Shown here piece after piece: positions 1 to 64,000 of a stretch of 64,000 bases of DNA. The DNA comes from an uncultured Methylomirabilota bacterium (lineage in GTDB: Bacteria > Methylomirabilota > Methylomirabilia > Methylomirabilales > 2-02-FULL-66-22). The stretch's first letter is position 1. Every line of letters starts with the position of its first letter. Under the pieces are notes generated by a model that had not been told where the DNA came from, searched no databases, and saw only the letters and a list, made by a program, of their open reading frames with translations. The stretch is taken from the NCBI GenBank assembly GCA_963705305.1, contig OY970067.1, positions 4,736,001-4,800,000 of the forward strand, given 5' to 3'. A program made the position numbers and the translations under genes.

Positions 1-734
1 CCGCAGACGAACAGGATGTTGGTGGTATCGACCTGTAGGTATTCCTGTTGAGGATGCTTGCGCCCTCCCTGCGGCGGCACGTTGGCCACCGTCCCTTCCA
101 GGATCTTGAGCAGGGCCTGCTGCACCCCCTCTCCGGAGACATCGCGCGTGATGGATGGGTTCTCGGACTTGCGCGCGATCTTGTCGATCTCGTCGATATA
201 GATGATTCCCCGCTCCGCCCGCTCCACATCGTAATCGGCAACCTGGAGCAGCCGTAAGATGATGTTTTCCACATCCTCGCCGACATAGCCGGCCTCGGTC
301 AGGGTGGTGGCGTCGGCAATGGTGAAAGGAACGTCGAGGATCTTGGCCAAAGTCTGGGCCAGGAGGGTTTTCCCGGAGCCGGTGGGACCGATCAGGAGGA
401 TGTTCGACTTGCTGAGCTCGACGTCATCGAAGACTTGCCGCGCGTTGATCCGCTTGTAATGATTGTGGACCGCCACCGCCAGCGTCTTCTTCGCGCGGTC
501 CTGGCCGATCACATATTGGTCGAGCACGGCTTTGATCTCCGCCGGCTTGGGAAGCTGGCCCACTCCCTTGGATTTCTCCTGCTCCCACTCCTCGGCGATG
601 ATGTCGTTGCAGAGCTCGATGCACTCGTCGCAGATGTAGACCGTGGGGCCCGCGATCAGCTTGCGGACATCGTCCTGGCTCTTGCCGCAGAACGAACACT
701 GGAGCTTCCCTCCACCCTTCACCGCCTTGGCCAT
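1..734 (-). CDS. clpX: ATP-dependent Clp protease ATP-binding subunit ClpX (3' part runs off the window)
   Basis: Manual translation from ATG at 734: [42 protein letters not shown] (C4 zinc finger); Walker A GPTGSGKT; follows clpP. Confidence 0.97.
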
Positions 735-801
735 CCGCGCCTCCCGCTCTCCGGAAGAACGAACCGGAATCGAACCTGGGTCCCCCGCCCGACATGCCGT
801 C

Positions 802-1437
802 CTAGGACGTGGCGGCGACCGGGATCACGGGGCTCCCCGCCACCCGCTTGGCGACATCTCGATAGAAGATCACCTCGTCCACCAGCCCGTACTCCTTCGC
901 CTCCTCCGGAGACATGAAGAAGTCGCGGTCGCTGTCCTTCTCTATCCGATCGAGGGACTGGCCGGTGTGATGGGCCAGGATCCGATTCAGCTCCTCCCGC
1001 ATGCGCAGGATCTCCTTGGCCTGAATCTGGATATCCACTGCCTGCCCCTGCGTCCCGCCGGACGGCTGATGGATCATAATCCGGGAGTGCGGGAGGGCCA
1101 TGCGCTTCCCCTTGGTCCCCGCAGCCAGGAGGAGCGCCGCGCCGCTGGCCGCCTGTCCCATGCAGATCGTCTCGATGGCCGGCTTGACGAATTGCATGGT
1201 GTCGTAGATCGCCAGGCTGGAGGTCACCGAGCCGCCGGGCGAATTGACGTACACGTGAATGTCCTTATCCGGGTCCTCCGCCTCCAAGAACAGCAGTTGA
1301 GCGATGACCAGGTTGGCCACCTCGTCGTCGATGGGGGACCCGATGAAGATGATGCGATCCTTCAGCAAGCGGGAATAGATGTCGTAAGCCCGCTCGCCTC
1401 GGCTTGTCTGCTCCACCACCATGGGAACGAGGTACAT
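802..1437 (-). CDS. clpP: ATP-dependent Clp protease proteolytic subunit
   Basis: [48 protein letters not shown] motifs; tig-clpP-clpX order. Confidence 0.97.
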
Positions 1438-1498
1438 GCTCTGTCTCCACCCCATCCCGCCCCCTCGGGCCGGGGCCCGTGCAGCCCCCGGCCTCCGG

Positions 1499-2803
1499 TC
1501 ATGCGGGCGTGATCAGCCGGTAACTCTCCGTCACTGTCGCCTGCTGATACAGCAGGTCCAGGGCTTTTCGCTCCAGCAGCCGGACGGTCATGGCCTCCCG
1601 GCGATTCGGGTCTTCCAAGATGCTCCGTCGCATCGCCGCCACATCCTGGCGGTAGGCCGACGCCACTCGAGCGACTTCGGCGTCCAGCTCTTCGTCCGTC
1701 ACGGTCAGGCCCTCCTGCCGGGCCACGGCCTCCAGCAGCAGGGACTCCTTGACCCGCCGCCGGGCCGCGTCTTGGGCCTGGGCTCGCACGGCCTCCGGGC
1801 TCTCCGGCAATCCCTCCACGCGCCCGCCAGCGGCGCGGATCGTCATCAGCATCTCTTCCAGGATAGCCGCCGCCTCACGCTCGACCATGGCCTCCGGCAG
1901 TTCTACCTCGTGCCCGGCGCTCAACTTGTCGAGGAGCGCGCGCTTCAGCTCGGCCTCCTGCGCCCGTGTCTTCCGATCCAGCAGCTGCTGCCGGAGCTTG
2001 CTCCGCAAGGCATCCACCGTTTCCACGTCGCCGGCCGACTTGGCAAATTCCGCGTCCACCTCCGGCAGGCGGCGCTTTTTGACCTCTTTGACAGTCACCC
2101 GGAATTCCACCGTGCGCCCGGCCAGCTCTTTGCGGGGGTATTCGGCCGGGATCGCGAGGGAGAACTGCTTCCGATCCCCCTTCTGCATGCCCGCGATCTG
2201 CTCTTCCAGGCCGGGCAGGTATTCGCCCCGGCCCAGCACCAGGATCACGTTCGTCCCGCTGCTTCCCTTGAACGGCCTGCCGTTGACGGTCCCTTCGTGG
2301 TCGAGGATGACGAGGTCGTCCCGCATGGCGGGCCAGCCCTCCATGGGGATGAATTCGGCCGCCTCTTCACGCAGAAACTCCAGCGCGCGGTCCACCTCCT
2401 GGTCTGCCACCTCGACTTTGTCCCGCTCCACTGCCAGGCCGCGGTAGTCCGTGACGGTCACCGCCGGCTTGACCTCGACCACCGCCTTGTAGGTGAGAGG
2501 CTCTCCCTCGTGAAAATGAACGTCCTCGAGGGTCGGCTGGCCGACCGGCTGGAGCGCCGTCTGCGCCACCGCTTCGCGAAAGGAGTCCGGGATGAGCTCC
2601 CGCAGGACCTCGTCCTGGACTTCCGATTGGAAGCGCCGCCGGATGATCTCGTGCGGGACCTTTCCCCGGCGGAAGCCGGGAAGCTGAAGCTTTCGTCCCC
2701 ATTCGCGAAAGGTAGCTTCGATCTGAGCAGCAACGCGATCGGAGGGAAGCTCCACGTGGAGTGCGCGCTTCGAAGGGCTTAACTCTTCAACGGTGACTTT
2801 CAT
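1499..2803 (-). CDS. tig: Trigger factor
   Basis: [13 protein letters not shown] start, ribosome-binding motif [14 protein letters not shown]-like middle domain; upstream of clpP. Confidence 0.95.
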
Positions 2804-2842
2804 GAGTTCTCGCGTAGTCTGGGGGACGCTGGTTGCCGGGCG

Positions 2843-2926
2843 TGGTGCGAGAGGGGGGAGTTGAACCCCCACGGGTCGCCCCATCCCGCCCTAAACGGGA
2901 CGCGTCTGCCATTCCGCCACTCTCGC
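2843..2926 (-). tRNA. tRNA-Leu(TAG)
   Basis: GCGAGAGTGGCGGAATGGCAGACGCG-TCCCG TTTAGGG CGGGA; long variable arm; encoded CCA. Confidence 0.93.
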
Positions 2927-3025
2927 GGCAGGCACAGGACCCCCGCGACCTCGCCCGGCCGCAGGGTGCATCGGACGCCCGACGTGCGTTCAGTCATCTC
3001 CTCCGACGGTTCGGCATCCCTGGTG

Positions 3026-3101
<76 letters not shown>

Positions 3102-3200
3102 ATCCGTGCACTCAATCTGGGAATGCGGATTTCCGATTGGGGAATGAATCTTCACGCTCTCCCGGTTCCGCACTCCGCGCGCTGCATTCCGCAATAGATC

Positions 3201-3276
<76 letters not shown>

Positions 3277-3388
3277 CCCATCTGCACCGACCAGTTTTTC
3301 GATGACCACATCCCAATGCACACTGGCCGGAGAGTTGCCTTGCCCACGTGATCATTGGAAACTGGTCATTGGTCATTCACCCCGTCGC

Positions 3389-3465
3389 TGGCGCGCCCGG
3401 AGAGAATTGAACTCCCGACCTGCTGGTTCGAAGCCAGCCGCTCTATCCAACTGAGCTACGGGCGC
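3389..3465 (-). tRNA. tRNA-Arg(TCG)
   Basis: GCGCCCGTAGCTCAGTTGGATAGAGCG-GCTGG CTTCGAA CCAGC...CCA. Confidence 0.93.
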
Positions 3466-3492
3466 CTTGCCTCCTCCCCGGCCCGGGGCCGC

Positions 3493-3570
3493 TGGGGTGA
3501 ACGGAGGGACTCGAACCCTCAACCCCTGGAGCCACAGTCCAGTGCTCTGACCAATTGAGCTACGCTCACC
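3493..3570 (-). tRNA. tRNA-His(GTG)
   Basis: CTGGA CTGTGGC TCCAG anticodon arm; G-1 and C73; ends CCCCA. Confidence 0.95.
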
Positions 3571-3662
3571 ATGCCCCGCTGCGGGTCATGGAATGCGGAT
3601 TTCGGCATAAGGCGCCCTGCGCGCCCCTCTGCATTCCGCACTCCGCAATCCGAGACTGTCGC

Positions 3663-3740
3663 TGGCGCGCCTGGGGTGATTTGAACACCCGACACACGGC
3701 TCCGGAGGCCGTTGCTCTATCCGGGCTGAGCTACAGGCGC
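3663..3740 (-). tRNA. tRNA-Arg(CCG)
   Basis: ACGGC CTCCGGA GCCGT anticodon arm; GTTCAAATC T-loop; CCA. Confidence 0.95.
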
Positions 3741-3878
3741 AAATTCATAATGACCGATTCCCAATGACAGAATGACCGGTGGGGACTCTTCAGCTCCTGA
3801 TTGGTCATCGCTCTTTGTGTCATTGGCCATTCGATTCTCTCGTCCGGTTGGGGCGATCCTGCAACACCCTCTGCCCTA

Positions 3879-3955
<77 letters not shown>

Positions 3956-3988
3956 AAGTGTTTCCGGTGATTTCTCGCCCCGACCAGA

Positions 3989-4621
3989 TCAGCGGCCACC
4001 CGTAACGATCAGTCGCTGCAAGACCCCCCGCATCTTGGTCACGGCCTGACCCCGGTGGCTAACCTGGTTCTTCACCACGGGCGCCATCTCGGCCAGCGTT
4101 TGTCTCAGCCTCGGGATCTCAAAAAGTGGATCGTAACCGAATCCGCCTTCCCCTCGAGGCGACAGAGCGATCCGGCCTTCGCAAACGCCCTCCGTCGCAT
4201 GCACCACCCCCCCGGGGTTGGCCAGGGCAAGGGCGCACCGGAAGCGGGCCGTTCGTTTCTCCAGGGGAATGCCCCGCAATTTGTCCAAGAGCAGATGGTT
4301 CCGGTCGTCGTCACTGGCCCGAGGGCCGGCAAAGCGGGCCGAACGCACACCGGGGAGCCCGTCCAGGGCGTCCACTTCCAGTCCGGAATCGTCCGCCAGT
4401 GCCCATTCTCCGCTCGCACTGGCAACCGCCCGAGCCTTGGTCCGCGCGTTCTCCTGAAACGACTCGCCGCCCTCCGGCGGCACCGCGATGGGCCCAACCC
4501 GGTCGAGCGGCAGGAAGAGAACGTCCAACCCGCAGAGCAACGCGACGATCTCGTTGAATTTCCCGCGATTCCCGGTGGCGATGACCAGCGTGATTCTATG
4601 GAGGGCTGCCACGTTTGTCAA
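3989..4621 (-). CDS. rdgB: Non-canonical purine NTP pyrophosphatase (RdgB/HAM1); start uncertain
   Basis: [45 protein letters not shown] motifs; follows rph. Confidence 0.95.
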
Positions 4622-4625
4622 GCCA

Positions 4626-5360
4626 CTAATTGGCGCCGCGAACCCGCTCAGCGAGCAGCTTTCGTTGAATCGCAATGAGATCGCGGATCCCGGTCGCGGC
4701 CAATTGCAGCATACTGTCCAGCTGTCCCCGGTCGAACGGTCGCTCCTCGGCCGTCCCCTGAATCTCGATGAAGCTCCCTCCGCCCGTCATCACCACGTTC
4801 ATATCCACATCCGCCATGACGTCCTCGGCATAGCACAGATCGAGCACGGCCTGCCCGGCGACCAGACCCACGCTGGTTGCGGCGACGAAGTCCTTCAGGG
4901 GCAGGCTGGCGATCAGGCCGTTCTCCCGCAGTCGGTGAAGCGCATCCGCCAGTGCCACGTAGGCGCCGGTGATGGCCGCGGTGCGCGTTCCCCCATCGGC
5001 CTGAATGACGTCGCAGTCGATCCAGATGGTCCGCGGTCCCAGCACGGGCAGATCGGTGACTCCCCGCAGGCAGCGCCCAACCAGTCGCTGGATCTCAAAC
5101 GTCCGGCCGCTCGGACGCCCCCCTGATGTCTCACGCGGCGATCTGGTCTTGGTGGAGCGCGGCAGCATGCCGTATTCCGCCGTCACCCATCCCTGACCTG
5201 TTTCCCGAAGGAAGGGCGGCACTTTGTCTTCGATGCTGGCAGAGCAGATGACCTTCGTCTCCCCGACCGTCACCAAGACGGACCCGTCCGCATACCGGAG
5301 GAAATCCCGGCTGATCGTCACAGGGCGCATCTCCTCCGATCGTCGACCGTCCGGTCGCAT
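4626..5360 (-). CDS. rph: Ribonuclease PH
   Basis: [50 protein letters not shown]. Confidence 0.97.
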
Positions 5361-5372
5361 ACGTCACCCCAC

Positions 5373-5999
5373 TCACTGACTCGGCTGAGGCGCCCCCCCT
5401 GCACTTGCCTCGCCCGGGAAGTCCGGGCTGAGGGGCCGGCGCAGGTCCAAGGAGCCGACCGTCATGGCCAATTCCTGCCCGTCCGACATGAACTGAACCC
5501 GCTTGATCTCGCTGAAGCTGCTCGTGAATGTTCCAACGATCGCCAGGATCGCCAAATCCACCTGCGGGCCGGTCTCGTTCGTCACGAAATCTTGAAACGG
5601 TCGATTGAAGTCCAGGTAGAGGATGCCAAATGCGTCCACATACACCTGCTGAAGCTTGACACCCGGGGGAAGGGGCGGATGAACCCCCGGCTCACCACCC
5701 GTGGCCAGCGCCTGTAGGAGCGCCCGCGCGTCCTCCGCCAGCCCGGTTCCGCGCGGGATGTCCCGCTCCTGCTCCCGGAGGGCGGCGCGGCCCGTCTCCG
5801 GGAAGAACAACCGCACGCGCCGCTGTGCCTTAACCGCCGGCGGCGGCGCCGACTCCGGAGCCTGCACCTGAAGGCCGGGGAGCGCGGGAAGATGAGGCCA
5901 CACCTCCCAGCCGATCCCGGCCGCAACCCCTGCGCCGCCCAGCAGCAGGAGGAGCCAGGGCCAGAAGGCAGGCGGGCGCCGCTTCGACCCGGCCACCAC
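5373..5999 (-). CDS. GerMN-domain membrane-anchored protein (start 5999 GTG or 6080)
   Basis: N-terminal TM helix, VRLFFP...ER, LYLDF, AIVGTFT...IKRVQF pattern; typical amidase-GerMN-rph context. Confidence 0.75.
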   Translation of the reverse strand: MVAGSKRRPPAFWPWLLLLLGGAGVAAGIGWEVWPHLPALPGLQVQAPESAPPPAVKAQRRVRLFFPETGRAALREQERDIPRGTGLAEDARALLQALATGGEPGVHPPLPPGVKLQQVYVDAFGILYLDFNRPFQDFVTNETGPQVDLAILAIVGTFTSSFSEIKRVQFMSDGQELAMTVGSLDLRRPLSPDFPGEASAGGAPQPSQ

Positions 6000-6000
6000 C

Positions 6001-7431
6001 TCAGGACCCCACGGCGGCGGGAGCGCGGCCCCGTCCAACCCGCCGCTCGTACCGAACCTTGTATTTGGCGATCGCATCAAAGAGCGCCTCGGCGATCTGC
6101 TGCCGGTACGACTGCCTTTGAAGCTTTCGCTCCTCCTTGGGGTTGCTGATGAATGCGCTCTCCACCAGGACGGCCGGCATCGCCGCCGTGGCCAGGACGC
6201 GGAACGGTCCGGACTTTACGCCGCGGTTCTCCCCTTTGAGGAGCTTGTCCAGGGAGCCCAGCAAGAGCTCCGCTAGCCGCTCCGACTCCTTCATGTCCCG
6301 GCTGACCGCCATGTCTGCGAGGGTAGTCTTCAAGAGGGATTCCTGATCTGCTCCGGTCGCCCCGTCGGTCTGGATGACCAGGTTCTCACGCTGCGCGGAG
6401 GCGCGCGCGTCGTTGTCCGATGGCTCGCGGGTAAAATAGTATGTCTCGAACCCGTCCGTCCCGCGCTGCCCGCCCGCATTCATGTGGAGACTGATGAAGA
6501 AATCGGCCTTGGCGCGATTCGCAAAGGCGGTTCGCTCCTCCAGGGGCACGAAGACATCCGTCGTGCGCGTCATGAGAACGCGGACCCCCAGGCGGTCTTG
6601 GAGCAGCTTGCGGAGGCGGAGCGCCAGGTCCAGGACCACCTCCTTCTCCATGAGGCCCGTGGGTCCGATGGCCCCGGTGTCGTGACCCCCGTGTCCGGGA
6701 TCCAGGACGATGGTCAGCGGAGCGGCTTCCTCGGCGGGCCCCTCTTCCGGCGTGGCGGGAGACGCCTGGTTCGCGGCCGCCGCAGTTCCGGACGCTCGAG
6801 GCGTCCGTTCTTGGGGCGCCGCAGAGACCCGGGGAGCACCCGCAGCCGGTGCGGTTGCCCGAGGAGGCGCCTCGGGCGGCGCAGGGGCCGTCACGGGGGC
6901 GGGCGGCCTTGCGTGAGCCGTCTCAGGAGGACCGGCGTGGACATCCACGACGATCCGGTCCGGGCCCGCCAGGCTGAAGCTCTTCACGGATGTGCTGCGG
7001 GAATCGCAGAGCAGCGTGATCTCTGCGCCACCGGGACGTTGGGTCGTTCGGATCGACCTCACGATCCCGTCTTTCAGCCCGATTGAATGGATCGTCGAGG
7101 CCAGCAGACCCCCCGGAACAAGAATCTGCACACTGTCAGCCGTCCGGCGCTGCACCGACCATTCCCACGGCCTCGACATCTCGAGCACGATCCGGGTATA
7201 GGTCGGATATCTTCCGACGCGCAGCTTCGTAAGCGTAACCCCGTCCGCCCTCCCGGCCCTCACAGTCTGCCGGGCCGCGGCACTTGCCGCGCTTCTGTCC
7301 AATCCGGGGCGCGCCCCTGGGGCCGCCCAGCCCAGTTGAGCGGCAGCACATGCCAGGACTGCGGCTGAAACGAGGATCGGCGTCCAGCCATGACAGAAGC
7401 GCCAACGTTCTCCGCCCGTGTGGCAAATCAT
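6001..7431 (-). CDS. N-acetylmuramoyl-L-alanine amidase (AMIN domain + Amidase_3)
   Basis: Signal-like N-terminus, RIVLE/DRIVVDV AMIN motifs, IVLDPGHGGHD, FISLHMN, PAVLVESAFISN. Confidence 0.92.
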   Translation of the reverse strand: MICHTGGERWRFCHGWTPILVSAAVLACAAAQLGWAAPGARPGLDRSAASAAARQTVRAGRADGVTLTKLRVGRYPTYTRIVLEMSRPWEWSVQRRTADSVQILVPGGLLASTIHSIGLKDGIVRSIRTTQRPGGAEITLLCDSRSTSVKSFSLAGPDRIVVDVHAGPPETAHARPPAPVTAPAPPEAPPRATAPAAGAPRVSAAPQERTPRASGTAAAANQASPATPEEGPAEEAAPLTIVLDPGHGGHDTGAIGPTGLMEKEVVLDLALRLRKLLQDRLGVRVLMTRTTDVFVPLEERTAFANRAKADFFISLHMNAGGQRGTDGFETYYFTREPSDNDARASAQRENLVIQTDGATGADQESLLKTTLADMAVSRDMKESERLAELLLGSLDKLLKGENRGVKSGPFRVLATAAMPAVLVESAFISNPKEERKLQRQSYRQQIAEALFDAIAKYKVRYERRVGRGRAPAAVGS

Positions 7432-7553
7432 TTAATATTTCCGAGAGGTTCAGATGCTATCTGTAACACACTCCTTGCATCCTGTCAAACAACTCCTGAT
7501 AAATTCGCCATAAAGAACAGAAATGGGGACGATCAGCTGGCCAACCAATCAAA

Positions 7554-7591
7554 GCAAAAGGCCCCACGCCATTCGGCGTGGGGCCTTTTGC
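7554..7591 (-). terminator. Intrinsic terminator of the rrn operon
   Basis: GCAAAAGGCCCCACGCC-ATTC-GGCGTGGGGCCTTTTGC hairpin just past the 5S 3' end. Confidence 0.85.
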
Positions 7592-7598
7592 CTAATTA

Positions 7599-7716
7599 TC
7601 CCGGCGGCGACCTACTTTCCCACCCGGTTGCCCGAGCAGTATCATCGGCGCTGGAGGGCTTAACTGCCGTGTTCGGGATGGGAACGGGTGTGTCCCCTCC
7701 GCCATGGCCACCGGAA
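7599..7716 (-). rRNA. rrf: 5S rRNA
   Basis: TTCCGGTGGCCATGGCGGAGGGGACACACCCGTTCCCATCCCGAACACGGCAGTTAAG...GTAGGTCGCCGCCGG. Confidence 0.97.
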
Positions 7717-7745
7717 ATCGATACGTTTTCCTATGCGGCTGCGCT

Positions 7746-8075
7746 CTAGCGGCCGTCGTGGCCGACCGTCACCAGCTCCCGGATTCGAGCAAACTGCTTT
7801 TTGCCGAGAATCCGGCGCACTACCACGTCATCCAGATTTCGGTACGGACGGTTCCGCACCAGCCACTCCGCCGCTTGCGGCGAGATCCCCGGCAGACGAC
7901 TGAGCTCCTCTACCGTGGCGCGGTTCAGGTCGATCTTCCCTGCCGTCGGAACGCTTGAGGGTGCCGTCGCCGGCGCCGAGGTCTCCCTCCCCCCAAGCTG
8001 GGCGGTGGCATGCCACGCCAGGCCCGCCATCAATATCAGTGCGACAATGGCGACCACTACCAGAGCGCGCTGCAT
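7746..8075 (-). CDS. Secreted ComEA-like helix-hairpin-helix protein (109 aa) in the 23S-5S spacer
   Basis: MQRALVVVAIVALILMAGLAWHATA signal peptide, P/A/T linker, KIDLNRATVEELSRLPGISPQAAEWLVRNRPYRNLDDVV HhH_3-type domain. Confidence 0.85.
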   Translation of the reverse strand: MQRALVVVAIVALILMAGLAWHATAQLGGRETSAPATAPSSVPTAGKIDLNRATVEELSRLPGISPQAAEWLVRNRPYRNLDDVVVRRILGKKQFARIRELVTVGHDGR

Positions 8076-8142
8076 AGTGAAAAGAGAATAGCGATTGGGG
8101 TATCCACCCTGCTTCCCGGATAGACGATCCATAAGGAAAATG

Positions 8143-11158
<3,016 letters not shown>

Positions 11159-11200
11159 CATACGGATCGGTGAAACAGAGTGGATACCCAATCGCTATTC

Positions 11201-11215
11201 AGTTGTCAAAGAGCA
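11201..11215 (-). promoter_or_regulatory. Spacer boxA antiterminator
   Basis: TGCTCTTTGACAACT upstream of 23S; related leader boxA TGTTCTCTGACAAT at 13387-13400. Confidence 0.75.
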
Positions 11216-11269
11216 CAGCCCCCATTCCTGGGAGCTCTCTTCACCATCGATCACACGCCACATCAGCGC

Positions 11270-11345
11270 TGGTGGAGATGAGCGGAATCGAACCGCTGAC
11301 CCCCTGCTTGCAAAGCAGGTGCTCTCCCGTCTGAGCTACATCCCC
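11270..11345 (-). tRNA. tRNA-Ala(TGC)
   Basis: GGGGATGTAGCTCAG...CCTGC TTTGCAA GCAGG...CTCCACCA in the 16S-23S ITS. Confidence 0.96.
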
Positions 11346-11415
11346 ACAACCCAGTGTCGGAACACGGATAGCGGACGTCCAAATCCGCATTCGACATTCA
11401 ACATTCCGCAATGGG

Positions 11416-11492
11416 TGGTGGGCCTTCCTGGGATCGAACCAGGGACCTCACGCTTATCAAGCGTGCGCTCTAGCCAGCTGAGCTAAAGGCCC
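11416..11492 (-). tRNA. tRNA-Ile(GAT)
   Basis: GGGCCTTTAGCTCAG...CACGC TTGATAA GCGTG...CCCACCA in the ITS. Confidence 0.96.
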
Positions 11493-11717
11493 TCGTGGGT
11501 CGTTCATCCCCGGATCAGGCATCGTGCCCCTGGCAAGACGCCGCCGGCACTGCCGCCGGCCTTGACCCGCGATCCGCACGCCCATTCGACAGATCACGGG
11601 AAGAGGCAGCTCCTCTCCCCGCTGATGTGCGCGTCGATGAAAATATCATTGCTACCGGCTTGGGGTAAATCGACCAGCGAGCCTCGCAACCCTGCTCGAA
11701 AGCAGGGCGGGTCGGCT

Positions 11718-13284
<1,567 letters not shown>

Positions 13285-13431
13285 AAACTCGCTCTCTCAT
13301 GCGAGAGATCTCGGACCACCCCGTCCTTGCGGACGGGTGTGGAATTGTGCGTGTGTCCACCCACAAGCCAGTAGCAATGATATTCGATTGTCAGAGAACA
13401 GAAATGGCGGGCTGAGATGCCCCCGCCACAT

Positions 13432-13529
13432 AATGTAGAACAACTGCCGCGAAGCTGTCAAGGTCTCTCGGAAGAAACCCGATATCCGGCAAGACCCTGT
13501 TTTTTACCAGTACTTCATAGAATTGTCAA
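13432..13529 (-). promoter_or_regulatory. Tandem sigma70-type rrn promoters
   Basis: TTGACA(13524-13529)-17-TAAAAA and TTGACA(13456-13461)-18-TACATT followed by a GC-rich discriminator. Confidence 0.7.
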
Positions 13530-13584
13530 GCCTTTTTTTCTTTCCAATCTAGATAAATCGACCGCCGTGAATTGCACCGTCTTT

Positions 13585-14826
13585 TCAGGGGGTTACCCGG
13601 ACGAATCGGCGCTTCCCCACTTGCAGGCGGTGCTCCTGATCCAGAAGTATGCGGGCATCCTCGTCTCTCAGGATCTCCCCGTCCACCTCCACACCACCCT
13701 GCCGGATCAGCCGCCTGGCTTCCGAGCTGCTCGCGGCCGCCCCCGCCAGAGTGATCAACCGGACGATCCATATTCTCCGGCCCGGCTCCAGGGCCTCCGC
13801 CGGGGGCGTGAACACGGGGGCATTCGCGGGAAACTTCCGGGCGCCGAACGTCTCGGCAAACCACCGAGCCGCCTCTGCGGCCGCAGGGGCGGAGTGATAC
13901 TGGGTGACGAGAGCCGTGGCCAACGTCACCTTCGCATCCCGCGGATGGGCCGTCCCCTCCGCCAGGCCCGAGCGCACGGCCTCGATCTCCTCCGGCGGGA
14001 TGGCCGTCGCCAGCTCCATGTACCGCAGGATCAGGCCGTCGGGAATCGACATCGCCTTTCCGAAGATGGCCTGCGGCGGCTCGTCGATCCCGATGTAGTT
14101 CCCCAGGCTCTTGCTCATCTTCTGCACGCCGTCGAGCCCTTCCAGGATCGGCAGCGTCATGATGACCTGCGGCTCCTGCCCGTATTCCCGCTGCAACTCC
14201 CGCCCGACGAGCAGATTGAATTTCTGGTCGGTCCCTCCCAGCTCGACATCCGCGCGCAGCGCTACCGAGTCGTAACCCTGGAGCAGGGGGTAGAGAAACT
14301 CGTGGATCCCGATGGGACGTCCCTCGGTGAACCGGTTGTGAAAGTCGTCCCGCTCCAGCATGCGGGCCACCGTCCACCGCGCCGCCAGGGTGATCATGCC
14401 CTCCGACCCCAGCGCCCTCCCCCAGCGGCTGTTGTAGTCGACGGTCGTCCGGACGGGATCCAGGATCTTGAAGATCTGCCGCTTGTAGGTTTCGGCGTTC
14501 TGCTGGATCTGCTCGGGGGTCAGCGGCTTCCGGGTCTCCGAGCGGCCGCTGGGGTCGCCGATCATGCCCGTGAAGTCTCCGATCAAGAAGATGATGTCGT
14601 GTCCGAGAGCCTGGAACTCGCGCAGCTTGTGGACTACTACGGTGTGCCCGATATGCAGGTCGGGCGCCGTGGGATCCAGCCCCAGCTTCACCCGGAGGGG
14701 CATCTGGGTCCGAAGCGACCGGCAGAGCTTCTCGAAAAGCTCCTCCTCCACCAGGAGGTCCACGCACCTGGCCTTGAGAATTCCCAACTGACGCCGGGCT
14801 TCGGTTTCAACCGCGGTTGCGTTCAT
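13585..14826 (-). CDS. tyrS: Tyrosine--tRNA ligase
   Basis: KLGLDPTAPDLHIGH, YPLLQGYD, KMSKS, C-terminal S4 domain; TTGCGA-17-TACAAA promoter at 14865-14893 favours ATG 14826. Confidence 0.96.
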   Translation of the reverse strand: MNATAVETEARRQLGILKARCVDLLVEEELFEKLCRSLRTQMPLRVKLGLDPTAPDLHIGHTVVVHKLREFQALGHDIIFLIGDFTGMIGDPSGRSETRKPLTPEQIQQNAETYKRQIFKILDPVRTTVDYNSRWGRALGSEGMITLAARWTVARMLERDDFHNRFTEGRPIGIHEFLYPLLQGYDSVALRADVELGGTDQKFNLLVGRELQREYGQEPQVIMTLPILEGLDGVQKMSKSLGNYIGIDEPPQAIFGKAMSIPDGLILRYMELATAIPPEEIEAVRSGLAEGTAHPRDAKVTLATALVTQYHSAPAAAEAARWFAETFGARKFPANAPVFTPPAEALEPGRRIWIVRLITLAGAAASSSEARRLIRQGGVEVDGEILRDEDARILLDQEHRLQVGKRRFVRVTP

Positions 14827-14964
14827 GCACACGACCTCGTCTGCGGTCTCTGCGGCAGCGGCGGTTTGTATCACAGGTACGGCCGCTTCGCAATCAAAAA
14901 GAGCGCCCCGCAGGCAGGCGCGTCAGCTTTGCGAGGCCCGCTCTGTATGTTATAGTCCTTCATT

Positions 14965-17508
14965 ATGGCAGGGCGAGGGCGGACGCGCGCATCCTACTCC
15001 AGCCGCCAGGCCTTTCGACGGCGGCTGGTGATCTCCGGTCTCTGGACGCTCGGCATCCTCCTGGTCATCGGACTGGGGGCCGGCGCCGGCGTGTTCGCCG
15101 GATTTATCCGCGACCTTCCCAGTCTGCACGGGCTGGAGGAATATCAGCCCAGCATCGTCACCACCCTGTACGCGAACGACGGGGAGCCGTTCGCCTCGTT
15201 CTACGAGCAGCGGCGCATCCTGGTTCCGCTGGCCCAGATCCCCGTCCGGTTGAAGCAGGCCGTCCTGGCGGTCGAGGACGCCCACTTCTACCAGCACCAC
15301 GGCCTCTCCCCCAAAGCCATCCTGCGCGCCTTCGCCATGAACGTCCTGGCCCGGCGCAAGGCGCAGGGCGGCAGCACCATCACCCAGCAGCTCGCCCGGG
15401 TGCTGTTCCTGACCCCCGAAAAGAGCCTGTCGCGGAAGATCAAGGAGGCGCTCCTCGCCGTCGAGATCGAAAAGCACTACTCCAAGGACAAGATCCTGGA
15501 GATGTACTTCAACCAGGTCTATTTCGGCCACGGGGCCTATGGGGTCGAGGCGGCGGCGCAGACCTACTTCCGGAAATCGGTTGGCCAGCTCACGCTGGCC
15601 GAGGCGGCCATGCTGGCCGGCCTGCCCAGCGCCCCGGGCCGGTTCTCCCCCATCGTCAATCCCGAGCTGGCCCGGCGCCGCCGCGCGCACGTGCTGAGCC
15701 GGATGGTGGAGCAGAAGTTCATTACCCAGGCCGAAGCCGATGCGGCGAACCAGGTTCCTTTCGACAGCAGCCTGTACGCCCGGTCCGACACCGTCGCCCC
15801 CTACTTCGTCGAGCACGTCCGTCAGCTGCTGGAGGACGAGTACGGCGCGTACGCCCTGTACAACAGCGGGCTGAAGGTCTACACCACCCTCGACCTCAGA
15901 ATGCAGCACGCCGCGGAGGCCGCCCTGGTCGGCGGCCTGCGGGACATCGATAAGTCGCGCGGCCTGCGGCCCCGCGCAGAGCGCCTGGCGGCGTCGGCGC
16001 GGCCGCGCCCGGGCCCCTTTACGCCGCAGACGGGCCAGATCCTGTCCGGCACGATCGCGCGCGTCACCCCCAGCGTCCTGGAGGTTCAGCTGGGCCGGTT
16101 CCTGGGCCAGATCTCCCTGGAGAGTGCGCCGTGGACCAAGCTCACGAGCTTCGCCTCCGCCTTCCAGAAGGGCGATCCAGTGCTGGTGCGGGTCCAGAGC
16201 GTGGACGAACGGCGAAAGCTGGTCGAGCTGTCGCTGGAGCAGGAACCGGAGATCGAGGGGGCGTTCGTGGCCCTGGACCCGCGGGACGGCTCCGTCAAGG
16301 CCATGATCGGCGGATACAGCTTCGAGCGCAGCAAGTTCAACCGGGCCACCCAGGCCAAGCGGCAGCCGGGTTCGGCCTTCAAGCCCATCGTGTATGCCAC
16401 GGCTTTTGACCAGGGGCTGACCCCCTCCACGATCATCGAGGACTCGCCCGTCAGCTTCCACTTCCGGGTGGGGGATAAGGTGGTCGAGTGGGCCCCGGAA
16501 AACTATGACCGCAAATTCCGCGGGCCCATGACCCTCCAGCGCGCCCTGGAGAACTCCATCAACGTCGTCGCGGTCAAGCTGATGGAGCGAGTGGGGGCGG
16601 AGGCGGTCATCCGCATGGCACACCAGATGGGCATCCAGAGCGATCTGCGTCAGGAGATTGCCCTGGCCCTGGGTGTCTCCGAGGTCACCCCGCTGGAGCT
16701 GGTCTCGGCCTACGGGGTGCTGGCGGACGGGGGGCTGCGCGCCGAGCCGTTCGCCATCCGGAAGGTCACCGACAGCCAGGGCCGGACCCTCGAGGAGCAC
16801 GTCGTCCAGCCGCAGGAAGTCATGCGGCCCGAGACCGCCTACGTGACGGTGAACGCCATGAAGGGAGTCGTCCAGCGCGGGACGGCCGTCCGCGCCCGCG
16901 TGCTGAATCGTCCCCTGGCCGGCAAGACCGGCACCACTTCGGAGGCGACCAACGTCTGGTTCGTCGGCTTCACTCCCAGTCTGGTCGCCGGCGTCTGGGT
17001 AGGGTACGACGTGAAGCGGTCCCTGGGTCCGGCCGAGACGGGCAGCCGGATGGCCCTCCCGATCTGGATTCACTTCATGCAGGAGGTCCTGGATGACTCC
17101 CCCCCGGAAGACTTCAAGATCCCGGACAACGTGGTGGCTGTCTCGGTGGATCTGATGACGGGCCGCCCCGTCCCTCCGGGAGAAAAAGGGGCTATCCGGG
17201 AGTATTTCATCCGCGGCACCGAGCCAGCCGCGGTCCAGGCAGAGCGCCATCCGGACGTCGGCACGCCGACCGGCCCGGTCGCGGTCCCGCCAGACACCTC
17301 CCCTGCCCTCTCACCCGGCCCGCCCCCCGCCGCTTCCCTGCCCCCGGCCGCCCGCCCCGTGGAGGAGACGCGGGATGCCTCGTCTGGTCCGCTCCCCCGC
17401 CCGGTGCAGGCTGCCGGAACGGTGCTCCCAGACCGCAGCGTCCCCCTCGTCTCGTCGAAGCCGGCAGTCCCGGCCGCACCCGTTCCCCCGCAGGCCGGCG
17501 ATCGGTAG
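14965..17508 (+). CDS. mrcA: Penicillin-binding protein 1A (transglycosylase-transpeptidase)
   Basis: EDAHFYQHHG, GGSTITQQL, RKIKE; SAFK, SIN, KTGT transpeptidase motifs; Pro-rich tail. Confidence 0.93.
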   Translation: MAGRGRTRASYSSRQAFRRRLVISGLWTLGILLVIGLGAGAGVFAGFIRDLPSLHGLEEYQPSIVTTLYANDGEPFASFYEQRRILVPLAQIPVRLKQAVLAVEDAHFYQHHGLSPKAILRAFAMNVLARRKAQGGSTITQQLARVLFLTPEKSLSRKIKEALLAVEIEKHYSKDKILEMYFNQVYFGHGAYGVEAAAQTYFRKSVGQLTLAEAAMLAGLPSAPGRFSPIVNPELARRRRAHVLSRMVEQKFITQAEADAANQVPFDSSLYARSDTVAPYFVEHVRQLLEDEYGAYALYNSGLKVYTTLDLRMQHAAEAALVGGLRDIDKSRGLRPRAERLAASARPRPGPFTPQTGQILSGTIARVTPSVLEVQLGRFLGQISLESAPWTKLTSFASAFQKGDPVLVRVQSVDERRKLVELSLEQEPEIEGAFVALDPRDGSVKAMIGGYSFERSKFNRATQAKRQPGSAFKPIVYATAFDQGLTPSTIIEDSPVSFHFRVGDKVVEWAPENYDRKFRGPMTLQRALENSINVVAVKLMERVGAEAVIRMAHQMGIQSDLRQEIALALGVSEVTPLELVSAYGVLADGGLRAEPFAIRKVTDSQGRTLEEHVVQPQEVMRPETAYVTVNAMKGVVQRGTAVRARVLNRPLAGKTGTTSEATNVWFVGFTPSLVAGVWVGYDVKRSLGPAETGSRMALPIWIHFMQEVLDDSPPEDFKIPDNVVAVSVDLMTGRPVPPGEKGAIREYFIRGTEPAAVQAERHPDVGTPTGPVAVPPDTSPALSPGPPPAASLPPAARPVEETRDASSGPLPRPVQAAGTVLPDRSVPLVSSKPAVPAAPVPPQAGDR

Positions 17509-17519
17509 CCCAGACGCGA

Positions 17520-18389
17520 TTACCCCCCCCGGATCGATTGCTCGAATGCCAGGAGTGTGTTGCGGAGAAGCATCGCCACCGTCATGGGGCCGACGCCTCC
17601 GGGGACCGGCGTGATGGCGGACGCCACCTGAGAGGCGGACGCGAAGTCCACGTCCCCGATCAGCTTTCCCTCCACCCGGTTGATCCCGACGTCGATGACC
17701 ACGGCGCCAAGCTTCACCATATCGCCGGTGATCAGGCGCGGCCGCCCCGCGGCCGCCACCAGGATGTCCGCGCGCCGGGTCTCGGCACCGAGATCCGCGG
17801 TGCGCGAGTGGCAGATGGTCACAGTGGCGTGGCGGTGCAGCAGGAGAAACGCCACCGGCTTGCCCACGATCTCGCTGCGTCCCACCACCACCGCGTGCGA
17901 TCCGCGGATCTCGATTCCCTCTCGATCCAGCAGCTCGAGGATGCCTGCCGGAGTGCACGAGACGAAGCGAGCCTGATTCTCCACCAAACGCCCGATGTTG
18001 GTGAAGGTGAAGCCGTCCACATCCTTCCGGGGATCCACCGCCTCCAGGACGGCCCGCTCGTCCAGATGCCCGGGGAGGGGGAGTTGGACCAGGATCCCCT
18101 GGATCTCGGGGTCGACGTTCAATCCACCAACGACCGCCGCCAGATCCTCTTGGCCCACATCCCCGGGCGGACTGATCTGCCGCAAGACGATGCCGACCTC
18201 CTGGCAGGCCCTGGTCTTGGCGCGGACATACGTGGCGGAGGCCGGGTCGTCGCCGACCAGGACCACCGCCAGGCCGGGGACCCTGCCCGTCCTTTCGCGC
18301 AGCGCCCGCACGCGCTGGGCCACCTCCTCCCGCACCTTGGAGGCGGCCGCCTTTCCGTCGATGAGTCGCGCGCTCATGTCTGGCTCCAT
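17520..18389 (-). CDS. folD: Methylenetetrahydrofolate dehydrogenase/cyclohydrolase (alternative start 18377)
   Basis: [46 protein letters not shown]. Confidence 0.96.
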
Positions 18390-18448
18390 GCTACCCGACC
18401 GAGGCAGCCGAGGAGAGCCCCGGTGCCCGCAGGCATGGGCCGGACGGG

Positions 18449-19225
18449 CTAGTCATCCTGGATCTGGAGCCGGGCGATGCGCTGGGCCCGCCCGTCCTCG
18501 CCGATATCCAGGACCACCCCGCAGAGCTGCGCCGGCCCCTCCGCCGGCGTGAACCGGTTGGGAATCTGGGTGAGAAACCGCCGGATGGCGTCTTCCCGCC
18601 GGATCCCGATGACCGAATCCCGGGGGCCCGTCATGCCGACGTCGGTGATGTAGGCGGTTCGCCGGGGCAGGATCCGCTCGTCGGCCGTCTGCACGTGGGT
18701 GTGGGTGCCGAGCACCGCCGACACCCGGCCGTCCACGTACCAGGCAAAGGCCTGCTTCTCCGCCGTGGCCTCGGCGTGGAAATCCACCAGGATGATATCG
18801 GTGACCCGCTGGAGCTCGGCCAGCTCCCGGTCGGCCGCCTTGAAGGGGCAATCGATGGCGGGGAGAAAGGCCCGCCCCTGGAGATTCAACACCCCCATCA
18901 GGCGGTTCCCCTTTCGCAGGATGTGGGCGCCGCTGCCGGGAACCTCCTCCGGATAATTGGCCGGCCGCAGGACGCGCGTTTCTCGCGCCAGGTACCCTGC
19001 AGCCTCCTTCCGGTCCCAGACGTGGTTGCCGGAGGTCAGCAGATCGATGCCGAGACCGAAGAGCTCCTCGCCGATGGACGGCGTAATCCCAAAGCCGCCG
19101 GCCGCGTTCTCCGCATTGGCGAGCACAAACTCCGGCTCGTGGGCCGCCACCATCGCTTTCAGGTGGCGCGAGACCATGCTGCGGCCGGCCTGGCCGACGA
19201 TATCGCCGACGAACAGAATCCTCAT
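18449..19225 (-). CDS. ymdB: YmdB-family metallophosphoesterase
   Basis: [38 protein letters not shown]; follows rny. Confidence 0.9.
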
Positions 19226-19229
19226 CCAG

Positions 19230-19262
19230 TTTCGAATTTCGAAATTCGAATTTCGAAATTCG
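19230..19262. repeat. Self-complementary heptamer tandem repeat (TTCGAAT/TTCGAAA)n
   Basis: TTTCGAATTTCGAAATTCGAATTTCGAAATTCG fills most of the rny-ymdB gap. Confidence 0.9.
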
Positions 19263-19265
19263 CCG

Positions 19266-20828
19266 CTAGCGGGCGTATTCCACTGCTCGCGTCTCCCGGA
19301 TGACCGTCACCTTGATCTGTCCGGGATACTCCATCTCGTTCTCGATGCGCTTGGCGATGTCGCGGGCCATGACGTACGCGGCCTGGTCGTTGATCTGCTC
19401 GCTCTCGACCACCACCCGGATTTCCCGTCCGGCCTGGACCGCAAAGCATTTCTCAACGCCCTTGAACGAGGTCGCGATCTCTTCCAGCTTGGCCAGGCGC
19501 TTGACATACGTCTCCATGATCTCGCGCCGGGCGCCCGGCCGGGCCGCGGACAGGGTATCGGCGGCCTGCAGCAGCACGGCTTCCGGATACTGGGGCGCAA
19601 CCTCTTCGTGGTGCGCGGCGATGATGTTGATGACGCGCGCGTCCTCGTTGTACTTCTTGGCCAGTTCGGCGGACAGCAGCGCGTGGGAGGTTTCGCTCCC
19701 CTGGTCCGCGGCCTTGCCGATGTCGTGCAGGAGCGCGGCCCGCTTCACGGCCTTGACGTCCAGTTTCAGCTCGGCGGCCAGGAGTCCGGCCAGCGTCGCC
19801 ACCTCCTTGGTATGGGCCAGCTGGTTCTGGGAATAGCTGTACCGGTACTTGAGCCGGCCGACCATGCGGACCAGCTCGGGATGCAGCCCGGTGATGCCCA
19901 GCTCGAAGCAGGCCTGCTCCCCCGCCTCGCGGATGTCTTTCTCGACCTCTTTGACGACCTTCTCGACCGTCTCCTCGATGCGGGCGGGATGGATGCGACC
20001 GTCCTGGATCAGGCGCTGGATGGCCACCCGGGCGACCTCGCGCCGGACCGAGTCGAACCCCGAGAGGATGATCGTCTCCGGCGTGTCGTCTACGATGATA
20101 TCGATGCCGGTGGCCTTCTCCAGGGCCCGGATGTTGCGGCCCTCGCGGCCGATGATGCGGCCCTTCATGTCGTCGCTGGGCAGGTCCACCACCGAGACGG
20201 CGGCCTCGGCGACATACTCCGAGGCGATCCGGCAGATGGCCCGGCCGATGATCTGTTTGGCCCGCTCCTCCCCCATCTCGTTGGCCGCGTCCTCGATCCG
20301 CTTGACCCGGCTCGCCGCCCGGAGTTTGGCCTCTTCCTCCAACGCCAGGAAGAGCTGGCTCTTGGCCTCTTCCGAGGTCAGACCGGCGATCTGCTCGATC
20401 CGTCGTGTCGCCTCCTCCACTAGGTGATGCCAGTGCGACTCCTGCTGGGTCACGCTCTGCTCCCGGTTCCGCAGCTCCTGTTCGTGGCCGGTCTGCTCCC
20501 GCTCGCGACGATCCAGCACCTCCAGCTTGCGGTCGAGGATCTCCTCCCGCTGGTTCAGCCGCCGCTCCACACTTTGGATTTCCTCCCGCCGCGCGTGGGA
20601 CTCCTGCTCGAATTCGGTCCGCGCCTGGAGCGTCTTGTCCTTGATCTCCAGGTCGGCCTCCCGGCGGCGCGCCTCCACTTCGCGCTCGGCCTCGCGGATG
20701 ATCAGCTTGGCCTGGTTCGCCATATCCTGCTTCAGCCGGTTCTGTCGCCAGCGCTCCAGGAGCAGGCCGATTGCCGCCCCGGCCAGTACCAGCACCAGCG
20801 CCAGTACGATCATTTTCCAGATGTCCAC
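19266..20828 (-). CDS. rny: Ribonuclease Y
   Basis: N-terminal TM helix, coiled coil, KH domain (KGRIIGREGRNIR), HD domain (LLHDIGK), VIRETRAVEYA; strong SD. Confidence 0.97.
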   Translation of the reverse strand: MDIWKMIVLALVLVLAGAAIGLLLERWRQNRLKQDMANQAKLIIREAEREVEARRREADLEIKDKTLQARTEFEQESHARREEIQSVERRLNQREEILDRKLEVLDRREREQTGHEQELRNREQSVTQQESHWHHLVEEATRRIEQIAGLTSEEAKSQLFLALEEEAKLRAASRVKRIEDAANEMGEERAKQIIGRAICRIASEYVAEAAVSVVDLPSDDMKGRIIGREGRNIRALEKATGIDIIVDDTPETIILSGFDSVRREVARVAIQRLIQDGRIHPARIEETVEKVVKEVEKDIREAGEQACFELGITGLHPELVRMVGRLKYRYSYSQNQLAHTKEVATLAGLLAAELKLDVKAVKRAALLHDIGKAADQGSETSHALLSAELAKKYNEDARVINIIAAHHEEVAPQYPEAVLLQAADTLSAARPGARREIMETYVKRLAKLEEIATSFKGVEKCFAVQAGREIRVVVESEQINDQAAYVMARDIAKRIENEMEYPGQIKVTVIRETRAVEYAR

Positions 20829-21152
20829 GGAATATCCTCCCTCCTCCGTGTCCTTTTACAGGGCAGGTCCGACATTTCGGGCCGGCCCGTCGTCCCCCCT
20901 CCATCTTCCCGGGCACCGCCGGTCGAGCGCGCAGGCGATCCGCGTGGTCCGATGGCCCGCTGGCCGCGCGCCCATCCGGCGGTCCGGGACGCCGGCAGCA
21001 CCGCCAGCGTGACCCAGCCACACAGGCCGGGCCTCTCGAGGAATCATGCGCAGGGACGGATGAACTTCAGGACAGAGAAGGGCTGGAACGAGGATCAGGC
21101 CGGCGCTAGGCCGGCCTGCCGGGCGGGAACGTATCCTGTGCTGAAAAAGATG

Positions 21153-21341
21153 GAACCCCTACCCTTGTGCCGTGTGCCGTTCCTTGTTTGAACCTGGAAA
21201 ACCAGGTGGGAATCCCGCAAGCGCCTTAGGCTTCCCTTCCGCCTGAACGGACGGGCCTGCTCACGGCGTCCTGAGGAGGATCCCCCTTCTGAGGGTGTTG
21301 GCTCAAAAAGCGTTACGGCATCACGCGCACGGTAGGGGTTC
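21153..21341 (-). ncRNA. ssrS: 6S RNA
   Basis: ~190 nt; closing stem GAACCCCTACC/GGTAGGGTTC, TTGAGCC...GGTTCAA pairing around a central bubble; canonical position downstream of zapA. Confidence 0.85.
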
Positions 21342-21443
21342 TCGTCATCTCGTATAGCTGGAAGCCACGCTAGCACAGGCCGATCCTCGCTGCAAGCCCT
21401 TTCTGCACCCCGTCCACCGTCCCGACGTGCAGCCGTCGCGCCC

Positions 21444-21740
21444 TTAGCGGGCGACGTTTGCGCGGTGCAGCAATTGGAAGATCCCGTCGATCCGGGCGAG
21501 CACTTCCTGCTCGACCCGCTGAGCCTCCTGCGTGTGTTTGAACAACTCGTCCGCAATGTTCAAGGATGCCAATACGGCCACCTTGGCGGGAACGAGCGAC
21601 GGACCCTCTTTGGCGACCGCGCGGAATTTGTCATCGACGTATTCCGCCACGCGCTGCAGGTACGCCGGATCATCGGTCGAGCGCAGCGTATATCGCTCTC
21701 CGAAGATCTCGACCTCGGCCCCTCGCTCGCCTGGCTTCAT
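21444..21740 (-). CDS. zapA: Cell division protein ZapA
   Basis: VEIFGERYTL...YLQRVAEYVD...AVLASLNIADEL. Confidence 0.92.
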   Translation of the reverse strand: MKPGERGAEVEIFGERYTLRSTDDPAYLQRVAEYVDDKFRAVAKEGPSLVPAKVAVLASLNIADELFKHTQEAQRVEQEVLARIDGIFQLLHRANVAR

Positions 21741-22045
21741 GTGCCGGACCCCTGAGCGCCGGCACCCTGGACGGCGGACTCCAGGCGGGCGATCTCCGCC
21801 AAGAGCCCCTCCACCCGACCCCGGATCTCCTCCCGCTCGGTCCGCAGGCGGGCCGCGTCACCGGCCGCACGCTCCCGCTCGCTCCGCAGCGCGGCGTTCT
21901 GCTGCTCGTGCGAGCGAAGATCGGTCTGAAGCGCCTGGAGCTTGGCCTGCAGGGCATCGCGCTCGCCGCGGACCTGCGCCAGCTCCGCCAGGGTCTCGCG
22001 AACCTTGGCCTCCAGTGCCTGCAACTTCTCCAGCAGCACGTCCAT
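21737..22045 (-). CDS. ZapB-like coiled-coil protein
   Basis: All-coiled-coil 102 aa ending EEIRGRVEGLLAEI; 4-bp overlap with zapA. Confidence 0.75.
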   Translation of the reverse strand: MDVLLEKLQALEAKVRETLAELAQVRGERDALQAKLQALQTDLRSHEQQNAALRSERERAAGDAARLRTEREEIRGRVEGLLAEIARLESAVQGAGAQGSGT

Positions 22046-22173
22046 CGCTCTTGACTCCCCCCGATCCGCTCAGAACCTAGCAAAGCCTCAAAGCTTTGTA
22101 AAGGACGATTTCTCCCTTCCTGCGCGGGGAGCGGCGGCCGGAGGCCGTGGCGCACGCCGTCGGGAGAGGAGGC

Positions 22174-24660
22174 TCAGCCTCTCAGATGCGCCCCCAGGCC
22201 GCGCGAAATGGTCTCCAGGATGCGCTGCCTTTCCGCGTCGATCTCCGCATCGGTCAGCGTACGGTCGGGAGCCTGGAACGCCAGGGAGAACGCCACGCTC
22301 TTCTTGCCGTCCGCCACCTGCGGACCCTGATAGACGTTGAACAGCCGGACCGACGCCAGCCAGGGCCCCCCGGCAGCCTGGATGGCGTCGGTGAGATCCG
22401 CGGCCGGGACGGTCGCATCGACCACCACGGCGATATCCTGCAGCACCGGCGGGAAGCGCGGGACGGCCGAGACCCGGCGGACCCCCGAGACCCTCGCCAG
22501 CAGGGCGTCCAGATCGAGCTCCCCCAGACAGACGGGCCCGGGCGGCACGTCAAAGCTGGCGCGAACCCTGGGATCCAGCTCTCCCAGGATGCCCACCGCC
22601 TCTCCGTCCATCCGCAGGCCGGCGGTCCGGCCCGGGGACAGGGCGGGATGGACGGCCGGCTCGAAGGAGATCCCGGGGAGGCGAAGGCCCTGGAAGAGCG
22701 CCTCCAGGACTCCCTTGAGGGCGAAGAAATCGATCTGGGGAGGGTCCGCGTCGTGGGCCGAGGCCGCGGCCGTTCGGCCGGCCATCCCGATGGCCAGACG
22801 CCTCGGCTCGGCGGGAAGGTCCAAATCGGGCACGGGCAGAAAGACCGGACCGATCTCGAAGAAGCACAGGCGATCGCGCAGCCGGGCGTTGTGGGCGATC
22901 ACCTCCAGCATTCCCGGCAGCAGGGTCTGTCGCATCGCCGTCCGGTCGGCGCTGATGGGATTGGCGATCCGAACGTAGGCCCGCTCGGCGGGCGGCTCCC
23001 CGCCCGGAACGAGCGAGGCCTCGCGCTGCGGGGTCGTCAGGCGATACGAGATCACCTCCTGGAGGCCGGCCACCGTCAGGAGGTCCCGAACCAGTTCCTC
23101 CTGCTCCACTTGGATGTTGCTCCGCTGCGGCGGCAGCCGGTCGGCCAGCTCGGTGATCGGGATCCGATCGTACCCGGAGACGCGGGCGATCTCTTCCAGG
23201 AGGTCGGCCACTCCCACGACGCCGGTCCCGATGTCCAGGCGATGCGGCGGCGCCGTGATCCGGAATCCGTCCGACCCCTGCGGGTCGCAGGTGAACTCCA
23301 GGGCGGTGAGGATGCGGGTGATCTCCGCCCTCGGCACGTCCATGCCCAGCACCCGCCGCACGTCGCCGAGCTTGAGGTCCACCACGACGGGCGCCTGGGG
23401 GGCCGGGTAGCAATCGACCACACCCGCGGCGATGGTTCCCCCGCCCAGGCGGCGCATCAGCTCGGTGGCCCGCATCACGGCGGCGACCGCCAATGCCGCC
23501 GGAACCCCCCGTCCGAAGCGGGCGCTGGCCTCGCTGGGCAGCTTGAGCGCCTGCGTGGTCTTGCGGATGGAGACGAAATGGAAATTCGCCGATTCGAGGA
23601 GCACGCGGGTCGTGCGGTCGGTGACCTCCGTTTCGGCTCCCCCCATCACCCCGGCCACGGCGATGGGACCCGCCGCATCCGTGATCAGCAGCCGCTCGGG
23701 CCCCAGGGGGCGAGTCACGCCGTCCAGCGTGGTGAGGCTCTCGCCTGGGCGGGCCGTCCGAACGGTGATGTGAGGAATCCCCTTGGCCCGGCGGACCAGG
23801 GCGTCGTAGTCGAAGGCGTGGAGCGGCTGTCCCCACTCCAGCATGATGTAGTTGGTCACATCCACGAAGTTGTTGATGGGCCGGATGCCGGCCAGGCGGA
23901 GGCGGCGGCGCATCCACTCCGGGGAGAGGCGGATCGTCACGCCGCCGATCAGGGTGGCCGTGTACCGGGGGCACAGGGCCGGATCGGCGATGCTGAGCCG
24001 CACCTGGCCCTCGGCCGGCTCGCCTTCGGCCAGCATGTCCGTGCGGGGCGGCCGGACCCGGCCCCCGGTCAGGGCTGCGACCTCCCGCGCCACCCCCAGC
24101 ACGGAGAGGCAGCGGGCCATGTTGGGCGTAATCTCGAGGTCCAGCACGACGTCTCCGAGGTAGTCCGACAGGGGCGCGCCCACGGGCGCATCCGCATCCA
24201 GGAGCAGCACCCCCGTGTGGTCGTCGGAGAGGCCCAGCTCCTTCTCCGACAGGATCATGCCGTCCGAATGGACGCCCCGGACCTTCCGCCCCTTGAGCGT
24301 GGTGATCTGGGGCGCCGCGGCGTAGGCATCCCAGTACCGCGCCCCCTCCAGGGCAAAGGCCACTTTCTGGCCGGCGTCTCCCACGCGGAGGTTGGGCGCG
24401 CCCGTCACCACGGTCTTGCGCCGCCCCTCCCCGTATGCCACCGCGGCCAGGACCAGCCGGTCCGCGTCGGGATGGGGGCGGACCTCCAGGATCTCCGCCA
24501 CCATCATCCGGGCGGGGTCCCAGGGCAGCGGGCTGCCCGGCACGCCGACCTGCTGGATGGACGCCACCTCCAGCCCGGCCAGCGTCAGGCGCTCGGCCAG
24601 CTCCGGAACCGGCAGAGGGATCTCGACGAACTCCTGCAGCCAGCTCATCGGCACGCGCAT
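22174..24660 (-). CDS. pheT: Phenylalanine--tRNA ligase beta subunit
   Basis: MRVPMSWL, HPDADRL, RPINNFVDVTNY, LLEEIARVSGYD, FDX-ACB tail (GKKSVAF...RTLTD). Confidence 0.96.
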   Translation of the reverse strand: MRVPMSWLQEFVEIPLPVPELAERLTLAGLEVASIQQVGVPGSPLPWDPARMMVAEILEVRPHPDADRLVLAAVAYGEGRRKTVVTGAPNLRVGDAGQKVAFALEGARYWDAYAAAPQITTLKGRKVRGVHSDGMILSEKELGLSDDHTGVLLLDADAPVGAPLSDYLGDVVLDLEITPNMARCLSVLGVAREVAALTGGRVRPPRTDMLAEGEPAEGQVRLSIADPALCPRYTATLIGGVTIRLSPEWMRRRLRLAGIRPINNFVDVTNYIMLEWGQPLHAFDYDALVRRAKGIPHITVRTARPGESLTTLDGVTRPLGPERLLITDAAGPIAVAGVMGGAETEVTDRTTRVLLESANFHFVSIRKTTQALKLPSEASARFGRGVPAALAVAAVMRATELMRRLGGGTIAAGVVDCYPAPQAPVVVDLKLGDVRRVLGMDVPRAEITRILTALEFTCDPQGSDGFRITAPPHRLDIGTGVVGVADLLEEIARVSGYDRIPITELADRLPPQRSNIQVEQEELVRDLLTVAGLQEVISYRLTTPQREASLVPGGEPPAERAYVRIANPISADRTAMRQTLLPGMLEVIAHNARLRDRLCFFEIGPVFLPVPDLDLPAEPRRLAIGMAGRTAAASAHDADPPQIDFFALKGVLEALFQGLRLPGISFEPAVHPALSPGRTAGLRMDGEAVGILGELDPRVRASFDVPPGPVCLGELDLDALLARVSGVRRVSAVPRFPPVLQDIAVVVDATVPAADLTDAIQAAGGPWLASVRLFNVYQGPQVADGKKSVAFSLAFQAPDRTLTDAEIDAERQRILETISRGLGAHLRG

Positions 24661-24726
24661 GGGTGTCTGTCCTCTCCTCCGGGCGGGTGAAGGCCCGCCG
24701 CGTCCGGCCGCCGCGCGAGACGGCGG

Positions 24727-25761
24727 TCAGAACTGCTCCAGGAACCGGAGGTCGTTCATCCAGAAGTAGCGAATGTCCTCGATCCCGTGGCGGAGCATGG
24801 TGATCCGCTCCGGTCCCATGCCGAAGGCGAAGCCCGAATACGCTTCGGGATCGTAGCCGCCGTTCTTGAGGACCACGGGATGCACCATGCCGCAGCCCAG
24901 GATCTCCAGCCACCCGCTCTGCTTGCAGAGGCCGCAGCCCGTCCCGTTGCAGATCATGCACTCCACATCCATCTCGGCGCTGGGCTCGGTGAAGGGGAAG
25001 TGGCTGGCGCGGAAGCGGACCCGGCGCTCCGGACCGAACATGCGGTGGGCGAAGCTGATCAGCGTCCCCTTCAGGTCGGTCATGGTGATGTGGCGGCCGA
25101 CGGCCAGCCCCTCGACCTGGTGGAACTGGATCTCGGAGCGCGCCGTGATCTGCTCGTAGCGGTAGCACATGCCGGGCAGGATCACCCGGATGGGCTCCGG
25201 GCAGTACTCCCGCATGGCCCGGATCTGGCCGGGCGAGGTGTGCGTCCGCAGCAGGACTCCGTCCTGCGTCGTGTAGAAGGTGTCCCACATGTCGCGCGCG
25301 GGATGGTGGGCGGGGATGTTGAGGAGCTCGAAGTTCATCTCGTCGCTCTCCACATCCCGGCTGCGGTAGATCTGAAAGCCCATGTCGGCGAAGATCTGGC
25401 AGATCCGCCGCAGCACCTGCGTGCTGGGATGCAGCCGGCCCACCGGGACCGGCCGGCCCGGCAGCGTGACGTCCAGCCGCTCGGCCGCCAAGGCCGCCGC
25501 GCGGCTGGCCGCCTCCAGGGCCGTCCGGCGCTCCTCGAGGGCGGCCTCCAGCCGCTGCTTGACGTCATTGGCCAGCTTGCCGACAGCGGGACGCTCGGCC
25601 GCATCCAGCGCGCCGAGACCCCGCAGGATCGCGGCCAGGGATCCCTTCCGTCCCAGGTAGCGCAGGCGGACCTCTTCCAGGGCGGTTGCGTCCGCCGCCG
25701 CCCGTAGGTCCGCCTGGGCGGCCGCTTCCAGCGATGCGAGAGTCTGCGAGATTTCGCTCAT
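24727..25761 (-). CDS. pheS: Phenylalanine--tRNA ligase alpha subunit
   Basis: [54 protein letters not shown]. Confidence 0.96.
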
Positions 25762-25773
25762 GGGTCGCTCACG

Positions 25774-25803
25774 AAAAAAGCGCCCCGAAGGCCTTCGGGG
25801 CGC
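25774..25803 (-). terminator. Terminator-like hairpin between rplT and pheS
   Basis: Perfect palindrome GCGCCCCGAAGGCCTTCGGGGCGC followed by T6 on the minus strand. Confidence 0.75.
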
Positions 25804-25826
25804 CTGGGAGAGGTGCGATCCGGAGG

Positions 25827-26186
25827 CTACGCGGCGGCCTGCTTCTTGGCCATCTCCGCCAGCGTATTGAAGGCGGCCGCATCGCGGACCGCCAGGTCCG
25901 CCAGCATCTTGCGGTCGACCGTCACCCCCGCCTTGCGCAGTCCGCCCATCAGGCGGCTGTAGGAGAGACCGCACAGGCGCGCCGCGGCGTTGATGCGGAC
26001 CACCCAGAGGTTCCGGAAGTCCCGCTTGCGATTGCGCCGATCCCGGTAGCTGTACGCCAGGCCCCGATCCACCGCCTCCTGGGCGCTGCGGAAGGCGTTC
26101 TTCCGCTTGCCCCAATAGCCCTCCGCCTGCTTCAGGACGCGATTGCGGCGCTGGCGTGTCTTGAACCCACCCTTTGCACGTGGCAT
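25827..26186 (-). CDS. rplT: 50S ribosomal protein L20
   Basis: MPRAKGG...[24 protein letters not shown]...DRKMLADLA. Confidence 0.98.
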
Positions 26187-26228
26187 GGCTGAAACTCCTT
26201 GCGGCTTGCGCTGCTCCGATCCCGAGTG

Positions 26229-26427
26229 TTACCCGTACGGAAACAACACCCGCATGCGCTTGACGTCTCGTGGGATCGACCAGAGTCCCCTGGCGCAGCT
26301 TGCGCATGCGCTTGGTGGACTTGCCGGTCAACAGATGACTCTTGGACGCGTGCCAGCGGCGCAGCTTCCCGGTTCCCGTGGTCTTGAACCGCTTCGCCGC
26401 TCCGCGGTTGGTCTTCATCTTCGGCAT
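26229..26427 (-). CDS. rpmI: 50S ribosomal protein L35 (apparent single-base frameshift near 26270)
   Basis: [15 protein letters not shown]...TLVDP, then [12 protein letters not shown] in the shifted frame; span 199 bp = 66 codons + 1. Confidence 0.93.
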
Positions 26428-26534
26428 GGAACCACTCCTCTCCTCGCCAACAACCGATGTCAACTGGGCAACGCGCCGCGGAAGCCGACGGGCCCGGATC
26501 GCGCCCGGTTCCGGCCCACCGCGGGCGCCGGGTC

Positions 26535-27044
26535 TCAGTGCTTGGGAGCCAGGATCAGGCTCATGTTCCGGCCCTCGACCTTGGGGGCCTGCTCCACCAC
26601 CGCCACGTCCTTCAGTGCCTCGACGAACCGATCGAGGAGTGCCTTGCCCCGATCCATGCGCACCATCTCGCGCCCGCGAAACATCATCGTGATCTTGGCC
26701 TTGTTCCCTTCCTTCAGAAACCGTTCGGCGTGGCGGGCCTTGAACTGGAAATCGTGCTCCTCGGTCTTCGGCCGGAGCTTGATCTCCTTCAACTCGATGA
26801 CGGTCTGCTTCTTCTTGGCCTCCCGGGCCTTCTTGCTCTGCTCGTACCGGTACTTGCCGTAATCCATGATCCGGCAGACCGGCGGCCGGGCCTCGGGCGC
26901 CACCTCGACCAGGTCGAGGTTCTGGCTGTACGCCATCTGCAGCGCCTGCTCGGTGGGCAGGATGCCGAGCTGGCTTCCGTCGGGGCTGATCACCCGGACT
27001 TCCCTGATGCGGATCCGCTCGTTGACGCGCAGGCCTTTGCTGAT
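26535..27044 (-). CDS. infC: Translation initiation factor IF-3 (ATC start)
   Basis: GGAGG SD then ATC-AGC-AAA ([12 protein letters not shown]), [22 protein letters not shown]. Confidence 0.96.
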
Positions 27045-27080
27045 GACGCCACCCTCCCGCCGCGATCAGGGGCCGCCTGG

Positions 27081-29075
27081 TCAGGCGGCCTGCGGCGCGT
27101 TCTCGGAGGCCAGCAGCCGGACGAACTCCGCCAGGGGCGTGGCGCCGCGATCCTGGCCGCCCCGCGCGCGGACCGACACCGTCCCCGCCGCCGTCTCCTT
27201 GTCCCCCACCACCAGGATGTACGGAATCTTCTGCAGCTCCGCTTCCCGGATCTTGTACCCGATCTTCTCGTTGCGGCTGTCCACCTCGGCCCGCAGCCCG
27301 TCCCCCACGAGCCGGGAAACGACGCCGGCCGCGTACTCGTGATGGCGATCCGCCACCGGCAGCACCCGGGCCTGCACCGGGGCCAGCCACACCGGGAACG
27401 CCCCTCCATAGTGCTCGATCAGGACCCCCAGGAAGCGCTCCATGGACCCCAGCAGGGCGCGGTGCACCATGTAGGGCCGGTGCTGCCGGTTGTCCTCGGC
27501 CACGAAGGTGATCCCGAACCGCTCTGGAAGATTGAAATCGAACTGGACCGTGGTGCACTGCCAGGGACGGCCCAGCGCGTCCTTGACCTTGATGTCGATC
27601 TTGGGGCCGTAGAAGGCGCCGCCGCCCGGGTCCACCTCATACGACTGGCCGGCGCGCTCCACCGCCCGCTTCAACGCCTCCGTCGCAGCGTCCCAGTCGC
27701 CTGGCTCCCCCACGAACTTCTCGGGACGGGTGGCCACGTACACCTCGTAGTCCGTGAACCCGAAGGTCCGCAGGAAGAACAGGCTGAACTTGACCGCTCG
27801 GGTGATCTCCTCGTCCATCTGCTCGGGCGTGCAGAAGATGTGGGCGTCATCCTGGGTGAATCCCCGCACCCGCAGCAGACCGTGCAGGACGCCGGCCCGC
27901 TCGAACCGGTACACCGTCCCCAGCTCGGCAAACCGCAGGGGCAGGTCGCGGTAGCTCCGCACCTTGGACTGGTAGATCATGATGTGGAAGGGGCAGTTCA
28001 TCGGCTTGACGTAGTACTCGTTCCCCTCCCCCTCCATCCGAGGGTACATGAGCTCCTTGTAGAAGTCCAGGTGGCCGCTCACCTCCCACAGCTTGCCCCG
28101 GCCCACGTGGGGGGTGTAGACGATGTCGTACCCGTTCCGCAGGTGCTCGCGCCGCCAGAAATCCTCGATGAGCGTGCGAACGATTCCCCCCTTGGGATGC
28201 CACAGGATCAGGCCGCCGCCGACCTCGTCGGCAATGCTGAACAGCTCCAGCTCCTGCCCGAGCCGCCGGTGATCCCGCCGCCGGGCCTCTTCCTGCCGTG
28301 CCAGGTGCACATCCAGGGCGGCCTGGCTGGCAAAGGCGGTGCCGTAGATCCGCTGGAGCATGGGACGGCGCTCATCCCCCCGCCAGTAGGCCCCGGCGAT
28401 GTGCGTCAGCCGGAAGGCGGTGAGCCACGAGGTGTCCGGAACGTGCGGGCCGCGGCAGAGGTCCGTGAACTCCCCCGTCTGGTAGAAGCTGACGGCGCCC
28501 GCTCCCGCCTCGGCCTCGCCGGCCAGCTCGTCGTCCGACGCGGCCTCCGCCCCCTCGGGGCGCGAGGTGCCGGTCCGCCGGATCGTCTCCAGGATCTCGA
28601 CCTTGTAGGCCTGCCCGTGCTCCCGTGCCCAGGCCAGGGCCCGATCCATGGGCAGCTCGCGGCGCTCGTAGCGGAGGCCCCGGTCGGCCAGCTCGCGCAT
28701 CTTGGCCTCGATGGCGGGGAGGTCTTCCGGAACCAGGGCGCGCGGAAGCTCCATGTCATAGTAGAAGCCGTCGTCGATGGCGGGGCCGATGGCGAACTTC
28801 GCCTCCGGGAAGAGGGCCTGCACGGCCGCGGCCATCAGATGGGCTGCGCTGTGCCGGAGGATCCGGAGCCCCACCGGCGAGTCGGCCGGCACCAGGACCA
28901 GCCTGGCCCCCGCCGGCGCGGGTGTCATGAAGTCCAGGATATGGCCGTCCCACGCGGCGGCCACGGCACCCCGCACGGCGGCGGCCCCGAACGAGGGGAG
29001 ACTCGCCAGGATCGGCTGCTCCGCCGGGACGGAAACCCGGCGGCCGTCGGCCAGCATCAATTCGGCGTCAGCCAT
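27081..29075 (-). CDS. thrS: Threonine--tRNA ligase
   Basis: [54 protein letters not shown]. Confidence 0.97.
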
Positions 29076-29090
29076 GGGACTCCGCACAAC

Positions 29091-29126
29091 AAAAAAGCAT
29101 CACGATACCGCCCGCATCGTGATGCT
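29091..29126 (-). terminator. Terminator-like hairpin after tRNA-Val
   Basis: AGCATCACGAT...ATCGTGATGCT followed by TTTTT. Confidence 0.7.
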
Positions 29127-29163
29127 GAGATCACTCACTATGCCGTCACGGAACAAGAGATGG

Positions 29164-29238
29164 TGGTGGGCACGGGTGGTTTCGAACCACCGACCTCTTG
29201 CGTGTCAAGCAAGCGCTCTCCCCCTGAGCTACGCGCCC
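29164..29238 (-). tRNA. tRNA-Val(GAC)
   Basis: CTTGC TTGACAC GCAAG anticodon arm; CCA; upstream TTGACA-16-TATAAA at 29284-29311. Confidence 0.95.
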
Positions 29239-29374
29239 ACGCCCTGTCTCCGGGCAGGCCATAAAGACGCAAAACAAAGGATATTTATACCCGAAAGCCC
29301 AAATCTGTCAAGGGAAAAGGTCCCTTGCAGGCCGGCGTCGGGAGCCGCTCCGGTCATCCAAGATTTGGACCGCC

Positions 29375-29432
29375 TTGGTGCGGGAGGCGGGACTTGAACC
29401 CGCACGGGCCGAGGCCCACAAGATTTTAAGTC
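29375..29432 (-). repeat. att site: 58-bp duplicate of the tRNA-Leu(TAA) 3' portion
   Basis: Identical to 56788-56845 (TTGGTGCGGGAGG...AGATTTTAAGTC). Confidence 0.95.
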
Positions 29433-29510
29433 GAAACCCCGCGTGAGCGGACCATACAGGAAAACCGGGGAGTTGGCAAGGGAATCACGGGGTTTCGCGT
29501 TTATCGCTCG

Positions 29511-29777
29511 TTGGTTCTTGTTGGGAGTTTTCCGGTGTTTCAGAAGCCACTTTGGCACAATCCTAGGCACAGCAACCTGGAGGCCCGGCTCGCCCGCCGC
29601 CTGTATGATGTGAAGCAGGCTGGGGTGTTTCTCGGGGTCTCCGCCTGGACCGTGCGTGAGCTCATTTGGCGGGGGGACCTCCCGAGTATCCGGGTCGGTC
29701 GATTGCTTCGCGTGGATCTGCAGGACCTTGAGTCGTTTATCGCCCGGAACCGCACCGACGGGGCCGCCAAGTCGTGA
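29511..29777 (+). CDS. Excisionase-like HTH DNA-binding protein (start uncertain)
   Basis: LYDVKQAGVFLGVSAWTVRELIWRGDLPSIRVGRLLRVDLQDLESFI; adjacent to att. Confidence 0.8.
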   Translation: MVLVGSFPVFQKPLWHNPRHSNLEARLARRLYDVKQAGVFLGVSAWTVRELIWRGDLPSIRVGRLLRVDLQDLESFIARNRTDGAAKS

Positions 29778-29808
29778 CGGCCCCCGCGCAACCGGAAAGG
29801 GAGACCGG

Positions 29809-30123
29809 GTGAACTACGGCGGGAACTCGCAGGACGAGATGGAAGTCACGATCCGGCTCGATCGCCAGGATCGGCAAGCGCACATCTGCTCCACCTGGCC
29901 GGAGTGGAGCCGGAAGCTCGAGCGGCTGTACGGGGCCCCGAAGCAGGTCACGGAGCGCGACGGGAAGGCGACCTCGGCCTTCTGGGTGGTTCCCCTCCCC
30001 GCGATCCGAGTGCGCCGGCCAGGGCCCGGTCGGGCGGGGACCGTGGAGCAACGGCGCGCGGCGGCAGACCGCCTCCGGACCGCCCGCTCTGCCCGAGGCC
30101 GCCCAGCGAACACTCTGGCCTGA
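29809..30123 (+). CDS. Hypothetical protein
   Basis: AAGGGAG SD + GTG; globular-looking NYGGNSQDEMEVTIRLDR...STWPEWSRKL. Confidence 0.55.
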   Translation: MNYGGNSQDEMEVTIRLDRQDRQAHICSTWPEWSRKLERLYGAPKQVTERDGKATSAFWVVPLPAIRVRRPGPGRAGTVEQRRAAADRLRTARSARGRPANTLA

Positions 30124-30239
30124 CGCCCGATCGCCTCGGGGTGGCGCATGTAGCCGCTCCGGGGGTCCCGGGGAATGAGCTTCACCCTGGCGCGCGGCCG
30201 GCGGCGGTCGGGTCAGCTGCGATGCAAGGAGATGCGCTC

Positions 30240-30951
30240 ATGCCTACCGTCCAGCACGAGATCCGTTCTCTGACCGCGGAGGAACCTGACCCGCCTCCGC
30301 CGGTTCGCCGAATCTCGGGCAACCCAGGCCCGCCAGCAGGGCACTACAGGGCCGATCCGGTCCTGGGGCCTGCTCGACCCCCTTCTCTCTTCCGGCCTCC
30401 GGGCCTCCGAGGTGGCCGGCCCCCAAGTCCGGGACTGCCTCCTGGGCTACGGCCAGGCCTCACTGGCGGTCCGCCAGGGCAAAGGGAACAAGCAGCGGGA
30501 GGTCTTCATCCCCCCGGACCTCAAGACGCACCTGAAAGCCTTCCTGACCTGGAAGCGGGACCTTGGGGAGAATGTGTCCGAGGAGGCCCCGGTCTTCCTC
30601 GGCCAGCGGGGGCCCCTCACCCGGAAGGGGGTCTGGCGGGTGGTGAAAGGCCTCATGGCGGCCGTGGGGCTGGATCCCCGGTACGCCACTCACAGTTGTC
30701 GGCACACCTACGCCACCCACCTGGACCGGGCCAGCGGGAACGACCTGGCGGTCGTCCAGGAGTAAGTGGTGCACGCGAGCATCAAGGCGACCACGATCGA
30801 CGCCAGGGTCACCAAGGAGGACAAGCTGCGGGCGGCCAATGCCCTCACCCAGCTCCTCCACAACTCGCAACAGAAGAGAACTGGTGCGAGTTGGCCCCTC
30901 CGACGCCCCGGAAGTCCCGGAGATCCGTCACGAAGTGTTGCGAGATCCTAA
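30240..30951 (+). pseudogene. Xer-like tyrosine recombinase pseudogene
   Basis: SGLR..E, VRQGKGNKQREV, HSCRHTYAT motifs split by frameshifts; stop in QE*VVHASI; catalytic Tyr position reads TTID. Confidence 0.85.
30862..30944 (+). repeat. Tripartite site, copy A (inverted copy at 44162-44247)
   Basis: AACTCGCAACAGAAGAG (17 bp identical), TGGTGCGAGTT, then GTTGCGAG after 44 bp in both copies. Confidence 0.8.
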
Positions 30952-31302
30952 GCCTTTCTCTCGGAGCCTCCGAGCTCCGTGCACTGCCTGGTCCATACAA
31001 GAGCGTCCGTAACCTCTGTCCAGTCTATATAAGCATGGCTCGAAGTACCCGCCCGAGGAATCAATGCGGGTGCCACTCCTTCGGCCGGAGTGCCAGTTGC
31101 GTAAGCGTCGGCCCACCCCCGACAGCGTTGGGTAGTGGCTGCAGACCGCTGCGCTAATGAGTCTGGGTGTGGTCAGGAGCGACACCAACACCACAGCCCT
31201 GGCCTGGTTAGCCAAGGGGTCCGGCCGAAGCAGGAGCAATTGGCTGCGGCTCTCACCTGCCGGATCACCCCGGACTACCCGTACCTGCGGGGCCTCGACG
31301 TG

Positions 31303-32466
31303 TCATCCTGAATCGCCCAACCGCCGTCCCCACAGGTGGGCCGCTCCCGCCCCCAGGGCCATGACGGCCGCCGCGACCCCAAAGATGCCGCGATAGCCGA
31401 TCCACTCCCCGACAGCCCCGAGACCCACGGTGGCCAGGACCACGCCTAGGTCGGAGGCCGCGGAGTAGAGTGCCACGGCCCACCCGCGGCGATGGCGGGG
31501 GAGGCCGATCAGGAGGGAGGCATACAGGACCGGAATGGCCGCTCCGTGCGCAGCCCCGCAGGCGAGAGCGACGAGGGCCAGGCGGAGTGCGCCGTGCCCG
31601 AAGGGGAGCGCCGCCAGGCCGGCGGCCAGGACCCCATACGCGGGGAGAAGCATCCCCGGTTGCACCAGGCGGCTCACCCCGAGCCCGCCCGCTAGGCGCA
31701 CAACGATCAGTCCGAGGTAGTACGCGAAGAAGAACAGGCCGACCCGCCCCGGGGCGGCGGCGATCCGGGCCACGGGGACGAAGGTGGAGAGCGTGCCGAA
31801 CTCCCACCCGACCAGCAGGGTCCCCAGCAGGAACGGGCCCGACCCGGTCGGGACCCCCTGCAGCGATATTGGCCGCTCGGCGCGGGGCCGCGCCGTCTCC
31901 GGGAGCTGCAGGACCAGCAGGAAGCAGGCGGCCAGGGCGAGGGCGGCGACGCCGAAGAGGGGGAAGAAGCCAGCCCGGCGGACGAGGGCCTCCCCGAGCC
32001 CGGGGATGAAGGTTGGGCCCAGGTTGATCCAGACGGTGTAGATCGCGTACACCCGGGCACGAGCCTCTGGCGGGCTCAGGTCGGCCACCACCGCGCCCAG
32101 GCCGGAGTCGATGCAGGAAGTCCCCATCCCCTGCAGGACACGCCAGAGGAAGAATATCACGCCGAAGCGCGGGAACGCGAAGAGGGACAGGGTACCCAAC
32201 AGTGCCAGGAGCGCGCCCGCCCCGGTCACCCAGCGCCGACCGACGCGGTCCAGGAGTCGGCCCCCCACCGGGCGGGCCACCAGGGAGCCCGCCCGGAGCA
32301 GACCCATCACGAGGCCGATCTGCGCGGGCGAGCCGCCGAGTTGCAGGAGGTAGACGGGGAAAAGCAGGAAGAGCGCGCTCGATGAGTTGAACAGGAAGGT
32401 CGCGGCATTCGTCAGCCGGAACGCCGCATGAAAGCGATGGGGCCCGGACGGCTTCACCACAGCCAT
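31303..32466 (-). CDS. MFS transporter
   Basis: ~12 hydrophobic segments; motif A GRLLDRVGRR. Confidence 0.85.
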   Translation of the reverse strand: MAVVKPSGPHRFHAAFRLTNAATFLFNSSSALFLLFPVYLLQLGGSPAQIGLVMGLLRAGSLVARPVGGRLLDRVGRRWVTGAGALLALLGTLSLFAFPRFGVIFFLWRVLQGMGTSCIDSGLGAVVADLSPPEARARVYAIYTVWINLGPTFIPGLGEALVRRAGFFPLFGVAALALAACFLLVLQLPETARPRAERPISLQGVPTGSGPFLLGTLLVGWEFGTLSTFVPVARIAAAPGRVGLFFFAYYLGLIVVRLAGGLGVSRLVQPGMLLPAYGVLAAGLAALPFGHGALRLALVALACGAAHGAAIPVLYASLLIGLPRHRRGWAVALYSAASDLGVVLATVGLGAVGEWIGYRGIFGVAAAVMALGAGAAHLWGRRLGDSG

Positions 32467-32794
32467 GGCCCCCCCGCTAGGATTTGCCAAGCTGAATCGG
32501 GCCTGGGTCTCTCTCCAGCGCATCCGGGTTCAGGGCGATGGAGACTCCGGCCGCGATACTTCCTCACTTCCCCTCCCTCACCCAGGGCCACAAGATGTTT
32601 CATTGACTCGCTCTATCCACGGAACCGGTAGATCAGGCCGCTGCTCGCGCTGTGCTGTTCCTGGATGGTGGACGAACCGCCTATCCTGTTGCGAAGTCCT
32701 GGGCTCGGCCGAAAGGATTCCGGGAAGGCGAGAACGGATGGGATCTTGCTGACCTCCGCCCCGTCCCCCCGCCGAACAGCTCCCCTGGTCTGGG

Positions 32795-33619
32795 TCACAT
32801 GAGCGGGCCCGGGTAGACCCGCGGGATCTCCACAGCCTCGCAGGAGACGGCCGTGACCCCCGGGACGCGCTGGGCCATGGCGGCGGCGGGCTCGAGCTCG
32901 GCTTGGCTAAACACCACGGCTTGCAGCACCACGTGGCCCGTCTTCGCGGTGACCTCGATGTTGAGGTTTTGGGTCTCCGGATCCGTGGCGAGGGCGGCAC
33001 GCACCTGGGCTGCCAGGCTGAGGTCACGAATCCGCTGCAGCGAGTCAGGCGTGGGCTGATACCGGGGGTGGCGGGCCGCCGCCACCAGGAAGTCGGCGTA
33101 GAAGGCCCAGGCATCGTCTTGGGTGTTGAGCACCAGGTCGTAGTTCTCGGGCCGGGTCCAGTCCACCCCGAACAGGTAGTCGATGCGCCCGGCCATCTCC
33201 CGGTCGTAGGCGCGGACCTTGGCCAGGGCGGCCTTATGGTCCAAGCCCTCCTGCCCCATGACCCGGCGCACGCGTACCTCGACGGGGGCCATGATCCGCA
33301 CCTTGAGGGCGTGCTGGATGCCCCGGACAAAGAAGGGACCGCTGCGGCTGGCCGTGACCAGGTTCCCCCGCTCGGCGAAGGTGTAGTAGGCCGCCTCCAG
33401 GAAGGTGAGATAGCGGCGCCGCTCGGCATCGAAGCGTTCCCACAGGGACGGGCGGCGCGCCACCACATCGACGAGCGTCGCCTCCGGCACCCCATGGGCG
33501 TGCGCGGCCTCCAGGAGGATCTGCCGATCCACGTACTCGAAGTGCAGGGCCTTCGCCACGGCGGCCCCGATCTCGTAGCCCCCGCTCCCCATTTCCCGGG
33601 AAATCGCCACGATCGTCAT
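32795..33619 (-). CDS. Cytidylate-kinase-like family protein with C-terminal BON domain
   Basis: MTIVAISREMGSGG, YDLVLNT; C-terminal LAAQVRAAL...GHVVL...VPGVTAV. Confidence 0.8.
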   Translation of the reverse strand: MTIVAISREMGSGGYEIGAAVAKALHFEYVDRQILLEAAHAHGVPEATLVDVVARRPSLWERFDAERRRYLTFLEAAYYTFAERGNLVTASRSGPFFVRGIQHALKVRIMAPVEVRVRRVMGQEGLDHKAALAKVRAYDREMAGRIDYLFGVDWTRPENYDLVLNTQDDAWAFYADFLVAAARHPRYQPTPDSLQRIRDLSLAAQVRAALATDPETQNLNIEVTAKTGHVVLQAVVFSQAELEPAAAMAQRVPGVTAVSCEAVEIPRVYPGPLM

Positions 33620-34415
33620 GGCTCGCCCTCCTTGCGCCTTTCGGACGCGGCTACGGCTGCCCGGCGGGGCGGCGTCCGGCTGGGGCGTCTCTCGGCACCG
33701 CCATCTCTCCCCGGCGTCCCTGTGAAGGATCGCACCCTTCGGCGGGGAGCCGATGCGCGCCCTCGTCGTGAGCGCCTCCCCCTTGGGAAATGACTCCGTC
33801 TCGCCGCCAGCGTCCGGCGCTTTGCCTCCTTGGATCGTACCGCACTCATGGCTATCGCTCAAGATGCGCGGTTGCTGGGACGGCGGACCCCGGCCCCTGC
33901 CCCCCCTGCTCGGCAGCGCGCCTGCGCCCCGGGCGTGACGTGCCTTGTGCTCAGACCGAGCGCCACAGGCCGGGAGGCTGAGGAGGGCCGCCCGGCCCCT
34001 TCTCCCCGATGGACGCGAGGGGCCCCGGAAATCCCGGGCCGGGGCTGGACCAGGCTGGTCGTCCCCTCCGGATTTCCGACGGCGAGGCCTGGCCGGGGCG
34101 GGCCCGGCGGGGCCAACTCGCACCCCTCCGGCTGTTCCGTTACGACTCCGGGGCCTCAGGCTGGCTCGCCCTGGCGGCTGAGGGGCGCCGAGAAGTGCTG
34201 GCAGGCGCGGGTCCCCCCTTTCCCCTGCGGGACGTCGCACGGCTGCGTTGGTCCCCGACACTCCAGCCCCGAAGCGATCACCCTCCGCGGTTCGTACGAA
34301 TCCCCGATCTGGAGGCCGACTCGCGCCGCCACGATCCACGTCAGGACCCACCCTGGGTGGCGATCGACCAGCGCCTCCCCCGCTTCCCTCCGGATATCGC
34401 ACTCCCCTCAAGCGC

Positions 34416-35663
34416 TCAGGCCACCGACGGCGGCTCGGCGACGGGATCAGGTGACGCGGCCCACCCCCGCCGTCCCAGCAGGCCGAGGCCCAGGACCGAG
34501 GCCAGGGCCAGCCCGCCCGCCAGGCCGTACGCCGCCGAGACCCCGACCCAGTCCGCGGTCGTGCCCACGAAGAGCGCCCCGAAGGGCGTGCTGCCGACAA
34601 ACACGAAGGCGTAGACGCTCATGATCCGGCCCCGCATCCGGTCCGGGACCACCAGCTGCAGCGTGGTGTTGCAGGCTGCCGTGAACACCATCTGGGCAAA
34701 CCCGACGCAGGTCAGGGCAAGCAGGGCGACCGAGAAGTGGCGGATTCCCGCGAGCAGCAGTGTGAAGCCCGCCGCGGCGCCGGCGGTCCCCAGGAGCAGG
34801 GCGAAGGGCGGGCGGCCCGTCAGCAGGGTCGCCAGGGCCAGCGCCCCGACGATGGCGCCCGTGCCCACGGCGGCCATGAGGAGGCCGAAGCCGTGGGCTC
34901 CCTGGTGGAGCACGTCCCGGGCCAGCAGGGGCACCAGGACGTTGTGGTTCATGACGAAGAGCGCGACGGTCAGCAGAAGGCTCAATGTCAGGGCCACGAG
35001 CGGGGTGTGGACCACATAGCGGAGGCCGGCGGTGATCTCCTCCCGGACGGTGGTGCCCTGTCGGGGGCCCGGCAAGCCGTCGGCCTCCATGGCCGCCAGG
35101 GCGAGGATCACGGCCACGAAACTCACGCCGTTGAGGCCGAAGGCCGGGGCGGTGCCATACCGGTCCACCACGAAGCCGGCGATGGCGGGGCCCACCATCC
35201 GGGCGCCGTTAAACATGGCCGAATTCATGGCGATGGCGTTCGGGAGGTCCTCCTTGCTCGCCATCTCCACGACGAACGCCTGCCGCGTGGGCATGTCGAG
35301 GGTATTTGCCAGGCCATAGCAGGTCGCCAGGATGGCGACGTGCCAGTACTGGACGACGCCCGCCCACACGAGGGCGGCCAGGACAAACGCCTGGCCCATG
35401 AGGGCGGTCTGCGTGCCGATGATGACGCGGCGCTTGGGCAACCGGTCGGCGATGGCCCCGGCCACGAAGGCGAAGCAGAGCATGGGTGCCGTCTGGAGCG
35501 CGCTGATGAGCCCCAGCTTGAAGGGCGAGTTGGTCAGCTCGAGGACCAGCCACGCCTGCGCCACGCTCTGCATCCAGGTGCCGATGAGCGAGATGAGCTG
35601 GCCGGCGAAGAAGAGGCGGTAGTCCCGATGGTTGAGGGCACGCAGCCCGGTTGGGAATCGCAT
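34416..35663 (-). CDS. MFS transporter (MFS_3/DUF894-like)
   Basis: ALNHRDYRLFFAGQLISLIGTWMQSVAQAWLV, DMPTRQAF, FNGARMVGP. Confidence 0.88.
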   Translation of the reverse strand: MRFPTGLRALNHRDYRLFFAGQLISLIGTWMQSVAQAWLVLELTNSPFKLGLISALQTAPMLCFAFVAGAIADRLPKRRVIIGTQTALMGQAFVLAALVWAGVVQYWHVAILATCYGLANTLDMPTRQAFVVEMASKEDLPNAIAMNSAMFNGARMVGPAIAGFVVDRYGTAPAFGLNGVSFVAVILALAAMEADGLPGPRQGTTVREEITAGLRYVVHTPLVALTLSLLLTVALFVMNHNVLVPLLARDVLHQGAHGFGLLMAAVGTGAIVGALALATLLTGRPPFALLLGTAGAAAGFTLLLAGIRHFSVALLALTCVGFAQMVFTAACNTTLQLVVPDRMRGRIMSVYAFVFVGSTPFGALFVGTTADWVGVSAAYGLAGGLALASVLGLGLLGRRGWAASPDPVAEPPSVA

Positions 35664-35915
35664 GGATCGATCTGCCACGACTCGCGCGGGCACCGCCATT
35701 CGCAGGTGGGTCTGGACCGGTTCACGCTGCTGCCTTCGCGCGGCCGGCGGCGCGGGGCCGCGGAACGCAGGCGGGAGCCTACGCCCCGCGGGCCGGGCGT
35801 GTCAACGGGAAACGCGGGGCTGGCTGACCCCGGTGTGGAGGTCGCGCCACTTGGACGAGGGCGGCAGGGCGCCCTGCGCCGCCCGGCCCCTCTTGACGCC
35901 GGTGCGCTTCCCGGG

Positions 35916-36338
35916 TCAGCCCCCCTTCCTCCACTTCTTCGGCGTGTGCTCCCGCTCGCGCGCCGCGCTCCCGCGGACCGAGTCGAGGACGGTCAGGAGG
36001 GTTTCGAGGCGGACCGGCTTCAGGAGGCAGGCCGCGGCACCCGACTGGTAGGCAAAGCGGCTCAGCGCAGTATTCTCCGCCCCCACCAGGAAGACCACCG
36101 GCATCGGTGCGGTGAGCGGGTTCGCCTTGAGCTGCCGGAACACCTCGTAGCCGTCGAGATCGGGGAGGCGGACGTCCAGCAGGATGACAGCCGGCCGGAG
36201 GGTGGCCGCCAGGTCGAGCGTCTCCGTCCCGCTGGCGGCCTCGAGGATCCTATACCCCGCCCGCTCGAGCATTGCCCGCCCGAGGGCCCGGAAGTCCGCG
36301 TCGGGGTCCACGAGGAGCACGCACGTCGTTCGCGCCAT
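35916..36338 (-). CDS. Single-domain response regulator receiver
   Basis: VLLVD, ILLDVRLPDLDGYEV, CLLKP. Confidence 0.85.
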   Translation of the reverse strand: MARTTCVLLVDPDADFRALGRAMLERAGYRILEAASGTETLDLAATLRPAVILLDVRLPDLDGYEVFRQLKANPLTAPMPVVFLVGAENTALSRFAYQSGAAACLLKPVRLETLLTVLDSVRGSAAREREHTPKKWRKGG

Positions 36339-36362
36339 GGTCGGTCCTCGCCTCGGTCGGGG

Positions 36363-36662
36363 CTAGGGGCCCGGCCGCTTCACGAGCCAGTATGCCATGC
36401 TCCCCAGCCCCGCCAGGCCGCCCAGCCCGAAGAGGGCCTTGTCGACCTCCCGGAGCGGATGCCAGACCCGCTCGGCCCCGGGGATGCTCAGGAAGATCGC
36501 CAGGGCCCAGAGGAGGAGGCACCGCAGGGTGACCCCCTCCCAGTCAGGCCGCTGCCGCCGGATACAGCCCCAGAGGAGCTCCAGGCCGATCCAGGCCAGC
36601 AGGGCGAGCGGGAAGGTGCCCAGGAGGGTGGCGCGGAGCGCCGCGAGGTATGGAGCGAGCAT
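36363..36662 (-). CDS. Small membrane protein, hypothetical
   Basis: Three hydrophobic segments; GGAGAGG SD upstream of ATG. Confidence 0.55.
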   Translation of the reverse strand: MLAPYLAALRATLLGTFPLALLAWIGLELLWGCIRRQRPDWEGVTLRCLLLWALAIFLSIPGAERVWHPLREVDKALFGLGGLAGLGSMAYWLVKRPGP

Positions 36663-36666
36663 GGGG

Positions 36667-36894
36667 TCAGTGCCTCTCCCCGGAGGCGGGGGGCCTTGCC
36701 TCCCGCCCCAAGACCTGCTCGACCGCCCGGACAACCTGCTCCGGGTCGAAGGGCTTCCGGAGGCACAGGGTGGCCCCCGCGGCGGCGGCCTTCCTCTCCA
36801 GGTCCAGGTCATTCATCGCCGTCAGAAGGATGATCGGGGTATGCTCGGAGGCCGGGTCGGCGCGCAGCCGCCGGCAGACCTCGAAGCCATCCAT
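36667..36894 (-). pseudogene. 5'-truncated response regulator receiver
   Basis: MDGFEVCRRLRADP...PIILLTA...LRKPFD; lacks the N-terminal acidic pocket and phospho-Asp. Confidence 0.7.
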
Positions 36895-37392
36895 CCGTTC
36901 ATCGGGCCGCCGCCCCCCGCTCCCGTCCAGCCCCGAGGCGCCGCGGCTCTCCTGTGTGGGGCCGCCCCCCCGGACCGCCAATTGATCAAAAGTCCTCTTT
37001 CTGTGCCAATGATGCACCATGCCTCTATCGAGCTTGCTGCATCCCGGCGTGCCATCAGACGATACGCCCGTGGGCAAGGCAGACCCGGCCCAGGTAGGCG
37101 GAATCGGGGGGACCCGTGGTGGCCGCTATCATGGCAAGTACGCGCCACGTCCCGGAGGGCAAGGGGCCGCTCCGTAATGGCCTCGGCTGGGTCCCTCATC
37201 CGCCGCCCCTTCCGGAGCCATCAGTGTCTCAGGGAGGTTGACGAGTTCCGCATCGGCGCGTAGACTTCCCTCCAGTCGGCAGGGCTGAATACAAGGATGC
37301 TCGCCCTGACAGTCGGAAGTGTGGCCGGAGTTCCAACGATCCGCCACGTGTCGAGTTGTTTTTCGGCCGGACACAACTGATCTCATGGCACC

Positions 37393-38205
37393 ATGACGGT
37401 TCCCTTCGACCCCCACCGCTTCCAATCCACGGTCCCGTACTACCTGCGGTATCGCGTTCCGTACCCGAACCGGCTCATCGCCCTCGTCGCCGACCGGCTC
37501 GGGCTTGAATCCGCGAGTCCCGTGCTCGATCTGGGCTGTGGGCCGGGTCAGCTTGCCATCGCGTTCGCGCGCCTCGGGGCGACCGTCACCGCACTCGATC
37601 CCGAGCCGAGGATGCTCGCGGCCGCCCGCGAGCGCGCCGCAGCGGCGGGGGTCTCCGTGAAGACGATCGAGGGCAGTTCCTACGACCTCACTCTGACGCT
37701 CGGCCGCTTCCGGCTCGCGACCCTGGGTCGTTCGTTCCACTGGATGGATCGCGACGCCACGCTCGCGGTCCTCGATCACCTGATCGAGCCTGGCGGGGGC
37801 ATTGCCCTGTTCGGTGACAAGCCCATTGCGACCCACGGCGCGGATTGGCGGGCCCTCGTCGAGCGGCTCCGCGAAGACTTCGTGCCCGCGGTCGCCGCCG
37901 AGCGCCGGGAGCGGAAGCAATTGGAAGAGCCGCAGGAGGTGGTGCTGCTGCGCTCCGCGTTCTCCTCGCTCGAACGTCACGGCGTGATCGTCACGCGCCG
38001 GCTGGACGCGGACGCGATCGTCGGCCGCGCCTATTCGTCTTCCACCACGTCCCCCGATACCCTCGGCGAGCGGCGCCCCGCCTTCGAGCGAGCGCTGCGG
38101 GCAGGGTTGGCGCGCCTCTCCCCGGCTGGCGAATTCAGCGAAATCGTCGAGGTCAGCGCGCTCATCGCCAAACGTTTTGCCATCGAGGGCAATGGCCTCG
38201 GGTAA
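37393..38205 (+). CDS. Class I SAM-dependent methyltransferase
   Basis: YYLRYRVPYP, VLDLGCGPG, LDPEPRML, SFHWMD. Confidence 0.9.
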   Translation: MTVPFDPHRFQSTVPYYLRYRVPYPNRLIALVADRLGLESASPVLDLGCGPGQLAIAFARLGATVTALDPEPRMLAAARERAAAAGVSVKTIEGSSYDLTLTLGRFRLATLGRSFHWMDRDATLAVLDHLIEPGGGIALFGDKPIATHGADWRALVERLREDFVPAVAAERRERKQLEEPQEVVLLRSAFSSLERHGVIVTRRLDADAIVGRAYSSSTTSPDTLGERRPAFERALRAGLARLSPAGEFSEIVEVSALIAKRFAIEGNGLG

Positions 38206-38392
38206 CTCCACTTGCCGGGACCACGATCTGGTACGTGCGCTATGACCCAACCCCCAAAAACTGGTCCAGTTCAAGGTTGAGTTTTCGACTTGCGCTCGCG
38301 GGCGCCCTGCAGCATGCCTGGCGCTTCCGAGCGGAGGGCACGATCGCTCAGCTGCCCCCGCTAAGCTGGAGAGCAAGGGCCGGCCTTTCTCC

Positions 38393-38437
38393 TTGACATC
38401 CGCATCCGGTGAGTCGGATACTCTGTAACCGGTTCCG
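38393..38437 (+). promoter_or_regulatory. Putative promoter and LacI-type operator
   Basis: TTGACA-18-GATACT, then TGTAACCGGTTCC (imperfect TGxAACCGGTTxCA). Confidence 0.55.
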
Positions 38438-38553
38438 TGCGGAAGGGTTGGGTCCCGCCGGTGTTGTCCCCGCCGCCGCCCGCCTGATCGTTGCGCAACC
38501 ACCACGAGTCGATTCTTCTGAGCGGGGATCATTTCACAAGAAAAGGGGTTCGC

Positions 38554-39906
38554 ATGAACACAGGGCCTCGACGAACTGGGAACGGGTTGGATCGGCAGGT
38601 CAGCCGGCGCACAGTCCTCAAGGCAGGAGCCGCCGCCGGGCTCGGGCTGACGGCGCTGGCCGGCCTCCCCACGAGGGGAGTCTCGGCAGCGCCGGCGGTC
38701 ATCAAGGGGACCAGCCTCTCCATCCTCCAGGGGACGTACTTCATCGGAGCCGCGCAGAGTCTGTACCGGACCCAGGCACAAGCATGGGGGAAGGCCAACG
38801 GGGTCAGCGTGAGCACCGACTTCCTGAACTGGCCGGACCTCCAGCCCAAGATCGCGGCGGCCGTCCAGGCTGGGGGCGTGGACATCGTGGAGTTGTGGCC
38901 GTCCTGGAACTGGCTCTACCGGGACAGCCTGGTGGATCTCACCGACATGGCGGAGGCGATCGGGAAGCGGAACGGGGGCTACGAACCCTACGTCCTGAAC
39001 TCGGCCCGGGTGAACGGCCGGTACCTGGGGATCCCCGATGGCCAGTCCAATGATTCCATCAACTACCGCATCAGCTGGTTCAAGGAGGCCGGGGTCGAGC
39101 ATGCGGAGGACGGGCGGAAGCTCGACATGACGTGGGACCAGTACCACGCGGTGGCCAAGAAGTGCAAGGCGGCCGGCCACCCGTTCGGCCAGGCGTTTGG
39201 GCACAGCACCAGTGACCCGCCGAATTTCTGCTACGCCTACATGTGGGCCCACGGGGCCATGGAAGTGGCCAAGGACGGCAAGACGGTCCGGTTCAACCAG
39301 CCGGAGTTCATGGAGGGGATGCGGCAACTCATCCAGGCGTGGAAGGACGGCTACGACGAGACCGGCACCTCCTGGGACGACAGCAGCAACAACCGGGCGT
39401 TTTTGGCGGGGCAGATCGCGAGCACCCTGAACGGCTCCAGCATCTACTTTGTGGCCAAGAAGGAGCAGCCCGCCATTGCCCAGGACATGAATCACATGCT
39501 GATCCCCAAGGGGCCGGCCGGCCGCTTCTACTGGCTGGGCACCCGGACCTTCGGCATCCTGAAGACCTCCAAGAACGTCCCGGCGGCGAAGGAGTTCTTG
39601 AACTGGTGGTTCGCGGACAAGCAGTTCGGGGAGTGGTTCCACCTCCAGGAAGGCTACCAGTTGCAGGCGACCGTCAAGTACGCGAAGGACCCCATGTGGG
39701 AGAAGGACCCCAAGATGACGGTCTTCCGGGAGCAGCCGAAGTACGGCCGGGACCTGGGCTATGCGGGCCCCCCGAACGACAAGGCGGCGCTCGTCTACTC
39801 CAGGTACGTCATCGTGGACACCTATGCCAAGGCGGTCCTGTCGGGCGATGCCAAGGCGGCGATCGAGGCGGGGGCCGAGCAGCTCAAGCGGATCTACGGA
39901 GGATAG
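38554..39906 (+). CDS. ABC-type (carbohydrate family) extracellular solute-binding protein with Tat signal
   Basis: SRRTVLK twin-arginine signal; SBP_bac_1-like motifs (TWDQY, NNRAFLAGQ, IPKGPAG). Confidence 0.85.
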   Translation: MNTGPRRTGNGLDRQVSRRTVLKAGAAAGLGLTALAGLPTRGVSAAPAVIKGTSLSILQGTYFIGAAQSLYRTQAQAWGKANGVSVSTDFLNWPDLQPKIAAAVQAGGVDIVELWPSWNWLYRDSLVDLTDMAEAIGKRNGGYEPYVLNSARVNGRYLGIPDGQSNDSINYRISWFKEAGVEHAEDGRKLDMTWDQYHAVAKKCKAAGHPFGQAFGHSTSDPPNFCYAYMWAHGAMEVAKDGKTVRFNQPEFMEGMRQLIQAWKDGYDETGTSWDDSSNNRAFLAGQIASTLNGSSIYFVAKKEQPAIAQDMNHMLIPKGPAGRFYWLGTRTFGILKTSKNVPAAKEFLNWWFADKQFGEWFHLQEGYQLQATVKYAKDPMWEKDPKMTVFREQPKYGRDLGYAGPPNDKAALVYSRYVIVDTYAKAVLSGDAKAAIEAGAEQLKRIYGG

Positions 39907-40154
39907 CGGATAGAGGCCAAATGCTTCTCGCGTGCAGACGGTGCCGTAGTGACGCGCGTTGATGGAAGGAGGCGGGCAGAACAGACGGCCGCGAAGAAGG
40001 CGAGGCCCTACCCGCTCTCTGGGACCTTTGTCGTGAAGTCATCCGATGCGTTGGCGGAGACTTGTGAGGCTCGATGGTACGGCCCGGGGGGTACCCCCGT
40101 GAGTACCTGACAATCGTCCACAGTCACTCCAGACCAGCCAACATGAAATGGAGG

Positions 40155-40196
40155 AACCCCTCGGTAGGACAGCCTCTTACCGAGGGGTTCTGTTTT
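40155..40196 (+). terminator. Intrinsic terminator-like hairpin
   Basis: GAACCCCTCGGTA...TACCGAGGGGTTC followed by TGTTTT. Confidence 0.7.
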
Positions 40197-40345
40197 GTCA
40201 TGGGGGGGGTATCCAGTTCAGCGATTCTGTTCGCTCGTAGGGAGAAGCCATCCGCGGCTGGTACCACTGGCCCGCCGTCTCGACTCCAGTCAGGCATTGC
40301 CGCCCCGATCAGAGCTAGAGTTAATCGCTGCTCAAAACCTCAGGG

Positions 40346-40780
40346 TGGACCAATCGGTGGGGGCAGGTCAGCCATGGTCTTGCCCCCGGAAATTGGTCTA
40401 TTGGGAAAGGAGCAACAGTCCCAATTTCCGGAGGAGGCAGGGCCTGTCGAAGAAGCGCTTTCAGCCGGAAGAGATCATTGGGAAGCTCCGCCACGCCGAC
40501 GTCCTGCTCGGGCAGGGCAAGAAGGTCGCCGAGGTCGTCAAGGCCCCGGGGGTCAGTGACGTTACGGACTCCCGCTGGCACCAGGAGTTAGGCGGGATGT
40601 CCACCGCCCAGGCGAAGCGGCTCAAGGAGCTCGATCGAGAGAACCGGCAGCTTCGGATGATCGTCGCCGCCCGCCCTCCCGACGAGCCCATCCGCCCGGA
40701 GACCGCCACGGAAACCTGCTGCGCCCCTCCCGCCGTCGGGCCTGGGTGGCCGCAGGCATGGGGCCCCGGGTCTACCTCAT
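40346..40780 (+). mobile_element. IS3-family remnant (abutted IRR/IRL and decayed OrfA)
   Basis: KKRFQPEEIIGKLRHADVLL...GGMSTAQAKRLKELDRENRQLR; TG...CA inverted ends. Confidence 0.8.
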
Positions 40781-41149
40781 GATGCTGCTGCCGATGTGAG
40801 GGGCAGATGGACGGGTCGGTCCTGTCCGAGGCCATCCCGCCGCAGGTGGTCGAGCCGGTCAGGGCCTTCGAAGCCCAGTCCCTCGTGCTGGGGATCGCAT
40901 TCGCCCACGTGGTTCCGGGCCTGGACTTCTCAGCACTGGAGGGCCGAGCTTGTGGACAACGGGCGGGGGCCGCTTGACCGTTCCGGGGGTCGTTGATATG
41001 ATCCCTCCGCGCAAAGGCTAATCACACGCCGACGGCCCGGCGACCGGTCTCAACCCAATCCCCCTCCCTAATGGGACCTGACCAGGACGGGGCGCACGTT
41101 CGGATGGTCGCCGATGGCAGGGAGGATAACCCGACAGGAGGTAACAGCC

Positions 41150-42172
41150 GTGGGACGGACGCGCAGATGTCTCCTCATAGCGATGGCTGGTGTTGCGGCC
41201 CTGGCGGGATTGATGGGACCCAGCCATCCGGCGCACGCAGGCGAGGTCAAGGTGCTCCGGTACGGCCACGCCAACGCGGTGACCTATCCCTACCACATCG
41301 CCGGCATTGTCTTCGCCAAAGACCTCGAGGCCCGGACGAAGGGCGCGCTGAAGGTGAACGTGTTCCCCATGGGGCAGCTCGGCGGCGAGCGGGACATGAC
41401 CGAGGGGCTCCAGCTCGGGACCATCGACTTCCAGGCCACGTCGCTGGGCGTCGCCGGGACGTTCATCAAGCCGATCAACATCCTGAACCTTCCCTTCCTG
41501 TTCAAGGGCCCGGATCACTGGATGAAGGTGATGCACGGGCCAATCGGCGCGTGGATCATGCAGGAGGCGGTCCGCGAAGGCGAGAAGGTGGACATCAAGG
41601 TGCTCGGGATCGGCGGGGCGATGTTCCGGGTCCCGATGAATAACGTGCGGCCCATTACGAAGGTCGGTGACTTCAAGGGGCTGAAGATCCGCACCATGGA
41701 GGTGCCCCTCCACAAGGATACCTACAAGGCGATGGGGGCCAGCCCGGTGCCCCTGCCCTTTGGCGAGCTGTACACCGCCCTGCAGACCGGCGTGGTGGAC
41801 GGCAACGAGAATGGGCCGGCGGCGCTGGAGGCCATGAAGTTCTACGAGGTGCAGAAGTACCTGACCTATCTGCCGGTGGTGAGTAATGGCGGCATCTTCC
41901 TGATGAGCCTGAAGACCTGGCAGCGGCTCTCGCCGGAGCAGCAGCAGGCGGTGACGGAGTCGGCCACAGCCTGGGTCAAAAGCATGGATGACGAGGGGTT
42001 GAGGCAGGATACGGAGGCCCTCAAGAAGATGGAGGCCAAGGGCACCCAGATCAACTACATCAAGGACATGACCCCGTTCGTCAACGCCACCAAGCCCATC
42101 TACGACCAGATGCTGAAGGAGTACCCCAAGGAGTACCGCGAGACGGTGGACAAGATCCTGAAGCTGGAGTAG
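41150..42172 (+). CDS. dctP: TRAP transporter solute-binding protein
   Basis: AGGAGG SD + GTG, signal peptide, GQLGGE, FKGLKIRT, GELYTALQTGVVDGNEN; TTGACC-17-TATGAT promoter at 40974-41002. Confidence 0.92.
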   Translation: MGRTRRCLLIAMAGVAALAGLMGPSHPAHAGEVKVLRYGHANAVTYPYHIAGIVFAKDLEARTKGALKVNVFPMGQLGGERDMTEGLQLGTIDFQATSLGVAGTFIKPINILNLPFLFKGPDHWMKVMHGPIGAWIMQEAVREGEKVDIKVLGIGGAMFRVPMNNVRPITKVGDFKGLKIRTMEVPLHKDTYKAMGASPVPLPFGELYTALQTGVVDGNENGPAALEAMKFYEVQKYLTYLPVVSNGGIFLMSLKTWQRLSPEQQQAVTESATAWVKSMDDEGLRQDTEALKKMEAKGTQINYIKDMTPFVNATKPIYDQMLKEYPKEYRETVDKILKLE

Positions 42173-42180
42173 GCGACCCG

Positions 42181-42678
42181 ATGAAACCGCTGCTCCGGCT
42201 GGCGACCGTCCTCGAGGCGGCGGCCACCGTCCTGGCGGCGGCGGCCCTCGGGGTCTTCACGGTGGTGGTCATTGCCGAGGTCATCGCGCGCTACGGCTTC
42301 GGCGCCCCCATCATCTGGTCCAACGAGGTGGCCACCTACCTCTTCATCTACGCCGTGTTCTTCGGCGGGAGCGTCGCCCTCAGCCGGCACGAGCTGATGG
42401 ACGTCCGCTTCATCAGCGAATGCTGCCCTCGCCGGGTCCAGTGGCTCATGAGGCTCGGCACCCACCTGGTGATCCTGGGATTCAGCACCGTCGGGGTCGT
42501 GTACGCCTGCGTCCTGATCGCGACCAGCGTGCGAACCGGCACCATCAGCCCCGCCCTGGAGATCCCCATGCTCTACGTCTATCTCCCCATCCCCGTCGGG
42601 TTTGCCCTGATGGGCTATTTCAGTCTGGTGAACTTCCTCCACGAGGCGGTGGCCGGGTGGAGGGCGGGCCCGTGCTGA
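42181..42678 (+). CDS. dctQ: TRAP transporter small permease
   Basis: 4 TM helices, VIARY...WSNEV, SPALEIPM. Confidence 0.88.
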   Translation: MKPLLRLATVLEAAATVLAAAALGVFTVVVIAEVIARYGFGAPIIWSNEVATYLFIYAVFFGGSVALSRHELMDVRFISECCPRRVQWLMRLGTHLVILGFSTVGVVYACVLIATSVRTGTISPALEIPMLYVYLPIPVGFALMGYFSLVNFLHEAVAGWRAGPC

Positions 42679-43943
42679 TCGCAGCCCTCTTCACCGCGCT
42701 CCTCGCCATCGGGGTCCCGATTATCTTCGTGCTCGGCGTCTCGGGGATGGTCTACGTGTATCTGGCGGGCCTGCCGCTGGTTCTGGTCCCGCAGCGGCTC
42801 TTCGTCGGCTTGAACTCCTTCCTGATCCTGGCGGTGCCGCTCTTCATCCTGGCCGGCAACATCATGAACGCCAGCGGGATCACGGGACGGATCGTAGGCT
42901 TCTCCAATCTCCTGGTGGGCCGTGTGCGGGGGAGCCTGGCCTACGTCACCATCGTGGCGACGATGTTCTTCGCGGGCATCACGGGGGCCGGCGCCGCCGA
43001 CACCTCCGCCATCGGGGCCATCATGATCCCCTCCATGATAACGCAGGGCTACGAGCCGGAATACGCAGCGGCCATCACCGCGGTAGGGGCCGTCGTCGGA
43101 CCCATCATCCCGCCCAGCATCGCTTTCGTCATCTACGGGGCTATGGCGGACGTCTCCATCGCGGGGCTCTTCCTGGCCGGCTTCATCCCGGGCATCCTGT
43201 GCAGCCTGCTCATGGCCCTGGTGATCTGGCGGCACGCCCGGGCCCGCAACTTCCCGGTGCGAGAGGCCGCGGTCGCCTCCGGGGATTTCTTCGGCACGTC
43301 CGCCAGGGCCCTCCCGGGCCTCCTGATGCCGCTCATCATCCTGGGCGGGATCCTGGGCGGGGTGTTCACGCCGACCGAAGCGGCGGCCGCGGGGGTGCTC
43401 TACGCAGTGCTGGTCGGCTTCTTCATCTACCGGGAACTCACCCTTGCCAAGCTCTGGGCCATCCTGCGGGATACGGCCATCATGGCCGGAGGCGTCATGC
43501 TCATCGTTGCCAACGCCTCGCTCTTCTCCTGGATTCTGGCGGCCGATCGGGTGCCGCAACTGGTGGCGGACCTCATCACAGGCATCTCGCGCGAGACCTG
43601 GGTGATTCTGCTCCTCATCAACCTGGTTCTCCTGTTCGTCGGCTGCATCATGGAGACGCTGGCCGCGATCATCATCCTCACCCCCGTCTTCCTCCCCCTG
43701 ATCAAGGGACTGGGAATCGATCCGCTGCACTTCGGGGTCATCATGACGGTGAACCTCTGCATCGGCCTGGTCACGCCCCCTGTCGGCGTCAACCTCTTCG
43801 TGGCCGGCGGCATCGCCAAGGTCACCCTGGAGAAGATCAGCGCGGCGGCCTGGCCGTTCATCCTGGCGACCCTTGTCGGCTTGGCCATCACCACGTACTG
43901 GCCCAGCCTGATCCTGTGCGTCCCTCGGCTGCTCCTGAAGTAA
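42672..43943 (+). CDS. dctM: TRAP transporter large permease
   Basis: LAVPLFILAG, GPIIPPS, FTPTEA, DPLHFG, TPPVG. Confidence 0.93.
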   Translation: MLIAALFTALLAIGVPIIFVLGVSGMVYVYLAGLPLVLVPQRLFVGLNSFLILAVPLFILAGNIMNASGITGRIVGFSNLLVGRVRGSLAYVTIVATMFFAGITGAGAADTSAIGAIMIPSMITQGYEPEYAAAITAVGAVVGPIIPPSIAFVIYGAMADVSIAGLFLAGFIPGILCSLLMALVIWRHARARNFPVREAAVASGDFFGTSARALPGLLMPLIILGGILGGVFTPTEAAAAGVLYAVLVGFFIYRELTLAKLWAILRDTAIMAGGVMLIVANASLFSWILAADRVPQLVADLITGISRETWVILLLINLVLLFVGCIMETLAAIIILTPVFLPLIKGLGIDPLHFGVIMTVNLCIGLVTPPVGVNLFVAGGIAKVTLEKISAAAWPFILATLVGLAITTYWPSLILCVPRLLLK

Positions 43944-44161
43944 TTGCCCACAGCGGGGGTGTTTGACGCAAGGGAGCATGACTGTGCTCTTTAAAGGGGC
44001 GTAGGTTCTAAAGCAACGTGACTGCGGGGGGTCAGGAGAGGCCGCGCATGCCGAAACAGGCACATTGAGGTGCGCCCGGGTTCTGCCCCATGTCATGGGG
44101 CGAGGCGCTTCATCAATCTTCCGACATAGGAACTCACTCCTCACCTCGAAGTCCTCCTAAA

Positions 44162-44247
44162 CTCGCAACCTTTTGTGCCCACTTATCGGAACTTGCGGGC
44201 ATCCCACGACTTAAACTCGCACCACTTTCGCTCTTCTGTTGCGAGTT
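44162..44247 (-). repeat. Tripartite site, copy B (inverted relative to 30862-30944)
   Basis: Reverse complement reads AACTCGCAACAGAAGAG-CGAAAG-TGGTGCGAGTT-44 bp-GTTGCGAG. Confidence 0.8.
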
Positions 44248-44720
44248 CGGTCCGCCCGCTTCCGATGTCACCAGATGGACACTGCGGGTTCGAATCCCGA
44301 GGGGGACCCGAAGGCTTTTGTACAGTTGAGATAGCCGGCGTTCTTCGAATTGCCAAGGCGTGCAAGAGCCGTCCGACTGGCCCTCTCTAGCGGTTAACAG
44401 CCGCTCGCTCTATCTTCCCTTTCCTTTAGAAACAAGAGATTACCGCGCTTGAAAAGGTCGATGGCGGTTTCAGTGGCGGTTCGTTTTTCATCAGAACGAG
44501 GTTACGGTCCTCTGACAACAATCTCAGATGCAGGCCGTGGTAAGGATCAACCGGGAGGGTTCTTTCGAGTATTCGGGAACCACAGCCAGAATTACGGGCA
44601 TCCGATGGGCGCATCGCGAGCCCCACACACGCCCGGCCACGCCCCCGACCGCCAAACGCCGAGAGGACCCGGCTGCGCCCGGAGTAGCACCGGTAAGCAA
44701 CCTGCGGAGCACTGGGGTGC

Positions 44721-45113
44721 TTAAGTGCGACTCGGACTACTCCTGCTTTCTTCCAGAACCTGCATGAGCGCACTCAGCCCGACAAAGAACGTGGGGGCGC
44801 CCCCTGGAATCATCGCCGTCTCGATGGCTTCGAGAATCTCTTGCTGCGTGGCTCCAAGCCGCATGGCTCGGAGAATATGGGCCTTGACCGCGTTCGCATC
44901 CCGGCGATAGGCGAGAATGCCGAGCGCCACCAATTCACGGGTTTTGGCATCGAGCGCCTGCCCATCATTCAAGGCTGCCCGATAGAGATTATTATAGGCC
45001 TCGACAAAATCGGGGTCGGCGCGTGCTGCGAATTCCCACTCGGGGTAGATGTAGCCCCGGTCTCTCTTCATCTTGGCAATGAGGGCCTCTGCCTTTTTCG
45101 CACGTTCGTTCAC
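44721..45113 (-). CDS. Carboxymuconolactone decarboxylase (CMD/AhpD-like) family protein
   Basis: ALDAKTRELVALGIL...HILRAMRLGATQQEILEAI. Confidence 0.85.
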   Translation of the reverse strand: MNERAKKAEALIAKMKRDRGYIYPEWEFAARADPDFVEAYNNLYRAALNDGQALDAKTRELVALGILAYRRDANAVKAHILRAMRLGATQQEILEAIETAMIPGGAPTFFVGLSALMQVLEESRSSPSRT

Positions 45114-45910
45114 TGTGATCCTCCGGTCGGCGGCGCAGGCGGGTAACAGACGTGCTTGAATACCTGGGCTTCGTGTCCAGGGAGGATATGGTCTTTCTGG
45201 AAGCCGGCCGCCGCGTCGATCCGGGCCATGCTGTCCCACATGGCAACCAAATCCACGAAGATTCCGGTCGGGACGTAGGGAAGCTTTCGCGCGGGATCGC
45301 CCGCAAAGTTCTCGTAGCAGGAGACGGCATCGCCGGTGATCACGTACGGACCGGCCGTCGTGCTCACGACCAGCGAAATCGATCCGACGGAATGGCCAGG
45401 GGTGGGGATCAGGCGAAGGCCGGGAAAAATCTCCTGCTCGACCATATCGACCAGCCGGGTGCGGGCCATCACCTTCAAGAACATAGGCTCGAGCCCGATC
45501 TGGACCGCCTCATACGCCACATAGTGAATCGGACAGGGGGCGATCGCGTACCGCACCTCCTCCCGGCTCACCAGGAATTCCGCTTTGGTGAACAGTTCGG
45601 GCTTTCCTGAGTGGTCCCAGTGCAGATGGGTCCAGATCACCAGATCAATGTCTTCGGGGCGGGTGCCTTGCGCCGCGAGGGCATTCTCCATGCGTTGGCC
45701 GGTCGCGACCCGCGGATTATTGTACGGATGCCACTGCCGCGCGAAGGCTTCGTCGGGCAGACCACTATCCACCAGCACCTTCCGGGTGCCGTCGGTGACA
45801 TACCAGGCGATGAATTTGGTCTGCACCCGCTGCCCCATACCGCGCCGGAGCAGCGACTCACTGCGATCCATTTCGCAGTCCCCAACGTCGAGGGGGAAAA
45901 TCCGCCACAT
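45110..45910 (-). CDS. MBL-fold hydrolase, N-acyl-homoserine-lactonase (AttM/AiiA)-like
   Basis: VLVDSG, THLHWDH, TPGHS, ITGDA, LPGHE. Confidence 0.88.
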   Translation of the reverse strand: MWRIFPLDVGDCEMDRSESLLRRGMGQRVQTKFIAWYVTDGTRKVLVDSGLPDEAFARQWHPYNNPRVATGQRMENALAAQGTRPEDIDLVIWTHLHWDHSGKPELFTKAEFLVSREEVRYAIAPCPIHYVAYEAVQIGLEPMFLKVMARTRLVDMVEQEIFPGLRLIPTPGHSVGSISLVVSTTAGPYVITGDAVSCYENFAGDPARKLPYVPTGIFVDLVAMWDSMARIDAAAGFQKDHILPGHEAQVFKHVCYPPAPPTGGSQ

Positions 45911-46089
45911 GGGCGCCGTCCTCCTCTGAGCCGCTGAGCGCATGCCGCAGCTGGCGTCTGCATATCCCCCACCCCGTCTTGTCGAAAGGGGGTCCGCGGA
46001 GGATTTCGGCACCGGATGGGCAGGCGATCTGGCGGACATGTTCCAAGTAGGTCGCGAAAGAATAGGTCCCGGCGGTTCGGCCGGGGAGT

Positions 46090-46470
46090 TCAGGGTTTCG
46101 CTCGCCACTTGCTGATGTCGAAATCCTCCGGGACAGGAATAAACAATCCCGTTCGCGAGCCGGCGATCTCTCGAGTGATATGCCCCTGGCCGGTTGTATC
46201 TTCCGCCAGCATAACCGCGCCCGGGCCAAAGCGCCGCCGGGTGCCATCCCCGCACTCAATTTCCCCCAGGCCGCTGAGCGTCACCACGAACTGTCGTCGA
46301 GGCGCTGGGTGGAAGTCTAAGGCGCCACCGACCGGAGTCTCTCGAAAGATGACGCCGCCGACAGGAATGCGCTCGGACTGAACCCCGTACGATGCCGGTA
46401 AGAGCGGAATGTCAAGGTCCTCGAAGTGGGACCGCTTGTCCGCCCCCGTGTAGATTCTTGTGATTTTCAC
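46090..46470 (-). CDS. Cupin-fold protein
   Basis: KITRIYTGADKRSHFED, DFHPAPRRQFVV, LAEDTTGQGH. Confidence 0.8.
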   Translation of the reverse strand: MKITRIYTGADKRSHFEDLDIPLLPASYGVQSERIPVGGVIFRETPVGGALDFHPAPRRQFVVTLSGLGEIECGDGTRRRFGPGAVMLAEDTTGQGHITREIAGSRTGLFIPVPEDFDISKWRAKP

Positions 46471-46605
46471 GTTCCCCTCCAGACAGCCCGTGTGCGCCCA
46501 CGCGGATTTCTGTCCGGTCGAGACCTGCAACCCCGCCGGTCCAAACACCACTGTGGGTGCCGCTCCGTCTCACCCGAGGCGAGGCGGCACCCCACCGGGG
46601 GCCGT

Positions 46606-47967
46606 TCAGATATTGCCGTTGCACTGGCACGCAGCCGCGATGGTCGGCGCGCCCGTGTTAGATGACGCCCGCTCCGTCCACTTGGGCATCGGCCAGATGG
46701 GCGGCGCGTCGGTCGCCACCAGCGATTCGGGGAACATCACCTTCAGCTTCATGTTCTGGTACTGCCCGCCGATCGTCCGGGTCCGTTCATTGTACCCCGT
46801 CTCGTCGAACTTGACGCCTTCCGGCCAGTGGATGAAGCGATCGCCCGTCTTCAGATCCAGCTTGGCCATGGCATCCCGGATGGCGACGCTGTCGTACGAC
46901 TTCGCCTTTTCGAAGGCATGGATGGCGACGCCAATGGCGAAGGCGCGCTCCAGAACGATCTTCTCGCCGCACATCTTCCGCTCGGCCTCGCTCGTGACCT
47001 TTGAGTAGAACGCTTTCAAGAAGGGCACCGCACCCTTGATCCGGTCGCCGATCGCCTCGGTCGAGAAGACGGGCACGCCGAAGGCGAAGTCGGCGTCCTT
47101 GCCTAGGTTCAGGAAGTCCGCCGTGTCGATGCAGGTGCAGGAGAAGGCGTACCCCAGCGGGTTGAAGTTCGTCGCCTTCATGGCCCGGACGATCATGGGC
47201 GATTCGTACGGGGTCGTGGAGCAGAACAGGGCGTCGGCGCCCGCCGCCTTGATCTTCGAGACCGTGTCCGAGAAGTCGGACACCTTGCCCGTGGGATAGA
47301 TCTCGTTGACGACGACCTCGATCCCCTGCGCCTTCAGGTGCTTGTCCCAGGCGTCGCTGGCCATCTCGCCGAAGCTTCCATCCTGGCAGAGCACGGCCGC
47401 CCGGGTCATGGGATGAGCCTTCTTCTTGCCGGTCGCGATGAAGAGATCCGCCACCGCCTTGGCGTTGATCGTCACCTTGGGCATGACGCCGAAGAAGAAC
47501 TTGTTGTTGAGCGTGTACAGCTCGTCGCTGTACTCGGTGGAGACCATCGGCACCTTGTAGCGCTCGATGGCGGGGAAGGCGCTCTTCGCCAGGGCGCTGG
47601 AGCCGGACACCAACAGGACGTGCGGCTTCCGGAGCGAGAGCATCTTCTCGGTTTCCGTCACCATCTTCTTGGGGTCGGACTCGCAATCCGAGTAGAAGAA
47701 CTCGAGCTTCGCCCCGCCCATCGACTTGATCCCGCCTGTCCGGTTCACCTCGTCCACGATGTACTTGAACACGATGACGGCGGGATACGCCCAGCCCGCG
47801 ATCGGCCCCGTGATGCCGCCGACGAAGCCGATCCGAAGCGGCGCGGGTCCAGTCGCCGCGTGGACGCGCGACGCCCGGAAGGGGCCCAAGGCGGACAGGG
47901 CGGGCAGCGCCGCGGCCGCCGCCGCGCCCTGAATGAACCGTCGCCGACTCACCTTTTCTGCCTTCAT
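46606..47967 (-). CDS. LivK-type ABC substrate-binding protein with Tat signal
   Basis: SRRRFIQ signal; IGFVGGITG...VNRTGGIKSMGGAKL; periplasmic binding protein 6 pattern. Confidence 0.85.
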   Translation of the reverse strand: MKAEKVSRRRFIQGAAAAAALPALSALGPFRASRVHAATGPAPLRIGFVGGITGPIAGWAYPAVIVFKYIVDEVNRTGGIKSMGGAKLEFFYSDCESDPKKMVTETEKMLSLRKPHVLLVSGSSALAKSAFPAIERYKVPMVSTEYSDELYTLNNKFFFGVMPKVTINAKAVADLFIATGKKKAHPMTRAAVLCQDGSFGEMASDAWDKHLKAQGIEVVVNEIYPTGKVSDFSDTVSKIKAAGADALFCSTTPYESPMIVRAMKATNFNPLGYAFSCTCIDTADFLNLGKDADFAFGVPVFSTEAIGDRIKGAVPFLKAFYSKVTSEAERKMCGEKIVLERAFAIGVAIHAFEKAKSYDSVAIRDAMAKLDLKTGDRFIHWPEGVKFDETGYNERTRTIGGQYQNMKLKVMFPESLVATDAPPIWPMPKWTERASSNTGAPTIAAACQCNGNI

Positions 47968-48094
47968 GCTGGCTCCTCCTTTCGGCTCGGTACGTGACGT
48001 TGGCTACTCCCCTCCCGCGGCTGCCCGCTGGCTCTCACCTCCTTCGCTCCCTGCTCACGCGTCCCTTCTCCACGGCCCCACCGCCGCCCTCGCC

Positions 48095-48803
48095 TCAGAC
48101 GCCCAGGTAGGCCTTTCGGACGCGCTCGTCGTTCAGGAGAATCCTTGCCCGCGCCCTCGAACCCGACGTGGCCGTTCTCCAGGATGTAGCCGTGCTGGGA
48201 GATGGCCAGGGCGCGCAGCGCGTTCTGCTCGACCAGGAGCACGGTGACGCCCTGGGCGTTGATCTCCTTCACCATTCGGAAGACGTCCCGCGCCACGAGG
48301 GGGCTCAACCCCAGGGAGGGCTCGTCCAGCAGCAAGAGCTTCGGGCAGGACATGAAGCCCCGCCCCACCGCCAGCATCTGCTGCTCGCCGCCGCTCAGGG
48401 AGCCGGCCCGCTGGGCCCGGCGGGTCTTCAGGACCGGGAACAGGCCGAAGACGAACTCCAGGGAGGCGGCCTTCTTCCCGCGGGTCGCAGCACTGATGGC
48501 GGCGCCCATCTCCAGATTCTCGAAGACCGTGAGGTTTGGAAACAGCTCCCGCCCCTCCGGCACGTGAACCAGTCCCCGCGCCGCGATCTCGTGGGGCGCG
48601 AGGTGCTCGATACGCTCGCCACAGAACTCCACGCTCCCTGCTCTCGCCCGGTTGTATCCGGAGATCGTCAACAGCGTGGTAGACTTCCCCGCCCCGTTCG
48701 AGCCGATGATGCTGGTGATCTCCCCCGCCGGCACCGCAAACCGGAGGTTGTGCAGGATCGGCACGTTGCCGTAGGCGAAGCTCAGGCCCTCCACCTTCAG
48801 CAT
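48095..48803 (-). CDS. livF: LivF-type ABC ATPase (apparent single-base frameshift near 48141)
   Basis: GSNGAGKST, LSGGEQQM, LLLDEPSLGL; canonical tail LLNDERVRKAYLGV* lies in the shifted frame. Confidence 0.88.
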
Positions 48804-49526
48804 TTATCCTTTATCCTCCTCGCCGAGATAGATCCGGATGACCTCGGGATTCGCCAGGACGTCCCGCGTCTCCCCCTCCACGATCTTCTGCCCGGAGTTC
48901 ATCACCACGACGTGCTCGCAGAGGTTCACCACCGCGCGCATGACGTGCTCGACGACCAGCAGGGTCGTGCCCGCCGTGTGCACCTTCTTCAGGAGCTGGA
49001 TCAGGTGGCCCTGCTCCACGGCGTTCATCCCACCCATCGGTTCGTCCAGCAGGAGGAGCTTGGGCTTCGTCGCCAGGGCCTTGGCCACCTCCAGGTGCTT
49101 CAGTTCGTGGACGCGGAGGGAGCCGGCCAGCGCATCCCGCTTCCCGCTCATCCCCAGGAACTCGACGATCTCCTCGGCCTCGCTCCGCGCCGTGCTCACG
49201 GACTGCGTCCGGCTCAGTGCGCCGACCAGGACGTTGTCCACCACCGACATCTCCGGGAACATTTTGGGAATCTGGAAGGTCCGGGCCAGCCCCTTGGCGC
49301 AGCGCTCGTGGCTGCCCAGCCTGGTCACCGGCTCGCCGGCGAAGAGGACCTCGCCCTCATCCGGCCGGTAGAAGCCGGAGGCGATGTTGAAGAGGGTGGT
49401 TTTGCCCGCGCCATTGGGTCCGATAAGCCCGTAAATCTTCCCTTCCTCGATCAGGATACTCATCCCGTCGACCGCGACCAAGCCGCCAAACGTCTTCCGG
49501 ACATTGCGTAGCTCGAGGAGCGCCAT
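48804..49526 (-). CDS. livG: LivG-type ABC ATPase
   Basis: FGGLVAV, GPNGAGKTT, ARTFQ, LLLDEP, VIRIYLG. Confidence 0.9.
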   Translation of the reverse strand: MALLELRNVRKTFGGLVAVDGMSILIEEGKIYGLIGPNGAGKTTLFNIASGFYRPDEGEVLFAGEPVTRLGSHERCAKGLARTFQIPKMFPEMSVVDNVLVGALSRTQSVSTARSEAEEIVEFLGMSGKRDALAGSLRVHELKHLEVAKALATKPKLLLLDEPMGGMNAVEQGHLIQLLKKVHTAGTTLLVVEHVMRAVVNLCEHVVVMNSGQKIVEGETRDVLANPEVIRIYLGEEDKG

Positions 49527-49534
49527 GGTCCTTC

Positions 49535-50560
49535 TCACTCGCCCAGGGTAGGCTGTGCCAGCCGGTCCGGGGCCTGCCACTTCTTCGTCCACCGGCCCGC
49601 CAGCCACGGCCCGATGCCATTCGGGAGGAACTTCGCGACGAGGCAGAGGATGGTGCCCCAGCCCACCAGCACGAGGGCGAAGCTGCTCATGCCACCCAGC
49701 GCCTCCGCGCTGAAGGTCAAGGCCTCCTTGACCGCCGTCAACATGGCGATCCCGATCACCGGCCCGTAGACGGTGCCCCTACCGCCCAAGAGCGTGCCCA
49801 GCATGAGCGTCGTGCTGAACATTATGCCGAAGACGTTGTATGGGCTGGCATACCGCAGGGCCAGCACATACACCCCACCGCCGATGCCTGTCAAGAAGGC
49901 GCTCGAGGTCATGGCCAGGACCTTGACCATGGTGACGTTGATGCCGAGGGCCGAGGAGGCATCCTCGCTCTGGCGGGTCGCCCGCAGGTACCAGCCCAGC
50001 CAGGAGCGCTCGATCTGCCGGGTGATCAGGATCATGGCCACCACCAGTACCAGCGCCATGTAGTAGTAGGGCACCACGCCCATGAACTGGAGCTTGAAGG
50101 GGTCCTCGACCGAGGGGAGTGGGACGCCCATCCCCCGGCCCAGGTAGCGGGATCGCGTGGCGATGGCGCTAAGGATCTCGGCGAAGAGGATCGTGCTGAC
50201 CGCGAAGTAGAATCCTTGGATTCGGAAGCGGCAGATCGTCCAGCTCAGCAGATAGCCGAAGACCGCCGAGATGGCGCCGCCCAGGAGCATGCCCGCCCAG
50301 CCGGGCAGCCCGTAGTAAACCAGGGGAATCGCGGTGGCATAGGCCCCGATCCCGATGAAGGCAGCGTGACCGAAGGAGATCAAGCCCCCGTAGCCGCCCG
50401 AGATGTTCCAGGCTCCGCAGAGATAGGCCGTGATCAGGCCGAACAGCACCACCTGGGTCACGTAGTTGCCCACCAGAAAGGGCACCATCACGAGCAGGAG
50501 CAGCACCGCAAGGGGCGCGACGAGGGCGGAAGCGCTGGCACCGTTCTTGGCTGTTGTCAT
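49535..50560 (-). CDS. livM: LivM-type ABC permease
   Basis: WNISGGYGGLISFGHAAF, LLGGRGTVYGP. Confidence 0.87.
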   Translation of the reverse strand: MTTAKNGASASALVAPLAVLLLLVMVPFLVGNYVTQVVLFGLITAYLCGAWNISGGYGGLISFGHAAFIGIGAYATAIPLVYYGLPGWAGMLLGGAISAVFGYLLSWTICRFRIQGFYFAVSTILFAEILSAIATRSRYLGRGMGVPLPSVEDPFKLQFMGVVPYYYMALVLVVAMILITRQIERSWLGWYLRATRQSEDASSALGINVTMVKVLAMTSSAFLTGIGGGVYVLALRYASPYNVFGIMFSTTLMLGTLLGGRGTVYGPVIGIAMLTAVKEALTFSAEALGGMSSFALVLVGWGTILCLVAKFLPNGIGPWLAGRWTKKWQAPDRLAQPTLGE

Positions 50561-50592
50561 GTTCTGCTTTCTGTCCCTGGGTGGGGCGGCCC

Positions 50593-51474
50593 CTACTTGG
50601 CGAAGGACTTGCCCCGGCCTAGGACCCCAGTCGGACGGAACATCAGCAGGCCCAGCATGATCGCGTAGAGGACGAGCCGGGACATGGTCAGGTCGTAAAA
50701 CATCTGCTGAAAGCTCATAAGCAGACCCATGATAAAGCCTGCCACCAGCGAGCCTTTCATATCCCCTGCGCCTCCGAGAACCGCCACCAGGCACGCCAAG
50801 ATAGCGTATTCAAACCCCAGATCGGGATAGATGGGAACGAGGGGGGCAAAGGCCAGGCCGGCGACCGCGGAACACACCAGGCTAATTCCAATAGCAATCG
50901 TGTACATTCGATTCACATTCAACCCGATGATCAATGCTCCCCTTCTATTGTCTGCACAGGCCCGAATGGTCTTCCCGGTTTCCGTTCTTCGAAAGAACGT
51001 TTCCATGCCTATCACAAATGCGACCGATACTCCGGCACCCACGATCATCGATGTCTTCAGAGATACCTCTCCCAAGAATACAACTCGCTCCAGCCAGTTC
51101 GAGCTCAGCAATATCGATGTGGGGCCGAAGATAATCAAGGCCAAGTTGGACAAAGCGATCAACAGGCCGAGGGCAAACACAAGTTGCATCTCGTGCTCGA
51201 TGTTGAGGATGTATCGGAGCAGCGCCTTGTATAGCAGGACGCCAAACACGTACGCCAGAGTGAAGAGAAACACAAATCCCGGATACGGTCCGACGCCAGT
51301 GTATTTGGCAATGACGAATAGTAGGTACATCCCCCACAGCGCGAACACTCCATGGGTAAAGAGCGGTAGATCTACGATCCCATAGACGAGGGTAAACCCC
51401 ATCCCCAGGACTCCGTAGATGGCGCCCATCAAGATTCCGCTCAGGATCGCTCGGACGATCAGCTCGGTAGTCAT
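50593..51474 (-). CDS. livH: LivH-type ABC permease
   Basis: GILMGAIYG...GFTLVYGI, TGKTIRA, VLGGAG. Confidence 0.87.
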   Translation of the reverse strand: MTTELIVRAILSGILMGAIYGVLGMGFTLVYGIVDLPLFTHGVFALWGMYLLFVIAKYTGVGPYPGFVFLFTLAYVFGVLLYKALLRYILNIEHEMQLVFALGLLIALSNLALIIFGPTSILLSSNWLERVVFLGEVSLKTSMIVGAGVSVAFVIGMETFFRRTETGKTIRACADNRRGALIIGLNVNRMYTIAIGISLVCSAVAGLAFAPLVPIYPDLGFEYAILACLVAVLGGAGDMKGSLVAGFIMGLLMSFQQMFYDLTMSRLVLYAIMLGLLMFRPTGVLGRGKSFAK

Positions 51475-51536
51475 CGCGCTTTCCTCGGCCCTCGCCGCTC
51501 TCGGGGCCGGCCGGCTGCCCCCAGCCCCCCGCTCCC

Positions 51537-51830
51537 CTAGGCGGGCGGCGGATAGGAACGATGCTGGAAGACCCGCTTGTCGCGGGCGGGCAGGATCCGG
51601 CCCCGGCGGCCCTGCGCCTTCGCCTCGATCCGGGCCATGTTGTTCCAGGCCGCCAGCAGATCGGTGAAGAGTCCAATCGGCAAGTACTTCAGCTTCTTGG
51701 CGGGGTCACCCTCCAGGTTCTCGTAGCAGGAGACAGCATCCCCCGTAATGACGTAGGGCCCGGCGCCGGCACGGCTATGAGGCCCGGCCGGATCTCCTGC
51801 TCCTCCAGCCGGATGGTCTGCAGCCGGGGC
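51537..51830 (-). pseudogene. 3' fragment of a second AHL-lactonase-like paralog
   Basis: EQEIRPG...GPYVITGDAVSCYENLEGDPAKKLKYLP parallels 45110-45910; the TPGHS segment is deleted. Confidence 0.8.
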
Positions 51831-52226
51831 AACTTGGACAAGCCCAACGGGCTGGTCTTCTCCCCGGACGAGCGCAGCCTGTACGTCGCGGACACCGGGG
51901 TCAGCCACTGCCCGGGCGGCCCTCACCACATCGTCGCCTTCGATGTGGTGGAGGGCTCCCGCCTGGCCAACCACTGCGTCTTCGCCGAGATCATCCCCGG
52001 CGTGGCGGACGGCTTCCGGGTGGATACCGAGGGCAACATCTGGACGAGCGCCGGCGACGGCGTGCACTGCTATGCGCCAGATGGCGAGCTGATCGGGAAG
52101 ATCCACTTCCCGGAGGTCATCACCAACCTGGCCTTCGGCGGCCGCAAACGGAATCGGATTTTCGCCACCGGCGGCTCGGCGGTCTACGCCGTCTACGTCG
52201 GACAGAGCGAGGCGCAGCGGCCCTGA
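51828..52226 (+). pseudogene. 3' fragment of an SMP-30/gluconolactonase
   Basis: KPNGLVFSPDERSLYVADT, ADGFRVDTEGNIW, TNLAFGG; no N-terminal half. Confidence 0.8.
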
Positions 52227-52296
52227 AGCGGGCGGGCGCCGGCGGGAGCGCGCGGCCGGCGGTCGGAGGGTCGAGCATGTGGACGATCTATCCGTA

Positions 52297-52428
52297 GGCC
52301 TCTGTTGCGTGATCGGCGCCAAGGCCGCCGGCGCCCGCCAGGTGATCATCACCGGGCTCAGCCGAGATGCCACGAAGCTGGCCCTGGCCAAGGAGCTGGG
52401 CGCCGACGCCGCAGCACCGCCGCCTTGA
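52297..52428 (+). pseudogene. Internal fragment of a zinc-binding dehydrogenase
   Basis: GLCCVIGAKAAGARQVIITGLSRDATKLALAKELGAD. Confidence 0.65.
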
Positions 52429-52495
52429 TAGTATCCGCCATGTCGATCCCCCTTCGTGGTTCTGCTGATCCTTCGAGTCCTCATCAGTGTCCGGA

Positions 52496-53302
52496 CTAGC
52501 GCGCAGAGCTCTCGTACCCTCGTGCGGGGCTGCTGATCGTGACGCCCCCGTCCACGGGAAGGACTACCCCGGTGATGTACCGCGCCTCGTCAGAGGCGAG
52601 GAACAGGGCGGCGTATCCGACATCCCAGCCGGTGCCCTCGATACCTAAGGGAGACGCGCGCCGGCGGAGGTCGCGGGCTTCTGCGCTCATGCCGGCGCTG
52701 GACACCATTGGGGTGTACATGGGCCCTGGCGCGATACAGTTCACCCGAACGCCGTCTTTCGCGTGGTCGATGGCCATAGCGCGCGTGAGCGCAATGACCG
52801 CCCCCTTCGAGGCGGAGTACGGGGTCAAGCCGCGCGGACGCAGTGCGCTGATCGATGAGATGTTTATAATGGCACCTCCCCCGCCCGCCGCCATGGCCGG
52901 CACGGCATACTTGCCGGTCAGCAATATGCTCTTGACATTCACGGTCATCACCCGGTCCCAGTCCTCCTCCCCCGTGGTCACGACCGTACCGGGTCCTTCG
53001 ATGCCGACGTTGTTGTCGAGGACGTCCAGCCGACCCCAGCGGCGCGTCGCGCGGTCCACCATGGCGCGGCAGCGGTCGGCATCCGTCACGTCTCCCGGAA
53101 AGACTTCCGCCTCTCCACCCTCCTCTTTGATGGCCGCCAGCGTCTCCTCGGCTGCGCCCGGGTTCTGGTCCACCAGAAGAACTTTCGCGCCTTCCCGCGC
53201 AAACAGAATCGCCGCGGCGCGGCCGTTTCCGATCCCTGCGCCCCGGGATCCCGCCCCAGTGACAATCGCCACTTTGCCTTCAAGTCGGAGTTTGGCTGTC
53301 AT
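52496..53302 (-). CDS. SDR-family oxidoreductase
   Basis: TGAGSRGAGIG, NNVG, YSASK, RVNCIAPG, VDGG. Confidence 0.92.
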   Translation of the reverse strand: MTAKLRLEGKVAIVTGAGSRGAGIGNGRAAAILFAREGAKVLLVDQNPGAAEETLAAIKEEGGEAEVFPGDVTDADRCRAMVDRATRRWGRLDVLDNNVGIEGPGTVVTTGEEDWDRVMTVNVKSILLTGKYAVPAMAAGGGGAIINISSISALRPRGLTPYSASKGAVIALTRAMAIDHAKDGVRVNCIAPGPMYTPMVSSAGMSAEARDLRRRASPLGIEGTGWDVGYAALFLASDEARYITGVVLPVDGGVTISSPARGYESSAR

Positions 53303-53841
53303 GTGATCACCCTTTCGCGAGTCAGGCTGGTCTCCTCCCGGGTTCCGCGTCAAGCTCAGTGCCTCCACCCTTAATCTCCGGCTAACGTCGCAGGCCGGTA
53401 GCGCACATGAGTCGCGCCCGCATTCATGGTTGCGGGGCCGGCTGCCCGCCTCGGACCTGGTCGCACCCGACGGGTGGCGCCCCGTAGAGGCGATGCACAA
53501 GTTAGCCGGAGATTTGGGCTCCACGTACTTGTGCCTCGCGCATGGTTCCGGCAATCCCAGCACTCAGACCGCCACACAGGTGACCCATGCCGACGGGGCT
53601 TGGAAAGAATCGCCCTTGGACGCAAGGGTGCGAGAGCGGCGGGGCTCCGGTTCTGGCTGTTCGGGTGGAGATCAGGTCGGGAGGCGGAATGGTGGACAGG
53701 CGCCCAGGCAGGCCCGTGAAAAGCTGCGGCGGCTCGATTCTGGTATACCGGGACTCGCCCCGTAACATGGACGCCAACAATCCAATCCATGCGATCTCCC
53801 GCCTGCCGCTAGGATTCCGGACAACACCGCCGGGGGCGCGC

Positions 53842-54678
53842 TCACGCGCTACTTAACGTGCGAAAATGCCTGGTCTGATAGTCGCGAGGTGGTTTCGCGC
53901 CGAGCTTCGCCATGATTTCCTGAGCATACCTGATCACCAGTTTCGCGAACGCCGGGACCATCGTGTCGTCGAAGCGATTCTCAGGGACCGACAGATTCAG
54001 CTCGCCGATAATGTTGCCGTTCGGACCCCAGATCGGCGCCCCGACGGCCACGGAGCCCTTGGTTCGTTGCCCACGCGAGAACGCGTACCCGCGCGCGCGC
54101 ACCCGCGCCAGCTCTTCTTCGAGCGCGACAGCATCGGTGATCGTGGTGTCCGTAATCCGCAGCAGGCCGTGCCGCTTTACGATTGCGCCGCGCTCCTCCG
54201 GGGGCAGAAACGCCATCACGGCCAATCCGCTCGCACCGGCATGGACGGGGATCCATTCGTTCATCGGGACGATATACCGAATCGGGTGGCTGGAATCGAT
54301 AAAGGTGAGAAACATCATCTGGAGGCGAGAGGAATCGTAGTACCCGAGGAACGCAGCCTCGTTGCACTTGGCGACCAGTTCGCGCATGATCGGCACGGCC
54401 ACGTTTCGCAGCGCGAAGTCGGCCTGAACCTTCAAGGCCAACCGGTAAAACTCCGCCCCGATCTGGTAGTGCCCCGAAACGGTGCTCCGATGCACGAAGC
54501 CGTGCTTGGTGAGCCCCCTCAGGGTCCGATGCAGGGTCGCGGGCGGCCAGCCTAGTTCCCGCGCAAGGTGCCGAACTCCCCATTCTTTCACCCGGCCGCC
54601 ACTGGAGCCGTCAACCATGCAGGAGATGACTTGCACGGCCCTGCCGAGCCCGTCGCGCTGGCCTGAATTGCTTCCCAT
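53842..54678 (-). CDS. IclR-family transcriptional regulator
   Basis: HTH GVRHLARELGWPPATLHRTL; HAGASG; ELARVRARGYA. Confidence 0.9.
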   Translation of the reverse strand: MGSNSGQRDGLGRAVQVISCMVDGSSGGRVKEWGVRHLARELGWPPATLHRTLRGLTKHGFVHRSTVSGHYQIGAEFYRLALKVQADFALRNVAVPIMRELVAKCNEAAFLGYYDSSRLQMMFLTFIDSSHPIRYIVPMNEWIPVHAGASGLAVMAFLPPEERGAIVKRHGLLRITDTTITDAVALEEELARVRARGYAFSRGQRTKGSVAVGAPIWGPNGNIIGELNLSVPENRFDDTMVPAFAKLVIRYAQEIMAKLGAKPPRDYQTRHFRTLSSA

Positions 54679-54798
54679 GCGGGCCCTGCTCTCCGCGACG
54701 CGTGCTCCCTTCAGAGAAACACGCATATCGTTTAGAAGTACGTATCTCAACCCCGCGGCCGATGTCAAGAGGAATTTGAGCCCCCCTCAACGGCCGCC

Positions 54799-55637
54799 AT
54801 GAACGGCTACCCGGTGACCACGCTGCGCGAAGGCGACAAGCAGATCCCGGTGGTCACCCGGTTGCGCATCGGAGAACGCGCGCAGCTCGCCGACGTTCAG
54901 AACCTCTATGTGTATGCGTCGCACGGGTCCCAGAAAGTGCCGCTGCGGTCGATTTCCACGATCGAGCACAGTCTGGACACCGAGCGCATCGTTCGGTTGG
55001 AGCACTTCCGCACGATTTCGGTACGCTGCTTTCCGATCGCAGGCAAGCTGGCCTCCGAAGTCCTGGCGGCGGCCCGGCCGCAGCTCGCGCAGTTCGCGAA
55101 ATCCTTGCCACCGGGATACACGATGCAGATCGGCGGCGAGGATGACAAACAGAAGAGCGGATTCAGGGATCTTACGGTCGTCCTGGCGATCTCGGTGTTT
55201 GTGATCTTCCTGGCCCTGCTCTTCCAGTTCAACAGTGCGGTGAAGCCGCTCCTCGTCTTTGCCGCCGTGCCCTACGGCGTGGTCGGGGCGCTCGCGGCGC
55301 TGTGGATCATGGGCACGCCGTTCGGCTTCATGGCCTTCCTGGGCGTGGCCAGCCTGGTGGGCGTGATCGTCAGCCACGTGATCGTGCTGTTCGATTTCAT
55401 CGAGGAAAAGCACGAGGAGGGGGAGCCATTCGAGGAAGCGGTGATCGATGCCGGCATCATCCGCTTGCGCTCCACGGGGGACCACTCTGGCAACCGCTCT
55501 GCTATACGCAGATTGGCGGATTGACCGTCGCGACGTTCATCACGTTGTTGATGGTGCCGGTCCTGTACGCGATCTTCGTTCTGGACCTCAAGATTCTGAA
55601 ATGGGAAACGAAGGTCGTGCGCAGCGGCAAGGAGTAA
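54799..55637 (+). pseudogene. C-terminal fragment of an AcrB/RND efflux permease
   Basis: LPPGYTMQIGGE, LLFQFNS, AGIIRLR then frameshift to GPLWQPLCYTQIGGL; internal deletion. Confidence 0.82.
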
Positions 55638-55704
55638 GCCGCGCGGCGTTGAGCTTCCGGCGCGCCTCTGATGGGAGGGTGAGTGGGGCGGAGCGTATAT
55701 ATAA

Positions 55705-56787
55705 ATGGTGCCCCCAGGGGGACACATGCGCTGGTGGCCAGAGGACCTCAAGCGCCGGGAGGGAGACGTTACCTCCGGGCGGCCCGTGAGCCCTCGCGCC
55801 AGCCGGGTCAAGGTGGAGGAAATCCTCCAAGATCTCTTGAACGAATACCGCACGAACGAGCGCCGGAGCCTTGAGGGGGTGACGCGCGCCGTGGCCCGGC
55901 TGGACGCGGCACTCGGGGCCCGGCGGGCGCACGACCTGACCTCTGCCGACGTGCGAACCTACACGGCCGAACGCCAGAAGGAAGGTGCGGCGAACGCCAC
56001 CATTAACCGCGAGCTGGCCGCCCTCAAGCGAGCGTTGAATCTGGCCGTCAAAGAGGAAAAGATCCTCCGCCGCCCCTACATCCCCATGCTGGCGGAGCAC
56101 AACGTCAGGACCGGCTTTTTCGGAGAAGTCGAATTCCTGGCCCTCCATGATGCCCTCCCTGCCCCGCTGAATCACGTTCTCGCATTCGGCTACACCTACG
56201 GCTGGCGGAAATCGGAAATCCTCGGCTTGCGGTGGGAGCACGTGGACTTCACGGCCGGGACGGTCCGGCTGGATCCGGGCACCACCAAGAACCGCGAGGG
56301 GCGCACAGTCGTCTTGACCGCCAGCCTCCGAGATACCCTCCGCCGGCTGTGGGAGGAAACCCGGGCCCTGGCCGAGCGCAAGGGAAAGCCGATCCCGTGG
56401 GTATTCCACCGGGACGGCGAGCCTGTCCGGGACTTCCGCGGGGCCTGGGAGACCGCCTGCATTGCGGCCGGCCTGTGCCGGGTGGAGACGGAAAACGGCG
56501 AAGAACGGAAGATCCCGACGCGGCTGTTTCACGACCTCCGCCGGACGGCCGTCCGGAACATGGTCCGCGCCAGCATTCCCGAGCGGGTGGCTATGAGCAT
56601 CACCGGACACAAGACGCGGAGCGTGTTTGATCGGTACGACATCGTTAGCGAGTTGGACCTCCGGCAAGCGGCGGAGAAACTCGGCGGGCAACCCGTGGCC
56701 GAAGGCGCCACGGGCACAATTCCGGGCACAGCGGAGGCAGCCGAGGCCTTGTTGAAATCGGCCCTGGACGCTAACCCATCGGTTTAA
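55705..56787 (+). CDS. Tyrosine recombinase/integrase, apparently N-terminally truncated
   Basis: NATINRELAALKR, GWRKSEI, TTKN, FHDLRR, TGHK, FDRY; stop abuts the tRNA-Leu 3' end. Confidence 0.92.
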   Translation: MVPPGGHMRWWPEDLKRREGDVTSGRPVSPRASRVKVEEILQDLLNEYRTNERRSLEGVTRAVARLDAALGARRAHDLTSADVRTYTAERQKEGAANATINRELAALKRALNLAVKEEKILRRPYIPMLAEHNVRTGFFGEVEFLALHDALPAPLNHVLAFGYTYGWRKSEILGLRWEHVDFTAGTVRLDPGTTKNREGRTVVLTASLRDTLRRLWEETRALAERKGKPIPWVFHRDGEPVRDFRGAWETACIAAGLCRVETENGEERKIPTRLFHDLRRTAVRNMVRASIPERVAMSITGHKTRSVFDRYDIVSELDLRQAAEKLGGQPVAEGATGTIPGTAEAAEALLKSALDANPSV

Positions 56788-56788
56788 T

Positions 56789-56875
56789 TGGTGCGGGAGG
56801 CGGGACTTGAACCCGCACGGGCCGAGGCCCACAAGATTTTAAGTCTCGCGCGTCTGCCGGTTTCGCCACTCCCGC
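56789..56875 (-). tRNA. tRNA-Leu(TAA), island integration site
   Basis: GCGGGAGTGGCGAAACCGGCAGACGCG-CGAGA CTTAAAA TCTTG; long variable arm; CCA; TTGACT-17-TAGGAA upstream. Confidence 0.95.
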
Positions 56876-57005
56876 GATCGGCTGCCGGAGGATTCCTAGC
56901 ACCAGTCCTGCGGCAAGTCAAGGCTCATGGCGCGCCCGGCCATGCTCCCACCGGATGGGGGGTGGCAGTGGGGGGCCGGGGCAGTCCTCGGCCCTCCTGC
57001 CTGCC

Positions 57006-58136
57006 TCATGCGGAGGTGTCGAAGAACACCACCCGGGTCAGGTCGAAGTTGTAGCGGATGTCGTCGCCGGGACGCAGCGGCGCGTTCCAGGCGATCAGCG
57101 GGATGTCGGCTTCGAACCGCGAGCCGTGGTTGCGGTAGCCGGGACCGAGGGGGACACGGTCGCGCAGGACGGAACCGAAGACCGTGTCGCGGTCGGCGCC
57201 CACGACGATATCCCCGATCCGGTCTGCGTCCAGGTGGTAGGCGGCCGCCGCGGCCTCGGACGGGAGCGCCTGGTCCACCTCCGGCATGGCCGCGAGGAAC
57301 CCGATGACCTCGTCGCGGGCGGCCCGGTCCGACAGGTAGACGTACGCGACCCCGCCATGCCCGCCATGGTGCTTGACCAGCCGGTCGGCGACCGGCGAGA
57401 TCACGGCCTTGACCGGGAATCCGGCGCCTTCGAGAATCGTTTCGAGGTCGAGGCAGACCGCCTTGGGGTTCATCCCGTGATCGGCGGTGACCAGGACGGC
57501 GGCGTCCGGATGCCGGTCGACGACCTCCCCGATCAGCCGGTCCAGCCGCGCCAGGTGGTCGAGCGACTGGGGGGCTTGCGGCCCCCACATGTGCATGGGG
57601 TAGTCCGTCGTGTGGATGTAGAGCACGCCGATGGCCGGCTCCTCGGCGAGCAGCCGCAGGCCGGCCCGCATGATCCACTCGTTGGCCTCGATCGAGTAGA
57701 TGTCGGGCGGCGCCCCGAACCGCGCGACGGTCGAGGCCTCTGGGTCCTGCACGGACACCCCCACCGCGACCGACGGGCCCAGGATGCGGACCGTCTTCGA
57801 TTTCGACGTCACCAGGGCCGAGCGGATCCCCTGGCGCGCCGCCACGTCGAACAGCGTCGGGCTCTTCAGGAAGCTCGGGTCTTCGAGGAATGCCGGCCGG
57901 TTGGTGGCCGGGTCCAGGTAGCAGTTCGTCGTGACCCCGTGCGTCTCGGGAAAGGCGCCGCAGACTATCGAGAGATTGTTCGCGTTGGTCAGGGTCGGGA
58001 AGATGGCCAGCCCTTCGCGGAAGAAGCCCTGTTGCGCCATCCGCTTCAGCGCCGGCATCTCCGCCGCGCGGTAATAGTCCAGGCCGAACCCGTCGATCAT
58101 CAGCACGATGCACAACTGCCCGCGATTCAGGCGCAT
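57006..58136 (-). CDS. Alkaline-phosphatase-superfamily enzyme, phosphonoacetate hydrolase (PhnA)-like
   Basis: IDG, PTLTNANNLSI, HGVTTN, TTDYPMH, TADHGM, NHGS. Confidence 0.8.
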   Translation of the reverse strand: MRLNRGQLCIVLMIDGFGLDYYRAAEMPALKRMAQQGFFREGLAIFPTLTNANNLSIVCGAFPETHGVTTNCYLDPATNRPAFLEDPSFLKSPTLFDVAARQGIRSALVTSKSKTVRILGPSVAVGVSVQDPEASTVARFGAPPDIYSIEANEWIMRAGLRLLAEEPAIGVLYIHTTDYPMHMWGPQAPQSLDHLARLDRLIGEVVDRHPDAAVLVTADHGMNPKAVCLDLETILEGAGFPVKAVISPVADRLVKHHGGHGGVAYVYLSDRAARDEVIGFLAAMPEVDQALPSEAAAAAYHLDADRIGDIVVGADRDTVFGSVLRDRVPLGPGYRNHGSRFEADIPLIAWNAPLRPGDDIRYNFDLTRVVFFDTSA

Positions 58137-58452
58137 TCTCTTCCCTCCTTCTCGCCGCCGATCGCTCGCACGCCTTAAGGCGAGGGGCGATCAGGGTTTG
58201 CGGTTCGGCCTTGTTGTCCTCCCGGTGACCCGACTCCCCCCGACCGCGGCTGACCCCATTCCGAAAATATTCCATCACCAAGGCGCCAAGCATGCCATGG
58301 CTGGAATGGGCGGAAGACCCTGCGACCGGAGCCGCGTCAAGCCCCCCGGAGGGATCGTTCCTGAGCACGGAGTCAAACCGGCCGAACCCCGTGGATCATG
58401 AGACCTTGGCGTCATGGCGGTTCAAGGGTTTTATTCGGTTCAAGGCCGATTC

Positions 58453-59277
58453 TCAACGGAGAATCTCGTCGTCCTCCTCGTCCGCCGCATCCGAAAGCCC
58501 CTCGGCCATGGCCATGGCATCGTAGACCGCCTCCACGAGCTCCTCGTCTTCGGAGTCGGTCAGGTCGGCGAGGATCTCCAGCGCCTCCCGGGGGCGGATG
58601 CCGGCCACGGCGTCAATCGCTGCCAGCAGCAGGGGCTTATCGGTCCTCTTCGAGGTGACGAGGGCGGCGATGTGCGGCCAGGCGGCGTCCACTCCCCAGT
58701 TGCCAGCCGCGCAGACCGCCTCATAGCGGATAGCCGCGCTCTGGTTGTCGAGCGCTTCCATGATCTGCGCATCGAATCCACGAACGTACCGCATGCAAAA
58801 GACGGCCGTGAGCCTCCAGGCCTCGTCCCTACTTTCGTAGGCGGCGCGGACCGCACCCTGGTGCCAGCCCTGCGGGGCGCGCACCGAGGCTTCCAGGATC
58901 CGCCGCCGCACGTCCTCCGGAACGCCGGCATCCGTGTACAGCGCGCGCAGCGACTGCTGGATCGCGTGGAGCGTTCGTTCGGTGATCGGCACCTCCTCGG
59001 GGTCCTCGAACCCCTGCGTGTCGGCGTGCTCGAGAACGGGGCCCAGGGAGATAACCGCCTTGCCGCGTAGCGTCTCGGATTGCTCGCTGTTACGCACGAT
59101 CGACAGCAAGGCTTCGACCAGTTCGCTGTTGATCACGGTGAGATCGCCCGCCAGCTCCGCCGCGAGGAGCCGGTCGGACTCCGGGGCCCGGTCATCCCGA
59201 AGGAGGTCGAGGATCATCCGGCCGGCGCCTTCCGGCCAGTCCCAGGGCGGGGAGTCTTTCAACCTCTTCACGTCCAT
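58453..59277 (-). CDS. HEAT-repeat protein
   Basis: Helical repeats (VRRRILEA, WRLTAVFCM, IRYEAVCAAG); acidic tail. Confidence 0.75.
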   Translation of the reverse strand: MDVKRLKDSPPWDWPEGAGRMILDLLRDDRAPESDRLLAAELAGDLTVINSELVEALLSIVRNSEQSETLRGKAVISLGPVLEHADTQGFEDPEEVPITERTLHAIQQSLRALYTDAGVPEDVRRRILEASVRAPQGWHQGAVRAAYESRDEAWRLTAVFCMRYVRGFDAQIMEALDNQSAAIRYEAVCAAGNWGVDAAWPHIAALVTSKRTDKPLLLAAIDAVAGIRPREALEILADLTDSEDEELVEAVYDAMAMAEGLSDAADEEDDEILR

Positions 59278-59368
59278 GTTCACCCCTCGCATGCATGGTT
59301 GTCCGCCTCGTTGCTCTTTCCATCTGCGGAGAGCCAGTCTCGATTCGCCATCGTGTCGTCGCGGCCCC

Positions 59369-59914
59369 TCACGTGGTCTGCCGTACGATCCGCCCGTGGA
59401 TCTCGGCCGTTAACGCCTCGATCCGCCGGCTCAGGTCCTGGGTAAGCTTCGTCAGCTCGGTGTTCTGTTGAAGCAGGTCCATGACCTGCGCGGCCTGCTT
59501 CATGGCCAACGCTTGCCGCTCTTCGCTCGCCGCGGCGAGCGCCTCCCGATGCATGGCGTCGGCATCGGCGTGGGCCTTGTCGCGGTCCGCCTGGCGAGTC
59601 TGGGCGAGCAGGATGAGCGGGGCGGCGTAGGCCGCTTGCAGGCTGAACGCGAGATTCAGCAGGATGAACGGGTAGACGTCGAACTGGGTGACGCCGGCCG
59701 CGTTCAGAGCGATCCAGATCCCGACGATGACAGTCTGAGCGATCAGGAAGGTGGGGGTCCCGAAGAACCGGGCGAAGGATTCGGCCTTCAGGCCGAACCA
59801 GTCGCCGCCGAAGACCGGGGCCAGGTGGGCGAGCTGGGCGTGAAACCGGAAGTGGTGGCGCGCCTCGTCGGACGACTCTCGAAGCAGCTTCGGGGTCGGT
59901 GTCTGCGTTCCCAT
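59369..59914 (-). CDS. DUF1003 domain membrane protein
   Basis: FDVYPFILLNLAFSLQAAYAAPLILLAQTRQ. Confidence 0.88.
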   Translation of the reverse strand: MGTQTPTPKLLRESSDEARHHFRFHAQLAHLAPVFGGDWFGLKAESFARFFGTPTFLIAQTVIVGIWIALNAAGVTQFDVYPFILLNLAFSLQAAYAAPLILLAQTRQADRDKAHADADAMHREALAAASEERQALAMKQAAQVMDLLQQNTELTKLTQDLSRRIEALTAEIHGRIVRQTT

Positions 59915-60338
59915 GATTCCTCCTCTGATGGGTGTCTGCTGCTTTGCGAATGTTGAAGCGCGCGCGCAGTGATTGAAGACGATCTTGCATGGATTTGTCA
60001 ATACTGGAACCCCGATGGCAACCGGATTGTCGCCTTGGGATACTCCTTGCCCGCCTTCACCGCGCTTCTGAGGCCAAGGACGCAGCGGCGCCGGCAGGCG
60101 AAGTCGCCGATGATCCATCGATCTTGGCCGTATGGCTCTCGCCAGGAGATGTCTCCCTTTGCCTCGTCATTTCCCGACAAAGGGTGCTGCGCGCATCAAT
60201 CGGATGTTCCAGAAGAGACGGGGGACGAGAAGAGATGGGGGACGTCCCCTATTTACGGCCGGACGCGACAGCCCGATGACTGTCTGTGGGCTGAAGCCGG
60301 GGGTGCGCCGCTGGGGCCGGATCCTGCAGGCTTGAGGC

Positions 60339-60414
60339 TGGAGGCGCGGGGCGGACTCGAACCGCCGAATCGAGGTTTTGCAGACCTCTCCCTTAGCCTC
60401 TTGGGTACCGCGCC
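60339..60414 (-). tRNA. tRNA-Cys(GCA)
   Basis: GAGGT CTGCAAA ACCTC arm; TCCA end; TTGACG-17-TATTAT promoter at 60424-60452. Confidence 0.95.
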
Positions 60415-60837
60415 ATGGGCGCCATAATAGGTCAACACAGAGGAGCCGTCAACCCGAACCGGACGAGCCACCGCCGATCCGATGGGAAGCTATCGCGCGC
60501 CAGATCACACTTGCAGGAATGCGCCCCCTCCGGCCCGCCCCGGGACGCTGCGCCCGCGGGCGAGCCGGATCCGGTCGACGCGGCCTCGGATGAACCGAGG
60601 GGCGTACCAAGAGGCGCTCCGCGTCGCGACGTGCCCCGCTCGGGGGGCAGCGGCGCGGAGCAATGCGCGCCGGTTCTCGACGAGGCGCCAGGCGTCAGAG
60701 GGGCGGGCCGGAGGGGGCGTTCCAACGAACAGCTCTTCGTGCTCCTGTCGACCGGAATCAAGGAGCCGCCTGAAGGCCCCGTCCGGAAACCGCGAGGCAA
60801 TGGTACGCCGACCGGCCGCCCAGGATGCCCCCTCCCC

Positions 60838-61965
60838 TCAGGAGGCCTTCAACGGGTAGGCCCCATGGGCCTCGACCAGCTCCGAGATGCGCTCGACGCG
60901 CTCGATCAGCGAGGTCGGCATCACGTTGTCGGCGACCCCCAGGATGAAGGCGTCGCCGGGCGCGATGGTCCGGAAGACGCCCCGCATGTACGCCTCGAAT
61001 TCCTCCTCCGGGAACATCGGTTCCAACACGATGGAGGGCACGCCGCCGAAGATGATCACGTCGGTCCCCCAGACGGCCCGCGCCTCCCGCAGGGTCACCT
61101 CGACCATAGGGGCCGTGCAGAAGCACTCCGACATGTCGAAGCCGGCCTCCTTCACCTCCCCCAGGATCGCCTTGGAGTCGTCGTCGGCATGCCAAGCCAG
61201 GGACTTGCCCCGGGCGTGCAGGAGGGCGCTGAACTCCTTGTAGTACGGGGTGATGTAGCGGCGGAACTGCTTGGGCGGGGTCATCTGCGAGTCGAAGTGA
61301 ACCCCGTGCAGGATGAGCCGCGCCGGGGAATCGGCCACCACCGGCCAGAGGCGCTCCCGCTCCACCTGGGTCATCACGGCCAGCAGGTGCTCGAACTCCT
61401 GGGGGTGGTCCACCATCTCGAAGTAGGCCTGGTTGTAACCGGCCAGGTGCAGCAGGAAGTAATGGAACGGGCAGTCGCCGCAGGAGACCATGGGAAGGCC
61501 CTCGTCCCCCACCGCCGCGTCATAGGCCAGGTAGTCCTTGTAGCACTGATCGTAGTACGTGTGCTCGGCGACGTACTCCAGCACCCGGTAGTCCTCCACC
61601 CGCTGGATGGGATGCTCCAGGGGCAGGCCCTGGTCCGTGCGCCCCTCCAGCTCCTTGGACAGGATCCGGCCGAACACGACCTCGCCGTACGGGGTGACGA
61701 ATCGCTGGCGGAGGACGCCGGGAGCGCGCTCGGGCCGCACCTCCAGCCCTTCGTACCGCGTCGTGAACACCCGGCCCTCCCGCGCGGGATTCCCCGTGCG
61801 CAGGATGCGGGAGATCTCGAGCAGGCTCTTCCCCTGGAACCGGGCGGGTATGTTGCCCTCGGCCAGACGGGCCTCGTACCAGAGGGAGAGCCGGGCGATC
61901 CAGGGAATCCGGTCGGGGCTCCGGCGGTCCAGCACGGCCAGGATGCGCTCGCGGTTGGTCATCAT
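60838..61965 (-). CDS. Uroporphyrinogen-decarboxylase/MtaA-CmuA family protein
   Basis: MTNRERILAVLDRRSPDRIP, WHADD, IFGGVP, FILG. Confidence 0.8.
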   Translation of the reverse strand: MMTNRERILAVLDRRSPDRIPWIARLSLWYEARLAEGNIPARFQGKSLLEISRILRTGNPAREGRVFTTRYEGLEVRPERAPGVLRQRFVTPYGEVVFGRILSKELEGRTDQGLPLEHPIQRVEDYRVLEYVAEHTYYDQCYKDYLAYDAAVGDEGLPMVSCGDCPFHYFLLHLAGYNQAYFEMVDHPQEFEHLLAVMTQVERERLWPVVADSPARLILHGVHFDSQMTPPKQFRRYITPYYKEFSALLHARGKSLAWHADDDSKAILGEVKEAGFDMSECFCTAPMVEVTLREARAVWGTDVIIFGGVPSIVLEPMFPEEEFEAYMRGVFRTIAPGDAFILGVADNVMPTSLIERVERISELVEAHGAYPLKAS

Positions 61966-62060
61966 TGACACCTTGGCGGTGAGATGCGTTTGGGATCGGG
62001 TTGGTCCTTGAGACCGACTTGCCGCACTGCCTTGCACCCCGCCGGCGCGGCGGAAAGCCG

Positions 62061-62861
62061 CTACAGATAGATTTCGGGCTCTCGGCGCGTCCGGCAATTC
62101 TGGGTCAATCGGTCCGCGATCTGGCGGATGCGCACATCCGTGACGACCCGCGCCCGCTCCGGACACGCCTTGACGCAGGCGCAGCAGGCGATGCACCGGC
62201 TCGAATCGGCGACGACCGTTTCCCCGATCGCGATGGCGCCCACCGGGCAGACGGCGACGCACGCCCCGCACATCATACAGCGCGCCGCCTCCCGCTCGAG
62301 GGAGACGTCGGCGAGGATCCGCCGCTCCTTGTACGGAATCTGCCCGGGCACCGGGAGCAATCCCGCCCCGTTCCCGGCCGGCATGCTCCGGAGCTTGTAC
62401 TGGATCCACTCGCCGAAGTCCCCCGCCAGCTCCAGGTCCTTCGGATCGGGGCGCCCGGCCGCGATTGGCGTGGCGGCGCAGGAAAACGAGTGCTCCCCGA
62501 TGAAGGCGCCAGCCGCGATCGGGCGGAATCCCCTCTCAACGGCGAGGTCGCGTAATTCCAGCAGGGCATCCTCGTACGCCCGGTTGCCGTACACGACCAC
62601 GAGCGCCGCCGGCGTCGCCTGTCCCCTGAGGCGCCGCAGGCGCTCGGCGGCCGTCGGGGGAATCCGGCCGCTGTACACCGGGGCGCCGATCAGGGCCAGG
62701 GCGTGGGGCGGCGCAACCCACCCGTCCGCACAGGCCGCCGGGGGTGTGAGATCCAGATGGTCAATCCCGACCCCGGCCATTCCCCGTGCAATCCCCTCGA
62801 GAATGGCCCGCGTGGTCCGGGTCGGAGAGAAATAGATCAGGTTTGCCGAAGTGAGATGCAT
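62061..62861 (-). CDS. Flavodoxin-fold + 2x[4Fe-4S] ferredoxin (EFR1-like)
   Basis: YFSPTRTT, VYGNRAYEDALLEL, CMMCGACVAVCP and CIACCACVKACP. Confidence 0.88.
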   Translation of the reverse strand: MHLTSANLIYFSPTRTTRAILEGIARGMAGVGIDHLDLTPPAACADGWVAPPHALALIGAPVYSGRIPPTAAERLRRLRGQATPAALVVVYGNRAYEDALLELRDLAVERGFRPIAAGAFIGEHSFSCAATPIAAGRPDPKDLELAGDFGEWIQYKLRSMPAGNGAGLLPVPGQIPYKERRILADVSLEREAARCMMCGACVAVCPVGAIAIGETVVADSSRCIACCACVKACPERARVVTDVRIRQIADRLTQNCRTRREPEIYL

Positions 62862-63183
62862 GGCCGCTGTCCCTTGACTTGCCGGGGGGAACCGCTTCGA
62901 TGCCTCGGTGCGCGATGCGCAGTCCCTGCTCCGAACCTCGCGCTTTCCCCCTTCGTGGTTCGACGCTCGAAGGTCCCCCTGCCCTGCGTGGCGCCCTCCC
63001 GCGTCGTCTTTTCCCTGCCCAGCGATCATACATTCCAATAACAAAGGGAGCATAGAACACACGGAAACCGTGGCCCGGGATCAAACAAGGGCAATTAATG
63101 TTACGGCGTCCCCTATGACAGGTAGACCGAGCCCTTCCCTGACCCGGATGATGGTGCCGAAGTCTCCGAGGAGATGCCAGACG

Positions 63184-63624
63184 TTACCGGGGGTTCGGGT
63201 GCTCGCCGTGTGCCCGCACCAGCAGAACCGGCGCCTGGGCGTGGCGGACGACCTCCTCGGCCACACTGCCCATGACCAGACGGCTCAGCCCGCTACGGCC
63301 GTGCGTGGACATCGCCACGAGATCGACCTGGTTGAAGGCGATGTGCTCGATGATCTCCGGCGCCGCCTTGCCATACCGCACGGCATGCGAGACCTGGAGC
63401 CCCTCAGCGGCAAGCATGTGGGCCAGTGTCTCGATGTACGCCTCCGCTTCCTCGACCACCCGGACCTCCTCGTCCGTCGGGTTGGCGCCGGGGAAGACGT
63501 GGGCGAGCGCGACGCGCAACAGCAGCACCTCGGCCCCCACGGCCTTCGCCAATGCCTTCGCCGACGGCAGGACCGCCTCGGCCAAGCTGGAGCCATCCAG
63601 GGGTACCAGGATCTTCGTGAACAT
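63184..63624 (-). CDS. Universal stress protein
   Basis: KILVPLDGS, DLVAMSTHGRSG...MGSVAEEV...PVLLV. Confidence 0.92.
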   Translation of the reverse strand: MFTKILVPLDGSSLAEAVLPSAKALAKAVGAEVLLLRVALAHVFPGANPTDEEVRVVEEAEAYIETLAHMLAAEGLQVSHAVRYGKAAPEIIEHIAFNQVDLVAMSTHGRSGLSRLVMGSVAEEVVRHAQAPVLLVRAHGEHPNPR

Positions 63625-64000
63625 TGCCCGCACCTCCTCCCGGGAGTATCTTGAACCCCGGGCCTCTTCCAGACTTCGGATCGCCCCCCGCTGGCCCGGG
63701 CGACCCCGGGCCGCCGGGCCGGGCGCCGGACCCGCATAGCCGGGTTTCCCCTTTCCCCTCCGATTGGTGCAAGAATCCTATTTCCTCCCGTCCCCTGTCA
63801 AGGTGTCACTGAGGGGACGTTGCTTCCTTATTCTCCTTGTTCCTTAGGCAAAGGGCACAGGGCAAAGGGCAGAGGAGGGTTCCGGACCTCAGGCCAAGAT
63901 CGCCAAGCTCGCCGAGAAGAATGTCACTGTTGTTTCAGATTCCCGTTCCGAACTTATCCCTGCCCTACTTTGCACCCTTTGCGTGCTTGGCGTGAGACAG

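Follow-up and report, generated by a model that had tools for sequence, protein, structure and literature searches.

A conserved helix-hairpin-helix protein gene between the 23S and 5S rRNA genes of Methylomirabilota

rRNA operons are generally taught as non-coding units whose transcription relies on a dedicated antitermination complex and has no link to translation. What, then, is a protein-coding frame doing between the 23S and 5S genes of an uncultured Methylomirabilota bacterium? The genome, assembled as one 5.65-Mb contig, has a single 5S gene and a single rrn operon, which lies on the minus strand of the 64,000-nt stretch of DNA analysed here (the window) and which Rfam resolves in the order 16S, tRNA-Ile, tRNA-Ala, 23S, 426-nt spacer and 5S (Table 1). 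A first-pass annotation of the bare sequence had drawn attention to a spacer of ~425 bp with a co-oriented, uninterrupted ORF of 109 amino acids, and Rfam boundaries and ORF calls agree with that description. The frame, in the same orientation as the rRNAs, is unbroken from an ATG at 8075 to a TAG at 7746; it begins 66 nt after the 23S 3′ end and stops, as had been reported, 30 nt short of 5S. Positions 1-2925 of the Rfam 23S model align with 11157..8142, and the ORF lies wholly beyond that gene. The same frame could be extended upstream to an ATG at 8132 or to a GTG inside 23S; these starts are unsupported, since the conserved start of the orthologs aligns with the M-(R/K)-R at 8075. The explanation that we consider probable is that the spacer holds a selected gene transcribed as part of the rrn operon, that the 5S precursor would serve as its message, and that the product would be an exported, basic, polyanion-binding protein.

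Table 1. Features of the rrn operon and its surroundings, in window positions and in the direction of transcription.
Feature	Position	Strand	Basis
Candidate rrn promoter, TTGACA-18-TACATT (10/12)	13432..13461	-	Consensus match only
16S rRNA gene	11724..13285	-	Rfam RF00177, 1612 bits
Spacer tRNA-Ile(GAT)	11416-11492	-	ARAGORN, Rfam
Spacer tRNA-Ala(TGC)	11270-11345	-	ARAGORN, Rfam
23S processing stem, 5′ strand	11158..11247	-	Cofold
boxA-like GCTCTTTGACAA, 16S-23S spacer	11203..11214	-	Sequence comparison with relatives
23S rRNA gene	8142..11157	-	Rfam RF02541, 2921 bits, full length
23S-5S spacer, 426 nt	7716..8141	-	Rfam boundaries
23S processing stem, 3′ strand (complete ORF leader plus A and U of ATG)	8074..8136	-	Cofold
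109-aa ORF including stop: predicted exported or anchored RPY-type HhH protein	7746..8075	-	
Residues 1-25, putative signal peptide or membrane anchor	8001..8075	-	Sequence inspection, Kyte-Doolittle, AF2
Residues 46-102, HHH_3 domain	7770..7940	-	Pfam, AF2 pLDDT, Foldseek
Stop-to-5S gap, 30 nt, without terminator	7716..7745	-	
5S rRNA gene	7599..7715	-	Rfam RF00001, 108.7 bits
Intrinsic terminator behind 5S: 11-bp GC stem, GAAU loop, U-run	7551..7585	-	Fold, -40.5 kcal/mol
Amidase_3 (AmiC-like) gene past terminator, outside rrn unit	6001..7431	-	Pfam, 181.8 bits

The predicted protein begins with MQRALVVVAIVALILMAGLAWHATA/QLGG, the slash marking the putative cleavage point, and continues into a linker of P, A, T and S. 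Its leader consists of MQR, 18 hydrophobic residues and A-T-A/Q, with a Kyte-Doolittle 19-residue maximum of 2.49; residues 3-27 are helical in an AlphaFold model (AF2) built from 15 orthologs; and an A-x-A/Q site recurs in five of nine same-genus orthologs and in most free-standing homologs of family f9. A candidate signal peptide and a P/A/T linker, as had been described for this ORF, are seen on inspection, and the N-terminus looks like a Sec signal peptide or anchor, by which the protein is predicted to be exported. The mature part (residues 26-109) is strongly basic, with a pI of about 10.8. It contains a match to Pfam HHH_3 (PF12836) with an E-value of 7.5e-11 and 42.4 bits against a cut-off of 27, the result for which the first-pass annotation had proposed an HMM search, and a six-frame search of the genome recovers the same domain at 43.1 bits. 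The domain is modelled with a pLDDT of 82-91 and, in a Foldseek comparison, superposes on the Thermus ComEA-related protein 2duy with a TM score of 0.80 and an rmsd of 1.2 Å, PsbU chains also being among the top matches. By sequence, the closest solved proteins are an EEPD1 chain (1.2e-11) and 2duy (1.9e-10), together with Geobacillus ComEA (8dss) and many PsbU chains; 2duy, which shares the 'RPY' motif, is the best full-domain match by both sequence and fold.

The earlier assignment of the domain to a ComEA/HhH_3 type thus survives in part: the Pfam HHH_3 match and the fold stand, whereas the NCBIfam ComEA models TIGR01259 (comE; 26.7 against 152.35 bits) and TIGR00426 (HhH repeat region; 22.3 against 53.1 bits) are not reached. 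The likeness to ComEA/ComE extends to an N-terminal export or anchor segment, a flexible linker and one basic (HhH)2 HHH_3 domain. Of its two hairpins, the first has the canonical form LPGI(S/T)P and the second is degenerate, with VLGKK in place of the GIG of ComEA. In addition, the genome encodes a separate and better ComEA-like protein of 162 aa and the GPF...GIG type, with an HHH_3 score of 76.1 bits (G000:C1:4578826-4579011), and a ComEC gene at 3443319, neither of which is near the rrn operon. Because the NCBIfam models fail and a better ComEA-like gene exists elsewhere, we regard the spacer gene as a divergent, RPY-type member of the fold and not as the cell's ComEA. Relatives of the protein are annotated publicly as 'DNA uptake protein ComE-like', 'helix-hairpin-helix domain-containing protein' or hypothetical. 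No ComEA gene is known to us inside an rRNA operon, and the literature searched yielded none. The ComEA of V. cholerae is, in the available text of one study, a periplasmic DNA-binding competence protein (PMC3879209); given that the scores fall short of the NCBIfam ComEA models, DNA binding can be proposed for the spacer protein only by analogy, and it may bind nucleic acid.

The same expression route could instead supply an extracytoplasmic structural or docking subunit comparable to PsbU, the 12-kDa extrinsic protein of photosystem II, possibly linked to the neighbouring septal AmiC-type amidase. Like PsbU, the spacer protein is small, predicted to be exported and built on the same HhH fold, with PsbU chains among its top structural matches; it passes the Pfam PsbU model (PF06514) marginally, at 29.3 against 24.5 bits, and its second hairpin has degenerated. 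The gene neighbourhood points the same way, since 5S is followed by an AMIN/Amidase_3 gene of the same orientation both here and at 12/12 f1/f7 loci scanned. Moreover, in the f10 genome G162 a free-standing homolog lies directly upstream of an Amidase_3 gene, and from this arrangement and the conserved downstream amidase the HhH-amidase neighbourhood seems to have existed before 5S came to lie between the two genes. (The 23S gene seems to be missing upstream of the G162 5S at locus L063, an apparent absence only, due to N bases in the sequence there.) Against a docking role stand the NCBIfam PsbU equivalog (NF002708), which is missed at 39.3 against 85 bits, the canonical first hairpin, and the basic mature part, as expected of a polyanion binder. 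The neighbours of free-standing homologs in f9 are also varied: across the 17 f9/f10 loci of the sister order, where the homologs score 60-88 bits and carry clear A-x-A/Q signal peptides, they include ThiF/rhodanese (four loci), ferritin (three, two of them also adjoined by CitMHS), HtrA-like (two) and Amidase_3 (one) genes. No competence gene was found beside the free homologs at these 17 loci, and none of the 17 has an rRNA gene within 1.5 kb. Methylomirabilota are not known to be photosynthetic. We give a docking subunit a small though appreciable chance and prefer a polyanion-binding protein.

How such a gene would be expressed depends on the RNA around it. Cofolding of the 23S flanks confirms the pairing of 8086-8130 with 11161-11200 that had been recognised as the 23S processing stalk, and shows it to be the core of the longer duplex listed in Table 1. 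With the first 70 spacer nucleotides the stem has an energy of -95.0 kcal/mol, compared with -54.9 +/- 3.3 kcal/mol for 100 shuffles of the 3′ strand. An additional helix of 12 bp, in which 11236-11247 pairs with 8074-8085, has the A and U of the ATG as its last pairs, so that the start codon abuts the stem and does not lie ~10 nt past it, as had been thought; all 66 nt of the leader thus belong to the 3′ strand of the stem. Members of the genus Methylomirabilis (g7) have a leader of only ~30 nt, and here the predicted stem spans an SD-like (A)GGA, the start codon and codons 2-6 (GCGAUCCGG : CGGAUCGC). Partition-function accessibility of the start region, computed with and without the 5′ strand of the stem in 11 genomes, gave a mixed picture: the probability of being unpaired rises from 0.19 to 0.36 in the window sequence and from 0.29 to 0.50 in one relative (L006), and is flat or lower in the other nine of the 11, so that we do not put forward unmasking of the start site as a conserved mechanism.

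Upstream of the operon, the promoter-like site of Table 1 lies ~147 nt 5′ of 16S, one such site being found against a mean of 0.1 in shuffled sequences. The element GCTCTTTGACAA, which we take to be a boxA, is exact in 10 of 12 5′ flanks of relatives and has a single mismatch in the remaining two. Between 7300 and 8400, a stretch that includes the last 259 nt of 23S, the spacer and 5S, a pattern scan found neither an operon-strand promoter-like site nor a terminator-like site. Neither of the independent signals that the first-pass annotation had named as grounds for abandoning its view was therefore detected in this interval, and its statement that the only terminator follows 5S also holds: folding reveals a clear hairpin there, GGCCCCACGCC/GGCGUGGGGCC plus a U-run (-40.5 kcal/mol), which the same pattern scan missed. 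A sigma-70 consensus scan could equally overlook a weak promoter inside the 23S 3′ end.

RNA libraries were available for a relative, G043, a single-contig genome of the genus Methylomirabilis from a different family than the window organism. Fourteen RNA runs from seven studies contain part of its locus (L061), to which contigs of four runs from two studies were aligned. Contigs of runs X1 and X2 (study P1) cover 5S and the 3′ two-thirds of the ORF (X1 1345-1707, X2 1306-1669) and, separately, the 5′ third of the ORF, the leader and ~230-250 nt of 23S (1736-2098 and 1735-1969), all with zero mismatches. A single 455-nt contig of X6 (study P2; 1405-1860) covers the whole spacer and reaches just 15-23 nt into each rRNA, short of the 31 nt that the alignment tool requires for bridging. 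Immediately beyond 5S, over 1188-1281, X1 and X2 have zero depth; these libraries do not behave as uniform DNA, which argues against DNA carry-over. Their contigs break at 1707/1736, around a strain SNP at 1722 (T>C in X6); we considered a processing site at this point and read the break instead as an assembly bubble that probably arose from the SNP. Mean depths in X1 are 668 for the 5S-containing contig and 64 for the 23S-end contig, and no expression level can be taken from them, as they are whole-contig means that include rRNA; the contigs as such carry no information on transcript 5′ ends, strand or level. They do show that RNA is continuous across the 23S-ORF and ORF-5S junctions in G043. 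Together with the lack of internal signals, this lends good support to the original proposal that the ORF is probably co-transcribed with pre-rRNA.

A challenge to that view is a promoter of the gene's own in the 23S 3′ end or the leader, giving an independent and possibly leaderless mRNA for which read-through from 23S would be incidental. Non-sigma-70 or weak promoters escape a consensus scan, the contigs do not reveal where transcripts begin, and the AT-rich ~30-nt leader of g7 has TATAGG/TATTGG-like words 10-15 nt before the start codon. The stem accounts for these words, however, as they pair with its 5′ strand (AUACAG : CUGUAU), and a -35 element would fall inside conserved 23S sequence. 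With the scan of 7300-8400 empty on the operon strand and the G043 contigs continuing from 23S into the ORF without a mismatch, we assign a private promoter a slim chance and retain transcription from the rrn promoter.

Selection on the frame was assessed in relatives. An order-level search of 41 genomes returned homologs of 36-58% identity, and the 15 best all adjoin 5S, with the 23S 3′ end visible in 14; the fifteenth (G010) lies at the beginning of a contig and has a broken frame. When a profile was run against 151 genomes of the phylum, a tally that includes one unpublished genome (G080) on which nothing else here rests, the scores split cleanly into 17 places at 117-149 bits, every one of them directly upstream of 5S, and a next best of 87.5 bits. 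Adding five more same-genus genomes and one from f8, which belongs to another order of the class, gives 23 genomes from four Methylomirabilota families with an intact ORF directly 5′ of 5S. The 23S gene is also in view in 22 of the 23, the contig of G098 stopping before it. NCBI titles assign three of the spacer-gene contigs to Baltobacteraceae, to Patescibacteria and to 'bacterium'. By the Nei-Gojobori method, dN/dS ranges over 0.14-0.57 in the full set of 50 pairs for which it could be computed, another seven being saturated at dS; pairwise differences average 0.46 / 0.38 / 0.63 at the three codon positions, the third being the most variable; and all but one (Met1) of the 12 invariant columns fall within the HhH domain. 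Codon-position GC of the ORF (0.71 / 0.49 / 0.77) resembles that of neighbouring genes, the 23S gene having a GC content of 0.58. The first-pass annotation had suggested a survey of related genomes and dN/dS as checks, and both speak for a gene. We conclude that the spacer ORF is a functional gene under purifying selection and not a chance frame.

The gene is nevertheless dispensable, being deleted in one genome and decayed in another. In a survey of 23S-5S spacers at the 5S loci of 33 genomes, spacers without an ORF measure 59-111 nt in f9 (eight genomes), 69-72 nt in f10 (two genomes), 56-58 nt in f4 (three genomes) and 55 nt in f5 (one genome), and that of the single f8 genome, with its ORF, measures 380 nt. 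Two f1 genomes depart from this pattern. In G013 the ORF has been cleanly deleted, leaving a 76-nt spacer in which the genus-typical leader is fused directly to the pre-5S trailer; this is a loss, since G013 nests inside the ORF-bearing genus on the 23S+5S tree. The 160-nt spacer of G014 holds a decayed remnant, with the leader, ATGCGACGC, an early stop and what is left of the C-terminal KQFARIR codons. No homolog was found in f4 and f5 by the phylum profile search of 151 genomes.

These losses without replacement, and the failure to find the gene in f4 and f5, are among the observations that would suit an ORF transcribed with pre-rRNA and hardly or never translated, a passenger of the spacer like the S23p ORF of Coxiella (PMC4990558, available text). 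A start codon in or beside a very stable helix would suit it too, as would the leader in the window genus: as first noted, no Shine-Dalgarno is visible before the ORF (ctattctcttttcactATG), despite the CCUCC in the 16S tail. The orthologs tell against it, however, because an SD-like word stands at the right distance from the start codon both in f2, where it is strong and of the GGAGG type, and in g7, where it is the weak (A)GGA. An untranslated passenger would also hardly account for purifying selection in 50 of 50 computable pairs, for a third codon position that is the most variable and 12 columns that never change, for frames kept intact in 23 genomes of four families, for genome-typical GC3, or for free-standing orthologs in the sister order with clear signal peptides. 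We consider it improbable, and favour a translated message. Spurious ORFs are common in GC-rich DNA (19 overlapping frames here), but an origin of this one through misassembly, or by chance in a long spacer of that kind, is already refuted by the HHH_3 domain above its cut-off, the codon-position pattern, the junction-spanning RNA-library contigs of G043 and the same-slot orthologs in 22 other independent assemblies, whose identical layout excludes the misassembly that had been a concern at the outset.

On the protein tree the free-standing copies group together as a clade (100/99) that has the rrn-embedded f2 protein as its sister (97/98) and, with canonical ComEA-like proteins as the root, falls among rrn copies. 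Families f1, f7, f8, f4 and f5 form a polytomy on the 23S+5S tree. Such nesting of the sister-order proteins would fit an arrangement that may be older than the class split, although the contrary topology, with the rrn copies monophyletic, is not rejected by an AU test (p 0.173).

Coding frames within rRNA transcripts have precedents. According to the accessible part of one report, the helix-45 intervening sequence (IVS) of the Coxiella burnetii 23S gene encodes S23p, which is apparently not made in vivo (PMC4990558). Such IVS ORFs share with the spacer gene a place within the rrn primary transcript and a bounding processing helix, but they lie inside the 23S gene, are carried by mobile or selfish elements and encode an unrelated protein family, whereas the gene described here, located between 23S and 5S, has been inherited vertically under purifying selection. 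A closer parallel comes from CPR bacteria (Patescibacteria), from which protein genes in rRNA spacers are already known; the available text describes them as often homing endonucleases or orphans, and includes co-oriented genes between 23S and 5S that are counted in the operon (Lui et al. 2021, PMC8172020). The spacer gene has the layout of these embedded genes, with short gaps and no opposite-strand gene between, and 22 further genomes share it. The CPR cases, in the same available text, come from ultra-small genomes in which many rRNA operons are unlinked (PMC8172020); Methylomirabilota, by contrast, are free-living with genomes of 2.5-7 Mb, and their spacer gene belongs to an identifiable family, keeps its slot at the level of the order and has RNA-library support. 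In the literature searched, which lay mostly outside subscription journals, we found no description of this arrangement in Methylomirabilota. What is new is therefore its occurrence in a free-living phylum with mid-sized genomes and in an identifiable, putatively exported HhH family; a slot conserved across four families with documented losses; a leader that is the processing stem itself; and RNA-library support.

A further parallel is the 9S RNA of E. coli, the 5S precursor that is freed by RNase III and cut by RNase E. As in E. coli, the fragment reaching from the cut in the 23S stem to the terminator is a 5S precursor; the E. coli fragment is short and non-coding, and its Methylomirabilota counterpart would carry a 330-nt coding sequence. 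In our preferred explanation, the spacer gene would be transcribed only from the rrn promoter, within a 16S-tRNA-tRNA-23S-ORF-5S precursor, and cleavage of the 23S stem, presumably by RNase III, would leave a 3′ fragment consisting of leader, ORF and 5S. This 5S precursor would double as the message, with 5S then trimmed away 30 nt behind the stop codon, and would be translated without a Shine-Dalgarno in the window genus; with no operon in the cell more heavily transcribed, a weak ribosome-binding site would plausibly keep output in balance. The product, an (HhH)2 protein of the ComEA/PsbU fold ('RPY' subtype), would be exported or membrane-anchored via its Sec-type leader and, once beyond the cytoplasm, would have nucleic acid or a different polyanion as its ligand, and its expression may be coupled to growth rate.

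A more far-reaching version, which we advance tentatively and rate as possible but doubtful, holds that the Methylomirabilales 5S precursor is a translated messenger, so that each time a polymerase traverses the only rrn operon, one message would be made for a DNA-binding-type protein destined for export. Its start site would lie in the RNase III stem, so that rRNA maturation would license translation; the arrangement might predate the class split; and an envelope function would be stoichiometrically coupled to ribosome synthesis.

The spacer gene has practical consequences for annotation and binning, as it sits on rRNA contigs, which assemblers break and binners misplace. It could also serve as a built-in reporter of rrn transcription in methane/nitrite cyclers that grow slowly and are uncultured, and, with Methylomirabilis enrichments and their RNA-seq in existence, it offers a tractable case for studying how ribosomes would start on an RNase III product without a Shine-Dalgarno. 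If the gene is translated, processed pre-rRNA fragments can act as mRNAs beyond the reduced-genome CPR bacteria.

The gene for the 109-aa HHH_3 protein that occupies the 23S-5S spacer has been lost from two genomes of the window organism's own genus, G013 and G014, whose residual spacers are described in the table below. No free copy of the gene was detectable in either genome in a search with the spacer-protein query. Some other genomes of the genus carry an additional, free-standing homolog beside the rrn-embedded one, scoring 52-71 bits against the profile. A SAM riboswitch lies ~640 nt downstream of the free-standing homolog in G005. The embedded arrangement also occurs on three contigs (L035, L036 and L042) whose NCBI records carry the labels Baltobacteraceae, 'bacterium' or 'Patescibacteria group'; these are probably mis-binned rRNA contigs, because both the spacer gene and the flanking rRNA resemble those of Methylomirabilales.

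Coordinates of features associated with the spacer gene and its homologs
Feature	Location	Strand	Length	Remarks
G013 spacer	L078 1618-1693		76 nt	clean deletion; leader fused to pre-5S trailer
G014 spacer	L079 1618-1777		160 nt	retains ATGCGACGC, an early TAG and a KQFARIR codon remnant
Free-standing second homologs	L031 (G005:C6), L032 (G010:C50), G002:C390, G020:C1:493652
boxA-like antitermination word GCTCTTTGACAA	window 11203-11214	(-)		directly 5′ of 23S processing stem
AMIN/Amidase_3 (AmiC-like) gene	window 6001-7431	(-)		downstream of 5S
Nine-tRNA gene cluster	window 2846-3955	(-)		same strand as rrn operon

Of the 12 5′ flanks of related 23S genes, 10 contain an exact copy of the boxA-like word, and the other two (G030 and G081) differ from it by a single mismatch. 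Within the 23S gene itself, the 3′ halves from two genomes of the sister family f9 (L075 from G154 and L076 from G160) extend over ~1390 nt on ~1091 model positions (1834/1835-2925), which indicates an insertion of ~300 nt that might represent an intervening sequence or an intron.

On the far side of the operon, the nine-tRNA cluster follows ~3.6 kb downstream, separated from it by amidase, Germane-domain, RNase PH and Ham1 genes. For G043, a relative from the genus Methylomirabilis, a 1204-nt contig from RNA-library run X2 spans the ORF through 5S and continues past the 3′ end of 5S (L061, position 1306) for 840 nt that are unlike the downstream region of G043; this contig is either a chimera or derived from a strain with another downstream neighbor. 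A co-oriented AMIN/Amidase_3 gene is situated 3′ of 5S in the window and in all 12 of the f1/f7 loci scanned (loci with this arrangement: L004-L013, L017, L061 and L078). In G162 (L055 1501-2984), a representative of the sister family f10, an Amidase_3 gene lies immediately downstream of the free HhH homolog. The placement of 5S between the HhH and amidase genes may thus be younger than the HhH-amidase neighborhood itself.
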